A stretch of DNA of 64,000 bases from Chloroflexota bacterium (GTDB lineage: Bacteria; Chloroflexota; Dehalococcoidia; Lucifugimonadales; UBA2985). Below the pieces are notes generated by a model. The model had not been told where the DNA came from. It did not search any database and saw only the letters and a program-made list of their open reading frames with translations. This document shows positions 1-64,000 of the stretch, piece after piece (position 1 is the first letter of the stretch; the number at the start of each line of letters is the position of its first letter). The DNA lies in NCBI GenBank assembly GCA_028877205.1, contig JAPPHY010000011.1:17218-81217 (forward strand), in the 5' to 3' direction. A program made the position numbers and the translations under genes.

Positions 1-1000
1 GCTGGCTGGGAGTAACCACGTTCACCACCACCATCTGGTCGCCCCGTCTGCCCTTGGCCGAGTATGGCACTCCCCTGCCCTTGATGCGGAACTCGGTACC
101 GGACTGTGTGCCGCCGGGGATTCGCAGAGTCTCCGGCCCGTTGAGCGTGGGAACCTCAAGCTCATCGCCCAGCGCCGCCTGCGCGAAGTTAATGGGCAGC
201 TCCAGGAGGATGTCGTGGTCCCTGCGGGAGAAGACGCCGTGGGGCTGCACCACCAGGTTCAGGTAGAGGTCGCCGGGTGTTCCGCCGTTGGAACCCGCGT
301 CGCCCTCGCGGCTGAGGCGGACCTGCATCCCGTCCTCCACGCCAGGCGGGATGTCGACGCGGATGCGCCGCCGCCTTCGCTCGCGTGCGGAGCCGCGGCA
401 GTGGGTGCACGGGCTGGTGATCACACTGCCCTCGCCGTTGCAAGCGGTACATGCGCCCACCTGCGTGAACTGGCCGAAGATGCTGCGCTGCACCCTGCGG
501 ACCTGGCCGGAGCCGTTGCACTGGGCGCACTGGGCCGGCGCGCTGCCCGGCTCTGCGCCGCTGCCCCTGCACTCGCGGCAGGGCTCGACGCGCTCCACGT
601 CAATCTCGCGGTCGATGCCGAACACCGCCTCCTCGAACGTCATGGTGGTTCCAGCGTGTATATCGCGGCCGCGCTGCGGGGCGCGGCGTGCGCGGGCGCC
701 GAACCCGCCGAAGAACGCGTCGAATATGTCGCCGAAGCCGCCGAAGTTCTCGAACCCCTCGAAGCCGCTGCCCCGTCCCGCGCCCATGTGCCCGAAGCGG
801 TCGTACTGCGCCCGCTTCTGCGGGTCGCTGAGCACCTGGTAGGCAGCGTTGATCTCCTTGAACCGCTCCTGCGCGCCGGGATCCTTGTTCCTGTCCGGAT
901 GGTACTCCAGCGCCAAGCGCCTGAACTTGGTCCTGATGTCCTCCTGGGACGCGCTGCGAGGCACGCCGAGAACCTGATAGAAGTCTTTCTGGTTGGCCAT
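1..1000 (-). CDS. dnaJ: Molecular chaperone DnaJ. The C-terminal end runs off the window start, so it is absent from the ORF track.
   Basis: Own minus-strand translation from ATG at 1000-998: MANQKDFYQVLGV...LEYHPDRNKDPGAQERFKEINAAYQVL (J domain with HPD). G/F linker GFEGFENFGGFGDIFDAFFGG. Four zinc motifs: CRECRGSG, CAQCNGSG, CTACNGEG, CTHCRGS. Confidence 0.93.
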   Translation of the reverse strand, partial: MANQKDFYQVLGVPRSASQEDIRTKFRRLALEYHPDRNKDPGAQERFKEINAAYQVLSDPQKRAQYDRFGHMGAGRGSGFEGFENFGGFGDIFDAFFGGFGARARRAPQRGRDIHAGTTMTFEEAVFGIDREIDVERVEPCRECRGSGAEPGSAPAQCAQCNGSGQVRRVQRSIFGQFTQVGACTACNGEGSVITSPCTHCRGSARERRRRRIRVDIPPGVEDGMQVRLSREGDAGSNGGTPGDLYLNLVVQPHGVFSRRDHDILLELPINFAQAALGDELEVPTLNGPETLRIPGGTQSGTEFRIKGRGVPYSAKGRRGDQMVVVNVVTPSQ

Positions 1001-1192
1001 GCTGCTAATCTGTCCAAACGTGGAATTGACCAACCTACATTATATTGCACGCCGAATACAGAGCACAACCTGAGCCGGGCGCACGTCGGTTGCGCCGGTG
1101 CCTACCTTGGAGTAGATTACGGAAGCTCCCGCAACTCACGATCGCAGGCCCAGCAGACATCTCCGATTGGTAGCAGGGAGGCAACGCCCAAC

Positions 1193-3808
1193 GTGCGTCA
1201 ATCACCGAGTCTCGTATTAGTCACCCTGGCTGCGACAGCAGCGCTGCTGCTCGCGTCCTGCACCGCGGCGCCGACGCCCACGCCAACGGCAACTCTCGCA
1301 CCCACGCCATCGCCTGCACCGACGCCCACGCCTGCGCCAACGCTCGACGACACGACGGACGCGGAGAGGGAGGTGCTGGTGATGCTGTACTTCGCCACGG
1401 GCGGCGCGCACTGGGGCAGCAACAACAACTGGCTCAGCGACGCGCCGCTGGGCAACTGGTTTGGGGTCGACACGGGGGAGGATGGCCGCGTGGTGAGCCT
1501 CTACCTGTGGGGCAACGGCATGAGGGGAGAGATACCGCCGGGGCTGGAGACTCTCGAACGCCTGCGATGGCTCGAGCTAGGCAACAACGGGCTGCACGGG
1601 GAGATACCGCCGGAACTGGCCACGCTTGCCGATCTGCAGACGCTGTCACTCGGAGCCAACCAGCTGACGGGCGAGATCCCACCGGAGTTGGGCCAACTCT
1701 CCAACCTAGAAGAGCTGCGCCTCAGCAGCAACAGTCTAAGCGGCAAGATACCGGTGGAGCTTGGCGAGCTGTCCAGCCTGACTGATCTGAGCCTCTCCGA
1801 CAACAGCCTAACCGGGAGCATCCCGGCGGAGCTCGGCAGGCTCAACGAGCTGGAATCACTGCGACTCAACGGCAACCTGCTGAGCGGGGAGATTCCGCCG
1901 GCGCTGGGCAACCTCTCCAGCCTGAGGCAGTTGGACCTACGCCACAACCGGTTGAACGGGGGCATACCGCCTGAACTTGGCGATCTCCTAGAACTCCAGG
2001 TGCTTGCCCTGAGCGATAACCATTTGAGCGGAGCTATACCACAGGAGCTGGGCAACCTCCGCAACCTGCGTGAGCTCGCGCTGAGCAACAATCGGTTGAG
2101 CGGGGAGATACCGCCGGAGCTCGGCGAGCTATCCGACCTGCGGCATATCCGGCTCGCGGGCAACTGGTTCTCGAGGTGTGCACCCGAATGGCTGCTCAAC
2201 GTGCCGAACAACGACCTAGAGGAAATGGGCCAATCCTTCGGCAATTCGGTCTCAACTCAACCATCCACCGCGTCTGCGGAGTGGACCGCGCTTGCGGCCC
2301 TGTACTGCGCCACGAGCGGTACAACCTGGAGGGACGACACGAACTGGCTTAGCGATTCGCCTCTGGGAGAGTGGTACGGGGTCACCACGGACCAAGGCGG
2401 CCGAGTTGTGAAGCTGAAACTGTCGGAGAACCGTCTTAGCGGGAAGTTGCCGCCGGAGATCGGAAATCTCTCCAGCCTGGAGGAGTTGTCCCTCTCTCGC
2501 AACGAGCTCACGGGCGAGATTCCTCCTGAACTGGGCAGTCTCACAAAGTTGACACTGCTCAATCTCAGCAGAAACGAGTTGACCGGTGAGATGCCGCCGG
2601 AGCTCGGAAGCCTTGTCGACCTGCGGAGACTGTATCTTGACGTCAACGAGCTGAGCGGCGCGATTCCGGCGGAATTTGGCAGCCTCGTCAACCTGGAGAA
2701 CCTGATTCTCACCGCCAATAAGCTCAGCGGCCCGTTGCCGCCGGAGCTTGGACATCTCGCCAAATTGGAAGGACTCTATCTGGGATTCAACGAGCTTGAG
2801 GGTGAATTGCCTGCGCAGCTAGGCAATCTCGCCAGCTTGGAGAACCTGATTCTACCCTCCAACCGGCTCAGCGGCGTAATACCGCCAGAACTGGGCCGGC
2901 TTGTCAACCTGGAAGCGCTGCACCTCTACGGCAATCACTTGAGTGGAGAGATACCGCCGGAACTCGGAAGTCTAGTCAATCTCGATTGGCTGGACCTTTC
3001 CAGCAATGAGTTGAGCGGCGGAATTCCTCCTGAGCTGGGCTACCTCACCGGCCTGGTAACGCTTACGCTCGGGTCCAACCCGTTGGGCGGAGAGATTCCG
3101 CCGGAACTCGGAGGTTTAGCTGAGCTCCATTGGCTTGACCTTTCCGGGAGCGAGCTGAACGGGCCAATTCCGCCGGAGCTGGGCAATCTGGCCAACCTCC
3201 GAACCTTGTTTCTTTGGGGAAACGAGCTTAGCGGGCCGATACCGCCGGAGCTGGGCAGGCTCTCCAGCCTGCAATATATGGACCTCATGTACAACCAGTT
3301 GAGCGGACAGATACCGCCGGAACTGGGCAGCCTCACGAATCTGAACATCCTGAGTCTCAGAAGGAACGAACTAAGCGGCGAGATTCCGCCGGAGCTAGGC
3401 AACCTCGCCAGGCTGGAAGTATTGGACATCGACAGTAACGAACTGAGTGGAGAGATTCCGCCGGAACTGGGCAGGCTCGCCAACCTCAGATACCTGGTTC
3501 TGTCAGACAATATGCTGAGCGGTGAGATACCGCCGGAGCTGGGCAATCTAGCCAATCTTGAATCACTGAATCTGTCTGACAACAACCTGAGCGGAGAAAT
3601 ACCGATTGAGTTGGGCGATCTCTCCAAGCTCGAATCCATTTCTCTGTCGGACAACCACTTGAGCGGGGAGATTCCACCGGAGCTGGACAATCCCCCCACA
3701 CTGCGCAGTCTCTACCTCTCCGGCAACCGGTTTACGGGCTGCATCCCACCTGAGCTAACTGGCGTTCTCACCAACGATCTCTACCAGCTCGGGCTGCCGT
3801 TCTGCTAG
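1193..3808 (+). CDS. Exported lipoprotein with two tandem modules of plant-type 24-residue leucine-rich repeats (about 10 + 19 repeats)
   Basis: GTG at 1193 is in frame with the 215..3808 ORF, with RBS GGGAGG at about 1176-1181. Signal/lipobox VLVTLAATAALLLASC, then a PTPTPT linker. Repeat consensus LxxLxxLxLxxNxLSGEIPPELGx. Two cap segments: WLSDAPLGNWFGVDTGEDGRVVSLYL and WLSDSPLGEWYGVTTDQGGRVVKLKL. The part of the ORF upstream of 1193 is antisense to dnaJ. Confidence 0.85.
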   Translation: MRQSPSLVLVTLAATAALLLASCTAAPTPTPTATLAPTPSPAPTPTPAPTLDDTTDAEREVLVMLYFATGGAHWGSNNNWLSDAPLGNWFGVDTGEDGRVVSLYLWGNGMRGEIPPGLETLERLRWLELGNNGLHGEIPPELATLADLQTLSLGANQLTGEIPPELGQLSNLEELRLSSNSLSGKIPVELGELSSLTDLSLSDNSLTGSIPAELGRLNELESLRLNGNLLSGEIPPALGNLSSLRQLDLRHNRLNGGIPPELGDLLELQVLALSDNHLSGAIPQELGNLRNLRELALSNNRLSGEIPPELGELSDLRHIRLAGNWFSRCAPEWLLNVPNNDLEEMGQSFGNSVSTQPSTASAEWTALAALYCATSGTTWRDDTNWLSDSPLGEWYGVTTDQGGRVVKLKLSENRLSGKLPPEIGNLSSLEELSLSRNELTGEIPPELGSLTKLTLLNLSRNELTGEMPPELGSLVDLRRLYLDVNELSGAIPAEFGSLVNLENLILTANKLSGPLPPELGHLAKLEGLYLGFNELEGELPAQLGNLASLENLILPSNRLSGVIPPELGRLVNLEALHLYGNHLSGEIPPELGSLVNLDWLDLSSNELSGGIPPELGYLTGLVTLTLGSNPLGGEIPPELGGLAELHWLDLSGSELNGPIPPELGNLANLRTLFLWGNELSGPIPPELGRLSSLQYMDLMYNQLSGQIPPELGSLTNLNILSLRRNELSGEIPPELGNLARLEVLDIDSNELSGEIPPELGRLANLRYLVLSDNMLSGEIPPELGNLANLESLNLSDNNLSGEIPIELGDLSKLESISLSDNHLSGEIPPELDNPPTLRSLYLSGNRFTGCIPPELTGVLTNDLYQLGLPFC

Positions 3809-4015
3809 GCGGCGAAACTACGGCACAAGATTCTGCCCGCCTGCAATCTCTCGTAATCCTCGAGCCTCGAATGTGCCCGGGCTGGCAGTCTGCAGTTAGC
3901 TCCAAGAGCATGTGCCAAACTGCTACAGCTCGCCCTCAATAGACACCACGCGCGAGCTAACCTTGGACACGGTCTTCGAGTGTTGTACGGATGACCGAGG
4001 TCTCATTCAAGGCTA

Positions 4016-5362
4016 TCAGCATTCATCACCTGTGAACACGGCTCTGTCAGAACGGTTGCCTCTAGACATAGTTCCAAGCAAGTGTCCGCTTTCGTCAAAT
4101 ACAGGGGATCCTGAGTCGCCTGGTACGGCATAAGCATCTGCAATAATGTCCTTGCCTCGAACATCCTGTACGATCCCGGATTCCATCCGCAATTCTCCTG
4201 AACCGTATCCCCAAAAGAAGATTTCCTGGTCCGTTTGAGCGGGAGCGGAGGCCCTGAAAATGGGTTGAAGCGACAAGTCGGATAAAGATTGGGGAGAAAT
4301 GCTCAATCGAGCTCTGTCTATAGAAGCGCAGTGCTTCACGGGAGTTGCCGCAATTCGACTTTCGCTTCCTTGTAACTGAACTTCGATGCTCCCACATTCG
4401 TTTTCGTCCGCAACGATGTGATGTACGGTTAAGACTAGGCCCTCTTCGGCATCTACGATGATGCCAGTGCCCTTCGACCCAGTGGAGAATATCGAATTGG
4501 GTGTGCAATATACCTCGACTACATTCGCACTCAGTTTCTGAATCGATATGGAGGGATTCATCTCCAACTGCATTCCCTCGAATTCGCATCTAAACATATG
4601 GATGCGGCTCGAATACCCATGATCCCCGCTGACTCTTCCGATGACGGAGACGTGTTCCCCTCTCGTCAATTCTAGAGCCACACTAGTGTCTGCGTAGTAG
4701 CAATACAAGCTTTGTGGCCAGTATTCATCGCGGGAGGGAGTGAGGGTGACATAGTGCTCCTCTACCTCATCCACATAGCCCGATGTGGACACGGAGATTT
4801 TTCCATTCTCTTGGTACCGGAACCTAGCATTTGCGCGCACCTTGTTTTGGTAGTAGTCCTCCAAGAACTCGGCTAGTCCTAACTGGATAGGCATAGGGGT
4901 CGGGGTTGCGGTGGGAACTAGGGTTGGCGTTGGAGGAGGTGTCGCGGTAGGAAGAGGATTCTGAGTCGGGATCGCTGTTGAAGTGAGAATTGGTGCCGGG
5001 GTTGCGGTAGGGGTACGGCCGGGAGACTCTGTGGAAATATTGTCGTCACCTTCTGTGCCTACAAGAGCCCCAACGATGGCCAGCATGACGAACAAGCCAA
5101 TGAATCCCCCGCAACCAATTCCTCCCCACTTCAGGATCCTCTTGAATCCGCCTCCTTGGTTTGTGGTCCGAGCATCTCGGCTGATGTCCGAAAGGGAATT
5201 CCTGACAGGTGTTCCGCAACGTTGGCAGAACGATTGCCCTGGTGAGAGCCCCGTCCCGCATTTGACGCAGACGGTAGGGCCATTTACAGGAGCCCCGCAG
5301 CGCTGGCAAAAGGAATGGCCTGGAAGAATCTCGCTACCGCACTTACTACAGTTTGCCACCAC
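4016..5362 (-). CDS. Membrane-anchored trypsin-like (S1) serine protease with an N-terminal double zinc ribbon and an OB-fold (tRNA_anti-like type) domain
   Basis: N-terminus CSKCGSEILPGHSFCQRCG...CVKCGTGLSPGQSFCQRCG. TM segment WGGIGCGGFIGLFVMLAIVGALV. Pro/Thr linker. OB-like block YYQNKVRANARFRYQENGKISVSTSGYVDEV...VSVIGRV. Protease motifs LVLTVHHIV and VPGDSGSPVFDESGHLLG. Locally AT-richer (one 60-nt line at 4501 counted 26/60 GC). Confidence 0.8.
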   Translation of the reverse strand: MVANCSKCGSEILPGHSFCQRCGAPVNGPTVCVKCGTGLSPGQSFCQRCGTPVRNSLSDISRDARTTNQGGGFKRILKWGGIGCGGFIGLFVMLAIVGALVGTEGDDNISTESPGRTPTATPAPILTSTAIPTQNPLPTATPPPTPTLVPTATPTPMPIQLGLAEFLEDYYQNKVRANARFRYQENGKISVSTSGYVDEVEEHYVTLTPSRDEYWPQSLYCYYADTSVALELTRGEHVSVIGRVSGDHGYSSRIHMFRCEFEGMQLEMNPSISIQKLSANVVEVYCTPNSIFSTGSKGTGIIVDAEEGLVLTVHHIVADENECGSIEVQLQGSESRIAATPVKHCASIDRARLSISPQSLSDLSLQPIFRASAPAQTDQEIFFWGYGSGELRMESGIVQDVRGKDIIADAYAVPGDSGSPVFDESGHLLGTMSRGNRSDRAVFTGDEC

Positions 5363-5636
5363 TTAGACTCCCAGCAAGTACAATCTGCCGACGCCGCAGA
5401 ATTGCGGAGGGTCGCCTCGCATGCAGCTCGCCGACCGATTGCGTCTTCCCGCTGCGTATCGCTGCGAACTGTTGCCTAAGTTATACCACCCGTAATGTAT
5501 CGTCGCAACTTGCTGGACAACCTAGCGAGATTGATCGAAGTGCGGACTCTATCTCCCCCACCCGCGCCGCCACCCACCGTCGGCTGCCCGTTGTGGTAAT
5601 ATCCTCATCACCCATCCATCGCGGAGGTGCGGAGCC

Positions 5637-6830
5637 ATGGCAGGCCCACTCGACGGCATCGTGGTGCTGGACGTCACGCACGTCCTGGCCGGCCCGTTCG
5701 CCGCCGCCACGCTCGCCGACCTCGGCGCGCGGGTCGTCAAGATCGAGCAGCCCATCGTCGGCGACCGCGCACGCGCCAGCGGCCCCTTCATCGACGGCGA
5801 GAGCTCCTACTTCATGAGCATCAACCGCGGCAAGCTGGGCGCCACCATCGACCTGTCCATGCCAGAAGGCCGCGACGCCTTCCTCAGGCTCGTCGATAGC
5901 GCCGACGTCGTCCTGGAGAACCTCTCGCCCGGCGCCATGCGACGCCTGGGCCTCGATTATCCTGTCCTTTCTCAGCACAACCCCCGCCTCGTCTACGCCG
6001 CCATATCCGGCTTCGGGCAGGACGGCCCATACGCCCACAAGCGCGCGCTGGACGTCGTGGTGCAGGGCATGGGCGGCGTCATGAGCATCACCGGCGAGCC
6101 GGGCGGCCCTCCCCTCCGTCCGGGCGTGTCACAGGGCGACATCACCGCTGGCCTCTACAGCGTCATCGGCATACTCGCTGCACTGCAGGAGCGCGAGCGG
6201 AGCGGGCTGGGCCAGATGGTCGATATCGCCATGCTCGACTGCCAGGTAGCCATCCTGGAGAACGCGCTCGGCCGGTATTTCGCCACGGGCGAGGTGCCCC
6301 AGCCGCTGGGCACGCGGCACCCCGTCATCGCCCCGTTCCAGGCGTTCCGCACCGCCGACGGCTACGTGACCATCGCGCTCGCCGACGGCCGGCAGGACAT
6401 GTGGCCGCTCTTCTGCTCCGCGATCGACCGCATCGACCTGATCGACGACCCGCGATACGAGGACGGCTGGGTGCGCAGCCGGCAGTGGGACGTGCTCGAG
6501 CCCATCATCGCCGAGGCCATCGCCAAGAGGACGACCGCGGAGTGGATCGAGGAACTGGAGGCGCTGGGCATTCCCTGCGGCCCCATCAACACCATCGACC
6601 AGGTTGCGCACGACCCGCAGGTGCTCCACCGCGGGATGATCACGGACGTGCCGCACCCGCGCCTGGGCAGCGTGCGCATGACTAATACGCCCGTGGGCCT
6701 GTCACGCACGCCCGGCGGCGCGGAGCAGCCCGCCCCGGACCTGGGCGAACACACCGAGCAGGTACTCAGGGAGCTGGCCGGCATGAGCGACGAGGAAATC
6801 GCCGCGTTGCGGGAGTCCGGCGCGATTTAG
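5637..6830 (+). CDS. Family III (CaiB/BaiF) CoA-transferase
   Basis: GPLDGIVVLDVTHVLAGPFAAATLADLGARVVKIE. Catalytic-Asp region RALDVVVQGMGGVMSITGEPGGPP. RBS GGAGGTG upstream. Confidence 0.9.
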   Translation: MAGPLDGIVVLDVTHVLAGPFAAATLADLGARVVKIEQPIVGDRARASGPFIDGESSYFMSINRGKLGATIDLSMPEGRDAFLRLVDSADVVLENLSPGAMRRLGLDYPVLSQHNPRLVYAAISGFGQDGPYAHKRALDVVVQGMGGVMSITGEPGGPPLRPGVSQGDITAGLYSVIGILAALQERERSGLGQMVDIAMLDCQVAILENALGRYFATGEVPQPLGTRHPVIAPFQAFRTADGYVTIALADGRQDMWPLFCSAIDRIDLIDDPRYEDGWVRSRQWDVLEPIIAEAIAKRTTAEWIEELEALGIPCGPINTIDQVAHDPQVLHRGMITDVPHPRLGSVRMTNTPVGLSRTPGGAEQPAPDLGEHTEQVLRELAGMSDEEIAALRESGAI

Positions 6831-6857
6831 CCGCGGCGCGGCCGCCACACCACCGTC

Positions 6858-6970
6858 ATTCCCGCGCACGCGAGAATCCAGACCCCGGAGGTGGAGTTGG
6901 GAAGGACCGCCGCCCCACCGAGCGATAGATTCCTGCTCTCCGCTTTCGCGGGGACAAGCTTCGCAGGAAT
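6858..6970. repeat. GC-rich palindromic intergenic repeat units of the same family as those at 56218-56715
   Basis: ATTCCCGCG-ca-CGCGAGAAT at 6858-6877. ATTCCTGC (6929-6936) pairs with GCAGGAAT (6963-6970). Both are flanked by GTCATT/AATGAC as in the 56.2-kb cluster. Confidence 0.7.
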
Positions 6971-6983
6971 GACGGATATTGCC

Positions 6984-7616
6984 CTAGCCGCGGCCTTCGA
7001 ACAGGGGAAGCGCCGACTGCAGGTCCTCCGGCGTGTTGACGTCCGCCCGCACGACGGGATCGTCAAGCTCCAGCTTGTAGATGTCGGAGGCGTGGCGGCG
7101 CGTGACCTCGCGCAGGCCCTCGCTCTCCTCCGCGATGGCGAGCAGCTCCGGCAGCAGCGATGCGTCGAAGATCATCGGGTGGCCGCCGCGGCCGCCGTAG
7201 ACGGGACTGGTGATGAGCGGCGAGCGCGACAGGTGCGCCTCGATGACGGTCCTCAGGACGTCGGGCGGCCTCGGCTGATCCACGGCAAGCACCAGGATGG
7301 CGGTCGCGTCCGGCGAGAGAGCGCGGAGACCGGCCTTGATGGACGTTGTCTTGCCCTGCCGGTAGTCGGGGTTCTCGACGATGGTCACGTCGGAGCGGCC
7401 GGCGATCGGAGCTCCCACCTCGTCGCCTCTATGACCGACGACGACCACTAGCTGTGAAACGCCCGCGTCGAGCAGTGAACTGACCTGGTACTCAATCAGG
7501 GTCGCGCCCTGCCAGGGCAACAGCGCCTTGAGGCGGCCCATGCGGGTGGACTCACCCGCGGCCAGCAGGATGGCCGAAACTCCGCTCATCGACGGCGGAT
7601 CAGGCCGGTACGCCAA
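6984..7616 (-). CDS. MobA/MocA-like nucleotidyltransferase (molybdenum cofactor nucleotidylyltransferase family)
   Basis: VSAILLAAGESTRMGRLKALLPWQG...VVVVGH. Adjacent to and overlapping the XdhC gene. Start uncertain (TTG 7616 or ATG 7589). Confidence 0.75.
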   Translation of the reverse strand: MAYRPDPPSMSGVSAILLAAGESTRMGRLKALLPWQGATLIEYQVSSLLDAGVSQLVVVVGHRGDEVGAPIAGRSDVTIVENPDYRQGKTTSIKAGLRALSPDATAILVLAVDQPRPPDVLRTVIEAHLSRSPLITSPVYGGRGGHPMIFDASLLPELLAIAEESEGLREVTRRHASDIYKLELDDPVVRADVNTPEDLQSALPLFEGRG

Positions 7617-8721
7617 CCTTCTGGGCTATGCGCTGGAGGTAGCGGTTCTCCATGGTCATGCCCTTGCCGGAACGACCCTCGCGGAACGCCACGATCTCCG
7701 CCACGATGCTCAGGGCGATCTCCTCCGGCGTCTTGGCGCCGATGTCCAGACCCACGGGCGCGTGCACGGACTGCAAGCGCTCCAGCGGAATGCCGTTCTT
7801 CAGAAGCTCCTCGTAGATGAGGATGGTCTTGCGGCGGCTGCCCACCAGGCCGACGTAGCCCGCGGGGCTGCGGACCGCAGCCTCCAGCGCGCGGTCGTCC
7901 TCGCGATGGCCACGGGTAGCCACCACGACGGATGTGTTGGGCCGGATGTCCAGCTGCTTCACACCCTCGGCATAGTCCGCCACCACAACGCTGTCCGCCT
8001 CCGGGAACCGCTCCTTGTTGGCGAACTCCGGCCGGTCGTCGACCACGTGGAGGCGCAGGCCCATCATCTTGACTATCGGGGCCAGCGACTTGCTGATGTG
8101 TCCGCCCCCGGCGACAACCACCGCGGCCGGCGTGGTGAACCCCTCCAGGAAGACCTGCGCACCGTCCTGCGTGTTCAGGGACTTGACGCGGCCGTAGTCG
8201 ATCAGCTCGCGGAGGGCCTCGACGGCCTCTGCGTCGCGGGCCGGGTCGCCCAGGGAGCCCTTGGCCTCGCCGCTGGCGTCGATGCAGATCTTGTCGCCAA
8301 TCTGCCCCATGCCCTTCGCGGGCTTCAGCAGGGTGGCCACGCCCACGCTGGGGCTGCCGTCGTATGCGTCCACGATGCTGCTGACCGTGGGCTGCACGGT
8401 TTCAGGCTCCAGTACGGGGTCGATGAGGAAGTACATCGTGCCGCCGCAGACCAGCCCCTCCCTCGCGGCGATGTCCTCGTTCAGCTCGTAGTCGGTGATC
8501 GTAGGGCCGCCGCCGTCCCGCAGGAGCATCTTGGCTGCGAACCAGATGTCGCCTTCAACGCAGCCGCCGCCCAGGGTGCCGACGCCGCTGCCGTCCTCTC
8601 GAACGAGGAGCTTGGCGCCCGGCTTCTGGGGCGTGGAACCCTTGGTGCCCACCACCGTGGCAATCACGAAGGGCCGGCCGTTGCTGAGGAGGTTCTGCGC
8701 TTCTCTGAAAACATCTTCCAT
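7600..8721 (-). CDS. XdhC/CoxI family molybdoenzyme maturation protein
   Basis: N-terminal domain RPFVIATVVGTKGSTPQKPGAKLLV. Rossmann-like C-terminal domain AAVVVAGGGHISKSLAPI...VVVATRGHREDDRAL. Confidence 0.85.
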   Translation of the reverse strand: MEDVFREAQNLLSNGRPFVIATVVGTKGSTPQKPGAKLLVREDGSGVGTLGGGCVEGDIWFAAKMLLRDGGGPTITDYELNEDIAAREGLVCGGTMYFLIDPVLEPETVQPTVSSIVDAYDGSPSVGVATLLKPAKGMGQIGDKICIDASGEAKGSLGDPARDAEAVEALRELIDYGRVKSLNTQDGAQVFLEGFTTPAAVVVAGGGHISKSLAPIVKMMGLRLHVVDDRPEFANKERFPEADSVVVADYAEGVKQLDIRPNTSVVVATRGHREDDRALEAAVRSPAGYVGLVGSRRKTILIYEELLKNGIPLERLQSVHAPVGLDIGAKTPEEIALSIVAEIVAFREGRSGKGMTMENRYLQRIAQKVGVPA

Positions 8722-8821
8722 GACAGCACTCCCGGATGAATAGAGATACCTTACGAATTATAACACATCAGAGCAGAGTGTGAACGCGCCTGACAGCCGC
8801 GAGGACGCCGATAGGGACTCG

Positions 8822-9847
8822 CTAGTCCGGCTTGCGAGCGTGGACGAAGTACATCGGCGTGAAGATGCCGAGACTGCCGGCGTCGACCATGGCCCGGGCG
8901 CACAGGTTCAGTGTCTCCGCTACTCGTACCGAGCCCTGCGGTGCAAGGCGTACGGCCTCGAGCACGCGGAGCGTATTGGTCGTTATCCAGCGTCCGACCG
9001 CGGTGCTGCGGAAGCTGGCGAATGACAGCCCGGAACCCACGAGCGGCTGATACCAGGGAATCGATGGGCCCGGCTGCGTGGCCAGGTCTCGCGCCTCCAG
9101 CACCTCGAATCCGACCTTCTGAAACGCGTCGTCGACCGTTGCCTGATCGTCGATCACGAGCAAGGCACCGCCCAGCTGAAGATCAGCCTTGATCCTGACG
9201 TGATTGGGGTCGTTGGGGTCAAACCGCTCCGTCATGCAGTACTCGTAGACGCCGAAATGGCCTCCCGGCTTCAGGAGGCGGAAGGCCTCGCCGTAGATGC
9301 TGGACTTGTCCGGCGCGTGGGCCGACGCCTCGATGGAGTAAACAGCATCGAATGACCCGTCAGGAGCGTCAACGTGCAGGAAGTCACAGAGCATGAACTC
9401 GGCCAGGTGCGTCAGCCCCGCCTCTTCAGTGAACCTGCGGGCGTGCTCCAGCTGGTAGGCGCTGGTGTTCACGCCAACGATCCTGGCCCCGCAGTGGCGG
9501 GCGATCTCCAGCAGCGGCCCACCGACGCCGCAGCCAAGGTCGGCGACCACCATACCGGGCTTCAGTTCCAGCGCGTCAGCTAAGTTTCGCTCATGCCTGG
9601 CAATCGACTGCCTGAAGCTCTCGCCCGGAACGCGGGGCGCAAAGTGAAAGGACCGGCCCCATCCATACTCGTAGAAGTCCGTGGCGAGGTTGTAGTAGAG
9701 GTTGCTGACGTTCTTCTCGGCGCTCTCGGCGGCCTTTACGCCGCCGTCCCTGGCGGCAGTGAAGTCCTCCTCATACTCGCGGACGGTCGAGGCGATTACA
9801 GAATCTCCTGGCTTTTCCTTCAGTGTCCTGGAGAGCCTGAATGGCAT
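8822..9847 (-). CDS. Sterol C-24 methyltransferase (Erg6/SMT)-family SAM-dependent methyltransferase
   Basis: Collinear with yeast Erg6 as I recall it. YYNLATDFYEYGWGRSFHF (SMT region I), ADLGCGVGGP (SAM motif I), YSIEASAHAP, LLKPGGHFGVYEY, IPWYQPL, and C-terminal FTPMYFVHARKP (Sterol_MT_C-like). Confidence 0.8.
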   Translation of the reverse strand: MPFRLSRTLKEKPGDSVIASTVREYEEDFTAARDGGVKAAESAEKNVSNLYYNLATDFYEYGWGRSFHFAPRVPGESFRQSIARHERNLADALELKPGMVVADLGCGVGGPLLEIARHCGARIVGVNTSAYQLEHARRFTEEAGLTHLAEFMLCDFLHVDAPDGSFDAVYSIEASAHAPDKSSIYGEAFRLLKPGGHFGVYEYCMTERFDPNDPNHVRIKADLQLGGALLVIDDQATVDDAFQKVGFEVLEARDLATQPGPSIPWYQPLVGSGLSFASFRSTAVGRWITTNTLRVLEAVRLAPQGSVRVAETLNLCARAMVDAGSLGIFTPMYFVHARKPD

Positions 9848-9952
9848 CGAAACGTACCCCGCAGATCTTGGGAGGGTGTGACAACTGCGACTCTACCGAT
9901 GCAGTGCCGCCGTGTCAACCTTGGAGGCGGCGCAGCTCAGGCCCGACCGTGG

Positions 9953-10696
9953 CTAATTCCTGTAGGACGAGTCCTTCCGGTCGATCGTGCGCAGGAGCCA
10001 GGCCCACTCCAGGTCTACGGGCTCCCTGTCTGCCAGGGCAGCAGCCTGTTCAATGGCTGGCAAGGGCGCCCGGCGGATGGCTTGGCCGGTCGATTGGGCC
10101 AGCACCTGGACCTTGCACGCCTGCTCCAGCTGCCACATCCTGAGCCACGCCTCAGCGACGGAGCGGCCCACGGTCAGCAGGCCGTGATTGCGCATGATCA
10201 TCGCATTCTTGTCGCCGAGGTCGGTCACGAGCCGTTCTCGCTCGTCGATGTCCACGGCCACTCCCTCGAACTCGTGGTAAGCGACGCGCTCGTGAAACTC
10301 ATAGCCGTCCTGCTGAAGCGGCATCAGCCCTTTCGCCAACGCCGACACCGCCATGCCGTATGGCGTGTGGGTGTGCATCACGCAGGTCACGTCGTGCCTG
10401 GCTGCGTGTATGGCGGAGTGGATGACGTAGCCGGTGACGTTTATTCTGTGATCGCCTTCGTCGAGGATGTTCCCGTCCATGTCGATCGTGACGAGGTTCG
10501 AAGCCGTGACTTCCTCGTACCCGAGGCCGTACTCATTGATGAGGAACTGGTCCTCCGTGTCCGGCACACGCGCCGTGATGTGGTTGTAGATGAGGGATGT
10601 CATGCCGAAGTGGTCGGTGAGGCGATATGCGGCGGCCAGGTCTACGCGGGCCTTCCACTCGGCATCGGGGAAGTTGCTTCGCTCATCCTGCGTCAT
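9953..10696 (-). CDS. Class II aldolase/adducin family protein
   Basis: GYVIHSAIHAARHDVTCVMHTHTPYGMAVSAL...MRNHGLLTVG. Confidence 0.85.
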   Translation of the reverse strand: MTQDERSNFPDAEWKARVDLAAAYRLTDHFGMTSLIYNHITARVPDTEDQFLINEYGLGYEEVTASNLVTIDMDGNILDEGDHRINVTGYVIHSAIHAARHDVTCVMHTHTPYGMAVSALAKGLMPLQQDGYEFHERVAYHEFEGVAVDIDERERLVTDLGDKNAMIMRNHGLLTVGRSVAEAWLRMWQLEQACKVQVLAQSTGQAIRRAPLPAIEQAAALADREPVDLEWAWLLRTIDRKDSSYRN

Positions 10697-10943
10697 AGGT
10701 AGCTCCTTGTCTCATGTGCCGCCGCGCAACCTACGTTGTGCCGGAGCGACACGGGTCAGAGTCTCTCCCGAATGGTACCGCCTGGTGACTGCCCCGTCCA
10801 GCGGCTGCATTGGTCGATCGTGCGCGGCCTGCCGGTCGTCGCCGGCCACGACCTTCGTACTCCTGTTTCGCGGGCAAGGCCCGTGATAACATGGTGCTCG
10901 GCCACCTAACGGCACCTGAACGCTGGCAACACAGGAGTAGCCC

Positions 10944-11138
10944 GTGGGTATTTCGGGCGTGAAGGCCCTGACCTTTGACGTATTCGGTACCGTGGTCGAC
11001 TGGCGCGGAAGCATCATCCGCGAGGGTGAGCAGCTGGGCAGGGCCAAGGGCATCGACGTCGACTGGTCCGAGTTCGCCGACAGGTGGCGTGCGGGCTACG
11101 CCCCCGCAATGGCCCGCGTGCGGAGGACCGCCGCGTGA
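10944..11138 (+). pseudogene. Truncated 5' fragment (about 61 codons) of a type II haloacid dehalogenase gene. It is a diverged duplicate of the start of the intact gene at 14528.
   Basis: MGISGVKALTFDVFGTVVDWRGSIIREGEQLGRAKGIDVDWSEFADRWRAGYAPAMARVR matches residues 1-60 of the 14528..15241 product. Similarity ends at 11125 and a stop follows at 11136-11138. Confidence 0.85.
10956..11125 (+). repeat. Left copy of the ~170-bp imperfect direct repeat flanking the island (partner at 14540-14709)
   Basis: Hand alignment gives 10 mismatches in about 170 nt, and 7 of them are synonymous third-position changes. Confidence 0.9.
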
Positions 11139-11436
11139 GGCTCGCCGGGGATGTGCGCCAGCTCCGTCGACTCGACAAGGGGCATCCGACTGAGGGCATC
11201 GAGTAGCAATCGGTCAAGGATCGCAATGCGTTGAGCGTAGCAGAGCTACGCCAACATCGGCATCTCTTAACGAAAAATCCCATTTGCAGCAAACGCCGAT
11301 GACAAATTTGACGTCTTGACGAAACATAGGCCGATGGCTCATATTCCAGAGAGATTGAGGATACATCACAATGACCAGCGGGAGACTCGTCCCATGATAG
11401 GAAAATCTGACTGCCCACTAGTTCGAGGAGGACCAG

Positions 11437-12552
11437 ATGGTCAGCCTAGAAGCTAACGAGGGCGACAAGATATCGGCGATCGAAGCGGATGTGGAGGTTG
11501 AGGACCAAGACGTCGATTCAGTTGCGCCGGTGCGCTACGAGATCACCAGCTTCGGCGTAGACTTCGATGTAGAGGGGCTCTTCCGTCGCCTCGAACGAGG
11601 CGAAATCGCAATTCCAAAATTCCAACGGAACTTCGTCTGGAGTCTCAGACACTCCTCTAGATTCATCGAATCCTTGCTGTTGGGTCTGCCCGTTCCCGGC
11701 ATCTTCTTGTCTCGAGACTTCGACTCGGACAAGTACGTGGTGATCGACGGACAGCAGCGCCTCAAGAGCCTCCAGTTCTTCTGCAATGGAGTGTTTAACC
11801 CATCGGCTGAAGCAAACACACAGCGGACGTTCAAGTTGACTGGGGTTCAGCAAGAGTTCGAAGGACTAACGTACCAAGAGTTGTCACCCCGCGACAGGTT
11901 CCGTATCGACAACTCCGTCATTCACGCAACGGTCGTCAAACAGGACGCTCCGGCCGAGGACAATACAAGCGTATACCATGTCTTTGACAGGATTAACAGT
12001 ACTGGCCTACGCCTGTCAGCCCAAGAGATTCGCAGTGCTATATGTCACGGCAAGTTCATTGACAAGCTTGGCATCCTCAATGAGCATCCAAGCTGGAGGT
12101 CGATGTTCGGAAGAGTACACTCTCGGATGAGGGACCAAGAGCTTATACTCCGTTTCTTGGCATTTTTCTTCGACGAGGCTCTCTACAACCCTCCTATGTC
12201 AGAGTTCTTAACCGTGTTCGTTCAGAAGAATCGGAATCCACAGGATGATTTCCTTACGGAGTCTAATGACATATTCACCCAAACAATGGATGCCTTCATG
12301 GGTGCTCTGGGTGAACGCGCGTTCCGTATTGAACGGGCACTGAACGCTGCCATATTCGACTCGATGTCTGTCGGCTTGGCTAGGAGGATTGCCTCGTCGA
12401 ACAACCTTCCTGAGCCCGAGCCAATTAAGGCGGCCCACCGTTCTTTAATTGAAGATCGAGACTACTTGGAGGCGGTATCACGATCCACTGCAGATGAGCG
12501 GTCTGTTTCCATACGCATGACGAAAGCCGTCGAGCGCTTCGCAGTTCTGTGA
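11437..12552 (+). CDS. DUF262 (ParB-like nuclease/NTPase superfamily) protein without a DUF1524/HNH C-terminal domain
   Basis: IPKFQRNFVW and VVIDGQQRLKSL (DGQQR encoded at 11746-11760). Also FDRINSTGLRLSAQEIR and MRDQELILRFLAFF. RBS GAGGAGG before the ATG. AT-richer than the flanks (the line at 12181 counted 27/60 GC). Confidence 0.8.
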   Translation: MVSLEANEGDKISAIEADVEVEDQDVDSVAPVRYEITSFGVDFDVEGLFRRLERGEIAIPKFQRNFVWSLRHSSRFIESLLLGLPVPGIFLSRDFDSDKYVVIDGQQRLKSLQFFCNGVFNPSAEANTQRTFKLTGVQQEFEGLTYQELSPRDRFRIDNSVIHATVVKQDAPAEDNTSVYHVFDRINSTGLRLSAQEIRSAICHGKFIDKLGILNEHPSWRSMFGRVHSRMRDQELILRFLAFFFDEALYNPPMSEFLTVFVQKNRNPQDDFLTESNDIFTQTMDAFMGALGERAFRIERALNAAIFDSMSVGLARRIASSNNLPEPEPIKAAHRSLIEDRDYLEAVSRSTADERSVSIRMTKAVERFAVL

Positions 12553-12553
12553 G

Positions 12554-13057
12554 ATGCGTAATCGGGAACTCGCAAGCCAACTCGACTCGCTGAAGTCCCT
12601 GCTGGCAGTTACAGACACCGCCACGGGCGGCAATATAGAGCTCGTTGGTCATTGGGGAAGGTATCTCTGTGTCTTGACCGCCGGCTTCCTCGAGAACGCT
12701 CTAAGAGAAGTGTTTAGCGAATTCGTGAGAAATGCTGCTAGTCCTCAGGTAGCTAGTTTCGCCACTAGGAGATTGGAGCGAATCTCCAACCCAAAATCGG
12801 GCCGCTTCATCGAAACCGCACAAAGCTTCGACTTCGTATGGGCTAGCGACCTAGAAGACTTCCTGAATGCGGACGGAGGACGGAGGCGAAATGCTATAGA
12901 TTCGATTATGAGCAACCGCAACCGGATCGCCCATGGTGAGAGTGTTCAAGTATCCGTTGGCCGGGTCCGGGAGTACCTACCCGGTTGCATTCAAGTTGTC
13001 GAGTTTATTGAGAATCAGTTGCTCGGCACTACATCTCACGAGCCTAGAGCGGTTTGA
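12554..13057 (+). CDS. HEPN-domain protein (R-x4-H; resembles the MAE_28990/MAE_18760-type HEPN family), predicted RNase
   Basis: All-helical 167-aa protein. IDSIMSNRNRIAHGES contains R122-N-R-I-A-H127 (12917-12934). The ATG lies 1 nt after the DUF262 stop (TGAgATG). Confidence 0.65.
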   Translation: MRNRELASQLDSLKSLLAVTDTATGGNIELVGHWGRYLCVLTAGFLENALREVFSEFVRNAASPQVASFATRRLERISNPKSGRFIETAQSFDFVWASDLEDFLNADGGRRRNAIDSIMSNRNRIAHGESVQVSVGRVREYLPGCIQVVEFIENQLLGTTSHEPRAV

Positions 13058-13347
13058 CACGATAGGCAGTGGGAATCGAAACCCTCATTTGGTTATAGGA
13101 GCAAGCCGCAACCGTAGGAACCCTCCGTCGGACTGCGGTGCGACGATACTCCATGAAGCAGCGGGAGACGCTCCTTAGTGAGGTGAGTCGCATCAGTCCA
13201 CCGAAGCCGAGAGCTGAGAATGAGCGGTTGACTGACTCAGGCCCCGGACTATGTGATCCCCCAAAATAGTGCGTCAAGAGTGTAAACTAGGACGTGAAAT
13301 ACCCCTTGGAGGACAGGTCAGCTGGCCGATTCTTTATCGGTAACCCC

Positions 13348-13683
13348 CTAGCTCCTTTTCTCTCCCCTTCCCAAGAAAGTCAAGGCTGTTGCGATTAGCA
13401 GAAGTATCGTAGCCAGTATATATGCCAAATAAACGGCAACAAACCCGACGACGGCCGATACGAGCATCAGGCCCGCCGCCAGCTTTGGCTTTGCCATTGA
13501 CAGCGCGGCCCCAACCAATCCAGCGATGGATGCAGCCAAGGCTACGAAGCCGCCCGAAGTTACTGTTCCCGCGTCCTCGGCCCCTAGTGCTCCACCAATG
13601 CCACCAACAATCAAGGCAAATATGGCGCCGACGAATCCTGCTATGGAACCCAAGACGCCTATGATTAGTCCTGCTATTCGCAA
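13348..13683 (-). CDS. Small Gly/Ala-rich integral membrane protein (3-4 TM helices)
   Basis: MRIAGLIIGVLGSIAGFVGAIFALIVGGIGGALG...LMLVSAVVGFVAVYLAYILATILLLIATALTFLG. Lies 15 nt downstream of the lipoprotein gene. Confidence 0.6.
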   Translation of the reverse strand: MRIAGLIIGVLGSIAGFVGAIFALIVGGIGGALGAEDAGTVTSGGFVALAASIAGLVGAALSMAKPKLAAGLMLVSAVVGFVAVYLAYILATILLLIATALTFLGRGEKRS

Positions 13684-13698
13684 TGAGTACCCCCTTCT

Positions 13699-14145
13699 TC
13701 ACTCTCCCTTGAGGATGCTGCACCCCACTACATCAATGGTGAAGGGGTCTCTATCCTCTCCCTCGTCTCCCTTGCCGCGCAGAGTTACCCGGTCCCCCTT
13801 TGCGAGCGATGCTATATCGTTCAGGTGGCTTTGACTGAAGTGGCATCGCACGTTTTCGAGCGTGAAGTCTCCAGTAACCAAGTCCACCCAATAGGCCTGG
13901 CCGTCGCCACCGCCAAAGTCGCTCACCGTGCCACTGAGCGCCAGCACCTTCCCGTCGTACTTCTGGTCGGCAGCAATCCTGTTGCTCTCATAATCGTCAT
14001 ACATTTGCCTGGCAGTGACCCGTACCTCGATGGGCGAATCGGCGATCTCTAGTTCTACCTGCTCCACTTCTTCTTCAGATACGGTGCAGGCTAGCAAAAC
14101 TGCCACTACAAGTACCAGGCACGCGGCGAATCTGGAGTAATTCAA
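13699..14145 (-). CDS. Lipoprotein with an OB-fold (tRNA_anti-like type) domain
   Basis: Signal/lipobox FAACLVLVVAVLLAC. MYDDYESNRIAADQKYDGKVLALSGTVSDF...VRCHF...GDRVTLRGKG. Same domain pattern as the middle of the 4016..5362 protease. Confidence 0.7.
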   Translation of the reverse strand: MNYSRFAACLVLVVAVLLACTVSEEEVEQVELEIADSPIEVRVTARQMYDDYESNRIAADQKYDGKVLALSGTVSDFGGGDGQAYWVDLVTGDFTLENVRCHFSQSHLNDIASLAKGDRVTLRGKGDEGEDRDPFTIDVVGCSILKGE

Positions 14146-14176
14146 TCAAACCTCTCCGAACGAATGGACTTTACTT

Positions 14177-14201
14177 ATAGTCTATGGACTCATAGTCTAT
14201 G
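14177..14201. promoter_or_regulatory. Putative operator: two copies of the palindromic ATAGTCTAT(G), 15 bp apart, in the divergent intergenic region
   Basis: ATAGTCTATG at 14177-14186 and 14192-14201. ATAG-N-CTAT is self-complementary. It lies between the lipoprotein gene (start 14145) and the XRE gene (start 14223). Confidence 0.35.
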
Positions 14202-14222
14202 CATTGGTAGCGTCACTGTCAA

Positions 14223-14453
14223 GTGGACGCATATCAATCGGCGTTTGGCCGACACATACGCTACATACGGATGCTGCAGGGTTCCACCCAAGAGGAGGTG
14301 GCACACCGTGCTGGCATTCATGTGACCTACCTTTCCGGTATTGAGAGAGGCCAGAGAAACCCGTCACTGAAAAACATCCGTGCCATTGCTAAGGCCATGA
14401 ACGTAAACACTGCCGACCTGTTCTCATTCGAGCCGGAAAGTAGCTCCGAATAG
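14223..14453 (+). CDS. XRE-family helix-turn-helix transcriptional regulator
   Basis: FGRHIRYIRMLQGSTQEEVAHRAGIHVTYLSGIERGQRNPSLKNIRAIAKAMNV. GTG start. Confidence 0.85.
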   Translation: MDAYQSAFGRHIRYIRMLQGSTQEEVAHRAGIHVTYLSGIERGQRNPSLKNIRAIAKAMNVNTADLFSFEPESSSE

Positions 14454-14527
14454 TGAGCATCATGGGTAAATGTGCTCACATAGAGATCGGATAGCTGGAT
14501 CGGCGGCTGGCAATCTAGGAGAAGCAC

Positions 14528-15241
14528 ATGAGCATATCTGGCGTGAAGGCCCTGACCTTTGACGTATTCGGCACCGTGGTCGACTGGCGCGGCAGCATCA
14601 TCCGCGAGGGTGAGCAGCTAGGCAGGGCCAAAGGCATCGACATCGACTGGGCTGATTTCGCCGACAGGTGGCGTGCCGGCTACGCCCCCGCGATGGCCCG
14701 CGTGCGGAGCGGCGAGCTGCCCTGGACCAGGATCGACGTGCTGCATCGCATGATCCTTTATGGCCTGCTTGATGACTTCGGCGTCACGGGCCTCAGCGAA
14801 GACGAGAAGGATCGCTGGAATCGGGTGTGGCACAGGCTCGCTCCGTGGCCGGACTCCGTGCCCGGCCTGACACGGCTGCGCCAACGCTTCATCGTGGCCA
14901 CGCTCTCCAACGGCAACGTGGCTTTGCTCACCAACATGGCCAAGCACTCAGGCCTGCCCTGGGACTGCATCCTCTCCGCCGAGCTGGTGAGGCGCTACAA
15001 GCCCGACCCGGAGACCTACCTTGGCGCGGCGGACCTCCTGGGCTTGCGACCGGAGGAGGTCATGATGGTGGCGGCCCACAAGGGCGACTTGAGGTCGGCG
15101 CAGGCGGTGGGCCTCAGAGCCGCGTTCGTTGCGCGACCCGACGAGTTCGGCCCGAGTGTCGAGGTGGACGTGACGCCCGAAGCGGATTTCGACGTCAACG
15201 CCGCGGACATCGAGGAGCTCGCTATCAAGCTGGGCTGCTAG
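14528..15241 (+). CDS. Haloacid dehalogenase type II (HAD superfamily), intact copy
   Basis: ALTFDVFGTVVDW (DxxGT motif)...ATLSNGN...RYKPDPETY...AAHKGDL. Confidence 0.85.
   Translation: MSISGVKALTFDVFGTVVDWRGSIIREGEQLGRAKGIDIDWADFADRWRAGYAPAMARVRSGELPWTRIDVLHRMILYGLLDDFGVTGLSEDEKDRWNRVWHRLAPWPDSVPGLTRLRQRFIVATLSNGNVALLTNMAKHSGLPWDCILSAELVRRYKPDPETYLGAADLLGLRPEEVMMVAAHKGDLRSAQAVGLRAAFVARPDEFGPSVEVDVTPEADFDVNAADIEELAIKLGC
14540..14709 (+). repeat. Right copy of the ~170-bp imperfect direct repeat (partner at 10956-11125)
   Basis: See the left copy. Similarity to the left copy ends at the same codon (61). Confidence 0.9.
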
Positions 15242-15360
15242 ATCCGAGTGGCGCGTTACAAGGGCGTTGGGTGAGCGAGCATCTGGTATAGTAGTGGCTG
15301 GTGTCTTAGCGAAGTTGTTTTCGACTTCATGAACCCAGGGATTCCATAAAGGAGGGCGTC

Positions 15361-16251
15361 GTGCCTGTAGAGCAGCATTCAGAAGCGATGGAGCGTATAG
15401 CGTCGCAGTCTCAGGAAGTGGAGTGGTTGGGCAGCGGGTATGGCGGCGGGGCTGTGGTGGAAGGGCCAGTGTGGTGGAAGGAGGGAGGATACCTCCTGTT
15501 CAGCGACATCGGCAGTAACCAGATACTGAAGTGGGCGCCCGGCGAGGGCGTCACCGTGTTCCAGGAGCCGTCCAACAACTCGAACGGCCTCACGCGCGAT
15601 CCACAGGGGAGGCTGATCGCCTGCGAACACGGAGCACGCCGCGTGACCCGCCAGGAACCCGACGGCAGCACGACGGTGGTGGCCAACAGCTATCAGGGCA
15701 GGCGGCTGAACCGCCCCAACGACGTGGTGGTGAAGTCCGACGGGTGTGTATACTTCAGCGACCCGGGAGCGCCGGAACCGAACCTGGAACTGGACTTCTC
15801 GGGTGTATACCGGGTCTCCCAGGATCTTGGGACGCTGACCTTGCTCGTCCGGGACTTCGTCATGCCCAACGGACTGGCCTTTTCCCCTGACGAAGGCGTC
15901 CTGTACGTAAACGATTCCCGCCGCGGGCTCATTCGGGCCTTCGACGTCCTGCCCAACGGCGTGCTTGCCCTTTGGACCGACCGCGTCTTTGCGGATGTGA
16001 GAGGCGAGCGTCCCGGAGTAGCCGACGGCATGAAGGTGGATGTTGAGGGCAACCTGTACTGCGGGGGGTCCGGGGGCATATGGGTCTTCGACCCCTCAGG
16101 CAACCACCTGGGTACCATCGATCACGGGGCGACGGCTACAACCAACATGGCCTGGGGTGACGACGACTGGAGGACGCTGTACTTCACCACTCGCGATAGC
16201 CTGGGAAGGGTCCGGTTGGGCATACCGGGTATACCGGTGCCTGCGACCTAG
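15361..16251 (+). CDS. SMP-30/gluconolactonase/LRE-like beta-propeller protein
   Basis: VEGPVWWKEGGYLLFSDIGSNQILKW...RLNRPNDVVVKSDG...PNGLAFSPDE...ADGMKVDVEGNLY. GTG start with RBS AAGGAGGG. Confidence 0.85.
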   Translation: MPVEQHSEAMERIASQSQEVEWLGSGYGGGAVVEGPVWWKEGGYLLFSDIGSNQILKWAPGEGVTVFQEPSNNSNGLTRDPQGRLIACEHGARRVTRQEPDGSTTVVANSYQGRRLNRPNDVVVKSDGCVYFSDPGAPEPNLELDFSGVYRVSQDLGTLTLLVRDFVMPNGLAFSPDEGVLYVNDSRRGLIRAFDVLPNGVLALWTDRVFADVRGERPGVADGMKVDVEGNLYCGGSGGIWVFDPSGNHLGTIDHGATATTNMAWGDDDWRTLYFTTRDSLGRVRLGIPGIPVPAT

Positions 16252-16262
16252 TCGAGGAGGCC

Positions 16263-16763
16263 ATGTTGACTGCGACAGACAGTGTCCTCAGTAACAACGC
16301 CAAATACGCCGAAACGTTCGACAAGGCAGGCTTGCCGGTGACACCGGCGCTCAGCATGGTGATCGTGGCGTGCATGGACGCCCGCCTCGACACCCACAAG
16401 CTGCTCGGTATACAGGAAGGCGACGCGCACGTCATTCGCAATGCCGGCGGCGTCGTCACCGACGACGTCATCCGCTCTCTGGTGATCTCTCAGCGCCTGC
16501 TGGGCACAAACGAGGTAGTGCTGATACACCACACGGATTGCGGGATGCTGACATTTCGAGACGACGACGTGAAGGATGCGATTCAGGCCGACACCGGCCT
16601 GCGGCCATCCTTTGCGATGGAAGCATTCGACAATCTGGAAGCGGACCTGCGCCAGTCCATCGGTCGCATCAGGGCCAGTCCCTTTGTCCCGGCGAAAGAC
16701 CAGATTCGCGGCTTCGTCTACGACTGCGGCACTGGGCGTCTCAATGAAGTTTCGTCGAACTGA
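16263..16763 (+). CDS. Beta-class carbonic anhydrase
   Basis: VIVACMDARLD...HVIRNAGG...VVLIHHTDCGM. Confidence 0.85.
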   Translation: MLTATDSVLSNNAKYAETFDKAGLPVTPALSMVIVACMDARLDTHKLLGIQEGDAHVIRNAGGVVTDDVIRSLVISQRLLGTNEVVLIHHTDCGMLTFRDDDVKDAIQADTGLRPSFAMEAFDNLEADLRQSIGRIRASPFVPAKDQIRGFVYDCGTGRLNEVSSN

Positions 16764-16912
16764 CGCCCCTTTCGCCTATGCTAATTGGGGTCAGGGAAGT
16801 TCCGGACTCCATAGAGAGGTGGAAGAGACTCTTTCTGGCACCAGGGATGTTGAATTTGCCGGAGTAGATGGGACGTGATTCAGCCGCCCGGCCATACGCC
16901 CCCATCAAGAGT

Positions 16913-17764
16913 TCACCTGGTATTCGGCGCCCTCCGCAGCACTGCCAGCCCAAGACCGGCCAGCGCTACACCGACACCCGCCATTAGAGCCAGCGCCCAC
17001 GTCGGAGGCGTGTATCCGCCGACAACTGGAGGCTCCACGGCGCTGAGCGTGTAGGAGATGCGAGCGTAGTAGAGTCTGCTCAGGCCCTCGAAGCCGGAGT
17101 CGGTCCCGACGATCAGCCAGACCCCTCCTGCGCTATCCGATGCCACGACCAAAGGCTGCCCGGTGTTGTCGAGGGTCTTGATGCGGTATTCCAGGTTCAC
17201 CACCGCGGGGTTCGCCACATTGCCTAGGACCACCATGGACTCGCCGCCTCTGGCCTGGTTGCCCTTGTCTATGTTCATCCTCAGATGCCGGCTGCCGTCC
17301 ACCTCGGCCAGCGGCTCGACGGTGGACGCCCCCGCTTTCACGAAGACGCTCTCTCCGGGCGAGCCGCCTATGCCGATTAACCCGGCCGACACGTTCGTAG
17401 CCAGGTCTATGGACACGGAGACCGCGTATGCCGTGTTTGGCCTCAGCCCGTCAACGCGCCTCTTCAGGTACATGAACAGGTCGTCGCTGCGGTTGTGTCC
17501 CTGGACATAGATTCCGCTGCCTTCGAGACCATCGGGAAGCGAGCGGTGCCCGTGGTCCAGCTCGTAGATCGATTGGTCGTAGTCGACTGGCAGGTCTGCG
17601 AACCCGATCGTCCACCCCTGGGCGTCCCTATCGAAATCGAACCTGAACTCGCTAACACGCCCATCCTGTGCGAGCGCCGCCGACGGGCCAAAGAGGACAG
17701 CCATAACGACGAGTGCGGCAGCGAGCAGCATTGCTCGAGGAGCTCTTCGGCGCGAGGTTTGCAA
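16913..17764 (-). CDS. Secreted hypothetical protein with a C-terminal TM anchor and basic tail
   Basis: Signal peptide RAMLLAAALVVMAVLFGPSAALA. C-terminus WALALMAGVGVALAGLGLAVLRRAPNTR. No motif I recognise. Confidence 0.6.
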   Translation of the reverse strand: MQTSRRRAPRAMLLAAALVVMAVLFGPSAALAQDGRVSEFRFDFDRDAQGWTIGFADLPVDYDQSIYELDHGHRSLPDGLEGSGIYVQGHNRSDDLFMYLKRRVDGLRPNTAYAVSVSIDLATNVSAGLIGIGGSPGESVFVKAGASTVEPLAEVDGSRHLRMNIDKGNQARGGESMVVLGNVANPAVVNLEYRIKTLDNTGQPLVVASDSAGGVWLIVGTDSGFEGLSRLYYARISYTLSAVEPPVVGGYTPPTWALALMAGVGVALAGLGLAVLRRAPNTR

Positions 17765-17986
17765 TGTATCCTCTCTTCTTCTGACGATACGGTCCCGGCA
17801 AGTCAGCCACGGCCTGGATGCGAATCCACCCGCTTCCCGCGCACGAAGTCCCCGTCGTCCTGCCTGCCGGAATCCCGTCGCCTACGCGGGGTTTAGCATC
17901 ATCGAGGTGGACTGGAGTTGACTGAAGGCAATGCCGTTCTCAAGACCAGGATGGGACTGTGAGCGGAACTCGTCAATACACCCCGC

Positions 17987-19354
17987 CTAGTTTGAGCGAG
18001 ACGCCAATAGATTTGCCACCTCAATCGCGGCACTGTGGCCGCTGGAGAGAGCCCCGTTGACCGATGGCACGCGCATGTAGTCGCCGGCCAGCACAAGGTT
18101 GTCGATGCGCTCCGCGAGCTGTCCGGGGATCTTCGCCGCGGCTGCCAGCATTCCCGGCGTGCCCATGCACAGCGCCTCTTCCCAGCGGTAAACGCGAAAA
18201 TACAGTCCTTCGTGGTCGCCGGGAAGCGCAGAGCCTGGAGGCGCTTTACGGCGAGCGGCGCCCAAGAGCTGGCGCTTGATCTCTTCGTCGTCGAGCGGAA
18301 TGAGTTCCTTTGCGCGGTCGCGCCCGACGAGCAGGTCGAGAATGCTCCTGCCGGGAGGTGCGCAGGCGGGAAGAAAGGTGGACCGGTCCAGTAGAAGCGG
18401 CGTGTCGTCGTCCTCCGGGTAGAGCGCGCCGTGCCAGCCGGCAGGGAGTGGGCGGTGGTCGAGGCCAATCACCACGCGACAGCCGGTGGAGTAGCTGACG
18501 GTGCTGAGTGCGCGCCGAGTCTCAGGAGGCAGTTCGGGGATGAGTTCCGGCACCTTGGTGCCGGGGACGGCGCAGATGACCGCGTCCGTCTCGATGGTCT
18601 CCCCATCCGCCACCACGCCGGTCGCCGACCCGTCTGCGACTACGACCTTCCTGACCGGTGTCGATACGCGAATCGCATCTGCGCAAGCGTTCGCAAGCGC
18701 TTCGGCCAAGGAGCCGATGCCTCGCTCGGGCATATAGACCTTGCCTCCGCTCAGCATAGTTTCCCCAATGTAAGCCCGCATAAGCGCCTGGCCTGCGGGA
18801 AGTGGATCGCCAAGAACCATATCGAGGGGCCCTCTGAGTGTCACCTGTAGTTTCTCCGGCACACGAAGCCGCTTCAGGTAGTCTCCGAAGGACTCATCGT
18901 CGTCGATCTCGGCCAGGGGGCTGTCGCCTGCAAAGCTCATGTATGCCGATTGGCGATGGATCTGCCGCATGACCCTGAAGCCGGCCCACATGCCTGGGGG
19001 TGAGAGAAAGCCCATGGCAAAGGCCGTGCGCAGGTGGCGTACGAAGTTCCAGAGTGATTGGTCCGGCGTAGTGGTGACCCACCGCCCATTGCGGCGGTGA
19101 CCGAACTTCATCGTGGAGGGCACCAGCGGCAGGCCCAGCTCCTTGCAGATGCGGAATGCCGTGTCGTAGGTGGAGGTGAATACGAATGCGCCCATGTCCA
19201 GGGAGAATCCGTCCACCTTCTCGCCTTTTCCGCGTCCTCCCACGCGCTCCTGAGCCTCGAGCAGGAGAGGAGTGATGCCCAGCTTCGTCAGGGTGTAGGC
19301 CGCGCTGAGACCGGCGAAGCCACCGCCAACAATTACGACTCGCGGAGTGCTCAT
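17987..19354 (-). CDS. FAD-dependent oxidoreductase (amine oxidase / phytoene desaturase / protoporphyrinogen oxidase superfamily)
   Basis: RVVIVGGGFAGLSAAYTLTKLGITPLLLEAQERVGGR. C-terminal LVLAGDY. Confidence 0.8.
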   Translation of the reverse strand: MSTPRVVIVGGGFAGLSAAYTLTKLGITPLLLEAQERVGGRGKGEKVDGFSLDMGAFVFTSTYDTAFRICKELGLPLVPSTMKFGHRRNGRWVTTTPDQSLWNFVRHLRTAFAMGFLSPPGMWAGFRVMRQIHRQSAYMSFAGDSPLAEIDDDESFGDYLKRLRVPEKLQVTLRGPLDMVLGDPLPAGQALMRAYIGETMLSGGKVYMPERGIGSLAEALANACADAIRVSTPVRKVVVADGSATGVVADGETIETDAVICAVPGTKVPELIPELPPETRRALSTVSYSTGCRVVIGLDHRPLPAGWHGALYPEDDDTPLLLDRSTFLPACAPPGRSILDLLVGRDRAKELIPLDDEEIKRQLLGAARRKAPPGSALPGDHEGLYFRVYRWEEALCMGTPGMLAAAAKIPGQLAERIDNLVLAGDYMRVPSVNGALSSGHSAAIEVANLLASRSN

Positions 19355-19424
19355 ATGCGCCGATCCATTCTAGCCATCGTCGACCCATGGGACAGGCGTC
19401 TTGTAAGGTGTCGCTTACACTTGA

Positions 19425-19498
19425 TGGGCCGTCAGGGATTCGAACCCTGGACTCCCGGATTAAAAGTCCGGAGCTCTAACCGGCTGAGCTAACGGCCC
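19425..19498 (-). tRNA. tRNA-Lys (anticodon UUU), CCA not encoded
   Basis: Hand fold of the reverse complement: GGGCCGT-TA-GCTC-AGCCGGTTA-GAGC-T-CCGGA-CTTTTAA-TCCGG-GAGTC-CAGGG-TTCGAAT-CCCTG-ACGGCCC-A. Confidence 0.9.
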
Positions 19499-19528
19499 CG
19501 CGTTCTCTCGCCGATTCTAACCAACGCG

Positions 19529-20164
19529 CTATCGATTATCAATCGCGCCGTCATGCGTAAACGGTCGGTCTTCTGAGACCAACGAAAACTCGGAGAAAGG
19601 CCAGTATCGCACGACCACCTTCCCTACGACGTTGTCTATTGACACGGGTCCCCAGTGCCTCGAATCGCTGCTGCCGCGACGGTTGTCGCCCATCACAAAG
19701 TAGCTGTTGGGCGGTACAAGCACCGGCGCCAGGTTATCCAGGCCGCTCTCAATGAGGTACGGCTCATCGAGCAGTTCGCCGTCGATGTACACCGTGCCGC
19801 GCTGGATCGAAACGGTCTCGCCCGGCAGGCCGATGACCCGCTTCACAAAGTCCCGCGTAGGATCGTGGGGATAGCGGAATACGATGACCTCTGCGCGCTT
19901 GGGGGCATGGAACGGGTACAGGCGGCTGTCCTCCTCCCAGATGTCCACAAACGGCAGCAGGCGATCTATAGCCTCCGGGAACAGGTTGAAGTACACCAGC
20001 TTGTTCACGATTAGCCTGTCCTCGTGAGAAAGGGTGGGCTCCATGCTGGATAGCTCCACCCTGTAGTTTCGCACGGAGGACTGGAGCAGAAAGAAGATCA
20101 ACAGTGCCAGCGACACTGTCTCCAGGATGTCGGTTACGAATTCCCTTATGGTCGCGAACGACAA
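19529..20164 (-). CDS. lepB: Signal peptidase I
   Basis: SSMEPTL (catalytic Ser box), VKRVIGLPGE, GDNRRGSSDSRHWGPV. Confidence 0.9.
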   Translation of the reverse strand: MSFATIREFVTDILETVSLALLIFFLLQSSVRNYRVELSSMEPTLSHEDRLIVNKLVYFNLFPEAIDRLLPFVDIWEEDSRLYPFHAPKRAEVIVFRYPHDPTRDFVKRVIGLPGETVSIQRGTVYIDGELLDEPYLIESGLDNLAPVLVPPNSYFVMGDNRRGSSDSRHWGPVSIDNVVGKVVVRYWPFSEFSLVSEDRPFTHDGAIDNR

Positions 20165-20381
20165 GCTTGCATCCCCTCCGGCAGGTCAAAGGACAATTAT
20201 AGCCCGTAACGCGCTGCGAGTCATGGTGGCTGGCGAGCCTGACCATCGGGGCGCCTCGGTCCGAGTGCGATGAAGAAGCGTTGAGTCGGCCTTGTTGCTC
20301 CCGTGGCCGCAGTGCTATAATTCGCAGTCGGACGGAGGGAGCGGCACAGCACGCGAGGCAGCCGAACCTCCGCGTCGTCAA

Positions 20382-20456
20382 TCCCCGATAGCTCAGCGGT
20401 AGAGCGGGCGGCTGTTAACCGCTAGGTCGTAGGTTCGAATCCTACTCGGGGAGCCA
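20382..20456 (+). tRNA. tRNA-Asn (anticodon GUU), CCA encoded
   Basis: TCCCCGA-TA-GCTC-AGCGGTA-GAGC-G-GGCGG-CTGTTAA-CCGCT-AGGTC-GTAGG-TTCGAAT-CCTAC-TCGGGGA-G-CCA. Confidence 0.9.
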
Positions 20457-20622
20457 GCGCTCTTTCTCTCACTCGCCTCTGACCGGCCGCAAGCGCTTTG
20501 CCATGCGCCGCCGGAACCGCAATCGAACTCCCTCGGCCCGCTGCCCGCCAACCTCCGTTGCACTGGCAAGCGGAGCAGGTCGAGTCTCGCGGGAATATTG
20601 GATACCAGGGAACAGCGTTGCG

Positions 20623-20910
20623 CTACACCCCCTCCACGATTATCGTATTGGCGATGCAGCACCTTGAGCGCAGCTCCGCAAGCTCCTGGTATTCCGGTGA
20701 GTTGACTAGAGTGCGTAGCTGCTCATAGCTCTCGAACTCTATGACGACTACGCGGTTGGGCACTCGGTCTCCTGCCACAACCTCGACGGTCCCGCCGCGC
20801 GCGAGATACTTGCCGTCGTTAGCCAGGATGAGATCCAGCATCCCACGGGCGAATTCATCGAACAGAGCCGGATCTGTTACTTGCTGATCGGCGATCAAAT
20901 ATCCTGCCAT
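20623..20910 (-). CDS. DUF1330 family protein
   Basis: MAGYLIADQQVTDPALFDEF...YLARGGTVEVVAGD...VVVIEFESYEQ. Confidence 0.7.
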   Translation of the reverse strand: MAGYLIADQQVTDPALFDEFARGMLDLILANDGKYLARGGTVEVVAGDRVPNRVVVIEFESYEQLRTLVNSPEYQELAELRSRCCIANTIIVEGV

Positions 20911-20998
20911 TTCAACACCTCTCTTCTGGTCTCTTCGTCGGAGTGCGGCCAGTATACAACAATTGGGTTAACGTCGTGGCGGACCGTCGCGTATGGGG

Positions 20999-22726
20999 CT
21001 ATGCATCGACCTGTACCGTTACGATGTCGATTCCGTGGTACTTCCTGTGACGCACCGACGACGCGTAGTGGCGCAGCAGTCGGAACGAGAACTCGCCAAC
21101 GTCCGGCGTCTCGGCCTGATCGCTCATGTACGTGATCCGGTCCTCGATGTTCTCCTCAGAGAACACCGCCAGGAACTCCATCTCCACCGTGCCGGCCGCG
21201 GGGCGCGCGATGAGGACCAGACGCGGCGGCTTGTCCACGTCGTAATCATCGCGCAGTTGCAGCATGGTGGAAAGCGTCTCCTCTCCCGCGGAGCACAGTC
21301 TATCGATCGAGGCGTCGCTCCAGCCCATCCTGGAGCCCAGCCCGCGCAGGAACTCCTCTACGTTCGGCAGAGACGAGAGGTCCAGCTCGGTCTCCAGGCG
21401 CCTGCGGCGTGAGCCGGCAATCTGGACAACCAACGTCATCAGGATCGCAGCCAGTATGCTGACGACGACACTGTTGCCGAACGCCACTCCCCAAGGATTG
21501 CCCAGGGCTCCTGCGAGGACGTTCTGGGTCTGCAAGCCCACCCCGATCGAGAGCGACAGCCCGACGATGAGCGCCTTTTGCTGGTTGAGACCGTCCTGCA
21601 GGACTGTACGAATCCCCTCCACGAAGAGCAGTCCCATCACTATCATCAGGATTGCCCCGGTCACGGGCCGTGGGATTGTCAGGAGAATGGCGACCACCTT
21701 GGGCAGAAGAGCCAGCGCAATGAGCATCGCTCCTATGAAGTACCCCGTGCGGCGCGCGGCCACTCCCGTGAAGCTGATCAGCGAGATCGACGAAGGCAGG
21801 TAGATGATCGTCGGCAGGGTGCCCGCGATGCCGGACAGCAGTATGGCTGCGCCGCCTACGTTCAGGGTCCCCTGCACGCTGCGAAAGTCCACCGCCCGCG
21901 GTCTGCGCCAGGAGGCCTGCTGGATGACGGCTCCCTCGTTGCTGGCCTTGATGCCCACCACGACGCTCACGATCAGAAACACCAGCAACAGCGCCAGGAA
22001 GTCCTGGTCGAGGGCTGGGCTCAAGCCGGGCCACCCCGAGAACTCGGGGAGACCGGACCACGGGGCGTCAAGCGCCGGCCCGATGTCGTACACTCCAAGA
22101 GGCACTGCGACAACGCAGCCGACCGCGATGGTTGCGGGAATCGCCAGCAGCCTCAGGAGGCCGGAGGCGCGCAGCATGAGAATCGCCGCCACGGCCAGGG
22201 TGGCCGCTCCAACGGCCGGCCCGGCTATCGCGGGCGCGCCCTCGGGCACGTTCTCCATCCTGCCGATGGCTATGGGCATGGCGGAGGCCGCAATCACCAT
22301 GAACGCCACGCCGGACACAACGGGCGTGATGACCCTTCGCAGCTGGGCCAGCCAGAACGCCAGGGCGAACTGCACGAGCGCGGCGGCGATTATCAGGCTC
22401 GACATCACCTCCAGGCCGCCCTCCGTGACGGCCAGCACACAGACGGCCATGAACGGCGCGCCGGGTCCCATGAGCAGCATGTAGCCCGGTCCCAGCCGGC
22501 CAAGCTTGGCCGCCTGATAGGCCGTGGCCAGCCCGGCGATGATCAGGGACGCGAAGACCGCCCACGTCAGGTACCCTTCGCTTGCGCCGGACGCCACCGC
22601 GAATATGGTGACGAGTGTGACCGTGTTCGACAGCGCGATGACGCCGCCCTGCGCCGCCACGCCAAGCGTCACGGGAATGGGACACTTATCATCCGGCTCG
22701 TACTGTATGTGGTCGTTGACGCGCAT
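20999..22726 (-). CDS. NCS2 (xanthine/uracil/vitamin C permease)-like transporter with an extra ~140-aa C-terminal cytoplasmic domain
   Basis: About 12-14 hydrophobic segments. NCS2-like segment SISLISFTGVAARRTGYFIGAMLIALALLPK. Soluble tail from about LDLSSLPNVEEFLRGLG to the end. Confidence 0.6.
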   Translation of the reverse strand: MRVNDHIQYEPDDKCPIPVTLGVAAQGGVIALSNTVTLVTIFAVASGASEGYLTWAVFASLIIAGLATAYQAAKLGRLGPGYMLLMGPGAPFMAVCVLAVTEGGLEVMSSLIIAAALVQFALAFWLAQLRRVITPVVSGVAFMVIAASAMPIAIGRMENVPEGAPAIAGPAVGAATLAVAAILMLRASGLLRLLAIPATIAVGCVVAVPLGVYDIGPALDAPWSGLPEFSGWPGLSPALDQDFLALLLVFLIVSVVVGIKASNEGAVIQQASWRRPRAVDFRSVQGTLNVGGAAILLSGIAGTLPTIIYLPSSISLISFTGVAARRTGYFIGAMLIALALLPKVVAILLTIPRPVTGAILMIVMGLLFVEGIRTVLQDGLNQQKALIVGLSLSIGVGLQTQNVLAGALGNPWGVAFGNSVVVSILAAILMTLVVQIAGSRRRRLETELDLSSLPNVEEFLRGLGSRMGWSDASIDRLCSAGEETLSTMLQLRDDYDVDKPPRLVLIARPAAGTVEMEFLAVFSEENIEDRITYMSDQAETPDVGEFSFRLLRHYASSVRHRKYHGIDIVTVQVDA

Positions 22727-22918
22727 GAGTTCGACCTACATTCCAGCGCTCTGGGCGGAGTCGGGGGAACGGCGCGTGGCCATTGTACCCGAAGAGCAGT
22801 GACGAAGGTGTGATTCTATGGATCGGTTGGAAGTGCCCAAACGGCTTCAACTGGAAATCGAGCCTTGCCGCGCATAGTCTTACCGCCAAAGGCCGATTCC
22901 CGCAGTGAATTGCTGTTG

Positions 22919-22994
22919 TGGTGGAGCTGGGGGGAGTCGAACCCCCGACCTCCTCAATGCCATTGAGGCGCTCTCCCGACTGAGCCACAGCCCC
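22919..22994 (-). tRNA. tRNA-Ala (anticodon GGC), CCA encoded
   Basis: Reverse complement GGGGCTG-TG-GCTC-AGTCGGGA-GAGC-G-CCTCA-ATGGCAT-TGAGG-AGGTC-GGGGG-TTCGACT-CCCCC-CAGCTCC-A-CCA. The G3:U70 Ala identity pair is present. Confidence 0.9.
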
Positions 22995-23054
22995 ACGAAT
23001 CCAGAATATACCAGAGGCCCCGCGCGGGTGCAACCGCGGCTCTCGCCGTGAGGC

Positions 23055-23576
23055 TCACCCCACGCGGCTTGCCGCGATGTAGGCGCCAACTCCAATCGCC
23101 AGGAGCGTGAACAGGCCTGGAGCAAGGAATCTCACCACCAGCGGATCCAGCGTACTGGCCGCCAGAACGCTCGCAACCGCGTAGCTGGCAACCACGCCGG
23201 CCGCGGCGATGTACTGTAGCAGCCGCCCGCGCTTGCGGTTCGTCGACACGCTTATCGCCTCGCCCGTCAGGAAACCTATGCCCAGCAAGACGAGCCACGG
23301 CAAATACGGTATCGAGAACACCCGGAAGAAGAGCAACCCCCACGCAGCGCCCGTCGATCCCGCAATCACGACCGCAGTTATGACCGCCTTGGTGATCGTC
23401 AGGCCGTCGAGCTGGAATGTTGGCAGACGCGTTACGCGAGCGCAGTCAGGGCAGCGTGCGCCCACGTCGGACTGGACCAGGCATCGCGGGCAGATGAGGG
23501 TGCCGCACCGGCTACAGCCCAGGCGGCTCTCCACCCTGGGGTGGCGCGCGCAGTAGGTGGCCTCAGGACCGGCCAA
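23055..23576 (-). CDS. Membrane protein with an N-terminal B-box-like zinc-ribbon (4 TM helices)
   Basis: YCARHPRVESRLGCSRCGTLICPRCLVQSDVGARCPDCAR followed by TM helices. I prefer the TTG start at 23576 with GGAGG 9 nt upstream, inside the plsY 3' end. The ORF-track start at 23678 would overlap plsY. Confidence 0.55.
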   Translation of the reverse strand: MAGPEATYCARHPRVESRLGCSRCGTLICPRCLVQSDVGARCPDCARVTRLPTFQLDGLTITKAVITAVVIAGSTGAAWGLLFFRVFSIPYLPWLVLLGIGFLTGEAISVSTNRKRGRLLQYIAAAGVVASYAVASVLAASTLDPLVVRFLAPGLFTLLAIGVGAYIAASRVG

Positions 23577-23580
23577 CGCC

Positions 23581-24246
23581 CTAGACCTCCGGGGGGCGTC
23601 TGAACACCCAATCCTCGCGGCTGCCCGCGTCCCTGTCGAAGAGCAGCCTGTGGAACAACGCCCTGTGCCACGGCTCACCCTCAGGGAGCTGCTCTCCGTT
23701 GGACAGCATGCGCTTCGCCGCAGCCAGGAGCACGAGACCCGTGCAAAGCCCGGTAACGTGCGGAGGGCTTCCCAGCGCCACGCTCCAAGCAGGGGTCAGC
23801 AGCAGCGCCAGACCAACCCACAGCGCGGAGCTGCGAGTGACCAGCCACCCAACGGAGGCAATCAGGACTGCCGCCAGAAGTTCCGGCCATGCCAGCACCA
23901 GCAGCACGCCTATGGTTACCGTGATGCCCCGGCCTCCCGTCAGGCCAAGGTAGACCGACCAGTTGTGACCGGCGACGGCGGCCAGTCCCGCCGCCACTGC
24001 GACCCAGGGGTCCGTCCCAAACTCCCACGCCACGTAGGCGGGAATCGAGCCCTTCACCAGCATGTCGAATGCGAAAACTGCCAGTCCGATCCCCTTCCCC
24101 ACCTGGACCCACACGTTCGATGCGCCCGCATTGCCGCTGCCAAAGCGCCGTATGTCGATTTTCCGCGAGACGCGGCCGACCGCGTAGGCCATAGGAATTG
24201 AGCCAATCAGATAGCCGAGCAGTACCAGTGCGGCGTCCGTCAACAT
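23581..24246 (-). CDS. plsY: Glycerol-3-phosphate acyltransferase PlsY
   Basis: LLGYLIGSIPMAYAVGRV...DIRRFGSGNAGASNV...GGRGI. Confidence 0.9.
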   Translation of the reverse strand: MLTDAALVLLGYLIGSIPMAYAVGRVSRKIDIRRFGSGNAGASNVWVQVGKGIGLAVFAFDMLVKGSIPAYVAWEFGTDPWVAVAAGLAAVAGHNWSVYLGLTGGRGITVTIGVLLVLAWPELLAAVLIASVGWLVTRSSALWVGLALLLTPAWSVALGSPPHVTGLCTGLVLLAAAKRMLSNGEQLPEGEPWHRALFHRLLFDRDAGSREDWVFRRPPEV

Positions 24247-24350
24247 TTCTTTAACTCTTGCGGCGCGCTATGGCGGCCGCCTCACGCAGGCTCTGAGCTT
24301 CCAATCGGACGGGTGTGCACCTGTCGCGGCGTGACTTGATTCGCACGGCG

Positions 24351-25193
24351 TCATTGCCTCGAAGCCGATAGCTCGGCGGCTCGCTCTCGAAGGCGGTCCA
24401 CTATGACGAGCGGCGGCCCGGAGACGCCCGGCTCCTCCTCGCCCGGCGTGCCGAACGCGTGGTAGTCGCTGCCTCCGCAGGGGATCAGGGCGTATCGGTC
24501 GGCCATCGCACCAAACGTCTCAACGTCCTTCGGGGTGTACTCCTTGTAGTACACCTCAATGCCGGCCAATCCGGCCTCCGCAAGCTCAGGCAGCAGCAAC
24601 TCCACGTTGTCCACAACGTGGGGATGCGCAAGAACCGGAACGCCGCCCACGCCCAGGATGTACTGGACCGCCTCCGCGGGCGTCATCTTATCCCTCTCGG
24701 CGTATGCAGGGCCGTTGCGACCGATGTAGTGGGTGAACGCCTCCTGCGGATAGGTGATGTAGCCCTTCTCCACCATCGCCTGCGCGATGTGGGGGCGGCC
24801 GACGGCGCCCTCCGCCAGCTCGCAGACTCGCTCCCAATCCAACGGCAGGCCCAGCGCGGCCAGCTTGTCCACCATCTCCCGCGCCCGGTCCACGCGGCCG
24901 TCGCGGAAGCTACGCAGAGTTTGCTGGAACGCCTCGTCCTCGTATCGGATGAAGTAGCCGAGCATGTGAATCTCGTTGCCGGGTATGTCGGTGCTCAGCT
25001 CCACGCCCGGTATGATGGTCAGCTGCGGGAATCGAGAGGCCGCCTCAAGGGCCTCCGGTATGCCCTCCGTCGAGTCGTGGTCGGTTATGGCGGCCGCGCG
25101 CAATCCCTTGGCTGCGACGAGCTCGACCAGCTGAGTGGGCGTAAGCCGGCCGTCGGAGTGAGTGGTGTGAAGGTGCAGGTCGGCTTCGACCAC
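24351..25193 (-). CDS. PHP-domain metal-dependent phosphoesterase
   Basis: ADLHLHTTHSDGRLTPTQLV...AITDHDS...LAHP...GGSDYH. Confidence 0.85.
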   Translation of the reverse strand: MVEADLHLHTTHSDGRLTPTQLVELVAAKGLRAAAITDHDSTEGIPEALEAASRFPQLTIIPGVELSTDIPGNEIHMLGYFIRYEDEAFQQTLRSFRDGRVDRAREMVDKLAALGLPLDWERVCELAEGAVGRPHIAQAMVEKGYITYPQEAFTHYIGRNGPAYAERDKMTPAEAVQYILGVGGVPVLAHPHVVDNVELLLPELAEAGLAGIEVYYKEYTPKDVETFGAMADRYALIPCGGSDYHAFGTPGEEEPGVSGPPLVIVDRLRERAAELSASRQ

Positions 25194-25195
25194 GG

Positions 25196-25963
25196 CTATC
25201 CAATCTCCCTGTCCACGCGTGCGATTGCCGTCGCCCTGCCCGTCACCTCGTCAATATCTATCATCACCGAGTTGAAACGGACGGGGCCGCTTGCGACCGT
25301 CAGTCGGTGCGGCATCTGGTGAAGGAACCGCTCAAGAGCGTCCTGAACGTTGCTGCCTATGACGGAGTGGCGAGGCCCCACCATGCCCAGGTCGCTGACG
25401 TACGCCGTGCCGTTGTGCAGCAGCCTGGCGTCCACGGTGCCCACGTGCGTGTGAGTCCCCACCACTGCGCTGGCCCTGCCGTCCAGGTACCAGCCCATAG
25501 CCGTCTTCTCGGACGTAGTCTCGGCGTGGAAGTCAACCAGCACCACGCGGCGTCTTTCACCGAGTCGATCCATGAGGGCGTCCATAGCTCGAAACGGGCA
25601 GTCGTAGTTGCCCACGAACACGCGGCCCATGAGGCTAACCACCAATACGCCGTTTACCTCCACGCTACCCCTGCCTGGCGCCGTGGGTGGATAGTTGAGC
25701 GGCCTGAGGATGGGCAGGTCCGAGTCCAGGTGAGGGATGATCTCTCGCTGGTCCCAGATGTGGTTGCCGGACGTGATTGCGTCCACGCCGGCGTCGAAGA
25801 GCTCCTGGGCGGTGTCCAGGGTGAGACCAAAGCCTGCGGCGGCGTTCTCGCCGTTGGCCACCACAAGGTCGATGGTGAACTCGTCCCGGAGGCCGGGAAG
25901 CAGCGCCTGCACGGCGCGCCGCCCCGGCCTGCCGATGACGTCGCCGATCATCAATGCTCGCAA
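25196..25963 (-). CDS. YmdB-like (TIGR00282-type) metallophosphoesterase
   Basis: MRALMIGDVIGRPGRRAV...VVANGENAAAGFGLT...TSGNHIWD...DFHAETTSEK. Immediately downstream of rny, as in the rny-ymdB pairing known from Firmicutes. Confidence 0.85.
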   Translation of the reverse strand: MRALMIGDVIGRPGRRAVQALLPGLRDEFTIDLVVANGENAAAGFGLTLDTAQELFDAGVDAITSGNHIWDQREIIPHLDSDLPILRPLNYPPTAPGRGSVEVNGVLVVSLMGRVFVGNYDCPFRAMDALMDRLGERRRVVLVDFHAETTSEKTAMGWYLDGRASAVVGTHTHVGTVDARLLHNGTAYVSDLGMVGPRHSVIGSNVQDALERFLHQMPHRLTVASGPVRFNSVMIDIDEVTGRATAIARVDREIG

Positions 25964-26056
25964 ACAGCCGTCCCCCGACAGGCCGCTGAGCGACCGTGCC
26001 TCCGTGGCGAATTGCGCATATGCTCCTTGGCCGGAATGCGGTAGGAAGGACTTGCC

Positions 26057-27583
26057 CTAGCGGGCGACCTCCACCGCGCGAGTCTCACGTATAACCGTCA
26101 CCTTGATGAGGCCGGGGTAGACCAGCGTGTCCTCGATTTTCTTGACCACGTCTCTGGCCAGCTTGGAGGCCATCACGTCGTCTATCTCCGCGGACTTGAC
26201 CAGTATTCTGACCTCGCGGCCGGCCTGGATGGCGTAGCTCTTCTCCACGCCCGGGAAGCTCTGCGCCACCTTCTCCAGTTCCTCCAGCCGCTTGGCGTAG
26301 TGCTCCAGCGTATCGCGGCGTGAACCGGGCCGGGCCGCGCTGATGGCGTCCGCAGCCGCTACGATGAACGCCTCCACCGAGCCGCGCTCCTCGTCGTGGT
26401 GCTCCATGATGGCGCGCTCCACTTCGTGCGGTATGCCATACCTGCGGGCCACGTCCGCGCCGATCTCGGCGTGCGGGCCCTCCACCTCGTGTGTGAGAGC
26501 CTTGCCGATGTCGTGCAGCAGGCCGCCGAGCTTGGCAACCTCGATGTTGGCGCCTATCTCCGCTGCCAGCATCGCCGACAGCTGCGAAACCTGCACGCTG
26601 TGCTGCAGGATGTTCTCACCGTAGCTGTAGCGATACTTCAGTCGGCCCAGCAGTTTCACCAGCTCAGGGTTCATGCCCCGGGCTTTCGCCTCGAAGACGG
26701 CCCGCTCCCCCTCCTCGCGGATGTTCTCCTCCACCTCATTGCGGGTCTTCTCCACCACCTCCTCAATGCGAGCGGGGTGAATCCTGCCGTCCGAGATGAG
26801 CTTGGTGATGGCCTGCCTGGCGATCTCCCGCCGGACGGGGTCGAAGCACGAAATGGTGACGGCCTCAGGCGTGTCGTCGATGATGAGGTCGACGCCCGTG
26901 GCGGCCTCTATGGCGCGGATGTTGCGCCCTTCCCGCCCGATCAGACGACCCTTCATGTCGTCGTTGGGCAGGCTGATGACCTTCACCGAGTTCTCGGACA
27001 CCACGTCCGAGGCAAGGCGGTGGATGGCCAGCGTGATGACCTTGCGTGCGTTCTGGTCCGCCTCGTCCCTGGCCACCTGCTCTACGTCTCTGTAGCGCCG
27101 TGCTACCTCGTATTGGATCTCCTCTTCGGCCTTGCGCATGAGAAGATCCCTGGCGTCGTTGACCGAGAGGGAAGCAAGGTTCTCCAGAATCTCGGTCTCC
27201 TGCCGCTTCATCTCCTCCAGCCTAGTGTGCTCCTCCTCAAGCCGCTTTTCCTCAGCCGCCTGGTGCCGTTCCCTGTTGTCCAGATTGTCCGCACGCCGCT
27301 CGATGTTCTCCTCGCGGTTGGCCAACCTTCGTTCCTGGCTCTGCAGCTCCGACCGCCGCTCACGCAGGTCCGCTTCCGCCTGCGTGCGAAGGCTCAGGGC
27401 CTCCTCCTTGGCCTCAAGGAGGGACCTCTTTCGCTCCTCCTCCGCCTCCTCCACGATTCGGGACGCCTCTGCGACGGCGTTGCTGGTTCGCCTGCCCAGA
27501 ACGACGGCTCTCAAGACGAATCCGGCTGCTGCTCCTGTCCCCAGGGCTGCCAGGACGGCCAGGACAAGGATCAATGCGTCCAT
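26057..27583 (-). CDS. rny: Ribonuclease Y
   Basis: N-terminal TM, Glu/Arg coiled coil, KH domain (GRLIGREGRNIRAIE), HD domain (LQHSVQVSQL...GGLLHDIGKA). Confidence 0.93.
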   Translation of the reverse strand: MDALILVLAVLAALGTGAAAGFVLRAVVLGRRTSNAVAEASRIVEEAEEERKRSLLEAKEEALSLRTQAEADLRERRSELQSQERRLANREENIERRADNLDNRERHQAAEEKRLEEEHTRLEEMKRQETEILENLASLSVNDARDLLMRKAEEEIQYEVARRYRDVEQVARDEADQNARKVITLAIHRLASDVVSENSVKVISLPNDDMKGRLIGREGRNIRAIEAATGVDLIIDDTPEAVTISCFDPVRREIARQAITKLISDGRIHPARIEEVVEKTRNEVEENIREEGERAVFEAKARGMNPELVKLLGRLKYRYSYGENILQHSVQVSQLSAMLAAEIGANIEVAKLGGLLHDIGKALTHEVEGPHAEIGADVARRYGIPHEVERAIMEHHDEERGSVEAFIVAAADAISAARPGSRRDTLEHYAKRLEELEKVAQSFPGVEKSYAIQAGREVRILVKSAEIDDVMASKLARDVVKKIEDTLVYPGLIKVTVIRETRAVEVAR

Positions 27584-27788
27584 TGTCCCAAACCCTCCTT
27601 TCCGACCGGGCCGCCAGGGCCCGGAAATATCCGTGCCCCCGCGATTAGGGGGTCTTGGTCGATGTTAATCGCGGACAGACAGGGTGTCAAGGAGACGTGT
27701 CGGCGCTCACCCAGCCGGCGCGGAGTGCGCGCACTGCCCAGCTCACGAGCGCCGCCATGCGTCCCGCGTGATGCCGTATAATGGGCGC

Positions 27789-28394
27789 ATGCCACTACGC
27801 GAATCCGGCCACCCCGAGCGAGCCGCCGACCACCGCGACACCCTGGCGAACGCGCCGCGCGTAGTGGTCGTGGGCTGCACCGGCTCCGGCAAGACGACGG
27901 TCGCGCGCAGCCTCGCACGGCTGCTCGACGTACCTCACGTGGAACTGGACTCGCACAACTGGGAGCCGAACTGGACCGCCGCGCAGACGGACGTCTTCCG
28001 CGAGCGCGTGCGCGATGCGCTGGCGGGAGACGGCTGGGTGGTCGACGGCAACTACTCCGCCGTTCGCGACCTCGTCTGGCCCCGGGCGGCCCTGCTGGTG
28101 TGGCTCAACCTGCCGTATCGAGTGGTCTTGTGGCGCCTCCTGTGGCGCACCCTGAGGCGTGTGTTTACGCGGGAGGAGCTGTGGAACGGGAACCGGGAGG
28201 AGTTCAGGACGCAGTTCCTGAGCAGAGACTCGCTGTTCAGGTGGCAGGCCGACAGCTTCCGCCGGATTCGCAGGACGATTCCCGCGGCCGTCGAACAGCC
28301 GGAGCACGCGCACCTGGACGTGGTGGTGCTGCGGTCGCCGCGGGGGGTGCGCGACTGGCTGGCGGCGCTCGCCGGCGCCCTCGATCAGAGGTAG
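27789..28394 (+). CDS. P-loop NTPase / adenylate-kinase-like protein (topology-modulation FlaR-like)
   Basis: VVVVGCTGSGKTTVARSLARLLDVPHVELD. Internal ATG at 27789 preferred over the ORF-track start at 27684. Confidence 0.7.
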   Translation: MPLRESGHPERAADHRDTLANAPRVVVVGCTGSGKTTVARSLARLLDVPHVELDSHNWEPNWTAAQTDVFRERVRDALAGDGWVVDGNYSAVRDLVWPRAALLVWLNLPYRVVLWRLLWRTLRRVFTREELWNGNREEFRTQFLSRDSLFRWQADSFRRIRRTIPAAVEQPEHAHLDVVVLRSPRGVRDWLAALAGALDQR

Positions 28395-28519
28395 CGCGGC
28401 CGGTCTCCTTGCTCCTGGTTCGACGCGCCATGCGAGTGCGCGGAGCAGACCGCGTCGGTATCGTGGTACACTATAGCCTTGCCCATTTTGCCGGACCAAG
28501 TCAGCTAAAGGAGGAAGCC

Positions 28520-29413
28520 ATGAATCCCGGAAGTGGAAACGACCAGACAACCCTGGACTTCACCCTGAAGTACAACCCGCCCATGGACCACGAGGCGGCC
28601 GAGCGCAATCTGAAGCACATCAAGTCCATTCTGGACAGCCTTGGCGTGGTCTTTATGATGGGGTCAGGCTCCTGCCTGGGAGCGGTGCGAGACGGGGCGT
28701 TCATCCCCTGGGACGATGACATAGACCTGGTGACCGTGCTGGGCGTCAACGGGACGACAGAGAATTCGATCGACACTACTACGGAGGCGTTTCGCGCCGC
28801 GGGCTACCACGCGGACAGGCTGGACGGCACGGGCTCGTCAACGGTGATGACGATGAGGGACGGCGTAAGGGTAAGCCTGGAGTGGCTGCGCATATCGGGC
28901 GACCACGTCTTGACCTACCCGGGCATCTCGCTGCCCACCTCCATGTTCACGCAGCCCAAGGAGATCGACTTCCTGGGCGAGCGGTTCAACGTGCCGAACC
29001 CGCCGGAGGAGTACCTGGCCTTGAAGTACGGCCCAGAGTGGCAGACGCCCAGGCGCACGGGGGAGTACGAGCGTGACGTGGTGGTTAAGGTGCCCAGCGT
29101 GGAGATCGAGGGCAGCCCGTGCTGGGTGCGCGTTCTGGATGAGTCCGACAACCCGGTGGCGGGCGCGGAGATCTCGCTGGTGGGCGGCGCGACGTCCCGC
29201 ACTGACGCGCAGGGATACGCGGAGGTGACGCTGCCGGGCTCGTACTACTTTGCGCTCATGATCAGGTACCCGGGCCACGAGGAGGTGCTGTACATGGAGG
29301 AGCTTGAGCCGGGCGGGCGTTTCGTGTACAGGGCCGGGTCGATGGCCGCGGCCCGGCAGGAGGCCGGCGGCGAGACGGGCACGATAGGCAACGTCATGAC
29401 GCGCGAGGAGTAG
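28520..29413 (+). CDS. LicD-family nucleotidyl/phosphocholine-transferase-like protein with a C-terminal carboxypeptidase-regulatory-like beta domain
   Basis: FMMGSGSCLGAVRDGAFIPWDDDIDLV. C-terminus CWVRVLDESDNPVAGAEISLVGGATSRTDAQGYAEVTLPGSYYF. RBS AAGGAGGAA before the ATG at 28520. The ORF-track extension back to 28100 is rejected. Confidence 0.7.
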   Translation: MNPGSGNDQTTLDFTLKYNPPMDHEAAERNLKHIKSILDSLGVVFMMGSGSCLGAVRDGAFIPWDDDIDLVTVLGVNGTTENSIDTTTEAFRAAGYHADRLDGTGSSTVMTMRDGVRVSLEWLRISGDHVLTYPGISLPTSMFTQPKEIDFLGERFNVPNPPEEYLALKYGPEWQTPRRTGEYERDVVVKVPSVEIEGSPCWVRVLDESDNPVAGAEISLVGGATSRTDAQGYAEVTLPGSYYFALMIRYPGHEEVLYMEELEPGGRFVYRAGSMAAARQEAGGETGTIGNVMTREE

Positions 29414-29632
29414 GGGTGGATGGGACTTACCCGCCGACGAGGTGAGGCGTGTCGGCTTGGTGCAATACCCTGGGTAGCCCACCTACCCGTATGAGGGGCC
29501 TCCTTTTGAATTGTCTCACCTCCAGGATGGCCCCTCCTATTCGTCTTGGCTAGTCTCACAAGTCTCTGAATGAAACATATCCCTTGTTCCTACCCTGTTC
29601 CTACCCTCAGTCCTCCTCTAGCGTCGACTAGT

Positions 29633-30151
29633 TCACAGTCCGGCAGCACATTGCCCGGCGACCGTTATCTCGTCATTGTACTTGGCGTCGAAACGAGACT
29701 CGCCTCGGTTCGGGAAGTCCCAAATGGAGAACTCTGCTGCCATTGACTCAGCAGCGACCAGCAAGGGGCTATTGTCCAAGTCCAGAGAGGCTGTTGCCCA
29801 AACTGCCTCTATGCCCAGTCCTGGCCCCGACAGGTGCCCCCCAATGAACCTCCACGGACGGTCATCGTTGCTGTCCACGACATAAACATCGATAACCTGC
29901 GCGTCTCCATAAGCAGTAAGTCCGGCATTTAGTTGCTGAATAAGTGCACTGGGAGCGTGGTAACACCGCGGACTGGCGATTCCAGCGGACGGGGGCGCGG
30001 TGTGGAATGGCGCAGTCGTTGGGGTATCAATCGGGGACAAGGTTGGAAGCGGTGCCCTCGTGGGTGTGGGTTCCGAGTCACAGGCTGCTATAAGTAGCAT
30101 CGTCGCAATCAGCATCGCTTGTCGCACAGCAGAGCCCCCTTCTGTAGTCAT
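29633..30151 (-). CDS. Hypothetical lipoprotein with a Pro/Thr linker
   Basis: MLIATMLLIAAC-DSEPTPTRAPLPTLSPIDTPTT. ATG at 30151 preceded by GAGGATGGG. Confidence 0.55.
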   Translation of the reverse strand: MTTEGGSAVRQAMLIATMLLIAACDSEPTPTRAPLPTLSPIDTPTTAPFHTAPPSAGIASPRCYHAPSALIQQLNAGLTAYGDAQVIDVYVVDSNDDRPWRFIGGHLSGPGLGIEAVWATASLDLDNSPLLVAAESMAAEFSIWDFPNRGESRFDAKYNDEITVAGQCAAGL

Positions 30152-30285
30152 GTCCCATCCTCGCGCATGTGCTTGCCCTGCGCAACAGTTGCGAGGCGCG
30201 CGTACCAGCACACCTTGCTCGTCCAACGCGGCGGAACTCCGCCGCGCAGCTATTGCCATAATTCGTACCGTGATGTAGGATATAG

Positions 30286-30756
30286 GTGAGAAAACAACTA
30301 GAGGTTGAAGATTTCATGGACGAATTGGATAGGAAGATAGTCGGAATACTCCAGCAAGACGGCAGGGCCTCCAACGCCAAGATCGCCCGGCAGCTCGGCG
30401 TCAGCGAAGGCACCATCCGTCGCCGACTCAAGCGGCTGATAGAAGACGAGGCCATACAGGTGATGGCGCTCCCAGAGCCCAACAAGCTCGGCTTCAACAC
30501 CGAGGCCATCGTCGGCCTGCAGGTGGATCCCAGCAAGATCGAGAACGTGGCAGCGGAGCTGTCGAAGGCGCCCGAGGCGCTGAACGTCGCCGTGACCACC
30601 GGCGCATTCGACCTGTTCGCGTGGGTGGCGCTGCCGTCGCCGGAGGACCTCCAGAGCTTCCTGCTCGGCAAGGTGGGGCAAATCGACGGAATCCGGCGCA
30701 GCGAGACCTTTGTGACCATGTCCGTCAAGAAGCGCGCCTTCACGAGGCTGACCTAA
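30286..30756 (+). CDS. Lrp/AsnC family transcriptional regulator
   Basis: LDRKIVGILQQDGRASNAKIARQLGVSEGTIRRRLKRLIEDEAI plus a C-terminal AsnC ligand-binding domain. The start may be the ATG at 30316. Confidence 0.85.
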   Translation: MRKQLEVEDFMDELDRKIVGILQQDGRASNAKIARQLGVSEGTIRRRLKRLIEDEAIQVMALPEPNKLGFNTEAIVGLQVDPSKIENVAAELSKAPEALNVAVTTGAFDLFAWVALPSPEDLQSFLLGKVGQIDGIRRSETFVTMSVKKRAFTRLT

Positions 30757-30792
30757 TCTCGACATGCCGGACATGATCCGGACGGTTTCGCT

Positions 30793-31221
30793 GTGTTAGG
30801 CATCGCCTTCGGCCTCATGGCCGCCACCTGCTGGGGTTTCAGCGCCATTCTGGTGCGGCTGGGCCTGCAGCACATTCGCCCCACCACGGGCACGTGGCTG
30901 TCGCTGCTTCCGGGCTGCATCCTGGTGATGTCGCTCGCGCTGATCTTCAACCCGGACGTGTTCCCCGAGCTGACGGCCGTCGCGTTCCTGTGGTTCGCGC
31001 TCAGCGGGCTGTTCAACTTCGCGCTCGGCCGCTTCTTCAACGCCGTGAGCATTCAGATGGCCGGGGTGGCGCGCGCCACCCCGTTGTTCAGCACGGCGCC
31101 CCTCTTCGCCACGATCCTGGCCGTGATCTTCCTGGGCGAGTCCATCACGCCGTGGCTCATCGCGGGAACCGTGACCATCGTCTGCGGCATAGCGCTGATA
31201 ACGAGCGAGCAGGCGCGATGA
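30793..31221 (+). CDS. EamA/DMT-superfamily half-transporter (first of a pair)
   Basis: 4-5 TM helices. ATCWGFSAILVRLG...ATPLFSTAPLFATILAVIFLGE. Confidence 0.7.
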   Translation: MLGIAFGLMAATCWGFSAILVRLGLQHIRPTTGTWLSLLPGCILVMSLALIFNPDVFPELTAVAFLWFALSGLFNFALGRFFNAVSIQMAGVARATPLFSTAPLFATILAVIFLGESITPWLIAGTVTIVCGIALITSEQAR

Positions 31222-31697
31222 AGGCGATCCAGTCGAGACTCCGCGGTGGCGGCCGCATCTGGCTCGGGTACGGGTTTGCGATGGGCGCTGCGCTGTCCTA
31301 CGGGGCGTCGCAGACCGTGGGCAAGCACGTGACGACCGAGTACGCGCCGCCGCTGGTGGGCACCGCCTTCGCGCTACTGTTCGGGCTGGCCTACGTATCG
31401 GTGATGTTCCACCGACACATCCCCACCGACATCAGAACCAGCTCGCGGAAGGGTTTCCTGTGGTTCGGCCTGTCAGGCATCGCTTCGGCGTCCGGCGTCA
31501 CGTTCCTCTACTTCGCGCTGAGCAAGGCGCCCGTGGTGGTCGTCTCGCCGGTGGTGGCGATAAACCCGCTGATCACGCTGACGCTGGCGCACCTGCTGCT
31601 CCAGAGGCTGGAGCGCATCACGAAGCGGACCATACTCGGCACGCTGCTGGTGGTGCTTGGCGTGGTGATAATCACGCTGAGCCGCAGCACGTCGTGA
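31218..31697 (+). CDS. EamA/DMT-superfamily half-transporter (second of a pair)
   Basis: The ATG at 31218 overlaps the upstream stop (ATGA). MGAALSYGASQTVGKH...VVSPVVAINPLITLTLAHLLLQ. Confidence 0.65.
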   Translation: MKAIQSRLRGGGRIWLGYGFAMGAALSYGASQTVGKHVTTEYAPPLVGTAFALLFGLAYVSVMFHRHIPTDIRTSSRKGFLWFGLSGIASASGVTFLYFALSKAPVVVVSPVVAINPLITLTLAHLLLQRLERITKRTILGTLLVVLGVVIITLSRSTS

Positions 31698-31832
31698 GGG
31701 GCGAGCAGTGTCCGTAGTAGCGATCTTCCTGCTGCTTCTTGCCCTGCTGTTCTTCCTGGCGATAGGCGGCGTATACCTGGCGCTGCTCGGCTACGCCAGG
31801 CTGTCGGAGCGCAGGAAGCGCGGCGAATAGAC

Positions 31833-32750
31833 TCAGGCTGCGCGCATCGCCCTGAGCGGGCGGCCCGTGTCGAGCTGTTCCGCTCGCACGCCTTTGCGTT
31901 CCAGGATCAGGACCAGGCACTTCGGCCCGCCGCCCGCCTTCAGAAACTCGCTGACGTCCACCTCGTGGACCTTGTACCCCCTGGCCCGCAGCTCCGACCC
32001 GACCACCGGGCAGTCTGCGCTGATCACAACGTGGCGGCCTATGACGACGGAGTTGCAGGCGAAGCGGCGAGCTTCCTCCTCCGGGACCTTAATCGCATCG
32101 GGAAAGCGATCCTCAATCAGCGCGCGACCTTCCTCAGTGAATGCGCCCGGATAGTAGAGGATGGAGCCGTCCGCGAGAGGACACGCGCAGGTGTCCAGGT
32201 GATAGAACCAGGGGTCGGCCAGCTCCAGCGCCAAGACTTCCTTCCTCAGCAGCCGGCCTACGCGCTCGACCGCCTCCCGGTCTGACCGGAACGTGTACCC
32301 GGCCAGGAGCAAGTCACCGGCGGCGAGCAGGTCGCCCTCTCCCTCGAAGCGCAGGTCAGGCGGCAGCCTCACGACGCGGTAGCCCTTCGACTCAAACCAG
32401 GACTGCCAGTGGAGCTCTTCCCGCGCTCTCTCGGGATAGCGGAAGCTGGAGGCGATGAACGTGTCGCCCGCGAGCAGCCCAGCGTTGGCCGTGAACACGC
32501 AATCCGGAAGCCCTGCCACTGGGACAACGAGTTCCACCTTCGCCCCGATTTCACCACCCAGCAAATGGTACAGAGCCTTCCATTGCTTCCACGCCTCCTT
32601 GCGATCAACCCTGTTGCGCGTGTCCATCCAGGGGTTGATCTCGTACCTGACGTCAAAGTGGTACGGCGGGCACATCAGGATGCGAGTCTCGCTACCTCGA
32701 AGGGCAGTCCGTATTTCCTCGAATAGTCCGGTCTTCATGTCAGTCTCCAT
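31833..32750 (-). CDS. Amidinotransferase / dimethylarginine dimethylaminohydrolase-fold (guanidino-group modifying) enzyme
   Basis: ILMCPPYHFDVRYEINPWM...C-terminal GGGPKCLVL (catalytic Cys motif). Confidence 0.7.
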   Translation of the reverse strand: METDMKTGLFEEIRTALRGSETRILMCPPYHFDVRYEINPWMDTRNRVDRKEAWKQWKALYHLLGGEIGAKVELVVPVAGLPDCVFTANAGLLAGDTFIASSFRYPERAREELHWQSWFESKGYRVVRLPPDLRFEGEGDLLAAGDLLLAGYTFRSDREAVERVGRLLRKEVLALELADPWFYHLDTCACPLADGSILYYPGAFTEEGRALIEDRFPDAIKVPEEEARRFACNSVVIGRHVVISADCPVVGSELRARGYKVHEVDVSEFLKAGGGPKCLVLILERKGVRAEQLDTGRPLRAMRAA

Positions 32751-32807
32751 CTATCGCCACGTCACAATCCCGGAAACTCCGTCTGGCGTGGCGAGTTCCG
32801 AATACGG

Positions 32808-34370
32808 CTAGCTAAGGTCCGCCTTCAGCCCCTGAGCCAGCTTGATCTCATCCGCGTGGTTGACCGTCCAGGATACCTTGTGAGTCACCGCCTCCAGCAG
32901 GCCGGCGGCCGATGGCATCCCCGTACCACTCTTCTTCAGTCCGCCGAATGGCAGGTGCACCTCAGCGCCGATGGTCGGCAGGTTCACGTATCCAACGCCG
33001 AAGTCGCACGCCTCCCGGGCTGCGCGTATGGTCCTGTAGTCACGGCTGCACACGGACAGCGCGAAGCCGTACTCGGAGTCGTTGTATATCCGGGCTGCCT
33101 CATCAAGGTCGTCGAAGGGTATGATCCCCACGTGCGGCCCGAAGACCTCCTCACGGAGCACCCTCGCCTTCGGGTCGTGCTCCATCGTGTAGACGAAGGG
33201 CCGGACGAAGTACCCGCCGGCGTACTCGCCGTCCTCGAGGCGGCCGCCGTCCAGGTGCACAGTGGCGCCCTCCTCGACCGCCAGCCGGCAGTAGTACTCG
33301 AACTTCTCGACCCCGGCGTCGCTGACCAGAGGGCCCATGAACGTGGCCTCGTCCAGTGGGTCACCGATGCGGATCTTCCTCGCCCGCTCCACGAAGGCGT
33401 CGACGAAGCGATCGAAGATGCCGCGCTGCACGAGGATGCGCTCCGCGGAGACGCAGCGCTGGCCGGTGGTGCGGAAGGCCGAGATGACGGCGGCGTTCAC
33501 GGCCAGGTCGAAGTCCGCGTCATCGAAGACAATCATGGCGTTCTTGCCGCCCATCTCGCACACGCAGTACTTGCGATAGTCCCTGGCGCACGCTTCCTTG
33601 ATTCTCGCGCCCACCTCCGCTGAGCCGGTGAACAGCACCACGTCCACGTCCGGGTGTGTCACAAGGGGCCAGCCCGCCTCTTCGCCGTAGCCCTGCACCA
33701 GGTTCAGGACTCCCGGCGGCAGCCCGACCTCGTCGAAGTACTCGACGAGGCGCTGGCCGATGAGCGGAGTCTCCTCGGCGGGCTTGAACACCACCGTATT
33801 GCCCTCGACAAGTGACGGGCAGATCAGCCACAGCGGTATTGCAAACGGGAAGTTCCAGGGCGCGACGGCCGCCACCACTCCCTTCGGCTTCCGGTGGATG
33901 AATACGTCCTTCTCCGGAATCTCCGACGCCAGCACCTCTCCCCACTCCGTGCGCGCCCTGCCGAACCAGTACTGAGCTGCGTGAATGCCCTCCACGATGT
34001 CGGCGCGGGCCTCTGCGATGCACTTGCTGGACTCCATGCTCAGCAGCTGCGCCAGCTCCTCCTGGTCCCGTTTCACCAGCTGGACAAAGGCGTCCAGGTA
34101 CTCCGCGCGGCGGATACGCGACTCCCTCTTCCAGCCTTGAAATGCGGCACGGGCTGCGGCCACAGCGCCCTCCACCTCCAGTATCCCCGATCGAGGAAAG
34201 ACCCCGAGAAGCTCACCGGTATTCGCGGGGTTTCTGTCCTCGAATGTCTCCCCGATGGCCGCAGCCCAGGTGCCGCCGATGTAGTTCGTTCCCCTGGTAA
34301 TTGTGGACAACATCTCCGCCTCCTTCCCAGCAATGGCCGAGCTATTCGCCTGTGCCATTGAAATCACCAC
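32808..34370 (-). CDS. NAD(P)-dependent aldehyde dehydrogenase
   Basis: VAAVAPWNFP, VLFTGSAEVG, CEMGGKNA (catalytic Glu), GQRCVSAER (catalytic Cys). The true start is possibly the internal MLSTITRG. Confidence 0.88.
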   Translation of the reverse strand: MVISMAQANSSAIAGKEAEMLSTITRGTNYIGGTWAAAIGETFEDRNPANTGELLGVFPRSGILEVEGAVAAARAAFQGWKRESRIRRAEYLDAFVQLVKRDQEELAQLLSMESSKCIAEARADIVEGIHAAQYWFGRARTEWGEVLASEIPEKDVFIHRKPKGVVAAVAPWNFPFAIPLWLICPSLVEGNTVVFKPAEETPLIGQRLVEYFDEVGLPPGVLNLVQGYGEEAGWPLVTHPDVDVVLFTGSAEVGARIKEACARDYRKYCVCEMGGKNAMIVFDDADFDLAVNAAVISAFRTTGQRCVSAERILVQRGIFDRFVDAFVERARKIRIGDPLDEATFMGPLVSDAGVEKFEYYCRLAVEEGATVHLDGGRLEDGEYAGGYFVRPFVYTMEHDPKARVLREEVFGPHVGIIPFDDLDEAARIYNDSEYGFALSVCSRDYRTIRAAREACDFGVGYVNLPTIGAEVHLPFGGLKKSGTGMPSAAGLLEAVTHKVSWTVNHADEIKLAQGLKADLS

Positions 34371-34571
34371 TTACTGAAATTGTAACCCGGCGTTGTGGAA
34401 TCCGTCAAAATGGTGACGAATATCACGAACATCCTGGGGTGCGCGCAGTGCAATGCGCACAGTAGAGTGAACGGAATCACGAAGTCGTGAATTCTGTCAC
34501 GCGTCGCGAGGTGAGGCGGCGGTTTCCGAGGTCTCGGAAGATAGGCCACACGAAGGCGCAGAGGGGCTCCC

Positions 34572-36311
34572 CTAGCTCTGCCGGTAGCGATTGACGATCG
34601 GCAGGCGGCGGTCGCGTCCGAACGCGCGCGGCGTTATCTTGACCCCGGGCGGCGACTGGCGGCGCTTGTACTCGTTGCGGTCCACCCTCGCGATCACGCG
34701 GCCCACCGTGTCCGCGTCGATGCCCATGTCCACGATGTCCGCGTAGCTGCGGTCCTGCTCCACGTACGCCTCCAGGATCCGGTCCAGCAGGTCGTAGGGC
34801 GGCAGCGTGTCCTGGTCGGTCTGGTCCGGCTTCAGCTCCGCGCTGGGCGCCTTGTCCAGCACGCTGGCAGGAATGACGTTCGCGGGCGAGCCGTGCTCGT
34901 TGCGATACCTCGCAAGCCGGTACACCAGCATCTTGGGCACGTCCTTGATCACTGAGAAGCCGCCCGCCATGTCGCCGTAGAGCGTGGCGTAGCCGGTGGC
35001 GAACTCGCTCTTGTTGCCCGTCGTGAGCACCAGCCAGCCGTGCTTGTTCGACAGACCCATCAGGATGTTGCCCCGAATGCGCGTCTGCAGGTTCTCCTCC
35101 GCCACGTTGGGCTGCGTGCCGCTGAACGGCTCCGCGAGCATGTGCAGCATGGCCTCGAATGCCTCTTCGATGGGGATCGTCAGCAGCTCGGCGCCCAGGT
35201 TGCCGGCCACGGCCTTCGCGTCTATCAGGCTGCCCTCGGATGAGTAGCGCGAAGGCATCGCCACGCAGACCACGTTCTCGCCGCCCAGGGCGTCGGCGGC
35301 GACGGCCGCCGTCAGGCTGGAGTCGATGCCTCCCGACAGGCCGATCAGCACCTTCCCGAACCCGCTCTTGCGCACGTAGTCGGCGGTGCCAAGCACCAGA
35401 GCTGAGTACACCTCCTCGAGCGGGTCGAGGGGCTCGACGATACAGCCGTCGAGAGCCGGCCTGGCAGGAGCGGGCGTGTGCTCCGAGTGGAATACCAGCT
35501 TCGAGGCGCCAACACTGCTAAGGATCGGCCGCTCCTTGCGTGGCCTGGGGTCGCGGAGGCGATGCTGCAACACTGCATCCACGTCCAGGTCGGCCACCAC
35601 GAGGTCCTCCTCGAACTGCGGGCCACGTGCTACGAGCTCTCCGCCCTGGTCGTAAACCATGCTGCCGCCGTCGAAGACCAGCTCGTCCTGGCCGCCGACC
35701 AGGTTGGTGTAGGACACGTAGACGCCATTGTCGGCCGCTCGGGTGGCCACCATTCGCTCGCGAAAGGCCAGCTTACCGGCATGGTAAGGGCTCGCGTTGA
35801 TGTTCAGGATGACCTCTGCGCCCGCGTCGCGCTGCACGGCCGAGGGGCCGAGGGCGTACCAGATGTCCTCACAGATGTTCACGCCGACATGGACGCCGTT
35901 GACCACGTACACGGGGCAAACGGAGCCGGCCTTGAAGTAGCGATCCTCGTCGAACACGCCGTAGTTGGGCAGGTACATCTTGTGGTAGACGCCCAGGAGC
36001 TGCCCGTCGTGGGCGACCGCGGCGGCGTTGTAGATGTCACCCTTCAGGTCGACGAAGCCGACAACGACCGTGATGCCGCGGGAGCCGTCCACCACACGCT
36101 GCATGGCGTCGAGGTTGGCGCGTATGAACGACGGCTTGAAGAGCAGGTCCTCCGGCGGATAGCCGGGGATGGCCATCTCCGGGAAGACGACGAGGTCGGC
36201 CTGCTGCTCCCTGGCGCGCTCGACGTACTCCAGCACCTTGGAGGTGTTGCCCTCCAGGTCACCTACCGTCGTGTTGATCTGGGCCATAGCCAAACGCAGC
36301 TTGCGCACCAT
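34572..36311 (-). CDS. nadE: Glutamine-dependent NAD+ synthetase
   Basis: N-terminal CN-hydrolase domain (LVVFPEMAIPGYP...NICEDIW). C-terminal synthetase with LIGLSGGIDSS. Confidence 0.92.
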   Translation of the reverse strand: MVRKLRLAMAQINTTVGDLEGNTSKVLEYVERAREQQADLVVFPEMAIPGYPPEDLLFKPSFIRANLDAMQRVVDGSRGITVVVGFVDLKGDIYNAAAVAHDGQLLGVYHKMYLPNYGVFDEDRYFKAGSVCPVYVVNGVHVGVNICEDIWYALGPSAVQRDAGAEVILNINASPYHAGKLAFRERMVATRAADNGVYVSYTNLVGGQDELVFDGGSMVYDQGGELVARGPQFEEDLVVADLDVDAVLQHRLRDPRPRKERPILSSVGASKLVFHSEHTPAPARPALDGCIVEPLDPLEEVYSALVLGTADYVRKSGFGKVLIGLSGGIDSSLTAAVAADALGGENVVCVAMPSRYSSEGSLIDAKAVAGNLGAELLTIPIEEAFEAMLHMLAEPFSGTQPNVAEENLQTRIRGNILMGLSNKHGWLVLTTGNKSEFATGYATLYGDMAGGFSVIKDVPKMLVYRLARYRNEHGSPANVIPASVLDKAPSAELKPDQTDQDTLPPYDLLDRILEAYVEQDRSYADIVDMGIDADTVGRVIARVDRNEYKRRQSPPGVKITPRAFGRDRRLPIVNRYRQS

Positions 36312-36536
36312 GCCGTCTCACCTGCGCGAGATTTGCGAATGAGTATAGCACACGGGGCGCGTCGATATAGGATGGGCTCAAGCGGACTCGAATAGCGCGG
36401 GCCGTGATCAGGCCGATTGTAGCCCGCACGCCCATTGTGTACAATTTCGCCGGATGCCAGCTCTACACGAATGGCAGTAAGTTCAAGCAGGACATCAGCG
36501 CGCCCTGACGGCAGCGTTGGCCCTTGCGGAGATCAA

Positions 36537-36842
36537 ATGTTTGCGTACGACGAAATTGTGACCGTGCGAGACAGGGACGGCGTCGAGTACGGGCGTTGTC
36601 ACATGGTCGGCTGGGTGAACGTCAGCGACGACGGTACGGGCCGATGGCACGGCGAGCTCATGGGCATCGACGGGCGGTTCTTCGAGTTTGCGCTCGTGCA
36701 GGTGGAGAAGAAGGCGCTGCTCATTGAGTGCGAGGACGGTGCTACGGCGCGCATACTGCCGCCGACCATGATGGACGCTCAGAGCACGGGCACACGCTGC
36801 TTCTTCGAGGGCATCTGGCCGCCGCCGCGGCCGGTGGGCTAG
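36537..36842 (+). CDS. Hypothetical protein
   Basis: ATG at 36537 with GGAGA upstream. No recognisable motif. Its 3' end overlaps the convergent methyltransferase gene by 4 nt. Confidence 0.4.
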   Translation: MFAYDEIVTVRDRDGVEYGRCHMVGWVNVSDDGTGRWHGELMGIDGRFFEFALVQVEKKALLIECEDGATARILPPTMMDAQSTGTRCFFEGIWPPPRPVG

Positions 36843-38071
36843 CGCCTAGTCAGCACTACCAACTGCTCCGCCTTTATGCGCCGGTCCGGCGCGCCGGTGG
36901 CCGGGTTCACCCTGTACGAGAACAGGTTCTTGCTGACTATAGTGTCCACAAGCGTGGCCTCGTGCTGCCAGCCGAGCGCCTCAAAGTGCTCGACGAATAT
37001 GCGGTCGATGGGTATAGGCCGAGTGCGGATAGTGGCCGGCCCCACGAAAAGCAGTAGCTTCTCCGATATTCGCTCCTGCAGTTGCGTGAGTGTGCCCAGC
37101 ACACCGAAGAAGTAACGCCGGTACAGGCGCGCCATGTGCGGCTCCCGGATGGCCTCCAGGCACTCGTGGTACGTATCGGAGTGGATTGGAATCTCCGGCA
37201 CGTCCTGGTAGGGAAATTCCAGCTTGCTTAGCCTTCGCACCGCCTCCGCGGAGTGCCCCAGCCAGAACAGGTCCATCTTGGATGCGCGGATGTACTCCTG
37301 CGCCTGGAGGTAAGGCGGCGAGGTGATGAGCACGTCGTGGGCCGTTTCGGACGTCATGGCCAGGCCGTCTATGCCCGCACGCACGGCGGAGCGCACGGGC
37401 TTGGGGCCCAACGCGGCGTACTCCGCCTGCGCGGCCAGCACGAGCTCCACGCCTTCCCGCACTCGCCTGTAGAACTCGCCCTGCCAGTCTGCCTGCTCCA
37501 GCCTGTCTGCCCGCGCCCTGGCGACCTTTGACCGGGACAGCTTCTGTCGCTTCTCGTCGTCCAGGGAGAAGTAGCGCGTGGTCTTCATCAGGGGTATGAG
37601 CAGCGCCCGCCTGGTGTCCGGGTTGGTCAGGGAGTGGTAGAAACCCCACGCCTCCGCAATCATCGGGAGGAACGGCTCGGGGTACCAGTAGGCCACGTTG
37701 GGCCAGTCCGGTTCGAACGGTGTGCGGTGGGCGCGCATATCGTCGACCAAAGCGGCGGCGTCCACGTCCGCTGGGGACGCGATGGCGACATCGTGAAGCG
37801 GCTTCAGGAGCGGGTTGAGGTCCCACAGCTCGTAGTCGTGGCCTGCGATGCGAGCCACGGCCCCCGCTGTGCCGTAGCCGGCGAATGGGTCGATCACGCT
37901 CGTGCCCGGCGCGGCGTAGCGCTTCAGGGCGTAGGCGATGACCTGAGGGATGAATTTGGCCGGGTACTTGTAGAGGCCGAAAGTGGCGTAGGTGGTGGAT
38001 GGGATCTCCGGCACCAGGTCGCGGAAAACCACGGCAGTCTCCGTGGCCGTGGGGCGGTCTGAGTGGGCCAA
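36839..38071 (-). CDS. DNA (N6-adenine or N4-cytosine) methyltransferase with no adjacent restriction gene
   Basis: YKYPAKFIPQV, motif I VIDPFAGYGTAG (about residue 60), motif IV LITSPPYLQAQEY (about residue 240). Confidence 0.75.
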   Translation of the reverse strand: MAHSDRPTATETAVVFRDLVPEIPSTTYATFGLYKYPAKFIPQVIAYALKRYAAPGTSVIDPFAGYGTAGAVARIAGHDYELWDLNPLLKPLHDVAIASPADVDAAALVDDMRAHRTPFEPDWPNVAYWYPEPFLPMIAEAWGFYHSLTNPDTRRALLIPLMKTTRYFSLDDEKRQKLSRSKVARARADRLEQADWQGEFYRRVREGVELVLAAQAEYAALGPKPVRSAVRAGIDGLAMTSETAHDVLITSPPYLQAQEYIRASKMDLFWLGHSAEAVRRLSKLEFPYQDVPEIPIHSDTYHECLEAIREPHMARLYRRYFFGVLGTLTQLQERISEKLLLFVGPATIRTRPIPIDRIFVEHFEALGWQHEATLVDTIVSKNLFSYRVNPATGAPDRRIKAEQLVVLTRR

Positions 38072-38291
38072 GGGAGTCGGTATCGCGATGACATTCCTCT
38101 CGTAAGTGAGCGGTCTAGTGTCTTGCTGGAATCCTACAGGGTATCCAGCGGTTCTACCAAGTCGTGAGAGCTCGGCTTCGGCAGCATTTGACAGCCATAC
38201 GCGCCAAATCTAGAATGGGCGTGTCTGTGATTCGGTGCAGGCGTGGCGGACGGTTCCTAGTGGCGCATCGCGAGGGTAAGGAGGCAGCTTC

Positions 38292-38528
38292 ATGACTACC
38301 AAGGCGTACGTGCTCATAGAGACTGCGGTTGGCAAGACCAGGGACGTGCTGATGGAGCTCCGCTCGGTTCACGGCGTGAGGGAGGCTGACGCGGTCACGG
38401 GCGAGTACGACGTGGTGGCCGTGGTCGAGGCGGAGAGCCTGAACGCCATTGGTGACCTGGTCACGGGCAACATCCACACCATCGGCGGCATCCAGCGCAC
38501 CACAACCTACCTCTCAGTAAGCATGTAG
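38292..38528 (+). CDS. Stand-alone Lrp/AsnC ligand-binding (RAM) domain protein
   Basis: AYVLIETAVGKTRDVLMELRSVHGVREADAVTGEYDVVAVVEAES. Confidence 0.75.
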   Translation: MTTKAYVLIETAVGKTRDVLMELRSVHGVREADAVTGEYDVVAVVEAESLNAIGDLVTGNIHTIGGIQRTTTYLSVSM

Positions 38529-38626
38529 CGGGTGTCGAACCCGCGTCTGAGGTTCCACGAATGGCCCGCGCCGCAGACTGAGGCGCAGGTACGCGGTCAG
38601 TGTGGGCACGGGAGCAGCATTTCTCC

Positions 38627-38971
38627 ATGACCGATCAGTGCATCTTCTGCAGGATCGCGCGAGGCGACATCCCTAGCGATATGCTGGACCGCGACCACAC
38701 GGCATTCGTCATCAGGGACATCAACCCAAAGGCGTCCACACATCTGCTCGTGATCCCACTTGAGCACGTGACCCGCATCGCCGACTTCAAAGTGGACGGA
38801 GGCGGCCTGCTTGGGCACATGATGCTGATGGCGCGCGACGCCGCCCGGCGCGAGGGGATGGTCGAGTCCGGGTACAGGCTGGTCATCAACCAGGGACCGG
38901 ATTCCGGACAGGAGGTCGATCACCTGCACCTGCACGTACTCGGCGGCAACCGGCTGGGGGCGATGGGCTGA
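38627..38971 (+). CDS. HIT (histidine triad) family protein
   Basis: CIFCRIARGDIPS...NPKASTHLLVIP...QEVDHLHLHVLGG. Confidence 0.9.
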   Translation: MTDQCIFCRIARGDIPSDMLDRDHTAFVIRDINPKASTHLLVIPLEHVTRIADFKVDGGGLLGHMMLMARDAARREGMVESGYRLVINQGPDSGQEVDHLHLHVLGGNRLGAMG

Positions 38972-39025
38972 TGCCGGAGACGACTTTCGGCCGGCAACAG
39001 CCAGGCTCGACGAGGAGGCGGCGCG

Positions 39026-39328
39026 TTGCTTCGTGATCTGAGGATCGATGACGACGGCGTCCACATTGACTGGGACGACGGCCATTCAGGATTCTGGCCC
39101 CACCGCTACCTGCGCGGCCACTGCTGCTGTGCAGGCTGCGTGGAGGAGATGACAGGCCGCCGCAGGATCACGGAGGACGACGTGCGCGAGGACGTATTCG
39201 CGATCGAGTGGATGCCGATAGGCCGCTATGCCGTGCAGTTCCTCTGGAGCGACGCCCACGACTCCGGCATCTACCCGTTCGAGCTGCTGCGGCGCCTGTG
39301 CCGCTGCCAGGAATGCGTGCTAGGATAG
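39026..39328 (+). CDS. DUF971 (gamma-butyrobetaine hydroxylase-like N-terminal) domain protein
   Basis: VHIDWDDGHSGFWPHRYLRGHCCCAGC...YAVQFLWSDAHDSGIYPFELLR. TTG start with RBS GAGGAGG. Confidence 0.75.
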   Translation: MLRDLRIDDDGVHIDWDDGHSGFWPHRYLRGHCCCAGCVEEMTGRRRITEDDVREDVFAIEWMPIGRYAVQFLWSDAHDSGIYPFELLRRLCRCQECVLG

Positions 39329-39424
39329 CGCGGTCGGCGCGCAGGCGGCGTGTGGCGGGTTCGGGCTGCATCGTATAGAATGGCGTGGCGGGCCATCAGC
39401 CGCAGGCCCAAAGGGAGGTGCCCC

Positions 39425-40069
39425 ATGACCGCAAGTGATACAGGCGCAAAGCTTGTTCCCGTCACCGTCTGGTACGACTACATCTGACCCTGGTGCTACG
39501 TGGGACTGGCCAGGTTGGACCAGCTTGAACAGGACTTTCCGCTCGACGTAACGTACAAGAGCTTCTACCTCAGGCCGGACATGCCCCCGGAGGGCATCGT
39601 GCGACAGCCGCGGGAGGGCGAACAGGTTGGATCGCCGCTGACGGGCCACCTGGGCGAGGTGGCTGAGGAAGCCGGTCTGGTGATGCGCCGCGCGCCGCTC
39701 ACGCCCAACACCCGTCTGGCCTTTGAGGCCTCCGAGTTCGCAAAGGACGCGGGCCTCTTCGAGCCGTTCCACCGGGAGTGCTACCGCGCATTCTGGGAGG
39801 ACGGAGCGAACCTCGGAGAGTTGGCAGTGCTCCAGCAGATCGGCAAGCAGGTGGGCCTGGATCCGGCCGCGATGGAGGAACGCCTGGCCGCGGGTCACTA
39901 CACCCCTGCCGCGCAGTCGCAGTACGAGGAGGCCCTTTCGATCGGCGTGAGAGGCATTCCGTCCTTCATCATCGGGCGGTACTTCTTCTCCGGAGCCCAG
40001 CCCTACGACCTCTTCAAGAGGGTGGCTGACATGGCGCAGAAGGAGGAGGCCGGCGAGGGCGAAGGCTGA
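39425..40069 (+). CDS. DsbA/FrnE-family thiol:disulfide oxidoreductase, predicted selenoprotein (in-frame UGA at 39485-39487 giving a U-P-W-C redox motif)
   Basis: ATG at 39425 preceded by RBS AAGGGAGGTG. It reads MTASDTGAKLVPVTVWYDYI-TGA-PWCYVGLARLDQLE, in frame with the ORF-track ORF 39500..40069. The family normally has C-P-W-C-Y at this spot. C-terminal GIPSFIIG...GAQP. Confidence 0.6.
39506..39523 (+). promoter_or_regulatory. Candidate bacterial SECIS-like hairpin downstream of the UGA
   Basis: CTGGCC-AGGTT-GGACCAG: a 4+2 bp stem with one bulged A, and a G/U-containing apical loop 25-29 nt after the UGA. Hand fold only. Confidence 0.3.
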
Positions 40070-40118
40070 CGCAACGCGGCCCAACAGAACTTTGTAACAA
40101 GAATCACATGGAAACCTC

Positions 40119-40148
40119 TTGCGTAGGCGGAAGCGCTCGGTGTATCTT
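40119..40148 (+). promoter_or_regulatory. Putative sigma-70-type promoter of the orphan small transcription unit
   Basis: TTGCGT (40119-40124), 18 nt, TATCTT (40143-40148). Confidence 0.3.
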
Positions 40149-40160
40149 GTGGGTACGCTA

Positions 40161-40176
40161 AGAAAGGAGGTGATCC
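40161..40176 (+). promoter_or_regulatory. Extended Shine-Dalgarno: 16-nt perfect complement of the canonical 16S rRNA 3' tail
   Basis: AGAAAGGAGGTGATCC is the reverse complement of GGAUCACCUCCUUUCU. A TTG start follows 9 nt after GGAGG. The 14-codon ORF at 40180-40224 encodes MLSDKRAVSEVSVA. Confidence 0.5.
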
Positions 40177-40280
40177 ATATTGTTATCTGATAAACGGGCT
40201 GTTAGTGAGGTGTCTGTAGCGTAAACGGCACTGGACGCAAGCCGCTCCGGTATCCGTTTGCGGAATACCGGCAGGCACCG

Positions 40281-40351
40281 GACCCCGAAGCTCCCGGCTC
40301 AAGTCCACCGGGACAGTCTTCAGACTGAAGCGCTTCGGGGTCTTTCCTTTT
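40281..40351 (+). terminator. Compound intrinsic terminator (long-range stem enclosing two hairpins, then a U-tract)
   Basis: GACCCCGAAGC (40281-40291) pairs with GCTTCGGGGTC (40332-40342). Inner hairpins: CCCGG/CCGGG (40293-40312) and CAGTC-TTCA-GACTG (40314-40327). Followed by TTTCCTTTT. Confidence 0.55.
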
Positions 40352-40568
40352 GCGCGATTTCAGGCGTGCAACCGCCGCATCATGCCGAGGCGATCAGGCA
40401 GTGAAATTGGTCATCAGGTCAACACGGGCGCGGAACTCTCACTGGCCGGACACTGACCCTATCAGTGTCCACAAGAGTTGACGCCTACGTCAGAGCTAAT
40501 TCAAGTGGACAGGCAACGTGAAACTGTCCAAATCTGTGTCCAAATCCGGTCAGAGGGAAACGCTGAAG

Positions 40569-41717
40569 CTAGTCGAAGCTCTTCAGCTCTCGTACGGTAT
40601 CCGCGTCCAGCTTCCTTATCACCGCCTCAACCAGGTCCACGGTCCGGTCGAAATCCTCTCGACTGATGATGCCGTTATGACTGTGCAGATAGCGGGTGGG
40701 CACGGCGATGTTGATGGACGGCGCGCCCTTGTGCGTTCGCTGCATTTCCGCTCCGTCTTCGCCATAGCCGCTGAGCACGTCGAACTGCACCGGGATGTCG
40801 TTCTCGCGCGCCGTGTCCACGAACAGATCCCGCAGCTTCAGGCTGGGCAGCATCGACGAGTCGTGCAGGAAGATGGCGGGGCCGCTTCCCACCTTTTCCT
40901 GCGCTTCCTCCTGCGAGATGCCCGGGTAGTCGCTCGCAACACCGGACTCCAGGTTGATCCCTAGGTCCGGCTCCACCGCGAAGCTGCTGGTGTGGGCCCC
41001 CCTGAGGCCGACCTCCTCCTGCACGGTGGCGACGCCGTAGAGCGTGTTGGGCGGCGGCGACTCCCTGAGGCGGCGCATGACCTCGACGATGACGGCCAGG
41101 CCAACGCGGTCGTCCCACGCCTTCCCAAGGTATAGCGCGCCGCCGTTCAGTTGCGTGAACCGGCTGTCCGGAGCTATGGGGTCGCCGGGCCGGATGGCTA
41201 GTCTCTCCTCCGCGTCCTCCTTGCTGGATGCGCCCACGTCTATGAACATCTGCTCGCGCTTGAACAGCTGCCCGCGTGCCTCCGCCGTCATCACGTGGGG
41301 CGTCTTCACGCCGGTGACTCCCAGCACGGGGCCATTCCTGGTCATGATGACCCATCGCTGGTTGATCAGGGCCTGGTCCAGCCAGCCGCCCAGGGGGAGG
41401 AACATCACGTATCCTTCCTTGGTGATCAGCTTGACCATGAGGCCCACCTCGTCCATGTGGGCGGCCAGCATGACTCGCGGCGAGCCGCCATCCTCGCCCA
41501 GCCTCCCGATGAGCGAGCCGATTCCATCCGTATCCAGTCCGTCGCAGAGGCCGGACAGCTCGCGCTGCATGATGGCCCGTACCGGGCCCTCGAAACCGGA
41601 CGGGCCGTGGGCGTTGGTCAGCTCCTCCAGCAGAGATTCGACGTTGTCCATGGCTTGCACTCCTGGTAGCGTGGTAGGGCGTAGCGTACTCGCAAATGGC
41701 GCGGTGTCAAGCTCCAC
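40569..41717 (-). CDS. M42 family aminopeptidase (FrvX / glutamyl aminopeptidase-like)
   Basis: LTNAHGPSGFEGPVRAIM...LAAHMDEVGLMVK...ATVQEEVGLRGA. Confidence 0.88.
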   Translation of the reverse strand: MELDTAPFASTLRPTTLPGVQAMDNVESLLEELTNAHGPSGFEGPVRAIMQRELSGLCDGLDTDGIGSLIGRLGEDGGSPRVMLAAHMDEVGLMVKLITKEGYVMFLPLGGWLDQALINQRWVIMTRNGPVLGVTGVKTPHVMTAEARGQLFKREQMFIDVGASSKEDAEERLAIRPGDPIAPDSRFTQLNGGALYLGKAWDDRVGLAVIVEVMRRLRESPPPNTLYGVATVQEEVGLRGAHTSSFAVEPDLGINLESGVASDYPGISQEEAQEKVGSGPAIFLHDSSMLPSLKLRDLFVDTARENDIPVQFDVLSGYGEDGAEMQRTHKGAPSINIAVPTRYLHSHNGIISREDFDRTVDLVEAVIRKLDADTVRELKSFD

Positions 41718-41833
41718 GGCGTCTCGTGTCCCGCGCGCTGGCGGTAGCGGGATGGCGGCGCGCGGGGTATAATCCGCTTGTCGTTCGCACGTGGCAGCCT
41801 GACCGGGCTGCGGAGCGCGGCGGCGGAGACTTC

Positions 41834-44497
41834 ATGCAGCCAATTGAATTCGAGAAGTTCACCCTTTCGAACGGGCTGGACGTCATACTTCACCGGGACA
41901 ACGCCCTGCCCCTGGTGGCCGTCAACGTCTGGTACCACGTAGGCTCCAAGGACGAAACGCCGGGCAAGACGGGCTACGCCCACCTCTTCGAGCACCTCAT
42001 GTTCGAGGGCTCCAAGCACCACAACAGCGGCTACTTCGAGCCGCTGCAGGAAGTTGGCGCAACCCTCAACGGCTCCACCACGCCCGACAGGACCAACTAC
42101 TGGGAGACCCTGCCATCGCACTACCTGGAGCTGGCCCTCTGGCTGGAGTCGGACCGGATGGGCTTTCTCGTGGACGCCCTGGACCAGAGCAGGTTTGACA
42201 TCCAGCGGGACGTGGTGAAGAACGAGCGTCGCCAGAGCTACGAGAACCGGCCCTACGGCGTCTCCGGCATCCACCTGCAGGGCGCGGTCTATCCGCTGCC
42301 GCATCCCTACCACTGGCCCACCATCGGCTTCCACGAGGACCTGGACGTAGCAACCCTGGAGGACGCAATCGCCTTCTTCCGGCGGTTCTATACGCCATCC
42401 AACGCAAGCCTGGCCATCGCAGGGGACATTCGCCCGGAGCAGGCCGCCGAGCTGGCTGAGCGCTACTTCGGCGACATCCCCCCCGGCCCATCCCTGCCTC
42501 GAGCAACCCGCACCGACACTCCCCTGCAGGGCCGCGCGGATCTGACTCTCCATGACAAGGTCACGCTGCCTCGCTGGTCTATCGTGTGGCCCACAGTCCC
42601 GCGCTTCCACCCGGACGAGGCCTCACTCTCCGTGCTGGCCTCCCTGCTGGGCGACGGCAAGAGCTCGCGGCTGCACCGGTCGCTGGTCTACGAGCGGCAA
42701 ATCGCGCAGAGCGCGGCGGTACGCCACGGCCCCTCGGAGATCGCCGGCGACTTCCACCTGGACGTTACGGCGGCCGCCGGCCACACTGCGGAGGAGGTCG
42801 CGGAGACCGCCCTCACCGAGCTCAGGCGACTACAGGACGCGCCGCCTCTGCCGGAGGAGCTGGAGCGCGTCAGGAACCGCCTCGAGTGGCAGCAGGTGCG
42901 TCTGTCAGCCAACATCGGAGGGTTCGGCGGCAGGGCTAACCGCCTCAACTCCTACAACGTTTTCGCCGGAGACCCGGGACGCATGAACTCGGACATGGAG
43001 CGATTCCTGGCCGTGCAGCCGGAGGACGTACAGCGGGCTGCGAGGGCGTACCTGGGCGAGAGGCAGGTGCAGATGGTGGTCCTGCCGGAGCCGTCCCGGA
43101 GCCACGCAAGCGCCGGTATCGACCGCACGCATCGACCGTCCCCCGCTACTCCCGGCGCGTTCACTCCTCCCCTGCCGGAGCGCAGGCGACTGTCCAACGG
43201 CCTGGAGGTGCTGGTCGTCGAGAAGCGAGAGCTCCCGGCCGTGTCCTTTGCATTGGTGCTGAACAGCGGCGGCGCGAGCGATCCGGCCTCGCTGCCCGGA
43301 CTGGCGTCCTTTACCACCGCGATGCTGCAGGAGGGCACCGCCGGCCGCACGAGCAGCCGGATAGCCGACGAGATGGAGTTCATGGGCAGCCAGCTGGCCA
43401 CGATGACGGGACGGGAGACCACGACCCTGGCTTCCGAAACATTGACCCGCCACTTCCCCAAGGCGCTGGAGATAGCCGCCGACCTGGTGCAGAACGCGGC
43501 CTTCCCCGCGGAGGAGCTGGACCGAGTCCGCAGGGAGCGTCTCACATCGCTAAGGAGGATGCGGGACGACCCCACGGCCATGGCGGCCCGCCATGCGCCC
43601 GGTCTGATCCTGGGCAGGGAGAGCGCGTTCGGCCATCCCATCAGCGGGAACGAGGAGTCCGTCCAAGCGATCTCGCGCGACGACATGGCGGGCTTCTACC
43701 GGCGGGACTACGGACCGGGGGGATCGACCCTCGTGGTCGTGGGCGACGCCTCGCTCGATGAGGTTGCGGAGCTGGCGGAGCAGTGGTTCGGATCCTGGCA
43801 GGCTGCGTCCGGCAACGGAGCCGCCCATGCCGCGCAGGCAGACGGCGCCCCGCCGACACCCACCACGCTGTACCTGCTGGACAAGCCCGGCGCTGCGCAG
43901 TCCGTGATCCGGGTCGGGCTGACCAGCGTGCCGCGACGCCATCCAGACTACCCAGCGCTCGCTCTGCTGAACCACCTCTTCGGCGGCCAGTTCACCGCCA
44001 GGCTCAACATGAACCTGCGAGAGGACAAGGGGTACAGCTACGGCTATCGCTCCTGGTTCGAGTGGCACCGGGGCCTGTCGCTGTTCATGGTCGGCGGAGG
44101 CGTGCAGACCGCAGTCACGCGTGAGGCGGTGGAGGAGACCCTTCGAGAGCTCCGCGACCTGGTCGGCGAGCGGCCCGTGACGGAGGCGGAGTTCGAGTCG
44201 GCCAGGACGGCGATGCTGCGCCAGTTTCCCTCATCCTTCGAGACGTCGTGGCAGGTGCTGGAACAGCTCGTGCATGCGGTGTTCTTCAACCTGCCGGACG
44301 ACTACCACCGTACCCTTCCCGCCGCCATCGAGGCGGTGACGCTGGAGGACGTGAGGCGAGCGGCGGCTGAGCTGGTCGACAACGGCCGGCTGACGCTGCT
44401 GGTGGTCGGAGACCGCGAGACAATCGAGCCAGGCCTGCGAGACGTGGGCCTCCCCCTGCGCCTGCTGGACCAGGAAGGACTAGAGGTCCAGGAGTGA
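41834..44497 (+). CDS. Two-unit M16 (pitrilysin) family zinc peptidase
   Basis: ATG at 41834. YHVGSKDETPGKTGYAHLFEHLMFEGS (HxxEH). A second non-catalytic M16 half begins at about residue 470. Confidence 0.88.
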   Translation: MQPIEFEKFTLSNGLDVILHRDNALPLVAVNVWYHVGSKDETPGKTGYAHLFEHLMFEGSKHHNSGYFEPLQEVGATLNGSTTPDRTNYWETLPSHYLELALWLESDRMGFLVDALDQSRFDIQRDVVKNERRQSYENRPYGVSGIHLQGAVYPLPHPYHWPTIGFHEDLDVATLEDAIAFFRRFYTPSNASLAIAGDIRPEQAAELAERYFGDIPPGPSLPRATRTDTPLQGRADLTLHDKVTLPRWSIVWPTVPRFHPDEASLSVLASLLGDGKSSRLHRSLVYERQIAQSAAVRHGPSEIAGDFHLDVTAAAGHTAEEVAETALTELRRLQDAPPLPEELERVRNRLEWQQVRLSANIGGFGGRANRLNSYNVFAGDPGRMNSDMERFLAVQPEDVQRAARAYLGERQVQMVVLPEPSRSHASAGIDRTHRPSPATPGAFTPPLPERRRLSNGLEVLVVEKRELPAVSFALVLNSGGASDPASLPGLASFTTAMLQEGTAGRTSSRIADEMEFMGSQLATMTGRETTTLASETLTRHFPKALEIAADLVQNAAFPAEELDRVRRERLTSLRRMRDDPTAMAARHAPGLILGRESAFGHPISGNEESVQAISRDDMAGFYRRDYGPGGSTLVVVGDASLDEVAELAEQWFGSWQAASGNGAAHAAQADGAPPTPTTLYLLDKPGAAQSVIRVGLTSVPRRHPDYPALALLNHLFGGQFTARLNMNLREDKGYSYGYRSWFEWHRGLSLFMVGGGVQTAVTREAVEETLRELRDLVGERPVTEAEFESARTAMLRQFPSSFETSWQVLEQLVHAVFFNLPDDYHRTLPAAIEAVTLEDVRRAAAELVDNGRLTLLVVGDRETIEPGLRDVGLPLRLLDQEGLEVQE

Positions 44498-44603
44498 GCC
44501 TCCTGAACCAGCAGTCCGCATCCGTCTTGCCCCCGCTAGCCGGACGCTCAAGACTCCTCCGGTTTCACCTACGCTACATCCCTTCCCGCTCCGACGAGGC
44601 GTC

Positions 44604-45599
44604 ATGGAGCTGAGCCTCGCGCCGGCCATAGGGCTGTTCCTGGCGGCGGCCGTCGTGATAGTGATTGCGGCCTCGTTCCTGGCGGCCGCGGCGGACGTCA
44701 TCGCGGCGCGGATGGGACTCGGGCGGCTGTGGGTCGGGTCGCTCCTGCTGGCCGGCGCTACGTCGTTGCCGGAGCTTGTAACGGCCGTTGCGGCCTCCAT
44801 CGGCGGCTCCGCCGAGCTTGCCGCGGGAAACGTCCTCGGCGCCAACATGCTGAACGTCAGCAACCTGGCCATCATCATGGCCATTTGGGGCGGGCGCGAG
44901 GTGTTCCGGCAGCTGGCGCCGCAGCAGACGTGGGTTGCCGGAGCGGCGATACTGCTCACGGCAATGGCCACGCTATTTGCCGCCACGCAGATAGACTTCA
45001 AGCTGCTGGCCATCAGCGTCCCCGCCATCGCCATCATCGTGGTCTACGTGATCATATCCCGCATCCTGCGCAAGTTCAGCATGGAGGGAGAAGAATCCGC
45101 CGAGGATGAAGAGGAGCCGGCGCACTCGCTGGCGTGGGGATGGGGTGTGTTCCTTGCCGCAGCCGCGGCGATTTTCGTGTCCGGCCCCGCGCTCGCCATC
45201 AGCGCAGAGGCCATAGCGGACGCTACCGGCATTGGTTCCGGCTTCGTGGGCGTATTGGCGGTGGCGTTTGTGACCACCCTGCCGGAGCTCACCACCACAA
45301 TCGCAGCCTTCCGCATGAAGGCCTACGATCTGGGCCTCGCCAACATGTACGGTACCAACTCCTTCAACATCGTGGCGCTGGCGGCCGCAGACCTGGCCTA
45401 CACGGACGGCTCGTTCTATAGCTTCACGAACGCAGGTACGATCGCCGCCGGGCTGTTCGCCATCCTGCTGATGTCGCTGGGACTGGTGCAGTTGGCGATG
45501 CGACGCCCGCTCAAGCAGTTCTCGTTCACCGAGCCAAGCGCGCCGCTGTTCGTGACGATCTACCTGATCGGGCTGTTCGTGGTGCTGCGGCTGGCGTGA
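44604..45599 (+). CDS. Ca2+/cation antiporter (CaCA, YrbG-like)
   Basis: Two alpha-repeats: GATSLPELVTAV and FVTTLPELTTTIAAF. Confidence 0.85.
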   Translation: MELSLAPAIGLFLAAAVVIVIAASFLAAAADVIAARMGLGRLWVGSLLLAGATSLPELVTAVAASIGGSAELAAGNVLGANMLNVSNLAIIMAIWGGREVFRQLAPQQTWVAGAAILLTAMATLFAATQIDFKLLAISVPAIAIIVVYVIISRILRKFSMEGEESAEDEEEPAHSLAWGWGVFLAAAAAIFVSGPALAISAEAIADATGIGSGFVGVLAVAFVTTLPELTTTIAAFRMKAYDLGLANMYGTNSFNIVALAAADLAYTDGSFYSFTNAGTIAAGLFAILLMSLGLVQLAMRRPLKQFSFTEPSAPLFVTIYLIGLFVVLRLA

Positions 45600-45609
45600 A
45601 GCCGCCCGG

Positions 45610-46296
45610 CTAGCCCGCCAGCGTAGTTCCAACCAGCCTGCCTATGCCAAAGGTGACAGTGGCAGCGGCGCCGCCTGCGAGGGCCATTCTCGCAGCACCC
45701 CACAGCGGGTTGCGGTTGGACGTCTTGGCCAACGTGCCTCCCACCAGCAGCAGTGCGGCCGCACTCAGGGCAGCGCTTGCCGGAACATTGAGCGAGGCGG
45801 TCCCGAACAGGTACGGGATTATAGGAATCAAGGCGCCGGCAACGAATGCGGTGAAGGAGCTGACGCTTGCGCCGATTGGTGAGCCAAGCTCGTCCGGGTT
45901 CAGCCCCAGCTCTTCGCGAACCATGGTGTCCAGCATGGCTTCCGGGTCGGCCCTTAACCGCCTGGCCACCGTTTCCGCTTCCTCCTGCGAGAGGCCCTTG
46001 GAGCGGTAGATCGCGACCAGTTCCTGCTCCTCCTCATCGGGCTGCATGGCGATCTCGTCCCGCTCCTTCTCGATCTGGTACTCGTACACGTCCCTCTGCG
46101 AGCGCACGGAAACGTACTCGCCCGCGGCCATGGAGAATGCGCCCGCGAGCAGACCGGCGACGCCGGCCAGAAGGACGATGTCGGGATCGCCCGTACCGCC
46201 TGCCACTCCCATCACCAAGCTGAAGTTGGAGACTAGGCCATCGTTCACGCCTAGCACGGCGGCTCTGAGGTTTCCGTAGCTGGTCGAGGCGCGCAT
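45610..46296 (-). CDS. VIT1/CCC1 family iron/manganese transporter
   Basis: LRAAVLGVNDGLVSNFSLVMGVAG...AGEYVSVRSQRD. Confidence 0.85.
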   Translation of the reverse strand: MRASTSYGNLRAAVLGVNDGLVSNFSLVMGVAGGTGDPDIVLLAGVAGLLAGAFSMAAGEYVSVRSQRDVYEYQIEKERDEIAMQPDEEEQELVAIYRSKGLSQEEAETVARRLRADPEAMLDTMVREELGLNPDELGSPIGASVSSFTAFVAGALIPIIPYLFGTASLNVPASAALSAAALLLVGGTLAKTSNRNPLWGAARMALAGGAAATVTFGIGRLVGTTLAG

Positions 46297-46394
46297 CTGT
46301 ATCGGTCCGTCTACCTGGCGGACAGGGACTACCGGCCGGCGAAGAAAGCGGCACTGCCTGCTTCCCCTTGCCTATAGGCCGGAGCCTGCGCGGG

Positions 46395-46862
46395 CTAGCC
46401 CTCCGCCAGGTCCTGGATCATCAGCTTCACCAGGTCGTGCCGGGTGATTATACCCACAAGCTCCCTGCTGCGCGTGACCGGAATCCTTTTGAAGCCCTTG
46501 CTGATCATGATGTCAGCCACCTTAGCGACCGAATCTTCCTCATCGACGGTTGCCACAGGACGGCTCATGACCTCCTTGATCCGCCTGCTGCTCACCTCGC
46601 GTGACACCCTCTCCAGCGTCTCCGGCCGCACGAACGATCCCATGAGGGTGTACAGATAGTCCGACATTGGAAGGAACTTGCGGTGGAAGCCGAAGTCCGA
46701 GTGGGTGATTATGCCCGTCAGCTTTCCACTGCCGTCGACTACCGGGAGGCAGCTTGTGCCGTACTTCAGCATGAGCGACGCCGCCTCCGCAACCGTGGAC
46801 TCCTCCGTGACGGTGACCACGGGCCTGCTCATTATGTCGCGTGCGTTCACGTCTGCCTCCAT
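46395..46862 (-). CDS. CBS-domain pair protein
   Basis: Two CBS repeats: ARDIMSRPVVTV...LPVVDGSGKLTGIIT and IKEVMSRPVATV...IPVTRSRELVGIIT. Confidence 0.85.
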   Translation of the reverse strand: MEADVNARDIMSRPVVTVTEESTVAEAASLMLKYGTSCLPVVDGSGKLTGIITHSDFGFHRKFLPMSDYLYTLMGSFVRPETLERVSREVSSRRIKEVMSRPVATVDEEDSVAKVADIMISKGFKRIPVTRSRELVGIITRHDLVKLMIQDLAEG

Positions 46863-47072
46863 CCCGGGCTTCGCCGGCCCGCGCCAAGCCTCCTCCCAGA
46901 TGCGTTCTCTACACCAATTCTACCGCGTTCGGCGGCGCCTGTCTCCCGCGCCGGCTGCGGTGATTGTGGCGAGTAGGCGTTGCGTAGCTGTCGCAGGCCA
47001 TGCAGATTGCCTGGCCTGCACAGCCGTTGCGCCTGAACTAGCGCGGCCGGCGGAAACGTGACGGGGTCCCGC

Positions 47073-47753
47073 TCACGCGCGGCGCGGGGTCAGCTGCGGC
47101 AGCCGCGCGATCACGTCATGGAAGTCGTTGAAGGGGAAGTGGGGGATGCCGTTGGCCTCGCAGTGGGCGCGGAGCCGGCCGCAGGCGAACACATAGTCGA
47201 CCTGACCGGCCAAGCATGTGTCCGAGAATCCGTCTCCCACGGACACAACTGTGTATCCCATTTGAGCGTACTTGAGCGCATGGTAGCACTTGCATGCGCC
47301 AACGGAGTCGCAGATCTCGGGGCATTCGTCGTAGACCACGCGCACCCGCTCACCCGCGTCGAACGTGCCGCGGCTGCTGAACACGGGCACGTCCGAAAGC
47401 CCATGAGCCGAGAGAACGGAGCGAATGTAGAACCCCAGCCCGCTGGACACTACGTTCAGCGGAATGTCACCCTCGCGGCACAGCTCCACCAGCTCCCTCA
47501 GGCCGGGTCTGACTACCGCCTCCTCCCGCACGAAGCGGGCCATCTCCTCTTCCCTGTCGCTGGGCAGGCAGCCGAACTCACTCGCAAGGCACTCGCGTCC
47601 CACGATGAGTCCGGCCTCCCGCATCGGCTCAAAGCGGCGCCAGTCCTCCAGGGCAAAGGCGTCCAGAAGCGCGACCCCCATGTCCTGCTCCGTCACCGTG
47701 CCGTCGAAGTCGATCAGGAGCGCGAGCTTGCCGGGGACGTCAGGCTGTGTCAT
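47073..47753 (-). CDS. HAD-IB family phosphatase (MtnX-like)
   Basis: LLIDFDGTVTEQD...NVVSSGLGFYI...SVGDGFSDTCLAGQVDYVFA. Confidence 0.65.
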   Translation of the reverse strand: MTQPDVPGKLALLIDFDGTVTEQDMGVALLDAFALEDWRRFEPMREAGLIVGRECLASEFGCLPSDREEEMARFVREEAVVRPGLRELVELCREGDIPLNVVSSGLGFYIRSVLSAHGLSDVPVFSSRGTFDAGERVRVVYDECPEICDSVGACKCYHALKYAQMGYTVVSVGDGFSDTCLAGQVDYVFACGRLRAHCEANGIPHFPFNDFHDVIARLPQLTPRRA

Positions 47754-47785
47754 GTTGCTGTCGGTGCAGGCTGGATGGGCTCCGC

Positions 47786-50053
47786 TCAGCCGGCGGATTT
47801 CACCGCGCGGCGGTTGCGGAAGAGGCCCGGCTCCACGAATGCGCTCGGCGAGGAGGCGGCCTCGTCTATTACCTCCAGCACGGATACGATTGCCGGGCTG
47901 GTCAGCAGCCGCTCTCTCTTTTCCGGCGTGTCCGCCAGCGGCTCATAGCCCTCTAGCGACGCGTTCTGCTCGTCCAGGATCTCCGCCACCTTCGCCAGCG
48001 CCCGCTCGATGTCGGCCTGGCTTATGACCTCGTGAAGCCTCCAGTTTGCCAGCACCGCGCTGTCGATGCGCTCGGTGGCCCGGTCCTTCATCTCCTCAAC
48101 CCTGTCGAAGTTCGCCACGCCGCTGCACCCGATACCCCGGTTCACCCACGGCTCCGCGTAGGCTAGCATGCTATGGACGTACCGCATCACCAGGCTCTCC
48201 TTCACGTCCGCGTCGGACACCTTGGAGGCGTCCAGCAGCGGGAAGGTGAGCAGCGTATTCCTGCCGATGTTCAGCGCCGGCGAGTCCTCCATCGCCTGCT
48301 GCACCTCGTCCACGTCAACCATGTGATAGTGCATGGAGTGGAGGTCGCTGGGGTAGGGAGCGGGCACCCACGCAGTGTTGCCGCCCGTCCGGGGGTGGTT
48401 TATCTTCACCTGGAGCATCTCAGCCATCGCGCGGTTCCTGACCTGCATGCCCTTGCCGATCTTCCCGCTCTTGTGGATGCCCGTCTGTATGCCCACGTCG
48501 ACGTTGTGGCGCTCGTAGCTGGTGTTGTAGGTGGCCGCGGTGAGGTCGTCCCGCACGTCTACGGGACCGGCCTGCATCTGGACTCGAATCTGAGAGCCGG
48601 TGCGGTCCAGGAAGCCGGTGTTGATGAAGAACGTCCTGCTCTGCGAGGCCTGGAGGGCGTCCGCGAGCTGGAGCGTCATGCCGAGCTCCTCGTTCATGAT
48701 TCCGATGAGGATGGTGCCCGACGCCAGGCCCAGCCGCTCCTCGATGGCCTCGAACAGCCTCATCTGCTCGGCTACCTCCTCCGCCGTGCAGAGCTTGGGT
48801 GTGACCTGGTACACGAAGCCCTTGCTGCTGTTCGGACCGCGGACCGGCATGGGGCCGCTTCTCTCTGCCCTGTCCTCGCCGCTCGAGCCCTTGTCGTGGG
48901 AGGTGGCTATAAGGCTGGTCAGCAGCAGACCAACCATACGCTCCGGCACCTCCTCGCCGTTCAGTGTGACGCCGTTGGTGTACATGTGGAGGGACACGTT
49001 GCGGACCGACATCAGGCTGGTACCCTTCAACGTGCATGCGTTGCCGTCCGGGTCCGTCATGGTCCGGTCTGAGTTGATGGTCTTGAGGTTGCCGCGGGAG
49101 CCGAAGGCCTGCAGGTCGCCCCGGATTACGCCGAGGTAGTTGCGAAGCCCTGCAACCTGGTCTTCCGCGTCCACGACAGTCACCGCGTCCTCGAAGTCGA
49201 TGATGTTAGTCAACGCGGACTCCACCACGAGGTCGCGGAACTGCCCGTTCTCCGAATCGACGGCGCCGCCCTCGTAGAGCTGAATCTGGACGCGCAGCCC
49301 GTTGTCGGTGAGATAGAAGTCGGCGAGCTGCCCGTCGCCGCCCAGGTTGAATCCGATGAACTTGTCCGGCTCCTGAAGCCGCGCCTCTCGCTCGTCCCGC
49401 GTTTGCGCCACCAGCTCGTACCGGCCGCCGGCGCCGCGCGCCACGGAGTACCGTGTCACGTCGTCGAACCGCACGCCGTCCGCCCACGCGGCCACGTGCT
49501 CGTCCAGGAAGGCGTTGGTCTCCTCCACCACCATCCGCAGCCTTGCGGGGCGCTGTGTGTCGCGGTCTATCTCCGGGTGCACGTCGCTGAGGAAGTAGGC
49601 GTCGTAGAGACTGCCCCACCTGGCGTTTGCGCCTCCCACTACCATGCTGGCGTTGGTCACCGGCGTGACGAGCTCAGGGCCGTTCTGGTCCATCTCGGCG
49701 TCAAGCTGCGGCGTGGTCATGCGGAAGTCCACGGGACCGGCGGCCGGGAGGTAGCCGATGTCCACCATAAACTTCTCCAGCTCCTCCGCGTCGCTGTCTG
49801 CCGTTTCCGGCGAGGGGCTCCAGCCGTTGCTCCGCTTCTCCCGGTAGTAGTCGTCGATCCTGCCCTGGGTCTCCTGGCGCATGACCAGCAGCTCCCGGTT
49901 CCGAGGGCCAAACTGCTCCACGAGATCGCCCAGTATACGGAACACCTCGTCGGCAGTGCGCCCGGTGCCTTCCACAACCTCGTCCCTGACGAACGCGTAG
50001 AGCCGGTCGTCTACTTGCAGCGTGCCGCCCGAGTCCAGACTTACCTGTGCCAT
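47786..50053 (-). CDS. glcB: Malate synthase G
   Basis: Collinear with GlcB as I recall it: ANARWGSLYDAY, IIDFEDAV, FINTGFLDRTGSQI, GKGMQ, TAWVPAPY, MHYH, MKDRATERI, LANWRL. Confidence 0.9.
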   Translation of the reverse strand: MAQVSLDSGGTLQVDDRLYAFVRDEVVEGTGRTADEVFRILGDLVEQFGPRNRELLVMRQETQGRIDDYYREKRSNGWSPSPETADSDAEELEKFMVDIGYLPAAGPVDFRMTTPQLDAEMDQNGPELVTPVTNASMVVGGANARWGSLYDAYFLSDVHPEIDRDTQRPARLRMVVEETNAFLDEHVAAWADGVRFDDVTRYSVARGAGGRYELVAQTRDEREARLQEPDKFIGFNLGGDGQLADFYLTDNGLRVQIQLYEGGAVDSENGQFRDLVVESALTNIIDFEDAVTVVDAEDQVAGLRNYLGVIRGDLQAFGSRGNLKTINSDRTMTDPDGNACTLKGTSLMSVRNVSLHMYTNGVTLNGEEVPERMVGLLLTSLIATSHDKGSSGEDRAERSGPMPVRGPNSSKGFVYQVTPKLCTAEEVAEQMRLFEAIEERLGLASGTILIGIMNEELGMTLQLADALQASQSRTFFINTGFLDRTGSQIRVQMQAGPVDVRDDLTAATYNTSYERHNVDVGIQTGIHKSGKIGKGMQVRNRAMAEMLQVKINHPRTGGNTAWVPAPYPSDLHSMHYHMVDVDEVQQAMEDSPALNIGRNTLLTFPLLDASKVSDADVKESLVMRYVHSMLAYAEPWVNRGIGCSGVANFDRVEEMKDRATERIDSAVLANWRLHEVISQADIERALAKVAEILDEQNASLEGYEPLADTPEKRERLLTSPAIVSVLEVIDEAASSPSAFVEPGLFRNRRAVKSAG

Positions 50054-50204
50054 GAGTCGCTCCTTGACGGTGGAATTCTGAAGTATCGAATGCGACGCCG
50101 TTGCTCAGGGCGCGGCGTCGCCGGAATGGGCTTGTGCGCGACCGATATTATCGCCCATACGGCCGCAGCCCGCAATGGCTGCTCGCAACGAGCCGGCTCC
50201 AATG

Positions 50205-50744
50205 CTAGATGGGCGACCCAGTCATCCCCTGCATGCTGCGGAGGAGCCACATCTCGCCCAGGTGGCTGAACCCGTGGGTCAGCACGTTCTCCATGAGCAC
50301 CTGCACGCCGGGCCTTTCGCCCATGGGCCTGACGGTGAAGATTCGCTCCAGGTCTGCGTCGGTGATGGAGGCCAGGTAGTCGGCAGAGGACTGCCAGACC
50401 GCGCGCATGTAGGGCAGGAACTCCTCGATGGATGGGAGGTGAACGGCGGCGGCATCCTCCGCGCTCATGCCAGTTCCCTGTGCCACGCGCTCCAGGCCGA
50501 ACTTCTCGTGCCAGCCGTCCTCCAGCCAGACGGGGGGCCTCCGCTCCTGTAGTACGAACCGCACCAGGTTGTCCTCGGTGCGCACGTAGTGCCACAACGC
50601 GAAGGCGATGTGGTTGCCGCCGTCCGGCGGCCGCCAGTGGAGCTGCTCCGTGGTGAGGTCGGTTGTGGCGGTCTCCAGCTCCTCGTGCAGGCGCTGCAGG
50701 TGGGAGCCGATAAGCTCTACGATAGCCATAGGTGCACCTCTCAA
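50205..50744 (-). CDS. DinB-superfamily (four-helix bundle, metal-binding) protein
   Basis: LTTEQLHWRPPDGGNHIAFALWHYVRTED...LTHGFSHLGEM. Confidence 0.7.
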   Translation of the reverse strand: MRGAPMAIVELIGSHLQRLHEELETATTDLTTEQLHWRPPDGGNHIAFALWHYVRTEDNLVRFVLQERRPPVWLEDGWHEKFGLERVAQGTGMSAEDAAAVHLPSIEEFLPYMRAVWQSSADYLASITDADLERIFTVRPMGERPGVQVLMENVLTHGFSHLGEMWLLRSMQGMTGSPI

Positions 50745-50819
50745 TGGATTGTTGGTGTCGGTAGGCTTGCCCCAGTATGGGGCTGCGGCCGCTCGCCGGT
50801 CAATGGCGGCGCTCCTCGC

Positions 50820-51611
50820 CTACGAGCCCTCCAGCGCCTTCCGGATCTGCTCGCCCTCGCGGCGCCAGAAGCCGAATAGGATTCCCAGGTCGGTGCCAAC
50901 CGAGAAGTGCCTGACACCCATGTCCAGGTACTCTTTCGCCTGGTCCGCCGTGCCGATCTCTGCCCGCGGCGGCACGCCCATCCTCAACGCGGTCTGGAAC
51001 ACCTGAAGCCTGGCCGCGTCCACCTCCGGGTGTCGGGCGTCGCCGGGGCGGCCGATGTTCATCGAGAAGTCGGCGGGGCCCCACTGTACCATCTCCACGC
51101 CCGGCTCGCTCAGAATCTCCTCCAGGCTGTCCAGCGCTCCCTTCTTCTCGACCATGAACGCGAGCACCGTGTCAGCGATGAGCTGTACGTACTCCGGCGT
51201 CCCGCCGTAGCCCATGTAGGTGTTGCGGCGGGTGGCCACCCCGTAGTGGCCGCCGTGGTCGGGGTGGTCCGGCCTCACGGCCGTGATGCACTCCCGCACG
51301 TCTTCTATCCCGCGCAGGTCGGTGAAGAGCACGCTGCCGAACCCCGCGCCAATCCCGCGCTGTGCCAGGTACGGCATCAGGCTCTGGTCAATCTTGATCA
51401 TGGCGCCCATGCCGTATAGCTCGGCGGTGCGGCAGAGGCTGTCGAGATCGTGCAGGTCGAAGGAGCCGTACTCCGCCACGAACTCCACGTAGTCGTACAG
51501 CCCCGTGTTGCCGAGGGCCTCGATTGCGGCGGGCCACACGCCTACCACGTGGGTGCTGAGTGTGGGTTCGCCCGCCGACAGCTTCTCTCTGAGCACGTTT
51601 CGTCTTGGCAT
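50820..51611 (-). CDS. HpcH/HpaI family aldolase
   Basis: About 260-aa TIM-barrel pattern: YDYVEFVAEYGSFD...MIKIDQ...EIGTADQAKEYLDMGVRHFSVGTD. Confidence 0.7.
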   Translation of the reverse strand: MPRRNVLREKLSAGEPTLSTHVVGVWPAAIEALGNTGLYDYVEFVAEYGSFDLHDLDSLCRTAELYGMGAMIKIDQSLMPYLAQRGIGAGFGSVLFTDLRGIEDVRECITAVRPDHPDHGGHYGVATRRNTYMGYGGTPEYVQLIADTVLAFMVEKKGALDSLEEILSEPGVEMVQWGPADFSMNIGRPGDARHPEVDAARLQVFQTALRMGVPPRAEIGTADQAKEYLDMGVRHFSVGTDLGILFGFWRREGEQIRKALEGS

Positions 51612-51744
51612 GTACTCCTCCTCCTTAAATCAGCAGCTTTGCACATATCCTATCGGCAACTCTCTCTCACGTCCATGTCTATTGGTTCTCATGTTATGAG
51701 TATGTTTCCCGCAAACAACATGTTCAGGGGCGGGAGAATCAGAG

Positions 51745-52080
51745 ATGAGAATCGGCTTCAGCCAGTCCAAGAAGATCGGCGATTTCGCCGAGGTATATCA
51801 GCACAATGTCGCGCCGCACAACTATAACAGCCACCTGTCCAGCTTCATCTGCGCCAGCCTGTGCGCGACCCTGCCGAACGTGCGAATCATGGAAATCGAC
51901 ATCGACGACGTGCCCTGGAAGGACGAAATGACCACCGCAGTGCCGGAGATAATCGACGGCTACATGACCATCCCGACCGGGCCCGGCTGGGGAGCGGACG
52001 TCAACGAAGAAGTCGCACGAGCATACCCCTGGGACGAGGTCAGCCTCTCTACAGTGCAGGCGCGGGGCCACAGGGTGTAA
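51745..52080 (+). pseudogene. C-terminal remnant of an enolase-superfamily (mandelate racemase / galactonate dehydratase-like) gene
   Basis: KKIGDFAEVYQHNVAPHNYNSHLSSFICASLCATLPNVRIMEID...IPTGPGWGADVNEE matches only the last ~110 residues of the family. There is an in-frame TGA at 51697, and AT-rich non-coding DNA lies upstream. Confidence 0.65.
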
Positions 52081-52131
52081 CTGCGGCAGGGATGCGGCGA
52101 GAGCACTGAATCAACAGAATAGCGCCGTACA

Positions 52132-53112
52132 TCACCCGTACACATCCGGATTGGCGCAGTTGGGAAGGCGGCTGCCCTCCAAGCCCGCGGCCAGGTTGTC
52201 GGCGGCCATGTTGGCCATGAGCAGGCGCGTCGCCACGCTCGCGCTCGCGATGTGAGGCGTGACGACGGCGTTTGGCAGCGACAGCAGCTCATCACGCGCA
52301 TCGATTGGCTCGACGGCCGTGACGTCGAGCGCGGCCATCGCCGGCCGTCCCCGCCGGAGCGCCGCCACGAGCGCGTCCTGGTCCACGACGCCTCCGCGGG
52401 CCGTGTTCACCAGGATGGCCGTCTCCTTCATCAGCGCCAGCTCCCGCTCTCCGATAATGTGGCGGGTTTCCGCGGTGAGCGGCACGTGCAGCGACACGAA
52501 GTCGGACTCGCGCAGCAGGCGATCTAGCTCGGCGGGTTCGGCGTTGAGGTCCGGCGGCGCGGGCGCGTTGGATCGACGGGTGTAAAGGACGCGCATGGAG
52601 AACCCCTGCGCGCGGCGGGCCACCGCCTGCCCGATGGCTCCGAACCCTACGATCCCCAGCGTAGCGCCGTAGAGGTCTCGGCCCAGCAGCACGCTCGGCC
52701 CCCACGTCTGCCACTGACCGGCGCGCACGTAGGCGTCTGCCTCCACGATTCGCCGCGCAGCCGAGGTGAGCAGCGCGAACGCGTAGTCCGCCGTGGTCTC
52801 CGTGAGCACGCCCGGCGTGTTGCCGACCGGGATGCCTCCCGCCGTGGCCGCCGCCAGGTCGATGTTGTCCGTGCCCACGGCCATGTTGCTCACGACGCGC
52901 AGGGAGGGCGCAGCCTCCAGCAGCGCGGCGTCGATGCGGTCGGTTAGCAGGCACAACACGCCGTCGGCCAGGGCAGCGCGCTCCCGCAGGCTGTCGTAGT
53001 CAGGCGGCATATCGCTGTCCCACAGATCCACCCGGTAGAGGGCTGCCAGCCTGTCCAAGACCTCTTGCTGCAGCCGACGAGTTACGAATACGCGAGGCGT
53101 TTCAGCTGCCAA
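52132..53112 (-). CDS. D-2-hydroxyacid dehydrogenase (glyoxylate/hydroxypyruvate reductase type)
   Basis: TLGIVGFGAIGQAVARR, NTARGGVVD, VVTPHIASA. TTG start at 53112 with GGAGG 8 nt upstream preferred over the ORF-track 53205. Confidence 0.85.
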   Translation of the reverse strand: MAAETPRVFVTRRLQQEVLDRLAALYRVDLWDSDMPPDYDSLRERAALADGVLCLLTDRIDAALLEAAPSLRVVSNMAVGTDNIDLAAATAGGIPVGNTPGVLTETTADYAFALLTSAARRIVEADAYVRAGQWQTWGPSVLLGRDLYGATLGIVGFGAIGQAVARRAQGFSMRVLYTRRSNAPAPPDLNAEPAELDRLLRESDFVSLHVPLTAETRHIIGERELALMKETAILVNTARGGVVDQDALVAALRRGRPAMAALDVTAVEPIDARDELLSLPNAVVTPHIASASVATRLLMANMAADNLAAGLEGSRLPNCANPDVYG

Positions 53113-54229
53113 TGCGAATACCTCCAACGAATGAGGCCACCGCGCGGGCCGCTGCCGACTCGATGCGTTGCAGCGTGTCGCCGGCCTCATCCTGAGACGG
53201 CGCAAGCTCGTATACCTCGTCGATTCCGAGCGCCGCGCGGCCCTCGGCGTCCAGCCCGACTATCGCGGCTACACATGGCGAGCCATGCTCCCGCGCCAGC
53301 GCGGCCACGCCGCAGACGCCCTTGCCCGCCCGCGTCTGCGCGTCCAGGCGTCCCTCGCCCGTGAGCACGAGATCTGCACCGGCCAGCGAGTCCGCGAGGC
53401 GCACCGCCGCGCTCACCACCTCGAATCCAGGCCTGAGGGCGGCGCCGCAAAAAGCCACGAGGCCGGCGCCTAGCCCGCCCGCCGCACCTGCACCCGGCAT
53501 ATCCAGCACGTCAAGACTCATCCGCTCCTTCACTACCTGCGCAAAGCGACGAAGCGCTGAGTCCAGCAGGGCCACCTGCGCCGGGTCGGCGCCCTTTTGC
53601 GGCCCGAACACGGCCGCGGCCCCTTCCGGCCCGCATAGAGGGTTTGTGACGTCGCAGAGCGCAATCACGGACGCCGATGCCAGCGCCGGATGCGCGCCCT
53701 CGCAGTCAATTGAAGCGAGCCGCGCAAGGGATGCTCCGCCCGGAGGCAGGTCGCGTCCACGCTCGTCCAGAACTCGGAAGCCGAGCGCCTGCGCCATGCC
53801 CACTCCGGCGTCGTTGGTGGCGGAGTCGCCCAGGCCAACGAGGATGCGACGGTACCCGCTCTCCAGAGCCGCACGGATGAGGTCTCCGGTGCCGCGTGTT
53901 GTGGTGACGGTCGGATCGCGTTCCGAGTGCGCGAGAAGCGCAAGGCCGGAGGCCGCCGCGGTCTCGATGACGGCAGTCTCACCGTCGCCGAGCACGCCCC
54001 AGCGCGCTTCAATCGGGCGGCCCAGCGGGTCAGCGGCCGGCGAAGTGACCCAGCGCCCGCCCGTGGCGGTGACCAGCGCGTCGACGGTGCCGCCGCCGCC
54101 GTCCGCGATGGGGACGACGGTCACGCATGCGTCCGGCATAGCGCGCACTACACCCAAGCGCATGGCTTCGGCCGCATCGGCGGCGGACGCCGTGCCCTTG
54201 AACGCCTGGGGAGCTACCACGACCTTCAT
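53102..54229 (-). CDS. Glycerate kinase
   Basis: MKVVVAPQAFKGTASA...PIADGGGGTVDAL...TGEGRLDAQT. Confidence 0.88.
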   Translation of the reverse strand: MKVVVAPQAFKGTASAADAAEAMRLGVVRAMPDACVTVVPIADGGGGTVDALVTATGGRWVTSPAADPLGRPIEARWGVLGDGETAVIETAAASGLALLAHSERDPTVTTTRGTGDLIRAALESGYRRILVGLGDSATNDAGVGMAQALGFRVLDERGRDLPPGGASLARLASIDCEGAHPALASASVIALCDVTNPLCGPEGAAAVFGPQKGADPAQVALLDSALRRFAQVVKERMSLDVLDMPGAGAAGGLGAGLVAFCGAALRPGFEVVSAAVRLADSLAGADLVLTGEGRLDAQTRAGKGVCGVAALAREHGSPCVAAIVGLDAEGRAALGIDEVYELAPSQDEAGDTLQRIESAAARAVASFVGGIRIGS

Positions 54230-54363
54230 TGCGCCTCGCGGTGCTGGATGGGCGGTGACTGACGGCCCGATTGTACCTCATGGGCAGGCGCCGGTCGAGC
54301 AGTCGCGAGAAGGCGAAACGGTTATTGACAATACGCCTAGCAAGCTCCATAATGCACGCTAGT

Positions 54364-55158
54364 ATGTCTCTTCGCACCTCCCTACGGGGCTTCCATGCCC
54401 TGCTCGCAGCAGCCTTCCTGACAACCATATTGGTCGTGGCGTGTTCGCCAGACCCCACGGCTACACCGGTTCCGACCGATACGCCCGTGCCCACGGCAAC
54501 CCCTACGCCTACGCCAACTCCCGCGCCCACGCCCACTCCGACACCAGAGCCGACTCCCACGCCGGAGCCCGCGGGGGACATGATGTCCGGGATGATGATG
54601 GACGAGAACATGACCGGCGGCGACGTTATGGCCATGATGAGTGAAGAAGAGGTCGAGTGCGTGCAGGAAGCGGTCGGCGATGAGGGCCTCACAGCGATGG
54701 AGGCGATGCCCATATTCTTGCTCTCAGACTCAATGGCCATGGTCGCGGACTGCTTCTCAACAGAGCTTGCAACCAGCCTGGCCGTCGCCTTCACGTCCGC
54801 CGCGGCGGGCGGGCTGAGCGCCGAGAGCAGCGCTTGTTTGATGAACTTCTACACCGAGTCCGGTGCGACTCCTCCCGACGAATCCGACCCGGCAGCATCC
54901 ATAGCCTACCTGTTCGGCTTCCAATTGTGCCTGACCGACGAGGAGGCGATCGCGCTCGCAGGAGGAGACGAAAGCATACCTCTCCCATCGCAGCTGAAGT
55001 GCCTGACCGCCCAGGTGGACCAAGAGGCCCTTACCCTGCTGCTGACCAGCTTCCCAGAGCTGTTGTCGGGCAGCGCGTCGCCGGAGCTGCTGCAGGCGAT
55101 GCAGCAAGTGCAGGTCGCATCGGAGGCCTGCGGCGTAGACCTACTGACGTTAGGTTGA
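54364..55158 (+). CDS. Hypothetical lipoprotein with a Pro/Thr linker and a Met-rich segment
   Basis: ATG at 54364. LAAAFLTTILVVAC-SPDPTATPVPTDTPVPTATPTPTPTPAPTPTPTPEPTPTPEP, then GDMMSGMMMDENMTGGDVMAMM. Confidence 0.65.
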   Translation: MSLRTSLRGFHALLAAAFLTTILVVACSPDPTATPVPTDTPVPTATPTPTPTPAPTPTPTPEPTPTPEPAGDMMSGMMMDENMTGGDVMAMMSEEEVECVQEAVGDEGLTAMEAMPIFLLSDSMAMVADCFSTELATSLAVAFTSAAAGGLSAESSACLMNFYTESGATPPDESDPAASIAYLFGFQLCLTDEEAIALAGGDESIPLPSQLKCLTAQVDQEALTLLLTSFPELLSGSASPELLQAMQQVQVASEACGVDLLTLG

Positions 55159-55253
55159 GGCGCGCGGCGTCCCCTGGTTGACACCTCCTCAACTGCCCCA
55201 ATATAGTTCGCCTGTGCCCGCAGTTTATCTCAGTCCAAGCATGGAGGCGCGTC

Positions 55254-56195
55254 ATGGCTCAGGAGTTCGGACAGGGCGAGTTTCGTTACACCTACGCTGA
55301 GGACTGGGCCAAGCTGCCCGAGGGCATGACCTTCGTGGAGTGTCCGGGAGTGGCCGTGGACTCACAGGACCGGGTATTCGTGCTTACCCGCGGGGAGCAC
55401 CCGATCATCGTCTTCGACAGCGACGGGGCCTTCCAGCGCACGTTCGGCGAGGGCTTTTTTAGCAACCGCACCCACGGCCTCTACATCGCGCACGACGACT
55501 CGCTGCTTGTGGCCGACGACGGCCTTCACACCATACAGAAGTTCAGCCCGGACGGCCAGAAGCTCATGGAGATCGGCGAGAGGAATCACCCGGCGCCCAG
55601 GTGGAGCGGCCAGCCGTTCAACCGGCCAACCTCCGCCGCAATCATGCCCAGCAACGGCGACGTCTACATCTCCGACGGCTACGGCAACTCCCGCATACAC
55701 GCCTATACCGCCGCCGGCGAGTACAAGTTCTCATGGGGCGAGCCCGGCATCGATGCCGGCCAGTTCATCCGCCCCCACAACATCGCCATCGACGCCGACG
55801 ACCGCGTGTACGTAGTGGATCGCGAGGCGCACCGCATCCAGATCTTCTCCCCGACCGGCGAGTTCATCACGATGTGGAACAACATCCACCGCCCCGACTC
55901 GATGGTGCTGTGGCAGGACCACATTTACATTGGAGAGCTCAACGGCATGGGCGGCGTGGACGATGCACCCGGCCTGGGCCATCGCGTGGGAGTTTACACG
56001 CTTGACGGCGAGCTGGTGTGCCGGTTCGGCGACAAGGAGGAGGGCGAGGGAGCGGGCCAGTTCATCGCGCCCCACGGCATCGCAGTCGACTCACGGGGAG
56101 ACATATACGTCTCTGAGGTCTCGTACACCATCCGCGGCTCGCACATGGACCCGCCGAGAGAGCTCCGTAGCCTCTCCAAGTACAGCCGCGTGTGA
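55254..56195 (+). CDS. NHL-repeat beta-propeller protein (peptidyl-alpha-hydroxyglycine lyase-like)
   Basis: Repeated GQFxxPHGIAxDxxxxxYVxD units, e.g. GQFIRPHNIAIDADDRVYVVDREAHRIQIF and GQFIAPHGIAVDSRGDIYVSE. Confidence 0.8.
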   Translation: MAQEFGQGEFRYTYAEDWAKLPEGMTFVECPGVAVDSQDRVFVLTRGEHPIIVFDSDGAFQRTFGEGFFSNRTHGLYIAHDDSLLVADDGLHTIQKFSPDGQKLMEIGERNHPAPRWSGQPFNRPTSAAIMPSNGDVYISDGYGNSRIHAYTAAGEYKFSWGEPGIDAGQFIRPHNIAIDADDRVYVVDREAHRIQIFSPTGEFITMWNNIHRPDSMVLWQDHIYIGELNGMGGVDDAPGLGHRVGVYTLDGELVCRFGDKEEGEGAGQFIAPHGIAVDSRGDIYVSEVSYTIRGSHMDPPRELRSLSKYSRV

Positions 56196-56217
56196 TGGAC
56201 CGCAGACCCCAGTCGTC

Positions 56218-56715
56218 ATTCCTGCGGAAGCAGGAATCCATCACCCTCTTCCTCACCGGGGTGCTAGACCCCCGCTTCCGCATCAAGTGCGGGACAAGCT
56301 TCGCGAGGGTGACGGGGAGGAAGTCCAGACCCGCTCAATTGGTTCGACTAGCTCACCATGAGCGGGTCGTAGACTGAGGGGCGCCTCCAAATCCGCTCAT
56401 CCTGAGCCTGTCGAAGGACATGAGCGGGCAAGCTCCATCCTTCATTCCCGCGGAAAGCGGGAATCCATCCCCGATCGTTGCGCATGTAGTAGACTCCTGC
56501 CCGTATCGGGGTATGGGCCAAGGCTTGCGCAGGAGTGGCTACGAGGGGTTGGTATTCCCATTCCTGTCATTTCGACCGCGGCGGAGAAATCCAGGGCGGC
56601 GGTACACCGAGCGACCCCCGGCACATAAAGTAACCCTGCCAATAGAGGCGGGAGGGAGCACTACAGCGACACGTCCTAGATTTCTCGACTTCGCTGCGCT
56701 GCGCTCGAAATGACA
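56218..56715. repeat. Cluster of GC-rich palindromic (REP/MITE-like) elements filling a ~575-bp intergenic region
   Basis: ATTCCTGC-GGAA-GCAGGAAT (56218-56237). GACCCGCTCA/TGAGCGGGTC (56328-56368). CCGCTCAT/ATGAGCGG (56393-56427). ATTCCCGC-GGAAA-GCGGGAAT (56444-56464). TGTCATTTCGA (56565-56575)/TCGAAATGACA (56705-56715) with inner AGAAAT/ATTTCT. Confidence 0.8.
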
Positions 56716-56770
56716 GCGAGGGCAGGCCGAGATCGCGAAGGGCAGTCGAGGCGCGGAGGACGCTTCTCGG

Positions 56771-57529
56771 CTACCCCCGTCCTATGTAGGGCATCTTGGT
56801 GGCCATGATGGTCATGAACTGCACGTTGGCGTCCAGCGGCAGGTTGGCCATGAACAGGATCGACTCCGCCACGTGCTCCACGTCGAACGTGGGCTCGACC
56901 GCCACAGCGCCGTGAGCCTGCGGCACTCCGCTCTCCATCCTCTGTGTCAGGGCCGTCAGCGCGTTGCCTATGTCTATCTGGCTACAGGCGATGTTGTACT
57001 TGCGACCGTCCAGTGAAATGGACCTCGTCAGACCGGTCACGCCGTGCTTTGTTGCCGTGTAGGGAGCGGAGTTGGGCCTTGGAACGTGCGCGGAGATTGA
57101 GCCGTTGTTGATTATCCGCCCGCCCATCGGGTCCTGGACCTTCATGATCTTGAAGGCCTCCTGCGCGCAGAGGAAGGGGCCTGTGAGATTGGTTTCCACG
57201 GCAGCCCTCCACTGGTCATAGGTCAGGTCCTCGAACAGGACCGGGGGAGCGCCCGTGCCGGCGTTGTTGAACAGCACGTCCAGCCGCCCGAAGTTCTCGT
57301 GTGTCCTGGCGAATAGGGCCAGGATCGCCTCTGGATCCCTCACGTCCGTGGGTACAGCCAGCGCACGAGACGCATGCTCACCGGCCTCCTCGACAGTCTC
57401 CTGAAGTGTTTCGGCGCGGCGGCCTGCCAGGACCACCGAGTACCCGTCACGTAGCAGGGCCAATGCAGAGCTCCGCCCGATGCCGGACCCTGCGCCTGTA
57501 ACGACAGCTATCCTTTCCTCGGAGTTCAT
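56771..57529 (-). CDS. Short-chain dehydrogenase/reductase (SDR)
   Basis: [23 protein letters not shown] (YxxxK). Confidence 0.88.
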
Positions 57530-57676
57530 GTCCGGGACCTCCCTTTTTCTGTCCGCTTACCGGTTGTTACGCATCCCCTGGACTCCCGCGGCGTTGCCAA
57601 GTGCCCGCTCGCCCTTCGACATGCTCAGAGCCTGCCCCGTACCTGATACGGGGGTGAGCGTACTAGATTGCCCGCA

Positions 57677-58537
57677 CTACACGCGCAAGTCCCTGCGCTG
57701 AAAGCCCACGTGCGCTACGCCCAGGCAGACTAGCACCACGACCAGCATCACGCCTGCGTGCGCCGGGTTCAGGCCGTTCACCAGCGGCGTATCACCGTTG
57801 TAGTAGTGCATCAGCGATAGCCACTTGGCCGGCTCCATGACCTGCGACAGCAGGCTCAGCGTATTGAGCACCCATCCGCCTGCCACAACGGAGGCGCCGA
57901 CAGCCACGCTGAGGCCATGCCGGCCCGTCACGGCGCCGACTGCGAAGGCCACGCCGCCAAATGCCAGCCCCAGCAGCGCCAGGCTGAGGCACATCTCCGC
58001 GAGCCGCACTGCACCAATATCCATGCCCACGACTCGCGCGCCAACCACCAGAACAATCCAGATGAAAGTCGACAGTTCGAGAATGGAAACCGTCATGGCG
58101 GCGTACTTCTCCAGCACCAGCCTGTTACGGGAGACCGGCTGCGATAGGAGCAACTCCATCGTCCCGGCGCGCTCTTCGCCCGCAACCGCGCCGCTGCCCC
58201 GGCCGACCGCGAACACCGCCATTAGCATCGGCACCATGAATCCGAACAGCTCGGCGTTCAGGTAGCCCGCCGGAGTCGCGATATTCGCCAGGTCCGAGGC
58301 GCCGAACATGGCCATCAGGCTGTCGGGGTACTGGTCGACCAACTCCTGGAACCCTTCTATCCCCTCTATCGTGGGGTAGAAGCCGACCATCACGCCGACC
58401 AGGATACCGGCTCCCAGGCTCCACCACACCATCGACCTGCGCTGGTCTCTGAGCGTCTTCAAGAATATGCTGCTCAGCATGCCGCTTCTAACCGATGCCG
58501 TAGCGGGCCGACCTTGCAATACCTGTTGGTGGCTCAT
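57677..58537 (-). CDS. ABC-2 type transporter permease
   Basis: Six TM segments. The ATG overlaps the stop of the upstream ATPase gene (ATGA). Confidence 0.7.
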   Translation of the reverse strand: MSHQQVLQGRPATASVRSGMLSSIFLKTLRDQRRSMVWWSLGAGILVGVMVGFYPTIEGIEGFQELVDQYPDSLMAMFGASDLANIATPAGYLNAELFGFMVPMLMAVFAVGRGSGAVAGEERAGTMELLLSQPVSRNRLVLEKYAAMTVSILELSTFIWIVLVVGARVVGMDIGAVRLAEMCLSLALLGLAFGGVAFAVGAVTGRHGLSVAVGASVVAGGWVLNTLSLLSQVMEPAKWLSLMHYYNGDTPLVNGLNPAHAGVMLVVVLVCLGVAHVGFQRRDLRV

Positions 58538-59442
58538 CGATCACCATCCTCTCCCACGCCGTAGTAGGCCAGGAACGCCTCCTCCAGGCTCGGCTCGCGG
58601 GTGGTCACGTTGACGATCTCGTAGCGGCCCGCCGCCTTGAACAGCTGCGCCAGAGACCCTTCGATGTCGCAGCGCAGGAAGCTGTCCGATACGCTCATGT
58701 TGCGCACGCCGGCAATGTCCCGGAAGTCGCCCGGAGCTATCTGCCCGCCAAACTCGATCTCGATACTGCGCACGCGCCTGCCCCGGAGAGTCGCCACGTC
58801 CTCAACCGCAACGATCCGTCCCTCACGTATGATGCCCACGCGGTTGCAGATCTCCTCAACCTCCGGCAGCACGTGGGACGATAGGAACACCGTCCGACCC
58901 TCCTCCCGGGCCTCCAGCAGAAGGCCTTTGAACTCCTCCTGCATCAGAGGATCCAGGCCTTGGGTCGGCTCGTCCAGCACCAGCACCTCGGGCTTGTGCA
59001 TGAACGCCTGGATCACCACCACCTTCTGGCGATTCCCGTGGGACAGCGTGTCGATTCGGCGTGTGAGGTCACAGGAAAGGCGCTCGGCGAGCTGCTCGAC
59101 CTCACGCCAGTCCACGCCCCCGCGCAGGCCGGCCGTGTGCGTCAGGTACTCGCGCCCCGTAAGGCTGCCGTACAGCCCCGGATCGCTGGGCATGTAGCCA
59201 ACGCGCCGGCGCACCTCGATCGCATCCGCCTGCGCGTCGAGCCCCAGCACCTTCAGCGAGCCGCTGGTCGGCCTGATAAGGTCGAGCAGGATACGGATGG
59301 TGGTGCTCTTGCCGGCCCCGTTCGGGCCGAGGTAGCCGAATATCTCGCCCGGCATCACCTCCAGGTCCACGTCGATCACGCCGCGCTGCGCGCCGTAGAA
59401 CTTGGTGAGCTTCTCGAGTTTGATGGCCGGCTCAGTCACCAT
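58534..59442 (-). CDS. ABC transporter ATP-binding protein
   Basis: Walker A GPNGAGKST, signature LSHGNRQK, Walker B VLVLDEP. Confidence 0.9.
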   Translation of the reverse strand: MVTEPAIKLEKLTKFYGAQRGVIDVDLEVMPGEIFGYLGPNGAGKSTTIRILLDLIRPTSGSLKVLGLDAQADAIEVRRRVGYMPSDPGLYGSLTGREYLTHTAGLRGGVDWREVEQLAERLSCDLTRRIDTLSHGNRQKVVVIQAFMHKPEVLVLDEPTQGLDPLMQEEFKGLLLEAREEGRTVFLSSHVLPEVEEICNRVGIIREGRIVAVEDVATLRGRRVRSIEIEFGGQIAPGDFRDIAGVRNMSVSDSFLRCDIEGSLAQLFKAAGRYEIVNVTTREPSLEEAFLAYYGVGEDGDR

Positions 59443-59448
59443 TCCACC

Positions 59449-59814
59449 CTACGCCCGCCCTGGCCTGAACCGCATTGCAGACCACACGTCGTCCAGCGAC
59501 ACCTGCCGCACGCCGCGCAGCCCCTCGCGCCTCAGCATGTCCCACAGAATGTCGCGGTTGAGGTCGGTGCCCAGCTTCCCGGCCTTGGGATATGCGATGT
59601 ATGCGATGGCGTCGCGCCGGGCCGCCTCCACGAAGGGCGCAGAGTTAGGCTCGACCTCCGATGAGTCCCGCACGAACACCAGCACCACGTCGGCCTGCTC
59701 GCCGGCTTCGGCCTCGTGCGCCGACTCCGGCAACTCGAGTGCGAATCCCTCCGGCGCGTTGCCCACCAGCACCGATGCTCCCGGCTTTATCTGCAGCTTT
59801 CCAACAAGGTTCAT
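59449..59814 (-). CDS. DUF3052-like hypothetical protein
   Basis: KLQIKPGASVLVGNAP...ADVVLVFVRD...AIAYIAYPK. Lies 6 nt upstream of the ABC ATPase gene. Confidence 0.45.
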   Translation of the reverse strand: MNLVGKLQIKPGASVLVGNAPEGFALELPESAHEAEAGEQADVVLVFVRDSSEVEPNSAPFVEAARRDAIAYIAYPKAGKLGTDLNRDILWDMLRREGLRGVRQVSLDDVWSAMRFRPGRA

Positions 59815-59966
59815 AACGCCTTACCAGCAACTACCTATTATACAGCATAGGATGACGCGCAAACGACGACGCGTCGTGATATAATGGCGCCCATCTAAGG
59901 GCCGCCGTGCGTATGGACTCGTAGTCCGCACACGGCCGCCCAAATCGGCGGAGCAAGGAGGAAGCG

Positions 59967-62393
59967 ATGGCAGAGGTTTTCGAAGGACTCAAGGTCGTTG
60001 ACTTCACCGAAGGGATGCTGGGAGCGGTTACCACCATGGTGCTCTCGGACTTCGGGGCCGACGTGGTCAAGGTGGAGCCTCCCGGCGGACACCGGTCCAG
60101 GAGCATTCCCGCGGCCCAGCAGTGGAACCGCGGCAAGAGAAGCGTGGTACTGGACCTGGAGAACGCGGAGGACCAGGAGAAGGCGCGACGATTGTCGCTT
60201 CAGTCGGACGTGGTCATCGAGAGCTTCACGCCCGGCGCCACCAATCGCATGGGCATCGACTACGAGACTCTCAGGGCCCAGCGTCCCGACCTGGTCTACG
60301 TGTCGCTGACCGGCTGGGGGCAGAAGGGCCCCTACGCGCACTACAAGCCCTACGAGGGCGCGGTGGCAGCCAAGATCGGCAGGATGATGGTCTTCTCCGG
60401 GCAGGCCAACCGGCCCGGGCCACACTACGCGGCGGTGCAGACCGCACACCACGCCGCCAACATGGGTGCCGTGCGCGGCATCATCGCCGCGCTCCACGTG
60501 CGAGACAAGACGGGCCAGGGCCAGAAGGTGGAGACCAGCCTCATGCAGGCCATGAACCTCTACGAGTTCATCGACCTGGTCTTCTGGCAGATGATGGTAC
60601 GCTTCCCTGACGTGTTCACGGAGCACCCCTGGCTGCGCGGCTACCCCACGCTCGCTTACATCCCGGTGCGCACCAAGGACGGCGAATGGATACAGATGGC
60701 GAACACCGTTCAGCGCCTCTTCGTGGCCATGATCCACGACATCGGCCTGGGCCACATCTTCGAAGACCCCCGCTTCGAAAAGGCGCCCGTGCTCCTGCCC
60801 GATGACCGCGAGGAGCTGCGCATGATCATGCTGTCCCGCTTCCAGGAGCAGACTCTGGAGGAGTGGATGGACCTGTTCGTCAACAAGACCAGGGACGTCG
60901 CCGCAGAGCCATACCGCACCTCCGAGCAGGGCATGACCCATCCCCAGATGATCCACAACGGCCACGTGCGGGACGTGGAAGACCCGGTGGTGGGCATGAT
61001 GAAGCAGCTCGGCCCCATTTCGCTCATGTCGGACACGCCCGGCCGGATTCAGGGGCCTTCGCCGCTGCCCGGCCAGCACACCGAGGAGGTGCTGGCGTCG
61101 CTGAACGGCTCCAACGGCCACCACGCCAACGGCTACGGCTCCGAGCCTCTGCCCACGCACCCGTTGGAGGACGTAACAGTGCTGGACCTGGCCACGGTCA
61201 TCGCCGGGCCGCTCGGCTGTGCCCTGCTGGGCGAGATGGGAGCAAGGGTGATCCGCATCGAGCCGCCCGGAGGCGATCTGCTGCGAGGCATGTCGCTGGG
61301 CGTAACCGCCAACAAGACGATGGCCGGCTCAGAGGACATCTGCCTGGACCTCAGCACGGAGGAGGGCCAGAAGATTGTGCACCAGCTGGTGGCCAAGGCA
61401 GACATCCTGGTACACAACATGCGCCCCGGCGCGCCTGAGCGTGTGGGCATAGGCTTCGACCAGCTCATGGAGATCAACCCGCAGTTGGTGTACGTCTACG
61501 CCGGAGGCTACGGCCCCACCGGTCCGCACTCGCACCGACCGTCCATGCACCCCATACCCGGCGCCGTCTGCGGCGGCGTGGTCACACAGATGGGCAAGGG
61601 CGCCATACCGCCTGCCGACCAGGAAATGACCCTGGAGGAGATCAAGGAGACCTCGCGCCGGTTCGGCCGCGCCAACGAGGGCAACCCCGATCCCAACTCG
61701 TCGATGGCCGTCTCAGTGGCGGCCCTGCTGGGCTTCCACGCCCGAAAGCGCACGGGCAAGGGCCAGTACATCACCTCGGCAATGATCCAGGCCAACGCAT
61801 ACGCCAATGCCGATGACTTCTTCTGGTACGAGGGCAAGCCCCCTCGGCAGATGCCCGACGCCGACGGCTACGGCCTCCACGCCCTCTACCGCCTCTATGA
61901 GGTCGAGAAGGGCTGGGTCTTCCTGGCCGCGCCGTGGGAGGAGGAGTGGCAGGCACTGTGCGAGACGATCGGCCGGGCGGACCTGCTGACCGACCCGCGG
62001 TTCGCTACCCCTGAGGCCCGCCGCGAGAACGACGATGCGCTGGTCGAGGAGCTTGGCAGCGTGCTCGCCACCCGCGAGCCCTCGGAGTGGGAGAAGCTGC
62101 TCATCGACGCGGGCGTGACGTGCGTCCGGGCGGAGGACTCCGGGCCGTACCAGTTCCACATGGAAGACCCGCACGTCCGGGAGAACGGCTACCTCACGGA
62201 GGTGGAGTCGGTGAGGTTCGGCAAGTTCTGGCGCTACAGCCCCATAGTGCGGTTCTCGCAGACCTCCCCCAAGGCGGGTGCAGGCCCACTGCGTGGCCAG
62301 CACAACGACTCCGTGCTCGAGGAGCTTGGATACAGCGCAGAGCAGATCGGCGACCTGGAGCAGCGGAAGGTAATCGCCAGGGAGGCTGTATAG
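59967..62393 (+). CDS. Tandem-duplicated family III (CaiB/BaiF) CoA-transferase, two complete domains in one 808-aa chain
   Basis: Domain 1: FEGLKVVDFTEGMLGAVTTMVLSDFGADVVKVEPPGG. Domain 2: LEDVTVLDLATVIAGPLGCALLGEMGARVIRIEPPGGD. Confidence 0.85.
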   Translation: MAEVFEGLKVVDFTEGMLGAVTTMVLSDFGADVVKVEPPGGHRSRSIPAAQQWNRGKRSVVLDLENAEDQEKARRLSLQSDVVIESFTPGATNRMGIDYETLRAQRPDLVYVSLTGWGQKGPYAHYKPYEGAVAAKIGRMMVFSGQANRPGPHYAAVQTAHHAANMGAVRGIIAALHVRDKTGQGQKVETSLMQAMNLYEFIDLVFWQMMVRFPDVFTEHPWLRGYPTLAYIPVRTKDGEWIQMANTVQRLFVAMIHDIGLGHIFEDPRFEKAPVLLPDDREELRMIMLSRFQEQTLEEWMDLFVNKTRDVAAEPYRTSEQGMTHPQMIHNGHVRDVEDPVVGMMKQLGPISLMSDTPGRIQGPSPLPGQHTEEVLASLNGSNGHHANGYGSEPLPTHPLEDVTVLDLATVIAGPLGCALLGEMGARVIRIEPPGGDLLRGMSLGVTANKTMAGSEDICLDLSTEEGQKIVHQLVAKADILVHNMRPGAPERVGIGFDQLMEINPQLVYVYAGGYGPTGPHSHRPSMHPIPGAVCGGVVTQMGKGAIPPADQEMTLEEIKETSRRFGRANEGNPDPNSSMAVSVAALLGFHARKRTGKGQYITSAMIQANAYANADDFFWYEGKPPRQMPDADGYGLHALYRLYEVEKGWVFLAAPWEEEWQALCETIGRADLLTDPRFATPEARRENDDALVEELGSVLATREPSEWEKLLIDAGVTCVRAEDSGPYQFHMEDPHVRENGYLTEVESVRFGKFWRYSPIVRFSQTSPKAGAGPLRGQHNDSVLEELGYSAEQIGDLEQRKVIAREAV

Positions 62394-62571
62394 AGCCAGG
62401 CTAAAGTGGGCGGGCGCAGGCGAAATTATTACAATTTTCCGCCGTTTCTGCCCACGGTCCGGTTACGCGGGAGCTTGCCGCCACTTGACACTAGGAATGC
62501 GTCTGTGGTAGACTCCCGCAATCGGTAGCAAACCCGACCACATCGCGGTTAATCGCTACAATGGAGGGGAG

Positions 62572-64000
62572 ATGTTACGAAAAGCGTTGCACCTTAGGAC
62601 CCTAGTCGCAGTGCTGCTCGGCGCCGTGATGGTGTCGGCCGTGGCGTGTGGAGAAGATCCCACGGCCACGCCCGTGCCCACCAACACGCCGCAGCCGACG
62701 GCAACGCCTGAGCCCACGCCCACCGAGGCGATGATGGAGCCCACCGCAATGATGGAGCCCACCGAGGCGCCAGTGGCGGACACGCAGACCAACCTCGGTC
62801 TGAGCGCCCAGGCCATTATGGACCACCCCAACTTCAAGGCGGAGTGGGGCGAGCCTCAGTACGGCGGCACCATTGCGATGCGCACCAACGTGCCGGTCAG
62901 GACCGGCTCCCCATACCGGGGCAGTGGCAACAGCCACTACGTGGGCAACCAGATGACTTTCCGTGACACGCTTGTCATGGTGGACCCGTGGATCGGCTGG
63001 TCCGGCGGCATCCAGGGCAACGTGGCAGAGAGCTGGGAGGTCTCGGATGACCAGCTCACCTACACCTTCCACCTGCGCCAGGGCATCAAGTTCCACGAGA
63101 AGACCGACAACCACCAGGTAGACATGCCCGGATTCGGCCAGGAGCTCGTGTGCGAGGACGTTGCCTTTCACATGAACTTCATCGGCTCCGACCGCTACTG
63201 GGACGAGGGCGGTTCGCTCTCCTCTCTGGTTCCCGGCGGTACAACCTGGACCTGCCCGGACGGGCCTGAGGGCTACACCGCCCAGGCCGTGCTGGACAGC
63301 GGCATCCCCTTCCCCGGGATCCTGAACCTGCTCAGCATCCCCGGCGTGTACGGAATCACCAACGCAGAGTGGCTGGCGTGGTCTCTGGAAACGCTAGACG
63401 TCCAGGCGATCCGCACATACCCCGAGTACACCATCCACCTGGGTACCGGGCCCTTCATGCCCTCCGACCTCACACCCGAGGTGGTAGCACAGGGCGTCCG
63501 GAACCCCAACTACTGGAAGGAAGGCCTTCCCTTCCTGGACGTCTTCGAGTACCACACCATAGCCGACCCTGCCACGGCATTCGCCAGCTTCTCCACGGGG
63601 AAGATCGACCTCATGGGGCACGGCAGCGGCTCTCCCTATCCCGCCCAGGTGGAGCAGGCCAACCGCGACTTCCCTGAGCTGGGCTTCGCGCCCAACCACT
63701 ACTTCGGTGGCAGGGCCGTGGGATTCAACACCGAGAAGCCCCCGTTCGACGACGTGCGTGTGCGCCGTGCAGTGAACTTGGTCATGGACCGGGAAGCCTG
63801 GAAGGAATTCCAGAACATCCCCGGCACCGACCTCTACGCCGGCTACGTCCCGGCGGGCTTCTTCAACGCCGAGGGACGGGCCTTCGACCCGATGGGCCAC
63901 TCGGTTGAGGAGATTCTCCAGTGGGACGGATGGCGACAGCCCAAGGATGATGACATCGCTCTGGCCGTTAGTCTCATGGACGAGATTTACGGCCCCGGTG
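62572..64000 (+). CDS. ABC transporter substrate-binding lipoprotein, family 5 (peptide/nickel type). The 3' end is beyond the window, so it is absent from the ORF track.
   Basis: Own translation from the ATG at 62572 (RBS GGAGGGG): MLRKALHLRTLVAVLLGAVMVSAVAC-GEDPTATPVPTNTPQPTATPEPTPTE...YGGTIAMR...AESWEVSDDQLTYTFHLRQGIKFH. Confidence 0.8.
   Translation, partial: MLRKALHLRTLVAVLLGAVMVSAVACGEDPTATPVPTNTPQPTATPEPTPTEAMMEPTAMMEPTEAPVADTQTNLGLSAQAIMDHPNFKAEWGEPQYGGTIAMRTNVPVRTGSPYRGSGNSHYVGNQMTFRDTLVMVDPWIGWSGGIQGNVAESWEVSDDQLTYTFHLRQGIKFHEKTDNHQVDMPGFGQELVCEDVAFHMNFIGSDRYWDEGGSLSSLVPGGTTWTCPDGPEGYTAQAVLDSGIPFPGILNLLSIPGVYGITNAEWLAWSLETLDVQAIRTYPEYTIHLGTGPFMPSDLTPEVVAQGVRNPNYWKEGLPFLDVFEYHTIADPATAFASFSTGKIDLMGHGSGSPYPAQVEQANRDFPELGFAPNHYFGGRAVGFNTEKPPFDDVRVRRAVNLVMDREAWKEFQNIPGTDLYAGYVPAGFFNAEGRAFDPMGHSVEEILQWDGWRQPKDDDIALAVSLMDEIYGPG

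Follow-up and report, generated by a model that had tools for sequence, protein, structure and literature searches.

Ms_IGR-5 is a family of small RNAs catalogued in Rfam as RF02471. The 2013 paper of Li et al. is said to be the original description of IGR-5. The transcript, also designated ncMSMEG15794c, was first reported in Mycobacterium smegmatis (PMC10454040), and ribosome footprints on MS_IGR-5 have been reported in both M. abscessus and M. smegmatis (PMC4974804). In Streptomyces, the RNA is validated by RNA-seq in S. lividans and detected as a discrete sRNA transcription unit in S. avermitilis. In the literature searched, no function is reported for Ms_IGR-5, and the search gave neither an M. 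tuberculosis name for this RNA nor a publication on sRNAs directed at the anti-SD.

By analogy, the closest published counterparts of the unit described here are rreB and rreR, the "ribosome-regulated expression" small mRNAs of the Alphaproteobacteria (Hahn et al., RNA Biol 2017, PMC5711450). In rreB, 165 nt long, a 17-nt SD is combined with a 14-codon ORF. This RNA sediments together with 30S subunits, and it is the only one of the two for which 30S binding has been shown. Because of its long SD and its GTG start it is weakly translated, and removal of the start codon stabilises it (PMC5711450).

The locus under study is a stand-alone gene for a structured mini-mRNA, with its own promoter and a Y-shaped terminator, at 40155-40351 (+) of the window (the whole 64-kb stretch of DNA that was analysed). 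It is a new Chloroflexota member of the catalogued small-RNA family Ms_IGR-5. Its features are collected in Table 1.

Table 1. Features of the mini-mRNA unit in window coordinates, in 5' to 3' order.
Feature	Position	Strand	Basis or remark
-35-like box TTGCGT	40119-40124	+	read from the sequence; TTGC block at equal distance in 21 relatives
-10-like box TATCTT, TG ahead, 18-nt spacer	40143-40148	+	block GGTGTATCTT kept in relatives
RNA of ~197 nt, member of Rfam RF02471 (Ms_IGR-5)	40155-40351	+	cmscan, fold, RNA-library contigs
P0, 5' strand GCUA, pairs with 40203-40206	40157-40160	+	corresponds to the conserved 5' ACAC motif elsewhere
16-nt complement of the 16S rRNA 3' tail (extended SD), AGAAAGGAGGTGATCC	40161-40176	+	comparison with own 16S
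14-codon sORF, TTG 40180 to TAA 40224, MLSDKRAVSEVSVA	40180-40224	+	conserved start, frame and stop
P0, 3' strand UAGU, within the ORF	40203-40206	+	RNAalifold, pair counts
Internal SD-like GAGGUG (E-V codons)	40207-40212	+	invariant in relatives; ends 9 nt before the stop
P-LR, 5' strand GGUGUCUGU, within the ORF, pairs with 40271-40279	40209-40217	+	covariation
P2, 5' strand CGUAAACGG (last sense codon, stop and 4 nt beyond), pairs with 40254-40262	40220-40228	+	
Inner hairpin of P2, 40230-35 with 40246-51	40230-40251	+	MFE structure
Alternative hairpin P2', CCGGUAUCCG / CGGAAUACCGG, 40247-56 with 40261-71	40247-40271	+	excludes P2
P2, 3' strand CCGUUUGCG	40254-40262	+	pair count
Motif GGAAUACC (GAAUNCC in all phyla)	40262-40269	+	unpaired in P2, paired in P2'
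P-LR, 3' strand GCAGGCACC, internal 16S-tail look-alike (UCACC type)	40271-40279	+	covariation
Y-shaped intrinsic terminator, tail TTTCCTTTT / UUUCCUUUU at 40343-40351	40280-40351	+	RNAalifold
Terminator outer stem	40280-91 with 40332-43	+	
Terminator inner hairpins	40292-97 with 40308-13; 40314-18 with 40323-27	+	

Family assignment, genomic setting and distribution

Membership of the unit in the Ms_IGR-5 family is near certain. cmscan assigns 40155-40349 (+) to RF02471 over the full model (positions 1-184) at 45.5 bits, 0.5 bits above the gathering score of 45; the E-value, calculated for the 64-kb window, is 4.6e-07. No other Rfam family is found at E <= 1 on 39900-40700, except for a snoRNA match due to chance. 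A long SD (..AAGGAGGUGRUCC) followed by a short ORF ending in ..GAG GUG NNN NNN NNN stop is present at 40161-40224, and the same arrangement is seen in the RF02471 consensus line and in the loci that score 95-176 bits. The 3' layout of the family is found here as well, with the stop-codon helix, an unpaired AAUNCC..CAG.CACC and the branched terminator. Long-range pairing of CAG.CACC to the ORF is absent from the Rfam structure line, yet it is supported here by covariation. The unit had been called an orphan in the first-pass annotation, a description that does not survive a match above the gathering score. An Rfam match identifying the region as a known RNA had also been named there as grounds for refutation. 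Formally RF02471 is such a match, but since it has no assigned function, it names the element without explaining it.

Upstream lies a DsbA-like gene on the same strand (+), and downstream an M42 peptidase gene (40569-41717, minus strand) that is convergent to the unit. With promoter boxes and a terminator of its own and this peptidase gene facing it, the unit is self-contained, as had been proposed. The suggested promoter, TTGCGT-18-TATCTT, is supported by relatives, in which both boxes are kept at identical spacing upstream of the element, but not by a consensus promoter scan, which returns 0 sites at the unit under rules that exclude a 7-of-12 promoter (TTGCGT/TATCTT is too weak). The transcription start predicted by the boxes, ~40155, is the first position of the Rfam match. 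A consensus terminator scan has no match at the unit, its rules excluding a branched terminator. A SECIS-type structure for the upstream selenoprotein gene was considered and rejected: the element is situated past the stop codon of that gene and is served by a promoter of its own.

Synteny is kept only at the level of lineages. A DsbA-like gene precedes and an M42 peptidase gene follows the element in Dehalococcoidia, a class IV aminotransferase and a THAP4-type heme-binding protein are its neighbours in mycobacteria, and no universal neighbour gene was found across the homologue loci. Among the matches listed, the downstream gene is convergent at 73 of 127 homologue loci, and 105 downstream proteins belong to 88 Pfam families without a common theme. 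As downstream genes are convergent or heterogeneous across homologues, the unit is therefore regarded as free-standing and a role as attenuator as unlikely. The earlier statement that no downstream gene is attenuated is thereby upheld.

The RF02471 model finds one full-length copy each in 19 of the 24 genomes of the host's family, and one full-length copy in 1 of 16 genomes from other families of its order. A pattern search of 401 genomes of the class locates the element in 17, which comprise 12 of the 12 sampled from another family and a small number from a third; no element was found in the remaining families sampled. Across the phylum, a covariance-model search gives 2 of 151 genomes, in an insensitive format that scored only 16 candidates per genome. 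When one genome per species is scanned with the pattern, at least 120 loci are retrieved across several phyla; this pattern fixed AAGGAGGTGRT, GTGAGGTG and the stop position, and those features are not independent in that set. Among the matches listed, the actinobacterial ones include Mycobacterium, Streptomyces, Micromonospora, Nocardioides and Nocardia, those on the acidobacterial side Terriglobia, Bryobacterales, Blastocatellia and Pyrinomonadaceae, and further ones Rokubacteria, Zixibacteria, Thermodesulfobacteriota, Myxococcota and one Heliobacteriaceae MAG. The RF02471 model gives the pattern-found Mycobacterium, Micromonospora and Streptomyces loci 95-176 bits and one acidobacterial locus 51.6 bits; the remaining non-actinobacterial pattern loci fall below its cut-off and are claimed by no other Rfam family.

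An RNA that Rfam files as actinobacterial is also present in Chloroflexota, Acidobacteriota, Rokubacteria, Zixibacteria, Myxococcota, Thermodesulfobacteriota and one Heliobacteriaceae genome, and most of its non-actinobacterial copies are missed by gene callers and by Rfam annotation. A common design is shared across these phyla: the potential to pair with the whole 16S tail, a tiny frame that forms the core of the fold, and a conserved 3' domain. Since few regulatory RNAs are so widely conserved, the distribution argues for a basic role tied to the ribosome.

On the side of expression, one coral metatranscriptome run contains part of the stretch (share 0.06), and two contigs of the coral metatranscriptome cover 40139-40337 and not the flanking genes, although these contigs may derive from DNA. 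Metatranscriptomes had been put forward as a means of defining the transcript: they do provide contigs over the unit, but contigs can neither give transcript ends nor exclude DNA.

Leader, reading frame and fold

The host genome's own 16S gene ends in ...GGATCACCTCCTTTCT, so the 16-nt complement in the leader is exact; the perfect match first read against a canonical tail thus holds for the organism itself. In the 2.0-Mb assembly (63.9% G+C), a 16-nt match to the 16S tail occurs only in the leader and on the antisense of the 16S gene. The next-longest matches genome-wide are one 13-mer and two 12-mers, and 99% of GGAGG-containing sites match the tail by 5-8 nt; the chance expectation for a 16-mer in 4 Mb (both strands) is ~0.001. 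The computed energy of the duplex between leader and 16S tail is -28.4 kcal/mol, against -8.7 for GGAGG alone, and the computed cost of opening the leader site is 5-8 kcal/mol. This segment, which can pair with all 16 free nucleotides of the 16S 3' tail, stands just behind the 4-bp helix P0. In 133 distinct homologues, the leader positions that the pattern left free vary almost only by A/G exchanges opposite U or C/U exchanges opposite G, and among the matches listed 131 of the 133 retain 15-16 nt of pairing to the tail. Substitutions in the leader preserve its pairing to the 16S tail. The MFE structure also joins the SD to the RNA's own 3' tail (40162-68 with UCCUUUU at 40345-51). As these tails vary among relatives while the SD side is invariant, the helix is unsupported and was excluded from the model.

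Behind the leader, the TTG-initiated 14-codon ORF is as first described, and it is conserved. The frame can be followed in 141 homologues, 120 of which are loci of the pattern scan (among the matches listed) and 21 relatives found by the covariance model. Each of the 141 has a start codon (ATG in 70, TTG in 60 and GTG in 11) 6-16 nt downstream of GGAGG, from which the frame runs uninterrupted to a stop. ORF lengths range from 11 to 21 codons with differences that are all multiples of 3, and the stop codons alternate between TAG and TAA. A search of the class in which the stop was left free found it exactly three codons after GAG GUG in every match, with three sense codons between GUG and the stop. 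The internal GAGGUG is itself SD-like, and its computed duplex with the 16S tail amounts to -9.6 kcal/mol.

What the frame encodes is less constant. Between phyla, the peptides agree in nothing but ..EV.. close to the C-terminus. A 9-bp helix takes its 5' strand from the E-V-x codons (GGUGNCUGN); its 3' strand, NCAGNCACC, is found 45-90 nt downstream, flanked by the conserved GAAUNCC and the terminator. R, W or G stands before T, encoded in each case by an NGG codon, and the nucleotides GGAC are kept. Within the class, no helix is assigned to the conserved block GAUAAACGGACU (D-K-R-T), so the peptide may still have a role.

The single sequence folds at -83.8 kcal/mol (z = -4.7 against shuffles), and the ORF supplies one strand of three helices: P0, the 9-bp P-LR to 40271-79 and the stop-codon helix P2. 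P0 is paired in 98.7% of cells in the alignment of relatives, which includes a UA-to-GC compensation, and in 93.1% in the multi-phylum alignment. For P-LR, the 95-sequence multi-phylum alignment has 98.4% of cells paired and double changes at 5 of the 9 pairs. Its compensatory variants include GGUGACUGC/GCAGUCACC, GGUGGUCAU/GUGACCACC, GGUGACCAC/GUGGUCACC, GGUGGCUAC/GUAGCCACC and GGUGACGGC/GCCGACACC, and single-sequence MFE folding yields the helix for 76 of the 95 homologues. P2 is the RNAalifold consensus on two families, with 91.2% of cells paired and three pairs showing double changes in 19 relatives. A four-helix model is 84.6% paired in the 95-sequence multi-phylum alignment, compared to 32-47% when the 3' partners are slid, and its covariation score is reached by 0 of 500 shuffles. 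The hairpin at 40247-40271 and the Y-shaped terminator, both noticed at first reading, are recovered by RNAalifold and by the single-sequence fold, with compensatory changes that extend to all three terminator stems. The conservation and covariation looked for in related genomes are therefore both found, the former in 19 of 24 same-family genomes and the latter as compensatory changes in the helices.

That hairpin is P2'. It overlaps the 3' strand of P2, hence the two are mutually exclusive. In the 19 relatives, P2' is paired in 91.8% of cells and has four pairs with double changes. One of its pairs, CG in eight sequences and UA in eight with no mismatches, falls where the P2 state leaves the RNA single-stranded. 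In a second family of the class, P2' is retained with other letters, GGGUUCCG / CGGAAUCC, the two families being compared by direct reading; a bulge in one family only shifts the register. The GGAAUACC motif directly precedes the P-LR 3' strand and is conserved there. In the P2 state, the unpaired probability is 0.84-1.0 for 40263-40269, while G40262 is paired in P2 (0.01).

A proposed role of ribosome loading, and alternative modes of action

On balance, we favour the reading of this unit as a ribosome-docking mini-mRNA whose conformation would be flipped by ribosome loading and translation. From the computed duplex, a 30S subunit would be expected to dock very tightly on the 16-nt leader. 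A ribosome going on to translate would have to melt P0, P-LR and the stop-codon helix, and once on the last codons it would cover the 5' strands of P-LR and P2. The released 3' strand could then refold into P2', burying the GGAAUACC motif. In such a scheme, the RNA would alternate between two forms, a closed one without a ribosome and one loaded with it; its shape would be set by ribosome loading and not by the 14-residue peptide, and probably so would its stability or its ability to meet a partner. For this lineage we infer a translation-driven switch, and regard the inference as supported. The two exclusive helices at the stop codon, each maintained by compensatory changes, give a concrete handle on the effect of ribosome loading. 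In Actinomycetota, the 3' part folded alone buries the motif only in some sequences, so the switch may be specific to the lineage studied here.

A wider proposal is offered as a speculation, and a rather doubtful one. Ms_IGR-5, perhaps with the rre RNAs as convergent analogues, might constitute a multi-phylum "ribosome-operated switch" that senses ribosome or translation capacity. Docking of a 30S subunit by way of the whole 16S tail, with the brief translation after it, would flip the RNA from one conserved conformer to the other. The capacity in free ribosomes or translation would be reported to a partner that reads the GAAUNCC motif, or through the stability of the RNA. If this is true, the ribosome itself would be the ligand of a trans-acting sensor of a new class.

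Ribosome loading is probably what matters in this element, and the peptide is probably not its point. A micropeptide gene, in which the 14-residue product would be the effector while RNA structure and super-SD only tune its synthesis, would account for the start, frame and stop conserved throughout the 141 homologues and for the peptide core D-K-R-T-x-[SR]-E-V-S-V, well kept within the class; RreB and RreR peptides are likewise conserved inside their clades (PMC5711450). We nevertheless consider it unlikely. What is shared between phyla is confined to the EV whose codons supply one side of a covarying helix, residues vary while the nucleotides behind them are kept (the NGG codons giving R, W or G), and the peptides, from 11 to 21 residues long, have unrelated N-termini. 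In the alphaproteobacterial case, synthetic RreB and RreR are unstructured, and putative overproduction of RreB from the 14c construct has no effect on growth (PMC5711450). The "very highly translated micropeptide" of the first-pass annotation is accordingly the least supported of its three suggestions: the peptide varies while nucleotides are kept, its E-V codons belong to a covarying helix, and in rreB the over-long SD depresses translation (PMC5711450).

We judge just as unlikely a plain binder of the 30S subunit or the anti-SD, an RNA that would occupy the 16S tail as a sponge, as a parking or protection site of idle subunits or as a quality check of new ones, with an ORF that serves only for ribosome release or recycling. 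Several features fit such a role, namely the tail-pairing potential of 15-16 nt preserved across phyla through wobble-compatible changes, the computed stability of the duplex, and the second SD-like GAGGUG at a fixed distance before the stop; rreB too is found mainly in the ribosomal fraction, together with 30S subunits (PMC5711450). However, a single-copy gene cannot titrate ribosomes unless its expression is extreme. Ribosomes far outnumber rreB RNA even on overexpression, which leaves growth unaffected (PMC5711450), and the conserved 3' domain and the two conformers would be left unexplained.

A classical base-pairing sRNA with an incidental ORF, its action on mRNAs relying on a single-stranded seed (GAAUNCC, for instance), is very improbable. 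The family is catalogued as an sRNA and forms a discrete sRNA transcription unit in Streptomyces, and GAAUNCC is both conserved and predicted to be single-stranded; but start, frame and stop would not persist in every one of the 141 homologues (120 being the matches listed), drawn from several phyla, if the ORF were incidental, there is no known target, and a seed of 6-7 nt conserved across phyla without conserved neighbouring genes would be unusual. A leader-peptide attenuator, or another cis-regulator of a neighbouring gene, is barely credible: a short ORF followed by alternative helices and a terminator does look like an attenuator, rpmE follows on the same strand in four Bryobacterales-type loci (among the matches listed) and smpB-ssrA follows in one Chloroflexota genome, but the next gene here is convergent, the downstream genes of homologues are as diverse as described above, and the competing helices P2 and P2' do not include the terminator stem.

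Comparison with known systems

Attenuators of the trp/his type resemble the proposed ribosome-docking mini-mRNA in that occupancy of a short ORF by the ribosome decides between helices upstream of a terminator. They differ in that the present unit has no regulated downstream gene and no run of regulatory codons, and its competing helices do not involve the terminator stem. Dual-function sRNAs such as SgrS/SgrT, RNAIII/hld and SR1/SR1P are also small transcripts that are both a structured RNA and the mRNA of a tiny peptide. Those RNAs carry the ORF and the base-pairing region as distinct modules, and their SD is ordinary, whereas here no base-pairing target is known and the ORF is the predicted structural core.

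The rre RNAs are nearer in layout. Like them, the unit is a free-standing mRNA of ~165-200 nt with an ORF of 14-18 codons, directly preceded by 16-17 nt complementary to all of the free 16S tail; the SD is partly enclosed in a hairpin, and the genomic context is not conserved. No similarity in sequence or structure is detectable, however, RF02471 being the only Rfam family matched (E <= 1, 39900-40700). The complementarity of rreB and rreR runs into the GTG start, whereas here 3 nt separate the end of the complement (40176) from the TTG (40180). The association of rreB with 30S subunits is experimental, whereas docking in the present case is predicted from the computed duplex energy. The long-range helix from ORF to 3' domain, the second SD-like GAGGUG and GAAUNCC have not been described for rre RNAs.

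With Ms_IGR-5 itself, the unit shares a free-standing, single-copy organisation and the whole order of elements: an ACAC-type 5' end, a long SD, an sORF of ~12-14 codons ending in ..EV..*, a stop-codon helix and, in the 3' half, GAAUNCC, the CAG.CACC strand and a branched terminator. Its host belongs to the Dehalococcoidia (Chloroflexota), whereas Rfam describes the family as actinobacterial, and its score of 45.5 bits is marginal compared to the 95-176 bits of actinobacterial loci. The P1 hairpin is shifted and weaker, with AUC/GAU instead of GUCC/GGAC. The SD matches the 16S tail perfectly over 16 nt, in contrast to the G-U wobbles of most relatives, and the unit has the additional conserved alternative hairpin P2'.

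Stop codon of the short ORF

In the Ms_IGR-5 RNA (Rfam RF02471), the stop codon of the 14-codon ORF sits within helix P2. Among the matches listed, this codon is TAG in 108 of the 120 loci recovered by the pattern scan, whose pattern admitted TAA or TAG stops only. TGA was found neither among the 21 homologues detected with the covariance model nor among the hits from the pattern search within the class, despite the high G+C content of the genomes.

Genes beside the element

In the window, the gene preceding the element (see table) carries a Pfam DSBA match that spans 39500-40069 (E = 1.2e-18), and at least 11 relatives likewise have a DsbA-like gene ahead of the RNA. In run X1, a coral metatranscriptome, contigs differ from the element at 0-5 positions over window coordinates 40139-40337, yet they depart from the window sequence 5' of 40139. 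This pattern of sequence agreement and divergence suggests that they come from a close relative with a different gene beside the element.

The gene preceding the element and three tRNA genes of the window
Feature	Position	Strand	Basis
DsbA-like thioredoxin-fold protein gene, 5' of the element	39425-40069	+	Pfam DSBA
tRNA gene	19425-19498	-	Rfam RF00005, 65-74 bits (range for the three tRNAs)
tRNA gene	20382-20453	+	Rfam RF00005, 65-74 bits (range for the three tRNAs)
tRNA gene	22922-22994	-	Rfam RF00005, 65-74 bits (range for the three tRNAs)

In two phyla that are distant from each other, the element adjoins a gene for an M42 glutamyl aminopeptidase, which lies upstream and on the same strand in Micromonospora (loci L036, L074, and L103), and downstream and convergent in the Dehalococcoidia relatives of the window (L006-L022). 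This adjacency in both phyla could be due to chance, or could be a remnant of old synteny. In four loci from Bryobacterales-type Acidobacteriota (L053, L060, L072, and L075), rpmE, which encodes ribosomal protein L31, is located 70-200 nt 3' of the element on the same strand.

Weak matches in more distant genomes

Another class of Chloroflexota includes a genome with a weak homologue (27 bits; locus L027, region 230-2678 of G173:C2), whose ORF, MSNGSCTAASHEVSA, is accompanied by an SD and a terminator. This homologue is flanked by an S41 tail-specific protease gene and by smpB, followed by tmRNA; these surroundings are a trans-translation neighbourhood. At E <= 1, the RF02471 model also gives sub-threshold matches in the control genomes of Thermus thermophilus and Caulobacter vibrioides; Caulobacter is the source organism of the CC2171 sRNA.
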